This document shows, one piece after another, positions 1 through 28,386 of a DNA stretch of 28,386 bases (position 1 is the first letter of the stretch; the number at the start of each line of letters is the position of its first letter). Both the position numbers and the translations under genes were made by a program. The DNA is from Promethearchaeota archaeon. GTDB lineage: Archaea > Asgardarchaeota > Lokiarchaeia > Sigyniarchaeales > SOKP01. The notes under the pieces are model-generated. The model saw nothing but the letters and a program-made list of their open reading frames with translations, did no database searches and was not told the DNA's origin. The stretch is from assembly GCA_016926735.1 (NCBI GenBank), contig JAFGOA010000234.1:1-28386 (forward strand), in the 5' to 3' direction.

Positions 1-123
1 AATATTATAGGATATTTTTGGCGCCTTTACATTAAAATTAATGTAATATCTTGTATATTTATTAAAATATTCCCTAAAGTTGGGATTTTAGAATTATTCT
101 AATATTAAAAAGAAAATTTTTAA

Positions 124-200
124 AGGTTTATGGTCCAAGAATAGGATATCTCTGCCACAGAGAAGAAGGTGCAGGTCGAGGCAGGGGCCTGCTAAATCTA
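124..200 (+). ncRNA. tRNA-like cloverleaf 1 (aberrant anticodon arm and T loop)
   Basis: Acceptor AGGTTTA(124-130)/TAAATCT(193-199); D stem GTCC/GGAT; hairpin TCTCTG-CCA-CAGAGA; T stem GCAGG/CCTGC with a 12-nt loop and no TTCRA motif. Confidence 0.55.
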
Positions 201-248
201 AAAGAAATTTTATTAAATATTAAATAATTGAAATATATTTAAAATCTA

Positions 249-316
249 TGGTTTCTCGTCCAATGGGAGGATACCCCTGTTCAGAGGGAGATGAAGGTTC
301 AATTCCTTCGAAATAT
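249..316 (+). ncRNA. tRNA-like cloverleaf 2 (Glu/Asp-like body, 6-nt anticodon loop)
   Basis: GTTTC(251-255)/GAAAT(310-314); D arm GTCC-AATGGGA-GGAT; CCCT-GTTCAG-AGGG; short variable region; canonical T arm GAAGG-TTCAATT-CCTTC. Confidence 0.7.
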
Positions 317-359
317 AATTAGATTAAGAATAGAATAAATCTCAGCCAATATATGATCT

Positions 360-431
360 TGCTTGTAGTCTAAGATGGTAAGATTTCCCTCCATCAAAGA
401 GGAAGATATGGGTTCGAATCCCATCAAGCAC
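360..431 (+). ncRNA. tRNA-like cloverleaf 3 (TCA at the anticodon position, A instead of U33)
   Basis: TGCTTG(360-365)/CAAGCA(425-430); T8-A9; D arm GTCT-AAGATGGTA-AGAT; CCTC-CATCAAA-GAGG; perfect T arm ATGGG-TTCGAAT-CCCAT. Confidence 0.8.
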
Positions 432-483
432 TAAAGATTTAGTATTGGATGAATCATTTGGTTTAGATTATAATGATTTGATA

Positions 484-570
484 TCATTCTTCCTCTTGAA
501 GTTGCCCTCAATAAAGGGAAAAATGAACTAGTACTCCTAAGTAAGGAGATTATTAGGCTTCAAGAAATGA
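484..570 (+). ncRNA. putative three-way-junction RNA domain between the tRNA-like units
   Basis: TCTTGAAGTT(494-503)/GGCTTCAAGA(556-565) encloses hairpins CCCT-CAATAA-AGGG and CTCCT-AAGTA-AGGAG; outer TCATT/AATGA pairing. Confidence 0.4.
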
Positions 571-626
571 CTAAGCCGTTTCTTGTTGAAAAATAACATT
601 TACCCTTGACAATTGAGGGATCATTA

Positions 627-695
627 TGCTTGTAGTCTAATGGGAAGATTCCCCTCAAGGAGAAGGGAGATATGGGTTCGAATCCCATCAAGCCA
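627..695 (+). ncRNA. tRNA-like cloverleaf 4 (near-duplicate of unit 3, 8-nt anticodon loop)
   Basis: GCTTG/CAAGC acceptor; D arm GTCT-AATGGGA-AGAT; CCCT-CAAGGAGA-AGGG; T arm identical to unit 3. Confidence 0.75.
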
Positions 696-776
696 CTATG
701 AATATTATAAAATTAATTCCTTTTTTCCTTCTGGTTCCATAAGAGATTGTTAGATTTCTTCGATATTTATTTTTTA

Positions 777-1451
777 TTAAATTTCTTTTCTAAAACTTTC
801 GAATATTGAAAAAGTTCCAATAATGAATAATATTGGAGCCAATAAATTGAAAAAACTAAATAAATTAGAATCATCAAATAAGAAAATTAAGATTTCTTTT
901 TCCAAAATAGATCCAACTGCAAACAATAACACCCCTGCTAAAATAAATAAGAATTTTTTTTTTATAACATGACTTCTCTTGAAAATAAATAGTAAGAATA
1001 AATAAGGGATGAAAGAACAACATAGAATGATAAATGAAAACAAGTAGATAGGCATTTCTATAAAGAATAACATTATTCCTAGAATCATTGGAATGATCCC
1101 CCCAAAATAATGTCTTTCATATGTAATTTTTTCCATTACTTCTTCTAAATGTATTATCTTGTTCCAATAAGCAAATAGTAGTATGAAAAATCTGACCTTA
1201 AGGAGAATGAGGGATATTGAAATATTAAAACTATAAACGATAGAAAGGACTGCAATCATACTTGAAATTCCCATCATGAAAAAGAACATTTCCCAAGAAA
1301 AAAGATCATTATAAAAATGAAAGTGCTGCTCTTTTGAAAATTTCTTTTTGATATAGAGCTTGTTAATGATTATCAGAGAAATCATGAAAGAAAAAGCAAT
1401 ATTAACTGAATATAATACCACGGTGATCATCAAGATATCTAAATTTATCAC
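777..1451 (-). CDS. polytopic membrane protein (~6-7 TM), unknown function
   Basis: 224-aa ORF, GTG start, repeated long hydrophobic segments; 4 nt downstream of the nitroreductase gene, so probably co-transcribed. Confidence 0.75.
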   Translation of the reverse strand: MINLDILMITVVLYSVNIAFSFMISLIIINKLYIKKKFSKEQHFHFYNDLFSWEMFFFMMGISSMIAVLSIVYSFNISISLILLKVRFFILLFAYWNKIIHLEEVMEKITYERHYFGGIIPMILGIMLFFIEMPIYLFSFIILCCSFIPYLFLLFIFKRSHVIKKKFLFILAGVLLFAVGSILEKEILIFLFDDSNLFSFFNLLAPILFIIGTFSIFESFRKEI

Positions 1452-1455
1452 CCCA

Positions 1456-2760
1456 TTAAAAATTTAAATTATTTTCAAAATAAAATAATAATATGGGTTC
1501 CAAATGACTTACCAGCGATAAATGCTCATTTTTTGCCTTATTTGCTAAATTCTCTGCTAAATTGTTAATTTCATTCTCCGCAGAATCGAGATCAAGTAAT
1601 TTTCTATATTTGGGATCTTTTGGATTAGAGATGATATGCTTTTTCCATAGTAAACCTAATGCATTTGCTTGCAATTGTAATCCTGCTAATGCCATCCCTG
1701 CTTCAATTTCTGCCCAATTCGTTACATCCAATATTTTACTATGAAAGAACCCAGAACATGGTTTCTTCCTATCCATGCATAATAAGATTAAATAATTGGT
1801 ATATTTCACCGAAAATTCATTTTCTATCTCATCTTTATTAGTAAGAGTACTATATTTTTGAAGGAAATGATCATAAGTAATCTGATCATTGATTTTTACC
1901 CAGCGATTTAACGCAGAAAACCCCACAGGATTGTAAAAATATGCTCCTTTTGAAATATCTACAAGTTCATCAATCATAACTATCGGATATATTGAATATC
2001 CCGCACATCCAGAAGCATGAACCCGACCATATCCATTCTTTTCTAATCCATCTCGATTACCATGAGCAGCATGATCAGTTTCTCCCTGACAAGCCCAGAG
2101 TAATTGTGATATCTCATTAAGGTTCTTATTATTCGGAGATTTTTTATCCATTTCATTAAATATGGCTTTATCTAATTCAATTCCCTTGTAAATTCCTTTA
2201 TAGAGTGCCCGATCCTCATAGCATTTAGGCATTTCTAACATGATGGTGCCTTCCTTTAAATCACAATGGTATGGATCGGTCTTATCTTCAATTAAAGCAC
2301 CAAGGTCTCTTTCACGAACAGCCACAGAATATAAAAAGAGATGCTCTTGATTAGTTATTTCATTAATTATTTTATTAACTTTCTTGGGACCCATTGCTCG
2401 TTGGGATACTCCTAATCCCAAGCTTTCAACTTTCAAAGATAAATATTGCCAACTAAGACCTATCCTAATTAAATCTTCTATATCAATATTATCCTTTTTG
2501 ATTAATTCTGGATATATTTCCATTGTGTATTTTGTTTTTTGATTTTCTGTTAATAGGTTCAATCCATCATCATTATATTTGTAAATCCCTCCCTTATAAT
2601 CTCTACCATCGGGTAAAACAATAAATAAGTCATTCAATGGCGCAGCTTGATACGTACTTTTACAGATATTCATGATTTCGGGCTTAGATAAAACTTTTCC
2701 CTTGCCTGAACAATCCTTTCGACTAGCTAAACACCCTTGCAGGCTCATTATTTTCTCCAT
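1456..2760 (-). CDS. SagB/ThcOx-type nitroreductase-family protein with a degenerate N-terminal second domain
   Basis: Motifs EISQLLWACQG, R-x3-SG-x-AGY, GAYFYNP and EAGMALAGLQLQANALGL match the SagB pattern; N-terminal half has GGIYKYN and GLSWQYLSLKVESLGLG. Confidence 0.75.
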   Translation of the reverse strand: MEKIMSLQGCLASRKDCSGKGKVLSKPEIMNICKSTYQAAPLNDLFIVLPDGRDYKGGIYKYNDDGLNLLTENQKTKYTMEIYPELIKKDNIDIEDLIRIGLSWQYLSLKVESLGLGVSQRAMGPKKVNKIINEITNQEHLFLYSVAVRERDLGALIEDKTDPYHCDLKEGTIMLEMPKCYEDRALYKGIYKGIELDKAIFNEMDKKSPNNKNLNEISQLLWACQGETDHAAHGNRDGLEKNGYGRVHASGCAGYSIYPIVMIDELVDISKGAYFYNPVGFSALNRWVKINDQITYDHFLQKYSTLTNKDEIENEFSVKYTNYLILLCMDRKKPCSGFFHSKILDVTNWAEIEAGMALAGLQLQANALGLLWKKHIISNPKDPKYRKLLDLDSAENEINNLAENLANKAKNEHLSLVSHLEPILLFYFENNLNF

Positions 2761-2924
2761 TATTCATTTTATGTATTAATTTTCTAAAAAATATCTTAGT
2801 TTTTAAGGTATTTTATTTTAAAAAGTAAATAATGATGATTGAATATTATTATTATATTTTTTCTATACAAATTTTTAAAATAACATTCACTAAAAATTAA
2901 TAAAAATAAAAATAAGCTTTTTTT

Positions 2925-5033
2925 ATGTTAAAAAATTCACAATTGGATCCTAGAGAGCTTGAATTCATCAATAAAATAGAAAAATTAACAAGAGTTAGAT
3001 GTTATCCAAAAGATAAGATTAATTGGAATAGTAAAAAATTAGATGAGGAAAAACCAACTAATGCAATTTTTAATATTGTAATTAAAAATGAAAAAATTAC
3101 AGAATTCCTTATTTTAGGAGCTAAATTTGAAGATTTTCCAGAATTTAATAATATTTTGGATAACTTAAAGATTTTCTCTGTTATTAGATCATATTTAAAG
3201 GAGATCCCTGAATCATTATTTAGTTTAAAGAATTTAACTCAGTTAAATTTATCATATAATGAAATTAAAGAAATGCCAAAATCTTTTGAAAACTTAAAAA
3301 ATCTAACAAAGATAAATTTCAAACACAACTATTTAACAACAATTCCTGAAGAAATCATAAATCTTCCCCAATTAAAATCTCTTATAATTCAAGGAAATCC
3401 TATTGAAGAGTTTCACCCTAACTTCCCAAATTTAAATAATTTAATTAATAAATATCATAAAAAGGGTTTAAATAAATTAGAATCAGAAGTATTAGCACAA
3501 CTTGAATTGATATCAGGGGTAAAATTAAAACAAGTTTATCATCGGGGGATATTAAATGGGTATTATATCAAAAATAACTCAATAATATGGCTAAGATTAT
3601 TCAGTGTAAGTCTTAAATCTTTACCCAAAAATATTTCGAATTTAAAAAATATTACCTGTCTAAATCTTTCTGGAGATCCTCCACATGAAGAAGAAGGTAT
3701 AATAGGAGAGAGAAATGGTTTACAAAAGCTCCCTAAATCTATTGGTCAATTAGAGAAATTAAAATGGCTCTATCTCTCAAAATCACAATTAAAATCCATA
3801 CCATCAGAAGTAGGAGATCTTTCAAATCTTCAACAATTATATCTAGCAGACAATTTTCTTGAAGACCTTCCAGAGTCTTTAAAGAATTTGATTTCTTTAA
3901 AATATTTAGATATTCAAAAAAATCATCTTGAAAAAATTCCTATATGGATAGGAAATCTTAAAAATCTTCAAAAATTGAATTTTGGACATAATAAGATAAA
4001 AGATATTACTAATGAACTATCAAATTTACATAGTTTAAATTATCTAATGCTTAATGATAATTTTATAGAGATCATTCCAGATTCATTTGGTAAACTTAAT
4101 CAATTAATAAAATTAAATTTATCAAATAATGTTTTAACTTCAGAATCTTTGATTCCTATCTACAGGTTAAAAAATCTAAAGGATCTTAATATCTCAAATA
4201 ATAGGGATATTTCCTACCTATCAGAAGATATAGGAAACCTGAATAAATTAAAATCTCTAAATATTAATGATAACCAGTTTCACTCAATTCCAACTTCTAT
4301 ATGGAAATTAAAGAATTTAAACTCACTTATTCTCCGAAAAAATCCTTGGGATGATGAAACATCAGAACTTATTAATCGAGATCTACAATTTATTTTAGAG
4401 TATTGCAGAAAAAAAGCGAATATACATATCTTTTTCAGTCATGCTGTTGAAGATTTTAATAGATTTAAATTGCAGGAATTAATAAATTTCTTGGAGGGCC
4501 AATCTGAGATATATGAAGTCTTATATTGTGAAAGAGATCTAACAGGAAATATTGACCAATTTATGCGAGAAAATATTCCTAAAAGCAATCTTTTACTATT
4601 TTTTGCAACAAAGAAATCCGTTTTTGATTCAAAAGATTGTCAGACAGAAATAAAATTTGCACGAGAAAATGATATTGAAATTATTCCTATAAGAACAGAT
4701 GAAGTGAATTGGGATGATTTGAATAATGTAGGTTTAAAAAGAGAATTAGGTAAAGATTATAATACAAATTTAGATTATTTTGGAGATGACCTTTATAAAT
4801 ATATAAAAAACTTTAAACATAATATAAATCTTTTTGAAAAGGATAAGGCAAAAATAGATAAGATAAAATTCAAAATTAAAAACGAATATGAAAGAATAAT
4901 AAACTCAACAATAGTGGATAACTATTTAATAAATAACTATACTAAAATCTTAGAAAAACTCGATGATAATAAGACCTATAAAGAAAATATATTAGAAATT
5001 TTTAAGAAATTAATGGAAATAAAAAATAACTAA
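2925..5033 (+). CDS. leucine-rich repeat protein with C-terminal TIR domain
   Basis: Many LxxLxLxxNxLxxLP repeats in two blocks; C-terminal IFFSHAVED…LLLFF…SKDCQTEIKFA…IIPI is a TIR/TIR_2 signature. Confidence 0.9.
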   Translation: MLKNSQLDPRELEFINKIEKLTRVRCYPKDKINWNSKKLDEEKPTNAIFNIVIKNEKITEFLILGAKFEDFPEFNNILDNLKIFSVIRSYLKEIPESLFSLKNLTQLNLSYNEIKEMPKSFENLKNLTKINFKHNYLTTIPEEIINLPQLKSLIIQGNPIEEFHPNFPNLNNLINKYHKKGLNKLESEVLAQLELISGVKLKQVYHRGILNGYYIKNNSIIWLRLFSVSLKSLPKNISNLKNITCLNLSGDPPHEEEGIIGERNGLQKLPKSIGQLEKLKWLYLSKSQLKSIPSEVGDLSNLQQLYLADNFLEDLPESLKNLISLKYLDIQKNHLEKIPIWIGNLKNLQKLNFGHNKIKDITNELSNLHSLNYLMLNDNFIEIIPDSFGKLNQLIKLNLSNNVLTSESLIPIYRLKNLKDLNISNNRDISYLSEDIGNLNKLKSLNINDNQFHSIPTSIWKLKNLNSLILRKNPWDDETSELINRDLQFILEYCRKKANIHIFFSHAVEDFNRFKLQELINFLEGQSEIYEVLYCERDLTGNIDQFMRENIPKSNLLLFFATKKSVFDSKDCQTEIKFARENDIEIIPIRTDEVNWDDLNNVGLKRELGKDYNTNLDYFGDDLYKYIKNFKHNINLFEKDKAKIDKIKFKIKNEYERIINSTIVDNYLINNYTKILEKLDDNKTYKENILEIFKKLMEIKNN

Positions 5034-5055
5034 TAAAAAGTATGAGCGTTAAAAA

Positions 5056-5646
5056 ATGAAGTTTATAGTAGATGATATGTTTGGAAATGTAGCAAGATGG
5101 TTAAGATCTTTAGGTTATGATGCTATTTATGCTGGGACATTCTCTTCAAATATTAAAGAGGAGAAAAAAATTAGTGAAGAGGAATTAATAGAAAAATGCT
5201 TGAATGAGCATCGTATATTAGTAACCCGTGATATAAAGTTGATCACTTCTCTTGAAACTCAATTTTTCAAGAAAATGGAAGAAAATCCCAAAGAATATGA
5301 AAAATTTGAAATGTCTATTTCTAATGAATATGGAATTATTTCTCCTTGTATTTTTCTTAGAGAAACCGATACTTTAGATATTATGAAAAGAATATATCAA
5401 GAATTTCATATTAATCTTACATACGATACAGATAAATCAAGATGTTCAAAATGTAATACTAAAATTATTAAAATTATAAGAAAAGAAGATTACAAACATC
5501 TTATACCAGAAGGTGTGTATAATTATCAAAAAGACTTTTGGATTTGTCCAAATAAAGATTGTGAACAATTGTACTGGAAGGGAATTCAAGTAAAAAATTT
5601 TGCAGAAAGAATAAAAAAATTAAAGACACATCAATTATCATCTTGA
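5056..5646 (+). CDS. Mut7-C RNase domain protein (PIN-like, DUF82) with Zn ribbon
   Basis: KFIVDDMFGNVARWLRSLGYD, ILVTRD, SRCSKCN, FWICPNKDC…LYWKG. Confidence 0.9.
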   Translation: MKFIVDDMFGNVARWLRSLGYDAIYAGTFSSNIKEEKKISEEELIEKCLNEHRILVTRDIKLITSLETQFFKKMEENPKEYEKFEMSISNEYGIISPCIFLRETDTLDIMKRIYQEFHINLTYDTDKSRCSKCNTKIIKIIRKEDYKHLIPEGVYNYQKDFWICPNKDCEQLYWKGIQVKNFAERIKKLKTHQLSS

Positions 5647-7205
5647 ATATATGGTTTTCCAAAATGCAGATATATTTCTGCTTTCTTAGTCTCTCTACCA
5701 AGATAGTTTATATGATTCATATTTTTTATCAGTTTTAATTCGATTATTTTTTTACATAATGATTCTGAATCATTACCACATATTAAATTGAGAAGCTTGT
5801 TGTCATTTGAGAAAAACATGACATAGATCTTTTTATTATAATGATCTATATAAATTTTAAAATAACCTTTCTCATCAGGAATATAATTCTGATTTACTTC
5901 ACTAACTTCTATCGAGTTATTTATATTTATTAAAGGATTTTCTTGAAATTTTTTACCCTTTGCTTTAAATATTTGGATACCTTGGTTTATTGGTGGAGTG
6001 TTTCTATACTTAGAAATGTAGTTTAGTTTTAAACATTGTTTTAATTCTCTTACACCACCAAATAGTTTTTTACTGTGTTCTGTTGTGAAAAGGATTCCAA
6101 TATCCAATTCCATAGCTATACTCGCTAATAATCCATTTATTCCAACTGAATCTATATCCATTAATTCTACAACATTCGATATTCCAAAAAAAAGGGGTAA
6201 TTCTAACTCCTTATTTTCATCTTTTTTGACTTCCTCTTTGTATAGAGAATAGGCTTGTAATGAATTTAAAACTCCAGGATACAGTGGTGTTTCTAATAAT
6301 GGATCCGCTATTAATTTTCGAAATCCTAAATCTTTCATTTTCTTTGTTAAAATAAATAGATTTTTTACTCTTTCTTGGGGATTTTTTGGAAAATATCCAT
6401 TTTTAATTTTAGTGGGTAAAATTACAATAGGTATATCCTTGGGAATTTCAATAAAATCAGTATAAGTGCTCTGGTCCATACTTAAAATCATATCTATATC
6501 TAAGCTTACTGCAGCGAGGATTTCATCTTTATTCATTGAATCGATACTTAATAGAATATCAAAATTCTCTCTGATTAGTTTAATTATTTCCTTTACTTTA
6601 TCTGGATTAGAATTATTAGTAACACATCCAATATCTATAATATCTGCGCCGGATTCAATATAGTGTTTAACTTTCTTAAGTATTGATCTATTATTACGAT
6701 TAGTACAATCTACGATTTCAGCTATAATCGGAGGAGGGAGTGTTTTACTTATTATTAATGGATATTTTGATTTATTAATATAAAAAGAGAGAGATCCTAG
6801 GTTTTTCTTTACCTTTTCAACCATTTCCTTTACTATTTTTTGATATTCCATCTTATGATTTAATTCCGTTACTCTATCAGCAGAGATTTTATTTGAGAGG
6901 GTAATATTTTCTAATTTTTTTAAAAGTAAAGGAAGATCTGAAGCAAACTCAGTTCCTTTTCGTATAGGTAAAGAAAATCTCTTTTCTAAATTTGTTAAGT
7001 CAAATTGAATAAATCCAGGAACTAAAATTAATTCATATTTTGAAAGATTAACTTCCCTCAGTTTATTATCAATCATTTTTTCAGTTATAAAAGCTGAAAT
7101 AGAAATTGGAATAAAAATTACATCGATATAATGATCATTACTTGATTTAGCTATATCTTTCAAGAGTTCATAACTTTGCTGGCCTGTTATGATAAGTATT
7201 TTAAT
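5631..7205 (-). CDS. archaeal dihydropteroate synthase-like protein (methanopterin pathway) with C-terminal DUF4346-like domain
   Basis: PPPIIAEIVD, GADIIDIG, LSIDS, LIADPLL, PLFFGISNVVELMDIDSVGINGLLA, DEKGYFKI…YLGRE…KAE…YIQD. Frame is open upstream of the track start (7163) to ATT at 7205, giving KILIITG. Confidence 0.85.
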   Translation of the reverse strand: MKILIITGQQSYELLKDIAKSSNDHYIDVIFIPISISAFITEKMIDNKLREVNLSKYELILVPGFIQFDLTNLEKRFSLPIRKGTEFASDLPLLLKKLENITLSNKISADRVTELNHKMEYQKIVKEMVEKVKKNLGSLSFYINKSKYPLIISKTLPPPIIAEIVDCTNRNNRSILKKVKHYIESGADIIDIGCVTNNSNPDKVKEIIKLIRENFDILLSIDSMNKDEILAAVSLDIDMILSMDQSTYTDFIEIPKDIPIVILPTKIKNGYFPKNPQERVKNLFILTKKMKDLGFRKLIADPLLETPLYPGVLNSLQAYSLYKEEVKKDENKELELPLFFGISNVVELMDIDSVGINGLLASIAMELDIGILFTTEHSKKLFGGVRELKQCLKLNYISKYRNTPPINQGIQIFKAKGKKFQENPLININNSIEVSEVNQNYIPDEKGYFKIYIDHYNKKIYVMFFSNDNKLLNLICGNDSESLCKKIIELKLIKNMNHINYLGRETKKAEIYLHFGKPYIQDDN

Positions 7206-8304
7206 TTATATCACTGTCAATTCTTTCTTTATCGAAGGGAATATAGATATCATCTAAAATAGAACCAGAAGATTCTTTGATCTTTAAATTTTCTGTAATT
7301 AGTTTAAATTTACCATTCAATAATCCATTGGCAATAAATGCCGCACCTTGGGCTGCTCTTTTAGCAATCTGACTATATGATTTCATTAATCTTACAGGAG
7401 CTATCGAGTTAAGAGAATTATTTATTTTTTCTCTTAGATAACCTATATCTGCACCCCTACCTGCTAGTAATATTTCTTTAATCTTTTTTCTATCTGAAAA
7501 TGATGAACTAATTCCAAATACTGCTTTTTTTACACTAGAAATATAAGCTTGAAGAGCTTGATTAACAAATTTATCATTATCAGCTAATAATATAATTTCT
7601 TTCAAACTTAGATCGGAATACCCAGCGATATAAGCTAAACCTCCTTGGTAGATGTTATATTTCTTTATATTACCAATTAAATAGGCCAATTCACCATCTA
7701 AGCTTCCACAAGCTCTAGAGCCCATAATATTAGATCCTCCAATTCCATCAATAATTTGACCATTTTCAATCGCTAAAACAGCGGTAAAACCATAACCAAT
7801 CTCGATCATAATAAAATTCGATTCTTCAGGGGATATTTTGTAAGTTTCTATTTGATCTCTAATACCTGTTACGGTAGTACATAATTTATCTGCAGTACCC
7901 ATGTCAATTTTGTTTATTTTTCTATATTGTGGAACTGTTGGTAGGTGTTTAACACTTGGGACAATTACTCCAGGGATCTTTTTATTTTGGATTATTCTTA
8001 ATATTTCACCGAGCCCAACTAATTTTTCTTTATCTCGTGAAGAAAATTTCAGTAATGTTAGAAATATATCTTTTTCAGTTAATTCTTCTATTTTCTTTAA
8101 TGGCAGTCCAAATCCACTGGGAGCAACCATTAAATCAATTTTAGTTTTATTATATAATGATTCTATGATTGTCATAACTTTATTTGGATCTTCCAGAATT
8201 TTCTTCGTGGATATTGAAGTATCTAATATTATTTTATCATCATCTAAAGCAATAAAATCCCAACTTAATGAACCGGGGTCTATTCCAAGGGTAATAGGTG
8301 ACAT
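7201..8304 (-). CDS. DUF1464-family ASKHA-fold (butyrate-kinase-like) protein
   Basis: LGIDPGSLSWD, APSGFGLP, RKINKIDMGTADK, GQIIDGIGG, LDGELAY, AAQGAAFIANGL. Confidence 0.85.
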   Translation of the reverse strand: MSPITLGIDPGSLSWDFIALDDDKIILDTSISTKKILEDPNKVMTIIESLYNKTKIDLMVAPSGFGLPLKKIEELTEKDIFLTLLKFSSRDKEKLVGLGEILRIIQNKKIPGVIVPSVKHLPTVPQYRKINKIDMGTADKLCTTVTGIRDQIETYKISPEESNFIMIEIGYGFTAVLAIENGQIIDGIGGSNIMGSRACGSLDGELAYLIGNIKKYNIYQGGLAYIAGYSDLSLKEIILLADNDKFVNQALQAYISSVKKAVFGISSSFSDRKKIKEILLAGRGADIGYLREKINNSLNSIAPVRLMKSYSQIAKRAAQGAAFIANGLLNGKFKLITENLKIKESSGSILDDIYIPFDKERIDSDIN

Positions 8305-8412
8305 TTTTTTTCCTTTTTAGTAATTGCTAATTTGTCTAAAATTATTATATTTTATATTATTAATTAATATCAAAATCATTAAAAAAGTAAAATAATTCTC
8401 ATCTTATTTCAA

Positions 8413-9162
8413 ATGATACCTAATCCTAAAGATTTTGGAATCAAACAAAATCATCTTTATGAAACTTTAGTTACAACAATTGAATATAATGAAAAAAAAG
8501 ATAAAATGATTCCAAATACATCTAGTATTGGAGTTACATTATCCTCAGAGAATTCATTTTTAATAAAGTTGTTCCATAATACAAAAACGTATGATAACTT
8601 GATAAAAAATAATTATTTGTGTATCAATTTTATCAGTGATGTATATTTATTTGCTTTAGCATCATTAAAAATCCAGAATTCATCAATTCGAAATAAATCC
8701 TTTCCTGAAATATACTATGATTATCTAAATATTTCAGATAATAACCTAATTAGAAGTAATTTTCAGAATACATTCAATCGTAATATAAATCGTCTACCTT
8801 TCATTAATAAATCATGGTTAATTTTTATTTGCAAATTAGATGTAGAGAAAAAGAAAAATCAACAAGATATTTTAGGAGATTTTCTTATCTCAGAAATAAA
8901 GGTTAAAATTCTTTTTCATAGAAAGTTTCAAGAGTCATTTAAACTTTTTGATCGATCAGAAAATATTGTATTAGAATCTATAATCTTAGCAACAAGGCTT
9001 AAAGTTGCTTATGAAAAGGAAAATAAAGAATTGTTATCAAAAATTTATAATGAGATTATAGAAAATAAGGAAAAAGTATTGAAAATAACTAAGAATAAAC
9101 ATATTTTAAAGATTTTTAATAAAATTATGTTATATATTGAAAGATTTGTCAATCATGATTGA
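8413..9162 (+). CDS. DUF447-family protein (FMN-binding split-barrel-like)
   Basis: YETLVTT…PNTSSIGV…LFHNTKTYDNL…INF and R…VLESIILATRL; methanopterin gene context. Confidence 0.75.
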   Translation: MIPNPKDFGIKQNHLYETLVTTIEYNEKKDKMIPNTSSIGVTLSSENSFLIKLFHNTKTYDNLIKNNYLCINFISDVYLFALASLKIQNSSIRNKSFPEIYYDYLNISDNNLIRSNFQNTFNRNINRLPFINKSWLIFICKLDVEKKKNQQDILGDFLISEIKVKILFHRKFQESFKLFDRSENIVLESIILATRLKVAYEKENKELLSKIYNEIIENKEKVLKITKNKHILKIFNKIMLYIERFVNHD

Positions 9163-9548
9163 TTTTCAATAATTTTTTCAATATACATCAAGGGATAATC
9201 CAAATGTTCAATCCATTCAATTTTTGCTAAGATTTCAATAGATTCAAAAGACAAAGTTAGCTCCGCTTCGATAATTTTACCGGTGATTTCATCATAATCG
9301 AATTCATGAGATTTATTTTTCATAATTTTATTTTTATTTAATCTAATTTTCACATTTTTGACATATGGTTGGCATGATATTGCTGACTCAATACCCTTTT
9401 CAATAGATGAGATAATATTATCATCAGATGATATAGGAATCCCACATAAAATATGATAAAGAGCTCCAAGTTTTATCCCTGATTCAAAACAAGCTCTTTC
9501 TCTTTTATTCAGATCCTTTGCAAAAAGATCATTTATATTTTTACTCAT
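9153..9548 (-). CDS. mptD: archaeal dihydroneopterin aldolase
   Basis: RERACFESGIKLGALYH…G-P…IESAISCQPYV…LDYPLMYI. Confidence 0.85.
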   Translation of the reverse strand: MSKNINDLFAKDLNKRERACFESGIKLGALYHILCGIPISSDDNIISSIEKGIESAISCQPYVKNVKIRLNKNKIMKNKSHEFDYDEITGKIIEAELTLSFESIEILAKIEWIEHLDYPLMYIEKIIENQS

Positions 9549-9558
9549 TATTTTTCAC

Positions 9559-10563
9559 CTATTCGATAATTTCATATTTTGCTCCTGTATTATTTGGTTC
9601 AGATATATAATAATGACCGCCAATATCTTTTAGATGTTCTTTAACTGCATGTAACATCTTTTTAGCTTGAGAATTAGAATCAACAATAACTATAACACTA
9701 GGACCAAAAGAACTCATCCCATATGCTTTTGCTCCGTAACTATCTATAAATTTTAAAAGATTTTTCACAATTTCATTTTGTAATTGTATTTCAATTTTTT
9801 TAAAACCTATCGATTGAATGCATTTTAAACCTTCTCCAAAACATTCTAAATCATTCTTAATAAGACCAGGAATAATTTTCATCAGTATTTGATGAGAAAC
9901 TTCATTAACTTCTTGTTTAGGAATGGGGGTATATTTTTTAAATACAGATACTTCTTCATCTCCATAAACTCCTTTTTTTACATTAGGGATTATTAGAACA
10001 AATCTCCAATTTTCAGGAATTTTATATTGGAGAATTGTTAAAGCTGGATCTGCCGAACTTGAAGCAGAAGAGGGAAGAAAACTCTCTTTTTCTTTTCCAA
10101 TACCAAAATCATGACCAGCATCTAAAATAAATCCCCCTGAAAAGAATCCTTTCCAACCAATTCCTGAGGTTCCACCTCTTTCTACTATTTTGGTTAATTC
10201 TCTTTGGTTTATTTCGAGATTTTTGAGTTTAGAAATTGAAGTTGCTACTGCTAAACTAAGTTGAGTTTTAGATCCTAATCCTACATGAGAAGGGTAATAT
10301 TGTTTGAGATTAAAATAGAAATTTTTATTATTAATATAATATTTTTTAAAAACTTTGGAGGCTTTTTCATTTATAATATCGATTGATTCTCGATAATATT
10401 TATGGGCTTCAATTTTAAATTCAGTAGCCGAATTTGAAGCTTCAAATATCACATTAGGTTGATCAAGCATTAATCCAATTCCACCATCTACTCGACCAGT
10501 ATAACCATTCTCATCAATAAGAGATAAATGAATTCTACAAGGTGTTGTTATTCTTATTTTCAA
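9559..10563 (-). CDS. mptG: beta-ribofuranosylaminobenzene 5'-phosphate (RFAP) synthase, GHMP kinase fold
   Basis: TPCRIHLSLID…GRVDGGIG, PSHVGLGSKTQL, RGGTSGIG, GGFILDAGH, FLPSSAS, GMSSFGP. Confidence 0.92.
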   Translation of the reverse strand: MKIRITTPCRIHLSLIDENGYTGRVDGGIGLMLDQPNVIFEASNSATEFKIEAHKYYRESIDIINEKASKVFKKYYINNKNFYFNLKQYYPSHVGLGSKTQLSLAVATSISKLKNLEINQRELTKIVERGGTSGIGWKGFFSGGFILDAGHDFGIGKEKESFLPSSASSSADPALTILQYKIPENWRFVLIIPNVKKGVYGDEEVSVFKKYTPIPKQEVNEVSHQILMKIIPGLIKNDLECFGEGLKCIQSIGFKKIEIQLQNEIVKNLLKFIDSYGAKAYGMSSFGPSVIVIVDSNSQAKKMLHAVKEHLKDIGGHYYISEPNNTGAKYEIIE

Positions 10564-10691
10564 AATTAAACATTTTTTAAATTAAATTATATTTAAATTT
10601 CATATAGCTGTTCTTCTAAATTCTTAAAAATATATAAATACTGATAAAATGAATAAATAGGATAAAAAAAGAAAATAAAGATATCATTAAT

Positions 10692-11099
10692 CTAAACTAA
10701 AGCTTTTATTAAAGCAGTATAATCTCTTAGAGATATTTGAGTTGCTCCTTTAGATCCACCAATATGAGTAAACCATTTATCTTTATTTTTGATAAATTTA
10801 AGTTTATGAACAAGTTCTTTAAAATCAATAGTTTCATCAAAAAATTCTATTTCATTAATTTTAAATCTAAAACGATAATCTTTATCTATAAATAATTGAT
10901 CATATTCTTCAAATTTCTCCTCTACATTATAAAGAGCATTTATTTTTGAAATTCCATTTATATATACTAGTATTTTATCATTAGGCATGATTTTATTGAA
11001 GGTCTTTTGATTATCTGTTCCAATGATATTTTTCGATTTTATAATTTTCCAGTTTTCCTTACTGACAATAAATAAAAAATAATTTACATTTTTTAACAT
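10692..11099 (-). CDS. EVE/PUA-like domain protein
   Basis: YFLFIVSKENW…G…KIMPNDKILVY…Y-FR…IDFKELVHKLKFIKNKDKW…ISLRDY; ATG at 11099 preferred over 11150. Confidence 0.75.
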   Translation of the reverse strand: MLKNVNYFLFIVSKENWKIIKSKNIIGTDNQKTFNKIMPNDKILVYINGISKINALYNVEEKFEEYDQLFIDKDYRFRFKINEIEFFDETIDFKELVHKLKFIKNKDKWFTHIGGSKGATQISLRDYTALIKALV

Positions 11100-11378
11100 A
11101 AAAATATACACCATTAGTTTCTGCTTATTAATTAAAATAAATAATAACATATATTTTTTATTCTTATATCTTAAAAAGTTCCAAATTTTGCTAAATTATA
11201 ACATTTTTTCATGATTCTTTATTTAATTAAACGATTTTCTAACGAAAGTATTAAATAAATTATAATCTATATTATAGATATTTGTAACAAATAATAAGGC
11301 TTTATTCAAAAAAGTTTAAAAGAAATTGTTAATAGAAAAAAAGATATATCTGTATTTTTATAGAGTGAGTATATATAA

Positions 11379-11756
11379 ATGGTCTCAATATTTATTGTTG
11401 AAGATGATGAATCTTTAAGTATTTTGTATAAAAAAGCTTTAATCTTAAATGGATATGATGTTATAGCTTTAGCAAAAAATGGACAAGAAGCGGTGAATAT
11501 ATTCAAAGAACTCCAAAACAAGCCAGATATTATTTTGATGGATCATAGGATGCCAATAAAAAATGGTTTAGAAGCTACAAAAGAGATTTTAAAAATTAAT
11601 AACAATTCTAAGATCATTTTTGCTAGTGCAGACTCAAGTATTAAAGAGGAAGCGATTTCAATAGGAGCTATTAGTTTTAAAAATAAACCTTTTACGCTTA
11701 ATAAATTAATACAGAATATTGAAAAAGTACTAAATCTTGATAATATGAAGATTTAA
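11379..11756 (+). CDS. single-domain response regulator (CheY-like receiver)
   Basis: IVEDD, PDIILMDHRMPIKNG (phospho-Asp), IIFASA, KPF. Confidence 0.93.
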   Translation: MVSIFIVEDDESLSILYKKALILNGYDVIALAKNGQEAVNIFKELQNKPDIILMDHRMPIKNGLEATKEILKINNNSKIIFASADSSIKEEAISIGAISFKNKPFTLNKLIQNIEKVLNLDNMKI

Positions 11757-11935
11757 AAAAAAATTACTTTTAATCAGAATCAAGTTAATAAATCAAAAGG
11801 ATAAATTACAAATTATCTCTGTCTTATTTTCTTTTATAAATTATTATACTTTTTCATAAATTATTGATAATATATAAAATGAAATAAATCAATTTATAAA
11901 AGATTTATAATAAAAATTAACTAAAGGTTTTATTT

Positions 11936-13362
11936 TTGAGTGATTTAGAAGGATTAACAAGAAAATTATTGGAAAAAGGATATTCAAAAGAAAAAATTAT
12001 TAAAAGATTAGTTAAAGAATATCTCGATTTTAAAGATATAGAAAAACATTTAGCATATATTTACGCTAACGCTATTTATGAAGAATGCGAAAAGAGTGAT
12101 ATATCACAAGTTTCAGATCTTTTTATTAAAGATTTATTAGAGATACCTGAGGCAAAGATAAGTACAGGAAAACAAGGACTAGGATGTAGAGGAGCAGGGG
12201 ATTTTTTTGTTCATAAATTACTTGGTAAAATATCTAAAACTAACGAAATACCATTGCTTGCCCCAAGTGCTTTGGATGATGCTGGAGCGGTGCGAATAAG
12301 AGATATAAAAGGATATAAAAAAAAGGGGGAGATAAATAATAATCTAATAATAGTTTCAAAAATGGAAGGTATACATTCAAGACTCAGTGATTTTCCTTTT
12401 TTATGTGGTTTTCACGTAATTTAATGTAATTTTCTTACATAAACGTATCGAGAGCCACGTTAAGAGACTTGTATGTGAAAGGAGCAAAGCCAATTTCTAT
12501 TATGGTGGATATTCATTTAGGAGATGACGCAGATATTGGAAAATTGTTTGATTTTATGGCGGGCATCACTACAATTTGCCAACTTGCGAATGTACCTTTA
12601 ACCACAGGATCAACTCTAAGGATAGGGGGAGATATGGTAATTGGAAATAGAATTACTGGAGGAATTGGAGGGATAGGAATAACAAATAACGAGTTATATG
12701 CAAGGAGAAATATAAAATTAGGGGATAAAATATTAATGACAGAAGGAGCTGGAGGAGGCACAATATCAACCACAGCTATTTATTCGGGACATCATGAAAT
12801 AGTAAAAGAAACTATGAATATCAAATTCTTAGAAGCATGTGAAGTTTTATTAAATTCTGATTATAAAAACAAAATTCATACTATGTGTGATATCACTAAT
12901 GGAGGATTACGAGGAGATCTTTATGAAATAAATTATGAAGCGGATTGTGGAGTTACTGTTAATGAAAAATATATCAAAGATCTTGTAAATCCTGTTGTAT
13001 TAAAACTATTAGAAACCTTAGAAATTGATTATTTAGGAGTTTCACTTGATTCTTTATTAATTTATTGTTATCCAGAAGATTCTGAAGGGATTATTGAATT
13101 ATTAAATAAGTATAAGATAAAATGTAATGAAATAGGATATGTTGATAATTCTAAAACAGTTTCAATTATTTTTGAAGGTAAAGTATCAAAAGATTTTTTA
13201 CCAAAGTTTAGAGAGTCAGCATATACAAAAATTAAAAAAGAGATAGGGGAAGAAACTCCAAAAACAAAAGAAAAAATGGAAGAAAAGATAAATAATGCTG
13301 CTGATAAGGCTTTAGAAAAGCGTAATAAAATTATTAATTTTATAAAAAATTTTAATAATTAA
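11936..13362 (+). CDS. AIR synthase-related protein (PurM/HypE/ThiL/SelD superfamily); two exons 11936-12419 and 12449-13362, 465 aa when joined
   Basis: GCRGAGDFFVH, DDAGAV, EGIHSRLS, RDLYVKGAKP, GSTLRIGGD, TEGAGGGT, DITNGGLRGD. The two track ORFs are halves of one protein; removing 29 nt gives 1398 nt (466 codons) in frame. Confidence 0.88.
12420..12448 (+). other. 29-nt bulge-helix-bulge intron in a protein-coding gene
   Basis: 11-bp exon-exon helix 12403-12413/12450-12460; 4-bp central helix ACGT 12414-12417/ACGT 12443-12446; 3-nt bulges 12418-12420 and 12447-12449; intron hairpin ATGTAA-TTTTC-TTACAT; in-frame TAA at 12422. Confidence 0.85.
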
Positions 13363-13383
13363 AGATAATATTTGTATTCATAG

Positions 13384-14058
13384 ATGTTTTGCGATTTTTG
13401 TGGAAATCAAATCACACTTGGAACTAGATTTTGCGACAAATGTGGAAGAAGAGTAAGTTCAGTATCCTCTCAACGAGAGGGAATAGAATTAAAAGAGCAA
13501 ATTTTTGAACCAAATACATATCAAAGTTCTATTTTTGAAACTGAAAACAGTTTATATATTTTTGATATGAAAGATAATATAATTTATAATGAAAAAAATG
13601 AGAGTATTGGCAAATTTGGAATTAGAGATGCTTCTCTTAATCTAATTGGTGAAATTTATGATGAAAAAGAAGGATTGGTCATTAAAATATCTCCAATACT
13701 ATTATCAATTTCAAAATCATACAAAATAGCGGATGTAAATGGTAATATTATTGCTAAAATAAAGAAAACACCTTTTTCAACTTCTTTAATGCAATTTTTT
13801 ATAGAATCTCCTTATAAAGAGAAATGGTTTGGAATTTATAGAACAAAATCTTTTACATATAAAGTTAAGAGCTATGTTTTGAATAATCAGATTGTTGCAG
13901 AATTTGGCCATCTAAACAATTTTAAAGAATTGATATTAGATTCAAAAAATAAAAATTCTAGATACAATTATTTGTTAAAAATAATTGATTCTAAAGTTGA
14001 TCGAGCTATATTAATAAGTACATTTTTAGTAAATTATTTATATTTTCATAATAGCTAA
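13384..14058 (+). CDS. zinc-ribbon protein with LURP-one/scramblase (tubby-C)-like domain
   Basis: N-terminal FCDFCG…FCDKCG; beta-rich repeats such as YKIADVNGNIIAKIKK; terminal DRAILISTFL helix. Confidence 0.6.
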   Translation: MFCDFCGNQITLGTRFCDKCGRRVSSVSSQREGIELKEQIFEPNTYQSSIFETENSLYIFDMKDNIIYNEKNESIGKFGIRDASLNLIGEIYDEKEGLVIKISPILLSISKSYKIADVNGNIIAKIKKTPFSTSLMQFFIESPYKEKWFGIYRTKSFTYKVKSYVLNNQIVAEFGHLNNFKELILDSKNKNSRYNYLLKIIDSKVDRAILISTFLVNYLYFHNS

Positions 14059-14105
14059 CTAATTTTTTGAAACAGTATTTAAATTAACGAAATTATTAAT
14101 CTAAA

Positions 14106-14822
14106 TTATTTTAATTTAATCTCGTTATATATCATTATATTAATTGAAAGAAGCCATATACATAAGGATAAAAACATCATCCATTCTAAAAACGGTCTTG
14201 ATAAGAATTCAGGATTAATAATAAATAAAATTCCAAAAGTAGGCGTACTACATATCATAAATAATCCAATCATACGATAAAATATTGTTTTTTTTAACAA
14301 TATAACAATACCTATGAAATAGGCTGTAAAGGAAAATGAACCAAATACAACATAAGAAAATAATAAATGGAGTCCCAACTCTGTTGTTCTATCTTCACTA
14401 AATAATCCAATACCAAATAATCCAATAGCAGAAAGTAAGAGAAAAAAATATCCTATTATTACTAATATTCTCATTATAAAATGAAATATTTTCCAATAAA
14501 ATTTTTCAATTTCTTCGGGTTTTCGAAAAATAATTTTAGCAAGATATGTAAATACAGGGATAAGAACAATAGCTGTAATCATTGCACTAACATCTAAAAA
14601 ATAAGGTGTGGGAGTATAATCTTTTGATCCTAGATCAGAAATATAATTATCCCATATATTATAGCTTTCAGGTCCAAAAAAAAATGCTATAATTATACCA
14701 AAAATTAATCCAAACAGAAATATAGAAGGTGAAAGAATAACACAAAATTTAACTATCTTTGTATTTGTTAATCGTATGTTTATTTGATGAATAAAGCTAA
14801 AAAATTGATTATTTTTATCCAT
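14106..14822 (-). CDS. DUF998/Frag1-like membrane protein
   Basis: YNIWDNYISDLG, GIGLFSED…LH, PFLEW; about six TM segments. Confidence 0.75.
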   Translation of the reverse strand: MDKNNQFFSFIHQINIRLTNTKIVKFCVILSPSIFLFGLIFGIIIAFFFGPESYNIWDNYISDLGSKDYTPTPYFLDVSAMITAIVLIPVFTYLAKIIFRKPEEIEKFYWKIFHFIMRILVIIGYFFLLLSAIGLFGIGLFSEDRTTELGLHLLFSYVVFGSFSFTAYFIGIVILLKKTIFYRMIGLFMICSTPTFGILFIINPEFLSRPFLEWMMFLSLCIWLLSINIMIYNEIKLK

Positions 14823-14982
14823 ATATTTAATTTTTCTTTTTTCTTTTTAATTGATTCATTAATAGTTTTTTATAATAAAATAATAACAATATAAAAATGT
14901 AGACATAAAGAAAGATAATACTAAAAAATAATAAAATAGTTACACTCTGAATAATTTTAAAATAATATATATGCAATAGAAT

Positions 14983-15855
14983 TTAGATACTAGCGAATAT
15001 AAAAGCAACTAATCCTAAGAAAGCTCCAATTTTCAATAACAAGCTAATTCTTCTGAATTCGTGATTTTCTAACTTACTTATTAAAGAAAAGAATGTTGCA
15101 ATGATAACAATGACCAAACCAAAACTCATAGTAATTGAGAATAGAAAATGATTGATAATATTGGTAAAAATTGGTAAAATAAAGAAGATAATAGCAAGAA
15201 TATCAAATATTATTGAAATATACAGTGCAGATTTAGTATTTGTCAGAATTGCTAAGGTTTTTACCCCTTCTTTCTTATCTCCTTCTATATCTTCATATCC
15301 CTTAACAACTTCTCTTGCTAAAAGTAAAAAAAAGGAAGTTAGAAAGAAATAAAATATATAGATAGGAATTGAAGAGCTATTTAGAACTGCACCATATATT
15401 AAACCAATTGAAAAAGAGAGACTAACTATTATATTTCCTGGAAAACCACTTTTTTTCCCCCAAGCAGCATATAACCATCCAATACATCCAAATAATACAG
15501 CAATGATAACATTTAAAATACCTAGATTTATTAATATACTGTTTATTATTGCTATAATTATACCGCCTAAAAAAGTTGATACAAATAGAATTTTAGCTTG
15601 TGTTAATGTGATATCTCCTCTAGGTATTGGACGATTGGGTCTATTAATAAGATCTATATCCAAATCGTATATATCATTTATTATCATTCCAGATCCTGCA
15701 ATTAGAAAATATGTAATAGAACCAAGAATTAAATTGGTGATTAAATCAATAAAAGGAACCCCTTTTTTGGTGTTCATTAATCCAATAATAACAGTCAAAC
15801 AACCAATTAAATCATTAATAGGACGGTTAATTTCTAAAGCAGCTTTAATTTTCAT
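14983..15855 (-). CDS. digeranylgeranylglyceryl phosphate synthase (UbiA family)
   Basis: INDIYDLDIDLINRPNRPIPRG and REVVKGYEDIEGDKKEGVKTLA; adjacent to GGGP synthase. Confidence 0.92.
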   Translation of the reverse strand: MKIKAALEINRPINDLIGCLTVIIGLMNTKKGVPFIDLITNLILGSITYFLIAGSGMIINDIYDLDIDLINRPNRPIPRGDITLTQAKILFVSTFLGGIIIAIINSILINLGILNVIIAVLFGCIGWLYAAWGKKSGFPGNIIVSLSFSIGLIYGAVLNSSSIPIYIFYFFLTSFFLLLAREVVKGYEDIEGDKKEGVKTLAILTNTKSALYISIIFDILAIIFFILPIFTNIINHFLFSITMSFGLVIVIIATFFSLISKLENHEFRRISLLLKIGAFLGLVAFIFASI

Positions 15856-15896
15856 TTTATCTTTTTTAGTTTTTAAAATATATTTTGTAATATAGT

Positions 15897-16715
15897 CTAT
15901 TTTATAAGATATGATTTTTTTTTTGTTTTTCCTACTTCTTTTATCTCATCAATAATAGCTTTTAAAGATTTTCCTTGATCTTCTAAAATGTTATCTTCAA
16001 TAAATGTTCCCATAACGATAATATCAGCACCTGCTTCAACAAATTGTCTCGCATCTTCTTTCGTAGTTACTCCACCACCAGCAATAATTGGAATAGAGAG
16101 AGCTTTGGATGCAAGTGAAATATGTTCTATGGGGATTCTTTGACCCCCTGATCCCGCTTCTAAATATACTAATTTAAAACCTAACATTTCTGCTGCTAAA
16201 GCATAGGCGGTTGTTAATTTGGGTCGTTTTCTTGGTAAAAGTCTTGCTTTTCCAATCCATCCTGCGATTGCTCCAGGTTCAATAATTAGATACGCCATAG
16301 ATATATAATCTAATCCCGTTGTTTTTATTGTATAAGAAGTTAATGCTTGTTGACCAATAATAAAATAAGGATCTTCTGAATTTAATAAAGACATAAAAAA
16401 AATAGCATCAGCTTTAGAAGAAATATTAGTTGCACCTCCAGGAAAAATAATAATTGGGATATTAACTTTTTTCTTAATCATATCTATAGTTGTATCCACA
16501 AAATTTTGATCAAAGATGGTACTACCTCCAATTAATATTGCATCACTTCCAGCTTCTTCCGCATACTTAGCCATATTTGCTGCTTTAATTGGGTTTTGTC
16601 TGGTTGGATCTGGATCAATCAAGGTGAAATGAAGAGCTCCATCTTGATTGATTTTTTCTATAAGATATCTATAGATAGATTGGTTTTTTTTTTGATTTAA
16701 TAACATATCCCCCAT
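15897..16715 (-). CDS. geranylgeranylglyceryl phosphate synthase (group II)
   Basis: HFTLIDPD, DAILIGGST, IIIFPG, FFMSLLNS, VYLEAGSG, GGG. Confidence 0.93.
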   Translation of the reverse strand: MGDMLLNQKKNQSIYRYLIEKINQDGALHFTLIDPDPTRQNPIKAANMAKYAEEAGSDAILIGGSTIFDQNFVDTTIDMIKKKVNIPIIIFPGGATNISSKADAIFFMSLLNSEDPYFIIGQQALTSYTIKTTGLDYISMAYLIIEPGAIAGWIGKARLLPRKRPKLTTAYALAAEMLGFKLVYLEAGSGGQRIPIEHISLASKALSIPIIAGGGVTTKEDARQFVEAGADIIVMGTFIEDNILEDQGKSLKAIIDEIKEVGKTKKKSYLIK

Positions 16716-16734
16716 TAAAAATCACTTCAAAATA

Positions 16735-18129
16735 TTATTTATTAATTTTTACATCCACAATCATTTTATGGATTTTATCATATACATTTTTTACTTCTTT
16801 TTTCCAATCTTCAAATTGATTATAACTTCTTGGAAAATTTTCATAAAGAATATATATATCATTCATTCTTAAACGAAGATAATTAAGATCTAAAAGTAAT
16901 TTTGGTCTTGAAATTCCTTTAAAAGCCTTGAAAGCCATATCCCATAAAGAAAGAGTGATTCCTCCTGTCTCCGCTATTTGCAATATTTCTGATGCTGTCA
17001 AAAGTTCCTTTCCTAAACCAAAGTTCAAATCAGTATTGCTTAATGTTTGAAGAACTCTTCTTAAAAGATCTAAAGCAGCAAATTCAGCTCCAAAATTAGT
17101 CATAACTTTAACATTATAATCCCATAATTTGTTTATAGAATAATCACCACTCTGAATAGCCCCAGCAGCAGTTATTGCTGCATAAAAGCCTGCTCTCATT
17201 GAAGGATCTATTCCACCCCCATGTAAAGGATTTACTTGAAGTGCAGCATCGCCAACAAAGATTATTCCATTAGCAATACATGACCATATAGGACGCCTTA
17301 CAGGACACACACCTCCGCCAGATGATTGGATTTCAATATTTGATGATTTTACATATTCTTTAAAAACATTTTCATGATAAAGTTCTTTAACTTTTCCTTT
17401 ATAATCCATAAAGACACCTATACCAATATTAAAAGAATATTTATTTTTAGGAAAATACCAAATATATCCTCCTGGAGCTTTGTCCTGATCTAAAATAATA
17501 GATATATATTCCAAATCTATTACATCTTGATCTTTAGCTGGAAAATTTATTATTTCTCTATAGCACAAAATCGCATCATCTTTTGAAAAATCTTTTTCAA
17601 TTTTATCAAATTTAATTTTTTTTCTTAAAGGGGAATTTAAACCGCTTGCATCAATTACAATTTTTGATTTTAGATCTATTTTTGTTCCATCTTTTAATTT
17701 AGCAGTTACTCCAATTACAGTATCATTATCATATATTAAATCTAAAACCATTGTTTCATCTAAAAATTGTTTAACACCTGCATTTAAAGCATCTTTTAAC
17801 AATCTTTGACCAAATTCTACTCTATCTACAATATATCCCGTTTGTCTAGGATCTATCATCGTAATACATTTAGATCTATCAGGAGAATACAGTTTCACCC
17901 CTTTAATTGTACAAGAGAGTTCTTTTCCACTTGGATGTTCAATTTTTAGGAAATCAAATACTTCTCTTCCTACAGCATCTCCACAAATTTTATTTCCTAT
18001 TTTTTTTCTTTGCTTTCGATCTATTAAACATACATTTAACCCATTTTTAGCAGCAAAACGTGCAGCAATCGCTCCACCTGTGCCTGCTCCCACAACAATA
18101 ACATCAAAAATATTTTCTAAATATGCCAT
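16735..18129 (-). CDS. geranylgeranyl reductase (digeranylgeranylglycerophospholipid reductase family)
   Basis: DVIVVGAGTGG, KICGDAV, IDASG, APGGYIWYFPK, VGDAA…VNPLHGGGI. Confidence 0.9.
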   Translation of the reverse strand: MAYLENIFDVIVVGAGTGGAIAARFAAKNGLNVCLIDRKQRKKIGNKICGDAVGREVFDFLKIEHPSGKELSCTIKGVKLYSPDRSKCITMIDPRQTGYIVDRVEFGQRLLKDALNAGVKQFLDETMVLDLIYDNDTVIGVTAKLKDGTKIDLKSKIVIDASGLNSPLRKKIKFDKIEKDFSKDDAILCYREIINFPAKDQDVIDLEYISIILDQDKAPGGYIWYFPKNKYSFNIGIGVFMDYKGKVKELYHENVFKEYVKSSNIEIQSSGGGVCPVRRPIWSCIANGIIFVGDAALQVNPLHGGGIDPSMRAGFYAAITAAGAIQSGDYSINKLWDYNVKVMTNFGAEFAALDLLRRVLQTLSNTDLNFGLGKELLTASEILQIAETGGITLSLWDMAFKAFKGISRPKLLLDLNYLRLRMNDIYILYENFPRSYNQFEDWKKEVKNVYDKIHKMIVDVKINK

Positions 18130-18362
18130 TTTTATACCTATATCTTCATTATTTTATCAAAAGTATCATAAGAGATAAAAATTACCTTATATTCCAATAT
18201 TGTATATTTAAATATTCAATAAGTAATAAATTAGTATATTGATACTTCTCAAAACTATTGTACTGAAAAAAATGGGATATTATTTAATATTAATCACATT
18301 TTATCGAATATTACAAATAAGATATCAGAAATTTATAAAAAGAAAGGAAAGGAGATGGTTTT

Positions 18363-18380
18363 GAAAGAAAAAAAGAAATA
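18363..18380 (-). terminator. oligo-U tract after secY (archaeal-type terminator)
   Basis: Minus strand reads TTTCTTTTTTTCTTTC within about 30 nt of the stop codon. Confidence 0.35.
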
Positions 18381-18393
18381 TCAGGACACACTC

Positions 18394-19866
18394 CTAATCC
18401 ATACCTAATAATGCACGCATACCAGGATATTGAGAAGCAGCTAACTCCTTGCTAATTGTTTCAGCATATTGATGCACGATTCCTATTGCAATCAGCAGGC
18501 CTGTTCCTGAAGTCAATGCACCTAAACCGTCAGCAAAGAAACTCAGCAGGCCAATTATAATTCCATTAAGTATGATTAAAGTTGGAATATATCTTTTCAA
18601 TATTCTCTCAATAATCTTTTCTGAACTCCTAAAACCCGGTATTTGCATACCTGAATTGATAATTTGACCCGCTACATCTCTAGGAGCAAGTCCACTCACA
18701 GAAACCCACATTTTTCCTAATTTAATACATAAATAAATAAAAATTGGCAGATAGAATATAATTCTAATAGGATCTGCTGTAAGCTCTCCTATTCCTCTAG
18801 GAGGTGTTAAATAATAAAGTAATCCATAAACAGGATTCAGGTAATCTCCTCCTGCATCTGAACCTGTTGAAGTTGCTTCAAACTTTCCAATTAAATCTAC
18901 CCAGAAATCAGGCAATACATTTCTAAGAAGTCCTTGTGGACCACACAACCATTGTCCAAAGAATAGAAATGTTGCATAAAATGCATTAACTAATATTACT
19001 GGAATATTAGAAACATATAATAATTTCATTGGATATTTTCCTTTAAATCCTTTATATCCTTTATACTGCAATGGTATTTCAACTCGGGTAGATTCAAACC
19101 ATATTACAACAACAAATATTATCAAGGTCATCATGGACCCAAGAAGCGACGGCAATTGCCCAACACGGTTCCACAGCGTCCCTAAGGTTGTATTAGGATC
19201 ATTATCAAAGAGAACTTGGAAAAAAGCTATTACAATTCCACGATATAAACCATCTGATCCTGCTCCAGTAGCTGGAATAAAACAAAAAAGATTCCAAAAG
19301 ATCTGTCCTGCAATATTTGCTGCAATAAATAATGAGACACCACTTCCTAAACCCCAACCTTTTTGAAGTAGCTCATCCATTAAAATTATTAAGATACCAG
19401 CAAAAAATAATTGGAAAAATATAAATAGACCATTAGAAAGACCGACATCTCCAAATTGGCCCCCTAAAATATACATAAGAGCATTAAAGGAAGTAAGCAT
19501 CATAGATAAGACCTTTTGGGCCCCACTAAATAACGATCTATCATAAGGATCATTCAAATCTATATTGACCATTTTTGATCCTTGTAATAGTTGCATAATT
19601 AAACCAGCAGTAACAATGGGACCAATACCTAGTTCTGTAAGGGTTCCTCTTGAACTCGCAAGAATAACTCTTAGCCAAAAGAAATAATCTGTAGATTTCT
19701 CCAAATCAACTCCATATAAAGGAACATGGGACATAACAAGATATACTATTAGAATAACTATTGTCCAAATAAATTTTTCCTTAAATCTAACCTCTCTTTG
19801 AGGTTGTTTAATCTCGGGCATTACCCTTACCATTGGAGAAAAGAATTTTAAGAATTTTCCAGTCAT
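18394..19866 (-). CDS. secY: protein translocase SecY/Sec61alpha
   Basis: RGTLTELGIGPIVTAGLIMQLL, MDELLQKGWGLGSGVSLFIA, YPMKLLYVSNIPVIL, GMQIPGFR, RYIP, SGTGLLI. Confidence 0.97.
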   Translation of the reverse strand: MTGKFLKFFSPMVRVMPEIKQPQREVRFKEKFIWTIVILIVYLVMSHVPLYGVDLEKSTDYFFWLRVILASSRGTLTELGIGPIVTAGLIMQLLQGSKMVNIDLNDPYDRSLFSGAQKVLSMMLTSFNALMYILGGQFGDVGLSNGLFIFFQLFFAGILIILMDELLQKGWGLGSGVSLFIAANIAGQIFWNLFCFIPATGAGSDGLYRGIVIAFFQVLFDNDPNTTLGTLWNRVGQLPSLLGSMMTLIIFVVVIWFESTRVEIPLQYKGYKGFKGKYPMKLLYVSNIPVILVNAFYATFLFFGQWLCGPQGLLRNVLPDFWVDLIGKFEATSTGSDAGGDYLNPVYGLLYYLTPPRGIGELTADPIRIIFYLPIFIYLCIKLGKMWVSVSGLAPRDVAGQIINSGMQIPGFRSSEKIIERILKRYIPTLIILNGIIIGLLSFFADGLGALTSGTGLLIAIGIVHQYAETISKELAASQYPGMRALLGMD

Positions 19867-20159
19867 AATTTTTCAATATATCTTTAATTGAACAAATCTA
19901 TTTTAATGAGATAAATTTTCATGAATTCATTTTATGAAATTTAATTAAAAGAGATAAATCAAAATCTAAAAAAAACCTTTTGATCTGGAGATCAGTATTT
20001 TAAGAGTTTGCATTTTCTTTGTATAAAATCTTTTACAAATGGTTTTAGATGTAAGTAGAAATAATCTTAAAAAATAAGAAAAAATAGAAAAAAATTTTAA
20101 ACTAAATTTTTATTTTCATACTATTTTGTCTAAGGTTTAGTGCCTTAGATAACATTTAT

Positions 20160-20462
20160 TTAGAAAAGGCTTCCGATTCCAGTAGGTTCTTCTTCTTCTT
20201 CCTCTTCTTCTTTCTTTGCTTCTTTCTTTCCAGGTGTTTTAGTTTCAACCTGAGGAGCTGCAGTAGGAGTTACTGCTACTGGAGCCGCAGAAGCAGAACT
20301 TAAAATAGTTTCAATATCTGTTTCTTTTAATCCAGCAACTAATTTTGTAATTTGTGTTTTATCTGGTTTAAGATCAGCAGCTTTTAAAACTTTTTCAATA
20401 TTTGCTTCTGAAATATCCTTTGATGCTTTATAAAGTAGAAGCGCAGCGTAAATACTTTCCAT
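20160..20462 (-). CDS. rpl12: ribosomal stalk protein P1/L12 (archaeal)
   Basis: MESIYAALLL, Ala-rich hinge, EEEEEEEEPTGIGSLF tail; GAGGT Shine-Dalgarno upstream. Confidence 0.96.
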   Translation of the reverse strand: MESIYAALLLYKASKDISEANIEKVLKAADLKPDKTQITKLVAGLKETDIETILSSASAAPVAVTPTAAPQVETKTPGKKEAKKEEEEEEEEPTGIGSLF

Positions 20463-20520
20463 AATATAACCTCTTTATTTTTAATATTAATTATTTTTCA
20501 TTCATTTATTCAAAAAAAAA

Positions 20521-21498
20521 TCAACCAAACAAACCTCCAATCCCTTGGGGTTCTTCATCATCATCTTTTTCTGGTTCTTTCGAATCTTCCTTAATGACTT
20601 CTTTTTCATTTGAGGTAGAGACAACAATACCTTCTCCAAGAATCATTGCATTTATTAAATTAGCATTAATTTCTGCCCTTTGAATATATTCACCCAATAT
20701 TTTTTCATCAAATATTGGCATTTCAAAAAGTAAAGCCAATGCTTCTCTATGTGCTTTTTGAATTAGTGGAGATACCGTCTCTTTATCTAAAATTTCAAAT
20801 TTAATCGCTAATGTTTTTGCTTTAATGTATGATAATGCAATATCCTCTCTCAGCTCATCAATATCTAAATATAAAACCTCTGGAGGAACAAGTTCACCAT
20901 CAGTCCAAGCAACATCTATTTTTATAATAGATTCTATTGGTTGAACACCTAATTTTTTCAATACCGAAGCTTCTTTTGTTGATACAATATCACCAACATG
21001 ATGAGTTATTGTATCTTCCCTGATATGAATTGTATCATTACTTATCATTGTTGGTAATCTCAATGTCATATTAAGTTCACTAATGACTTGTCCAGTTGGT
21101 AAACCCGTATCTCCAGCTGGAACAATAATGTCTACAGGAGTTACTTGCCCAGGTTTAGCAGGTACCATCCATTTATTCTCTTTTAGTACTCTTACTAGTT
21201 TAAAAGTATCTAAATTTGTGAAAATAAGAGCAGATTGACCTGGAATTCTTTCTTTTAATTCTTTAATATGTGTTTTTCCCGTTTTTTTTTCAAATTTATC
21301 AAGTGCACGTTCTTGTAATGATTTTTTTGACATTCTTATGACTGCGTCTTTTCTTAAGACTTTACGAATTTCTTGAACTTGTCTATCGATTGTTTTTGCT
21401 ACATTTATAACTGCAATACTTTCATATTTTTCCATTAAATCAACAAGATAATCGACCTCCTTTTGTTTCCATTGAGGTACCATCTTTTTAGACATCAT
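20521..21498 (-). CDS. rpl10: ribosomal protein uL10/P0
   Basis: VPQWKQKEV, PAKPG…DIIVPAGDTGLP, LKKLGVQP, GIGGLFG tail; ATGA overlap with rpl1. Confidence 0.96.
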   Translation of the reverse strand: MMSKKMVPQWKQKEVDYLVDLMEKYESIAVINVAKTIDRQVQEIRKVLRKDAVIRMSKKSLQERALDKFEKKTGKTHIKELKERIPGQSALIFTNLDTFKLVRVLKENKWMVPAKPGQVTPVDIIVPAGDTGLPTGQVISELNMTLRLPTMISNDTIHIREDTITHHVGDIVSTKEASVLKKLGVQPIESIIKIDVAWTDGELVPPEVLYLDIDELREDIALSYIKAKTLAIKFEILDKETVSPLIQKAHREALALLFEMPIFDEKILGEYIQRAEINANLINAMILGEGIVVSTSNEKEVIKEDSKEPEKDDDEEPQGIGGLFG

Positions 21499-22232
21499 AC
21501 TCGTTTATCACCAATAGTTTTAAGGAAATCCTCATCAACTTTGATAGGTTTTCCCATTGTAGTTTTAATAAACATAGAACGGATATTATTATATTTATGA
21601 GCCATTTGATCTACAGTATAGTCCACAATAGCTTTAATATTAGCTATTAAATCTTCCTTGTTCATTGATTTTTTACCAACCTTTACTTGTAGAATTGGAG
21701 CTTTTTTAACTTGAAGTTTCACAATTCTTCCATATCTTTCAATAGAATTCTCAAGTTCGTCTACAGAGGATACAATCCCATATCCAGCGGGAAAAGGTTT
21801 TGGCATCTTTCCTCGAGGTCCAAGAAATCTAGCTAAATAACGAGCGATTAAAGGCATTAGTTTATCTTCAACAATAAAAAAATTATACTTACTTACAAAT
21901 TTCTTTTTTTCTTTTTTTTCTCGTGTATTTAACTGTTCTAAATCTTCTTGATTCATGGTATCAACCCCCATATTCTTAGCATGTAATAAAACATCCCCGG
22001 AGGCAATTACACATACATTAGTTTTATTAGATTTTGAAACAGGATTTGGAAGTATTAATTCTTTATCTATTCTCTGTTTAGGATCTTTAAGATCAATATC
22101 CTTGAGATTCATTATTAAATCAATACTTTCATCAAATTTCCTTTCTTTAGGTTTTTTACCCTTTTTTTCTTGAACAGAATAGACTATAGCTGAATTTAAG
22201 GATTTCATTAATAGTTTGTCATCAACTTTCAT
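21495..22232 (-). CDS. rpl1: ribosomal protein uL1
   Basis: RKFDESIDL…NLKDID, LGPRGKMP, IKTTMGKP. Confidence 0.96.
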   Translation of the reverse strand: MKVDDKLLMKSLNSAIVYSVQEKKGKKPKERKFDESIDLIMNLKDIDLKDPKQRIDKELILPNPVSKSNKTNVCVIASGDVLLHAKNMGVDTMNQEDLEQLNTREKKEKKKFVSKYNFFIVEDKLMPLIARYLARFLGPRGKMPKPFPAGYGIVSSVDELENSIERYGRIVKLQVKKAPILQVKVGKKSMNKEDLIANIKAIVDYTVDQMAHKYNNIRSMFIKTTMGKPIKVDEDFLKTIGDKRV

Positions 22233-22729
22233 TATAGCTCCTCCTTAATTTGATTATCATATTCTCCATTATCGATTCTTTTTTGAATTACTCGAGGATC
22301 TTCTCCTTCAACTGTAGCACCAACAGATAACGCTGTACCAAGAACAGATTTCATAGCAGCTTTATATGTTTTATCCAAAAAATTATCCTTTTTCGCTTCA
22401 ACTACTATTTTTATTTGGTCTAAAGAAAGATCTCCAATTCTTTTTTCTACACATGAATCACTTCCTTTTTGAGCACCCAGCTCTTTTAATAGAAGAGACG
22501 CAGTAGAAGGTGTTTCAATGAAAATCTCAAATGTTTTTCTTTCAGGATTACATTCGATTCGAATTGGTACAGAGAGTCCCTTAAAAATCATGGTCTTTTC
22601 ATTAACTGCATCAACCACATCTTTGATATTTATACCTGTTGGACCTACAGCTGGGCCAATAGGAGGACCTCCCGAAGCACTACCACCAGTTACAAGCGCT
22701 TTAATAACAATGGTTTCTGATTTACTCAT
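22232..22729 (-). CDS. rpl11: ribosomal protein uL11
   Basis: GGSASGGPPIGPAVGPTG, GTALSVG…VEG-DP; TAATG overlap with rpl1. Confidence 0.96.
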   Translation of the reverse strand: MSKSETIVIKALVTGGSASGGPPIGPAVGPTGINIKDVVDAVNEKTMIFKGLSVPIRIECNPERKTFEIFIETPSTASLLLKELGAQKGSDSCVEKRIGDLSLDQIKIVVEAKKDNFLDKTYKAAMKSVLGTALSVGATVEGEDPRVIQKRIDNGEYDNQIKEEL

Positions 22730-23152
22730 AATAATCCTTTTTACTAAATATAATACTAATTAAAAACAATTTAAAGGGTTGAAATAACTGTACTTCTTTT
22801 TTTTTCAATATATATTATTTCTATATTGAATCCGTTTATTTAACGTCCTAAGCCCTTTAAAAATTGTTTTTTGACTTAGTACTTTAAAAAATATTTGAAA
22901 ATTAAAAAATTTTTTGATTTATGAGGATTTTTGAAATTAAAAAAAGAGATTTTTTTGTTTTTATATGGTTTTCTACGATAAACAGACCAATCCGTTCTGA
23001 AAGCGATTATGTACTCACAGGAAGTCACGGTTTTCAGACTGTGTGTATTTCACTTCAAGAATAAATCAATTTGTATATACTAAAAAGTAATATTTTTGAA
23101 AGAGAAAAATTATTATTCCATCTAAAAATGAACTATGTATAAGCATAGAATT

Positions 23153-23169
23153 TTTTAAACAGTTTAAAA
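23153..23169. promoter_or_regulatory. perfect palindrome overlapping the probable thi4 TATA box (candidate operator)
   Basis: TTTTAAAC-A-GTTTAAAA ends 24 nt before the ATG at 23194. Confidence 0.35.
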
Positions 23170-23193
23170 TAAATTAACGAGTTGAATGGTATT

Positions 23194-23973
23194 ATGTTAG
23201 ATGAAACTATTATAACACAAGCTATTATAGAGTCCTATTTGAATGAATTAATTAAAAATCTTAAAGTGGATGTTATAATCGCAGGAGCTGGTCCTTCAGG
23301 ATTGGTTGCTTCTAAATATCTAGCTGAGGCAAATCTAAAAACAGTAATTTTTGAAAGAAAACTATCTATTGGAGGAGGTATGCTTGGTGGAGGAATGATG
23401 TTCAATAACATTGTTGTTCAAGACGATGCAAAAAGAATAATGGATGAATTTAATATAAAAACTCAAAAATATAAAGAAAATTATTATATTGCTGATGCTA
23501 TTGAATCAGTTGCAAAATTAACATCTAAAGCAATTGATGCTGGAGTCAAAATTTTTAACCTGATTTCTGTAGAAGATGTTAAAATTGATAGTGATTTTCG
23601 AGTAAATGGTGCTGTTATCAATTGGACCTCAGTTGAAATGGCTAAATTACATGTAGATCCTATGACATTTGAAAGTAGATGTTTGGTCGATACTACAGGT
23701 CATGATGCTTCTGTAGTTAATGTTGTACTAAAAAAAATACCAAATGCAAAGCTTAATACTCCATCAGGAAAAATTGAAGGTGAATTATCGATGAATGCGG
23801 AAATAGGAGAAAAAATATTATTAGAAACAACAAAAGAAATATATCCAGGATTATATGTCGCAGGTATGGCCGCTAATGCTTGTTCTGGAGGACAAAGAAT
23901 GGGTCCAATTTTTGGCGGAATGCTTCTTTCTGGTGAGAAAGTTGCAAAAATAATCATTGATAAAATGAAATAA
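23194..23973 (+). CDS. thi4: sulfide-dependent adenosine diphosphate thiazole synthase
   Basis: DVIIAGAGPSGL, GGGMLGGGMMF, LHVDP, DTTGHDA, RMGPIFGGMLLSG; ATG at 23194 or TTG at 23182. Confidence 0.95.
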   Translation: MLDETIITQAIIESYLNELIKNLKVDVIIAGAGPSGLVASKYLAEANLKTVIFERKLSIGGGMLGGGMMFNNIVVQDDAKRIMDEFNIKTQKYKENYYIADAIESVAKLTSKAIDAGVKIFNLISVEDVKIDSDFRVNGAVINWTSVEMAKLHVDPMTFESRCLVDTTGHDASVVNVVLKKIPNAKLNTPSGKIEGELSMNAEIGEKILLETTKEIYPGLYVAGMAANACSGGQRMGPIFGGMLLSGEKVAKIIIDKMK

Positions 23974-24014
23974 TTTTTAATTATATCCTTTTTGGCACCT
24001 AAAGATATAATAAT

Positions 24015-24350
24015 TTAATTTGGTAGATCATTAGATAGTCTGAATAGTTCTCTTTCTAAGATATTTCTACATTCTTCTGTCATTTTCTCTTCTATTTCCT
24101 CATCAACATCATAAATATCTAATGGTGAAGTTTCATTAGAAGAAATTAGTGTAGAGATAATTAAATTAGAGATGGTTTTAAAACAACCTTGAGTTTTTTT
24201 ATGATCAAATAAATCTTTAACCAATTCAGAAATTAGTTGAAATTTTTTCTTATGGAATGTTTTTTTTTCTATTGATGATAAAGAGATATCCATTTGTTGA
24301 TTCATTATTTTATAACTGTATTTTTTTTCTAAAAAATTAATAGTGTTCAA
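24015..24350 (-). CDS. hypothetical protein
   Basis: 111-aa ORF filling the gap, GAGGA upstream of the TTG start; no motif recognised. Confidence 0.55.
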   Translation of the reverse strand: MNTINFLEKKYSYKIMNQQMDISLSSIEKKTFHKKKFQLISELVKDLFDHKKTQGCFKTISNLIISTLISSNETSPLDIYDVDEEIEEKMTEECRNILERELFRLSNDLPN

Positions 24351-24523
24351 ATGAGGTCAAATCCTCTTTTTTAGAGTAACTTCAATATAATAAATATAAT
24401 ATATTATTTTCTTAATTAGAGCATAAAAACCTAAATATTATTTAAGTGATATATGAAATTTTAAAATGTGTAATAAAGAGTAGGTGAATCAGAAAGTAAA
24501 ATTAGTTAAAATATATCAAATTT

Positions 24524-26128
24524 CTAATTTGAAATAGATTTAAGTTTTTTTTCAGCAGGGAGAGTATTAATTTTTCTATCTTCCATATTATTATTAAGAT
24601 GAAGATGATGTTCAATCTCATACTTTCTTCCATTTTTCTTATAATATAATTTTGCTTTTTCAATAAGGTTATGTAATTCCTCAGAAACCTCTGAAGAAGT
24701 AAATCCTTGAGTGCGCATCATTTTAAAACCATTCGCTAAAACAGTTCTTATAAATTTTGGAATTTTTGAACCCATCCAATTGAATTTTCCAAAAGGATTA
24801 CAATAGCGTAGTGCTATCATCTTAAGATATTCCCCACTAAGATAATAAGCAGAATACGCCTCTACAACTAATCGATAGATTTCTTTATTAGTGAGGTCAT
24901 TAGTACTCATCATAGAATGAAATAGATTGTAATGTTTATAATTAGTACTTGTTATCTTATTCTCTTTACACATATCATTATAAAAGTCAGTGCCAGGAAA
25001 AGCTGTTATCGGGGTAAATTGTACACAAGTTAGATTTAAAGATTTTGTAAATTGAATAGTTTGTCGTACCATTGTTTTTGATTCTCCAGGAAATCCAATA
25101 ATTACACCTCCAAAAATAGATATTCCTCTATCCTGAAGCATTTTTACAACTTTTCTTGTCATTTCAGATGTGGTATTTCTTTTATTCATAGCATTCAAAC
25201 TCTGTTGATGTACAGATTCTATTCCAAGAAATACTTGTCTCATACCTGCTCTTTCCATAAGATCAATTAAAATAGGATTTCTATAAAGAGTATCTACTCT
25301 TGATTGGCAACTGAAGTACATTTTATTAGATACTCCAGAACGAATAATTGTTTCTAAAATTTCTTTAGTTCTTTTTACTTTTATTGTAAAATTATCTTCG
25401 CAAAAAAAGATAAAATCATTCTTCCAATTTATATCATATATTTCATCCATAACTCTTTTAATACTTTTAGTTCTATAAGAAATACTTTGATTAGGACTCC
25501 TCCACATCTTTGTAATACAACAGAATCTACATGAATGAGGGCATCCTCTTGAGGATTCAAGTTGTGCAACTCGTGCACCAAGATAGATATATTTTTTATC
25601 ATTCAATAAATCTCTTCGAGGCATAGGAAAATTATCTAAATTTTTCTCAAGTTCACGATCATTGTTATGAATTATTTTATCATTACTATTTCGATAAGAT
25701 ATTCCATCAATTTCCTTAATCTGGTTATTCTTCTTATTTCCATCGATATAGTCTATTAATTCTCGAAAAGTATGCTCACCTTCTCCTCTAACTATGAAAT
25801 CAACATAAGGATTAGAAATAACATCGTCGGGAATTAAAGTTGGTTGATATCCTCCAATTATTGTTTTGCAGCCTTGGTCTTTTGCTATCTTAGCAACCTC
25901 AAAAGCATTACCTATTTGGGGTGTCATACTTGTTATAGCTACAACATCATGATGGTTAAGAATTCTTTTAAATTTTTTTTCATCATATTTAAGGATTTTA
26001 TAATCCAAAAGAGTAGCACCATGGTCTGGGACCATAGCAGCGATAGAAATTAAACTCATAGGGGGTCCTTTGATGACGTAATCTAACCCCGCAGATATAC
26101 GAGAAGGGTTGACATAGAGAATTTTCAA
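24524..26128 (-). CDS. B12-binding radical SAM protein (BchE/class B-like)
   Basis: PPMSL…AA, IIGGYQPT, VRGEGE, SRGCPHSCRFC (CxxxCxxC), EDNF, LGIES, IIGFPGE, FPGT. Confidence 0.92.
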   Translation of the reverse strand: MKILYVNPSRISAGLDYVIKGPPMSLISIAAMVPDHGATLLDYKILKYDEKKFKRILNHHDVVAITSMTPQIGNAFEVAKIAKDQGCKTIIGGYQPTLIPDDVISNPYVDFIVRGEGEHTFRELIDYIDGNKKNNQIKEIDGISYRNSNDKIIHNNDRELEKNLDNFPMPRRDLLNDKKYIYLGARVAQLESSRGCPHSCRFCCITKMWRSPNQSISYRTKSIKRVMDEIYDINWKNDFIFFCEDNFTIKVKRTKEILETIIRSGVSNKMYFSCQSRVDTLYRNPILIDLMERAGMRQVFLGIESVHQQSLNAMNKRNTTSEMTRKVVKMLQDRGISIFGGVIIGFPGESKTMVRQTIQFTKSLNLTCVQFTPITAFPGTDFYNDMCKENKITSTNYKHYNLFHSMMSTNDLTNKEIYRLVVEAYSAYYLSGEYLKMIALRYCNPFGKFNWMGSKIPKFIRTVLANGFKMMRTQGFTSSEVSEELHNLIEKAKLYYKKNGRKYEIEHHLHLNNNMEDRKINTLPAEKKLKSISN

Positions 26129-26362
26129 ATTTAATATGCCCCATTTTTATAAAAAATAATATCTCCTTAGAGTAAAGAACTTTTAATTTTATTTATTATT
26201 ATTCTTAAAATTACTTTTCTACTAGTAAAAATAGAGAACTATAAATTTTAAAATTGTTTATTTCTTTTAAACTTGATTAAATTATAATATACATAATAAT
26301 TGATTTATAGTTTAATTGGATTTATATTTTCTCGGTTATTTTAGTAAAAATATATGCTATAC

Positions 26363-27025
26363 TTATATTTCTAAAAATTCCTTAATCTCCTTATCTGAAT
26401 ATCCCAAGGTATTTTTAGCATTTATTGTTTTTAATTTTTTTTTTTCTTTATAGAATTTAACTAGGGGTTCTGTATTTTTTCTATATACGTCTAATCTTTT
26501 ATTTAATGTTTCTTCAGTATCATCAGTTCGTTGTTTGAACACTATATCTTTTCCACAATCATCACAAATCCAATGATTAGTATTTATTTCTTTTTTTGGG
26601 AGTAATGTGTATTTGTTATAGATCTTATTACAATTAGAACAAATAAACCTTCCAAGAATCCTTTTTTTTATAATCTCATCATCAACGGATAATAAAAGAA
26701 CTAAATCAATAGTAACTATTTCTGATAAATATTTTGCTTGTCCAATATTGCGTGGATAACCATCTAAAATCCATGAATGATGATCTATTTCTTCTAATCT
26801 ATTTTTTATCATATTATTAGTTATTTCATCAGGAACCAATTCTCCTCTTTCTATATATTCTTTCGCTTTCAACCCGAGAGGAGTACTATTCGTTATATTT
26901 TCTCTAAAAATATCACCAGTACTAATATGATTGATATCAGGTATAATTTTTTTAATTTGATAAGAAAATGTACCCTTTCCAGCTCCAGGTGGTCCTAATA
27001 ATATTATATGTTTCTTTTTTACCAT
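26363..27025 (-). CDS. adk: adenylate kinase (bacterial/eukaryotic type, Zn-LID)
   Basis: LGPPGAGKGT, HISTGDIFR, GELVPD, ILDGYPR, CSNC…CDDC, QRTDD. Confidence 0.95.
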   Translation of the reverse strand: MVKKKHIILLGPPGAGKGTFSYQIKKIIPDINHISTGDIFRENITNSTPLGLKAKEYIERGELVPDEITNNMIKNRLEEIDHHSWILDGYPRNIGQAKYLSEIVTIDLVLLLSVDDEIIKKRILGRFICSNCNKIYNKYTLLPKKEINTNHWICDDCGKDIVFKQRTDDTEETLNKRLDVYRKNTEPLVKFYKEKKKLKTINAKNTLGYSDKEIKEFLEI

Positions 27026-27109
27026 ATTTATTTTAAATTTTTATTCATATTAGAATTTTTAGAAAAGGGAAATTATAATTAATACTGGATACTACTTTAT
27101 GTTAGAACT

Positions 27110-27856
27110 ATGAAAATGAATATTTGTGTTGCAATCCAGATTAAATCAGCTGAAATTGAATATAATTCAAAGATCATAAAAGAGGCATTAGATAATCATG
27201 CAGATTTAATCGAATTAAGATTTGATTACATTGACAATATTGAGGGAATTACCAAGAATTTTGTCAATAATTTAATATCTTTAATTCATCCCAAAGCTCA
27301 AATCATATGTACATTTCGAGATCATAATGAAGGAGGTCAAAAAAAAATGGATAATAATTTGAGATTGAGACTATTGAAATTATTAATTGAAACTCAACCA
27401 GATTATTTAGATATTGAGATGGCAACTCAAAATACAATATTATTTGAAGTTATTAAATTAGCAGCAAAAAAGAATGTTAATTTAATATTTTCTCATCATG
27501 ATTTTACCAAAACTCCAATACTTAGTAAATCATTAGCTATTATAGATACTTTTAGAGATAAGATTCAAAAAGAAACTTATTTAGAAAATGACATAATTAA
27601 AAAAAATATTCTTAAATTAATCTTTACTGCAAATTCATTTGAAGATAATCTTGTTCCATTCCAATTGCTGAATAAAATAACTGCAGAAGGTCAAAAAATA
27701 ATTACTTTTTGTATGGGTGAATCAGGAATGTTATCCCGATTTTTTTGTTTAAACTTAGGTTCATTTCTTACTTATGCTTCAATAGATGATGGAACTGCTC
27801 CGGGTCAAATACACATTAAGAAATTAAAACATCTTTATTCTCTATTATTTCCTTAA
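27110..27856 (+). CDS. aroD: type I 3-dehydroquinate dehydratase
   Basis: ADLIELRFD, ICTFR…EGG, YLDIE, FSHHDF, ILKL, FCMG…G…SR, TAPGQ. Confidence 0.93.
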   Translation: MKMNICVAIQIKSAEIEYNSKIIKEALDNHADLIELRFDYIDNIEGITKNFVNNLISLIHPKAQIICTFRDHNEGGQKKMDNNLRLRLLKLLIETQPDYLDIEMATQNTILFEVIKLAAKKNVNLIFSHHDFTKTPILSKSLAIIDTFRDKIQKETYLENDIIKKNILKLIFTANSFEDNLVPFQLLNKITAEGQKIITFCMGESGMLSRFFCLNLGSFLTYASIDDGTAPGQIHIKKLKHLYSLLFP

Positions 27857-27889
27857 ATTTTAATAGATTTATTTCAAAAAAAGAATAAT

Positions 27890-28276
27890 TTACACTTCAA
27901 TTTTAAATCCTAAATCAACTTCATCAACTGTTCTTCCACCCCTAATTCCCCAATTATAAAGAGGAGGGTCAATTATTACTATAATAATGTCATTTCCTTT
28001 AATATTCAATTTTTCTGAAAGATTTTTTACTATTTCTTGGTACAAATTTTTCTTAGCCTCATTACTTCTACCTTTAAACATGATAATTTCAATCAAAGTA
28101 AAGTTGATAGTTTTATCTGGCGAGATTTCAAAATTCTCTTTTTTTAATTCATATAGTCTTTGAATTCTATCATAATCTGGAATTTTAATTGATTTTACTA
28201 AAGCGTTATGAATTATATCTAATAATTTTTTTTTATATTCTACGCTTTTACCTTCAATTATTTCTATTTTTACCAT
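27890..28276 (-). CDS. tautomerase-superfamily protein (two beta-alpha-beta units)
   Basis: GKSVEYKKKLLD-IH-AL…IP--DR-Q, IEI-MF-GRS-EAKK-LY--I--NL, NWGIRGG; no N-terminal Pro. Confidence 0.85.
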   Translation of the reverse strand: MVKIEIIEGKSVEYKKKLLDIIHNALVKSIKIPDYDRIQRLYELKKENFEISPDKTINFTLIEIIMFKGRSNEAKKNLYQEIVKNLSEKLNIKGNDIIIVIIDPPLYNWGIRGGRTVDEVDLGFKIEV

Positions 28277-28278
28277 AT

Positions 28279-28386
28279 TTAGAGCAGAATGCCATGTCCT
28301 TTACAGTACTTCGTAATTATGTGATATTCATCCGAAATCATCTTTATCTTGAATTTTCTGGATGATGGATGGATATCCAAAACTTG
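28279..28386 (-). CDS. 3' end of an ORF entering from outside the window (possible transposase C-terminus)
   Basis: Open frame QVLDIHPSSRKFKIKMISDEYHIITKYCKGHGILL*, running through the putative inverted repeat. Confidence 0.4.
   Translation of the reverse strand, partial: QVLDIHPSSRKFKIKMISDEYHIITKYCKGHGILL
28304..28386 (-). mobile_element. probable end of an ISH3-family insertion sequence (partial)
   Basis: CAGTACTTCGTAAT at 28304 resembles, from memory, CAGTA-type ISH3 terminal repeats; the ORF reads …ITKY into it; local GC content rises. The other end is outside the window. Confidence 0.45.

Follow-up and report, generated by a model that had tools for sequence, protein, structure and literature searches.

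tRNA-Shaped Elements and a Structured RNA beside LRR-TIR and MUT7-C Genes in Asgard Archaea

Introduction

What preserves a row of tRNA-shaped genes in which no anticodon loop has standard geometry? Such a row opens the DNA studied here, a contig of 28,386 nucleotides from an Asgard archaeon (genome G000) that was analyzed at its full length (the window); because the window is the entire contig, the array may have continued beyond its present 5′ limit. An original prediction had described four same-strand cloverleaves, here t1–t4, as non-decoding modules and had left the bases between t3 and t4 as spacer. We found the cloverleaves at the predicted places on the + strand: t2, t3, and t4 were real tRNA-shaped elements and t1 folds as a cloverleaf. 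The supposed spacer proved to be a structured RNA, here called X. Together, the tRNA-shaped genes and X are probably one non-coding RNA unit, a processed RNA operon with a possibly immune-related use.

The Array and the Structured RNA within It

The RNA unit comprises the following features.

1..122, + strand, leader or promoter-like region: a GGCGCC block, then an inverted repeat and AT-rich, TATA-like stretches
123..201, + strand, t1: degenerate tRNA-like element with a 7-bp acceptor stem and the T stem GCAGG/CCUGC
248..317, + strand, t2: 5-bp acceptor stem, standard D arm and T arm (T loop UUCAAUU), 6-nt anticodon loop GUUCAG
359..432, + strand, t3: 6-bp acceptor stem, U1/C72 mismatch, canonical D loop with GG, T loop UUCGAAU
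433..625, + strand, X: structured non-coding RNA of about 190 nt between t3 and t4, with its core at about 474–620
626..696, + strand, t4: 5-bp acceptor stem, anticodon loop CAAGGAG (A33) or an 8-nt loop
721..726, + strand, six consecutive T downstream of t4: may serve for archaeal termination, read from the sequence

The stems were as predicted. The D stems are GUCC/GGAU in t1 and t2 and GUCU/AGAU in t3 and t4, the T stems GCAGG, GAAGG, and AUGGG (twice), and the acceptor stems of t1–t4 measure 7, 5, 6, and 5 bp, so that three are short. Anticodon loops of 3, 6, 7, and 8 nt can be obtained, as had been claimed, and in none of the four does a loop of 7 nt place U33 and a purine at 37 in standard geometry; U33 is missing in t1, t3, and t4. 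The arm of t1 forms the loop GCCACAG (C33) or, alternatively, a 6-bp hairpin whose loop has 3 nt; in t2, U33 is available in one register only (G-U-UCA-G-A), and this register leaves a 2-nt variable region; and t3 combines the loop CCAUCAA (C33) with a C/A mismatch in its stem. The claim that the elbow was spared held only in part. The D-loop GG and the T-loop motif UUCRANY are present in t2, t3, and t4, but the T stem of t1, though paired, closes a loop of 8–12 nt that is unlike that of a tRNA, and its elbow is therefore not preserved.

Pseudo or undetermined calls had been expected from tRNA detectors. The Rfam tRNA model (RF00005, gathering score 29) gave 39.3 bits for t3, 35.0 bits for t4 (match 628–693), 28.7 bits for t2, which just missed the gathering score, and no match for t1 even at E ≤ 10; the canonical tRNAs of the same genome scored 43.6–66.2 bits, against 28.7–39.3 bits for the units of the window. 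Default ARAGORN calls were limited to t3, as Asp(atc), and t4, as Pro(agg), and a relaxed search added t2 with a two-base "anticodon". Our family model R2 gave 65.3 bits for t2 and 50.8 bits for t1, the latter being a member of R2's own training set. With introns allowed, ARAGORN also called a tRNA-Pyl with a 245-nt intron, whose 5′ half comes from t3 and whose 3′ half comes from t4; this call is an artefact of the 85% identity between these two, and an intron or split tRNA is ruled out because each unit already has full tRNA length. The minimum free energy fold of t1 is a cloverleaf (7-bp acceptor stem, 4-bp D stem, and 6-bp anticodon hairpin; z −2.18). Since the single-sequence folding energies of t2 (z −0.68), t3 (z −1.20), and t4 (z +0.19) were not significant, the case rests on covariance-model scores and comparative data.

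Conservation was graded along the locus. Relative to G001 and G002, two of the three congeners of the window genome (the third is G003), identity was 0.52–0.64 in the spacers of the array, 0.63–0.67 in the leader, which is spacer-like, 0.59–0.69 in t1, 0.75 in t2, 0.84–0.86 in t3, and 0.83–0.86 in the core of X; the linkers from t3 to the X core reached only 0.58–0.63. The best-conserved part of the locus is X, at 433–625, and t3 is the best-conserved tRNA-like element of the array. The four cloverleaves are not equivalent modules. t1 drifts at the spacer rate and its 3′ half could not be aligned in either congener, so that it is probably decaying within the array. G129 holds a well-formed orthologue of t1, which has the loop GCCAUAG and encodes CCA. 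t4 is 85% identical to t3 over 75 nt and occurs, among the four congeneric genomes, only in G000 and G003, a T run coming after X in G001 and G002; it is a lineage-specific and probably recent duplicate of t3.

X itself is a real structured RNA. Its RNAalifold structure has a closing helix (505–512/611–618), inner helices, hairpin 1, and hairpin 2 with the conserved loop ACUAAGC, and its minimum free energy has a z of −3.09. Nine copies were found in seven genomes of four genera. In an alignment that, having been fitted to the model, is biased toward the structure, 90.5% of their helix cells were paired and both sides had changed at 21 of 48 pairs; none of 500 shuffles paired as highly, and slid controls gave 33–47%. 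Every one of the nine is embedded in an array that comprises two to five tRNA-like units, and each has such a unit upstream, abutting in six and about 30–70 nt off in three. Elsewhere in the phylum, a search of 126 genomes from 26 other families did not find X under strict filters. It matched no Rfam family at gathering or E-value thresholds in the window and six related loci, and it is neither SRP RNA nor RNase P RNA, both of which are found elsewhere in the genome (on contigs C171 and C228, respectively). Judged by eye and not by computation, the loops of X showed no covarying complementarity to the tRNA-like anticodon loops. A literature search (supplementary files lay outside its scope) found no description of the array, of X, or of the gene cassette described below, and X is a previously undescribed structured RNA.

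The locus was also represented in RNA libraries. Contigs from the RNA libraries of two studies bridge the parts of the unit at 154–506, 400–693, and 448–654 (the last of 207 nt), connecting t2 with t3 and X as well as t3 with X and t4, and contigs also span the leader and extend upstream of base 1; DNA can occur in RNA libraries, and contigs cannot prove a single transcript. Bases 700–1500 had no cover in three RNA runs, which is not evidence of a transcript end. The leader contains blocks that are invariant in the four genus members and partly common to G129b and G151, and it may act as a promoter. T runs of 6–11 also lie downstream of the array in G001, G002, G150, and G151; they weigh little as evidence of termination, since a genome with 26% G+C holds many T runs.

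Relatives and Selection on the Cloverleaf

Relatives of the tRNA-like elements were found in seven genomes of four genera, 33 distinct members in all. Helix cells were paired in 91.5% of cases, again in an alignment fitted to the model and so biased toward it, compared with 0 of 500 shuffles as high and 29–45% in slid controls. Acceptor pairs 3:70–7:66 were kept in 31–33 of the 33 members and the D and T stems in 30–33, and changes on both sides, the absence of which would have spoken against the prediction, were present at 10 of 16 pairs. Within the genus, t3 shows compensatory changes at 7:66 and 49:65. These patterns indicate that the acceptor (3:70–7:66), D, and T helices are kept under selection, most of them via compensatory changes. 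In contrast, pair 1:72 was unpaired in 25 of the 33 members, whereas 24 of 25 canonical tRNAs from the window genome have it paired. Repair of this mismatched 5′ end by a Thg1-like enzyme is ruled out; the genome, which is 99% complete, gave no PF04446 match, and a Methanosarcina control was positive.

The anticodon arm behaved differently in its stem and in its loop. Among three congeneric species, the t3 anticodon stem varied at 0 of 10 positions and positions 34–36 at 2 of 3: the loop centre is AUC in G000, CAC in G002, and ACC in G001 on identical stems and loop flanks, and stem plus flanks varied in 0 of 14 columns compared with 15 of 75 overall. The units G129b_2 and G151_2 likewise have common stems and differing loops, and the orthologue of t2 in G001 has a Phe-like loop, UUGAAAG. 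With their non-canonical, species-variable loops and mismatched 1:72, the elements of the window genus are apparently non-decoding. On this point the original prediction was borne out by the relatives in seven genomes, the compensated helices, and the loops that differ on identical stems. Some family members may still be tRNAs, because in G129b the loops of all four units are canonical, with U33 and a purine at 37 (Phe, His, Phe, and Cys). CCA is encoded after position 73 in four relatives, and t2 of module A in G003 lacks acceptor pairing, as judged by eye. Elsewhere in the window genome, canonical tRNAs for all 20 amino acids are encoded on contigs C157 and C42. A repeat or mobile element is ruled out, as the genome has no second copy of any unit. 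When synteny was anchored on CofH, none of 26 other family genomes had a tRNA within 1.5 kb of that gene.

Linked LRR-TIR and MUT7-C Genes

Two genes downstream of the array recur with it.

2925..5033, + strand, LRR protein with a C-terminal TIR-like domain, 702 aa (Pfam LRR families)
5056..5646, + strand, stand-alone MUT7-C domain protein of 196 aa, with whose gene the cassette ends (Pfam PF01927, 110.5 bits)

The C-terminal region (residues 490–702) matched TIR_2 with 32.4 bits (cut-off 28), and its counterpart in G001 with 30.7 bits. A large protein collection held only 7 relatives of this domain; two of them carry a precomputed PF13676 match, and one of these two is also named a TIR domain protein. 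Searches of PDB sequences with the region gave nothing. The domain is thus a putative TIR domain, assigned from Pfam scores barely over the cut-off and from named homologues.

The LRR-TIR gene is rare and is linked to the array in every genus carrying it. Of 135 family genomes, six gave a match to its N-terminal 70 aa; each of the six bears X, and together they represent four genera with differing flanking genes. The array precedes the start of the gene by 70–365 nt on the same strand in G001, G003, G129, G150, and G151; in G000 it lies 2.2 kb upstream, with two opposite-strand genes between. Orthologues of the MUT7-C protein (60–79% identity) were found only in G001, G150, and G129, directly 3′ of the LRR-TIR gene. 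Altogether, the array and X lie upstream of an LRR-TIR gene in six of the seven X-bearing genomes, and a MUT7-C gene is next in the four with enough contig; therefore a processed RNA operon is probable. In G002, the LRR-TIR gene is gone and a MUT7-C remnant has two stop codons, with t2, t3, and X still well conserved. More distant homologues are not so linked: those of MUT7-C in genus g2 (36–41%) have no array within 1.5 kb, and L105, a 55% homologue of LRR-TIR, has no array within 5.4 kb upstream and no MUT7-C nearby. PADLOC found no match among four proteins. The role of MUT7-C in prokaryotes is described as an open question, with RNA binding as a speculation of the authors (PMC11347159).

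Possible Roles of the RNA Unit

The reading that we rank first, giving it about an even chance of being right, is that tRNA-derived, non-decoding modules serve as punctuation marks for RNase P and tRNase Z within a precursor, so that X is released. The elements would be a lineage-specific family of tRNA-derived, tRNA-shaped genes that forms one non-coding transcription unit with X, and the features read by the two enzymes, that is, acceptor pairs 3:70–7:66, the T arm, and the D/T elbow, would be those kept by selection. tRNase Z would cut after t3, at about 432/433, and RNase P before t4, at about 625/626, to give X defined ends, while in genomes without t4 an oligo-T stop would end X. Signals for these enzymes were among the uses originally proposed, and the anatomy is compatible with them, as t3 and t4 bracket X and the library contigs bridge the units; co-transcription as a single precursor, the cleavages, and any cellular role of X we infer. 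Several features speak against punctuation. One upstream unit would be enough, yet the arrays hold two to five; the invariant anticodon stem and loop flanks of t3 are not needed for punctuation alone; acceptor stems that are weak at the top (5–6 bp) should disfavor both enzymes; the stretches joining t3 to the X core show little conservation; and the G129b units have canonical loops.

We regard it as possible but doubtful that the LRR-TIR and MUT7-C proteins work together with the tRNA-shaped RNAs, whether or not X takes part. The RNAs would then serve as ligands, as baits or decoys for nucleases that attack tRNAs, or as an inhibitor of the MUT7-C protein, in an immune-like or toxin-antitoxin-like RNA cassette with the variable anticodon-like loops as its active end. 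Decoys were among the uses originally proposed, and the two linked genes would provide a setting for them. The same-strand position of the array shortly upstream of LRR-TIR in five genomes, the confinement of the LRR-TIR N-terminus and of the cassette-type MUT7-C to X-bearing genomes, the TIR_2 domain, the speculated RNA binding of MUT7-C, and the conserved anticodon stem with a variable loop centre are all consistent with such a partnership. However, the argument is one of association, drawn from related and hence non-independent genomes. In G002, t2, t3, and X stay well conserved despite the lost LRR-TIR gene and the ruined MUT7-C gene, opposite-strand genes part the array from LRR-TIR in G000, L105 has neither array nor MUT7-C, PADLOC was negative, and the units are heterogeneous, unlike the near-identical repeats of known RNA antitoxins. 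Canonical tRNA arrays on C157 also adjoin LRR genes, so the adjacency of tRNA arrays and LRR genes may be general in these genomes. A more specific version seems to us improbable: the array and X would supply the RNA side of an Asgard cassette of four parts, in which a Toll-like LRR-TIR protein and an RNA-binding or nuclease-like MUT7-C protein act on or with dedicated tRNA mimics. The mimics could, for example, be baits whose variable anticodon-like loops signal or soak up a viral attack on tRNAs, or ligands that restrain the TIR effector.

There is similarly little to recommend the view that the tRNA-like elements are functionless, decaying copies of a former tRNA array and that X alone, if anything, is functional. 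The spacer-like drift of t1, the unpaired acceptor of t2 in module A of G003, the lack of t4 in two of four congeners, the loops broken in different ways, and the complete canonical tRNA set elsewhere in the genome would all be expected of decay. But t3 is as conserved as X and t2 exceeds the spacer rate, helices are kept by compensation in 33 sequences of four genera, the 1:72 mismatch is shared by most members and is not random damage, and the T loops and D-loop GG are intact in t2–t4. Finally, genuine decoding tRNAs with unusual loops (C33 or A33, 6 or 8 nt), used for instance in recoding or frameshifting, are highly implausible: t3 and t4 do score above the Rfam gathering score, four relatives do encode CCA, and the G129b loops are canonical, but the t3 triplet changes among three congeners with the rest of its arm unchanged, U33 is missing in t1, t3, and t4, 1:72 is mismatched, all 20 amino acids are served by canonical tRNAs, and the A34 anticodons (atc and agg) are, to our knowledge, not expected in archaeal tRNAs.

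Implications

If the preferred reading of punctuating modules holds, the locus would show that archaea naturally retain tRNA-shaped units for shape instead of decoding. Selection on them would be the inverse of that on tRNAs, preserving the elbow and the stems and leaving the anticodon free. X would be a structured RNA with good covariation and no Rfam family, confined to one Asgard family among the genomes searched, and both RNAs would be tied to a very rare LRR-TIR/MUT7-C pair. The LRR-TIR architecture in Asgard archaea also bears on the origin of Toll-like immune proteins. If the four-part cassette were true, the archaea most closely related to eukaryotes would possess an innate-immune module armed with RNA, and prokaryotic MUT7-C would gain a first natural partner.

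Comparison with Known Systems

The nearest counterparts in the same genome are the canonical tRNA arrays on C157 and C42, which are likewise clustered, same-strand, intron-less, separated by short spacers, and beside LRR genes; the tRNA-like family was probably derived from such tRNAs. Canonical units have 7-bp acceptor stems and standard loops, whereas those of the window have a mismatched 1:72 and non-standard loops and enclose X. Compared with tRNA pseudogenes, t1 does change at the spacer rate, but t2 (0.75) and t3 (0.84–0.86, with compensatory pairs) lie above it.

In phage T4, the precursor of the tRNA cluster also carries stable non-tRNA RNAs that are released by tRNA-processing enzymes. 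The T4 tRNAs, however, decode, their context is a phage, and the RNAs have no relation to X. In type III toxin-antitoxin systems (ToxI), tandem, near-identical short repeats lie directly upstream of an endoribonuclease toxin gene. The units described here are heterogeneous (85% identity between t3 and t4, far less for the others), and the next gene encodes LRR-TIR and not the nuclease-like MUT7-C.

The mascRNA and menRNA of MALAT1 and NEAT1 are described as cloverleaves with a poor anticodon arm that mark the end of a non-coding RNA and are processed by the tRNA machinery (PMC12941219, PMC9777231). They resemble the present elements as tRNA-like cloverleaves with a poor anticodon arm beside a non-coding RNA; they differ in belonging to mammalian nuclear lncRNAs with a single 3′ unit, where here an archaeal array flanks a short RNA, and they have no sequence relation to the units of the window. 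The t-elements of plant mitochondrial transcripts and the tRNA-like elements used in Haloferax volcanii are cut at their borders by RNase P and tRNase Z and so set the ends of a neighboring RNA (PMC4946936, PMC1920247). There, too, non-decoding tRNA-shaped units flank another RNA in one transcript, which for our locus is the presumed arrangement. Unlike t-elements, the units found here are several full cloverleaves with conserved anticodon stems, arranged in an array; their neighbor, which cleavage would release, is a novel structured RNA instead of an mRNA, rRNA, or crRNA, and the whole unit is tied to an LRR-TIR and MUT7-C pair.

Array of tRNA-Like Units and Its Host Genome

We found that the array occupies the first 700 bases, at the edge of contig C62 (complete at 28,386 bases), in a genome (G000) of 3.88 Mb and 26% G+C. 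The contig carries archaeal chromosomal genes (GGGP synthase, UbiA prenyltransferase, geranylgeranyl reductase, SecY) and ribosomal protein genes (L11, L1, L10, P1).

123–201, plus strand, tRNA-like unit t1
248–317, plus strand, tRNA-like unit t2
359–432, plus strand, tRNA-like unit t3
433–625, plus strand, structured RNA X (core about 474–620): closing helix 505–512/611–618, two inner helices, two hairpins
626–696, plus strand, tRNA-like unit t4
C157 7086–8394, minus strand, canonical tRNA cluster of G000
C157 12331–13605, plus strand, canonical tRNA cluster of G000
C42 7266–7742, canonical tRNA cluster of G000

The Rfam tRNA model matched t3 (359–432, 39.3 bits), t4 (628–693, 35.0 bits) and t2 (248–317, 28.7 bits; gathering score 29). 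In the ARAGORN check proposed originally, only t3 ("Asp (atc)") and t4 ("Pro (agg)") were called by default, and t2 was added under relaxed settings with a two-base anticodon. Unit t1 had no Rfam tRNA match even at E ≤ 10; its minimum-free-energy fold (123–201) is a cloverleaf (z −2.18), with a T-stem loop of 8–12 nt, unlike tRNA. Of the four cloverleaves with preserved elbows in the original prediction, t2–t4 are borne out, while t1 folds as proposed but lacks a tRNA-like T loop. The D and T stems, the short acceptor stems of t2, t3 and t4 (5, 6 and 5 bp) and the odd anticodon loops were all present as it had described them. Units t3 and t4 share 85% identity. Single-sequence folding energies of t2–t4 were unremarkable, and the case for them is made by model scores and comparison.

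All 20 amino acids are served by the 26 tRNA genes clustered on C157 and C42, of which 25 are intron-less and one (Phe) has an intron; many dispersed tRNAs of the genome contain introns and measure about 100 nt. Because this normal set is present elsewhere, the window's units are extra, and no further copy of them was found anywhere in G000. A 1031-aa LRR gene lies between the two C157 arrays, with Arf/Roc GTPase and WD40 genes close by, neighbors that mark the region as host chromosome and not virus.

Conservation in Relatives

The same locus is present in all three other species of the genus (G001, G002 and G003), as two tandem modules in G003 and one each in G001 and G002. One DNA run, from a related strain, joins base 694 back to base 1; together with the G003 modules, this suggests that C62 begins inside such a tandem duplication. 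Units t2, t3 and the X core are the best conserved parts; G001 and G002 lack t4, and the 3' half of t1 is unalignable in both.

Identity of G000 to G001/G002
Spacers: 0.52–0.64
Upstream leader: 0.63–0.67
t1: 0.59–0.69
t2: 0.75
t3: 0.84–0.86
X core (the t3–t4 "spacer"): 0.83–0.86

In G002, t1 is preceded by an additional tRNA-like unit (t0, loop CCGUCAU), which has a weak counterpart in G001 (L010 4848–4920, minus strand, and L011 3484–3556); in G000 the corresponding position would lie before base 1, in the assembly gap.

Homologues were sought, as had been recommended, with family models of X (R1) and of the tRNA-like units (R2), and further arrays were recovered outside the genus: two in G129, and others in G150 and G151. 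When 33 distinct tRNA-like sequences were compared, 91.5% of helix cells were paired in alignments that, being fitted to the model, favor structure (29–45% in slid controls; no shuffle among 500 as high); a hand-made alignment gave the same pairing picture, and many pair types per position were still plain in a MAFFT alignment. Acceptor pairs 3:70–7:66 were kept in 31–33 of the 33, and the D and T stems in 30–33. Changes on both sides at 10 of 16 helix pairs are the compensatory substitutions that had been set against evenly spread decay. Pair 1:72 was unpaired in 25 of 33 sequences and 2:71 in 10; the outermost pair is formed in 24 of 25 clustered canonical tRNAs of G000. Since four relatives encode CCA directly after position 73, the tRNA register is normal and the top pair truly mismatched. 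Thg1-like 5'-end repair of this pair was ruled out, the enzyme being absent from G000.

The window's anticodon loops (GCCACAG in t1, GUUCAG in t2, CCAUCAA in t3, CAAGGAG in t4) are all non-standard, as predicted; none combines seven nucleotides, U33 and purine 37 in normal geometry. Among G000, G001 and G002, 15 of 75 t3 columns vary. Ten anticodon stem positions and loop positions 32, 33, 37 and 38 are invariant, two of the three anticodon-equivalent positions vary (AUC, CAC, ACC), and pairs 7:66 and 49:65 are altered on both sides. Likewise, units G129b_2 and G151_2, from arrays of G129 and G151, share anticodon stems and differ in loops. As read from these alignments, keeping the stems while freeing the anticodon is the opposite of the decoding tRNA pattern. 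The pattern is not universal: in array G129b the loops of all four units are canonical (Phe, His, Phe, Cys), so the family probably descends from working tRNAs and may still include some in places.

Structured RNA X

The t3–t4 stretch, originally taken as spacer, proved to be a conserved, covarying structured RNA. Its fold has z −3.09. Across the nine copies, which come from seven genomes in four genera, 90.5% of cells were paired, against 33–47% in slid controls and with no shuffle among 500 as high; both sides had changed at 21 of 48 pairs. The hairpin 2 loop ACUAAGC is kept in 7 of 9 copies; the stem is wholly replaced in G129a, the other G129 array, and retains three pairs in G150. Within this hairpin, a nine-codon ORF (570–599) is kept in the genus and absent from G129, G150 and G151; we take it to be a side effect of conserving the RNA. 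No Rfam family matched X in the window or six related loci, and SRP RNA and RNase P RNA were rejected as identities, both being sited elsewhere in G000. Among 151 genomes sampled from the order, X was found in six; it is also present in G151, and was not found under strict filters in 126 genomes of 26 other families of the phylum. A tRNA-like unit lies 5' of every copy (9/9), abutting in six and about 30–70 nt off in three; downstream stand one or two units in five copies and a T run in the other four.

Array Sequence in RNA Libraries

Assembled metatranscriptome contigs from two studies contain the array stretch. One run gave a 207-nt contig over 448–654 with three differences; in another, nine contigs tile 1–693, including pieces spanning 154–506 and 400–693. 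Array sequence is therefore present in RNA libraries, with contigs bridging units; a single transcript, its ends and its strand lie beyond such contigs. Contig depth was greatest over 1–150. Bases 20–50 contain a GGCGCC block and, after it, an inverted repeat (TTACATT ... AATGTAA). This stretch does not vary within the genus and can be recognized upstream of the G129b and G151 arrays; it may serve as a promoter element or represent another RNA element.

Linked LRR-TIR and MUT7-C Genes

The locus in G003 and G001 runs from amidohydrolase through RibD_C, two CofH-type radical-SAM genes and the array to a 702-aa LRR protein; MUT7-C follows in G001, and the G003 contig stops inside the LRR gene. 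The CofH of G000 lies at the end of another contig, and two opposite-strand ORFs (777–2760) separate its array from the LRR gene. This minus-strand pair, found in G000 only (the G003 gap is 365 nt), looks like a recent insertion; it encodes 224 aa without family match and 434 aa with a weak SagB-like match (42 bits, cut-off 78.4).

The C-terminal 213 residues of the LRR protein match Pfam TIR_2 (32.4 bits, cut-off 28; 30.7 in G001); no TIR_2 score was reported for the G150 and G129 orthologues (66–68% identical in this domain). Only seven relatives of the domain were found in a 5.8-billion-protein collection, two with precomputed PF13676, one of these also being named TIR domain protein. Searching 135 family genomes for the N-terminal 70 residues gave matches in six (G000, G001, G003, G129, G150, G151), all carrying X. 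In G002, the seventh genome with X, the LRR gene is gone and MUT7-C survives as a remnant carrying two stop codons (L097, G002:C224:3953–4132; 72% identity over residues 134–193, both TAA), adjoining a well-kept t2–t3–X unit, with an S15 peptidase gene in LRR-TIR's place. MUT7-C orthologues (60–79% identity) occur only in G001, G150 and G129, directly 3' of LRR-TIR. None was found in the G003 genome (89% complete), where a TnpB-like gene (Cas12f1-like TNB, OrfB_IS605; L100 1079–1957, minus strand) directly follows LRR-TIR in the expected place. In G129 (L087, G129:C169), arrays at 346–1018 and 4454–5196, each with its own X, lie upstream of LRR-TIR and downstream of MUT7-C, the latter being the one with four canonical loops. 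The flanking genes vary between genera, suggesting that array, X, LRR-TIR and MUT7-C travel or persist together as a block.

Possible Roles of the Array

We hypothesize, with moderate confidence, that tRNA-derived units kept for shape and bracketing a conserved RNA serve as processing punctuation for RNase P and tRNase Z. These enzymes recognize the acceptor/T-arm helix and elbow, parts that are under selection here, unlike the decoding features, and the bracketing units would allow both enzymes to release X. Confidence stays moderate because the arrays have more units than needed and the t3 anticodon stem is conserved beyond requirement.

That stem and the gene linkage leave some room for a bolder reading, in which the mimics would be partners of the LRR-TIR and MUT7-C proteins; RNA binding by prokaryotic MUT7-C has been speculated on in the literature (PMC11347159). 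This is nevertheless rather unlikely: G002 retains the RNAs but lacks the proteins, no arrays lie near a 55% LRR-TIR homologue or the 36–41% MUT7-C homologues, PADLOC gave no match, and canonical G000 tRNA arrays also adjoin LRR genes. Pure decay of former tRNA genes accounts for t1 but not for t3, and is quite improbable for the array. True decoding by the units is very hard to credit.

Processing punctuation by tRNA-like units is already a known kind. What is new is an archaeal array of full cloverleaves in which the anticodon stems are conserved, the loops are free and pair 1:72 is systematically mismatched, together with X and the tie of both to the LRR-TIR/MUT7-C pair; array, X and link are undescribed in the main texts of the literature searched. 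In the Haloferax work, RNA between two tRNA-like elements is freed by RNase P and tRNase Z (PMC4946936), and plant mitochondrial t-elements are reported to act likewise (PMC1920247). As proposed for the array, tRNA-like units there set the borders of a neighboring RNA, by cleavage that is known in those systems and would be expected here.
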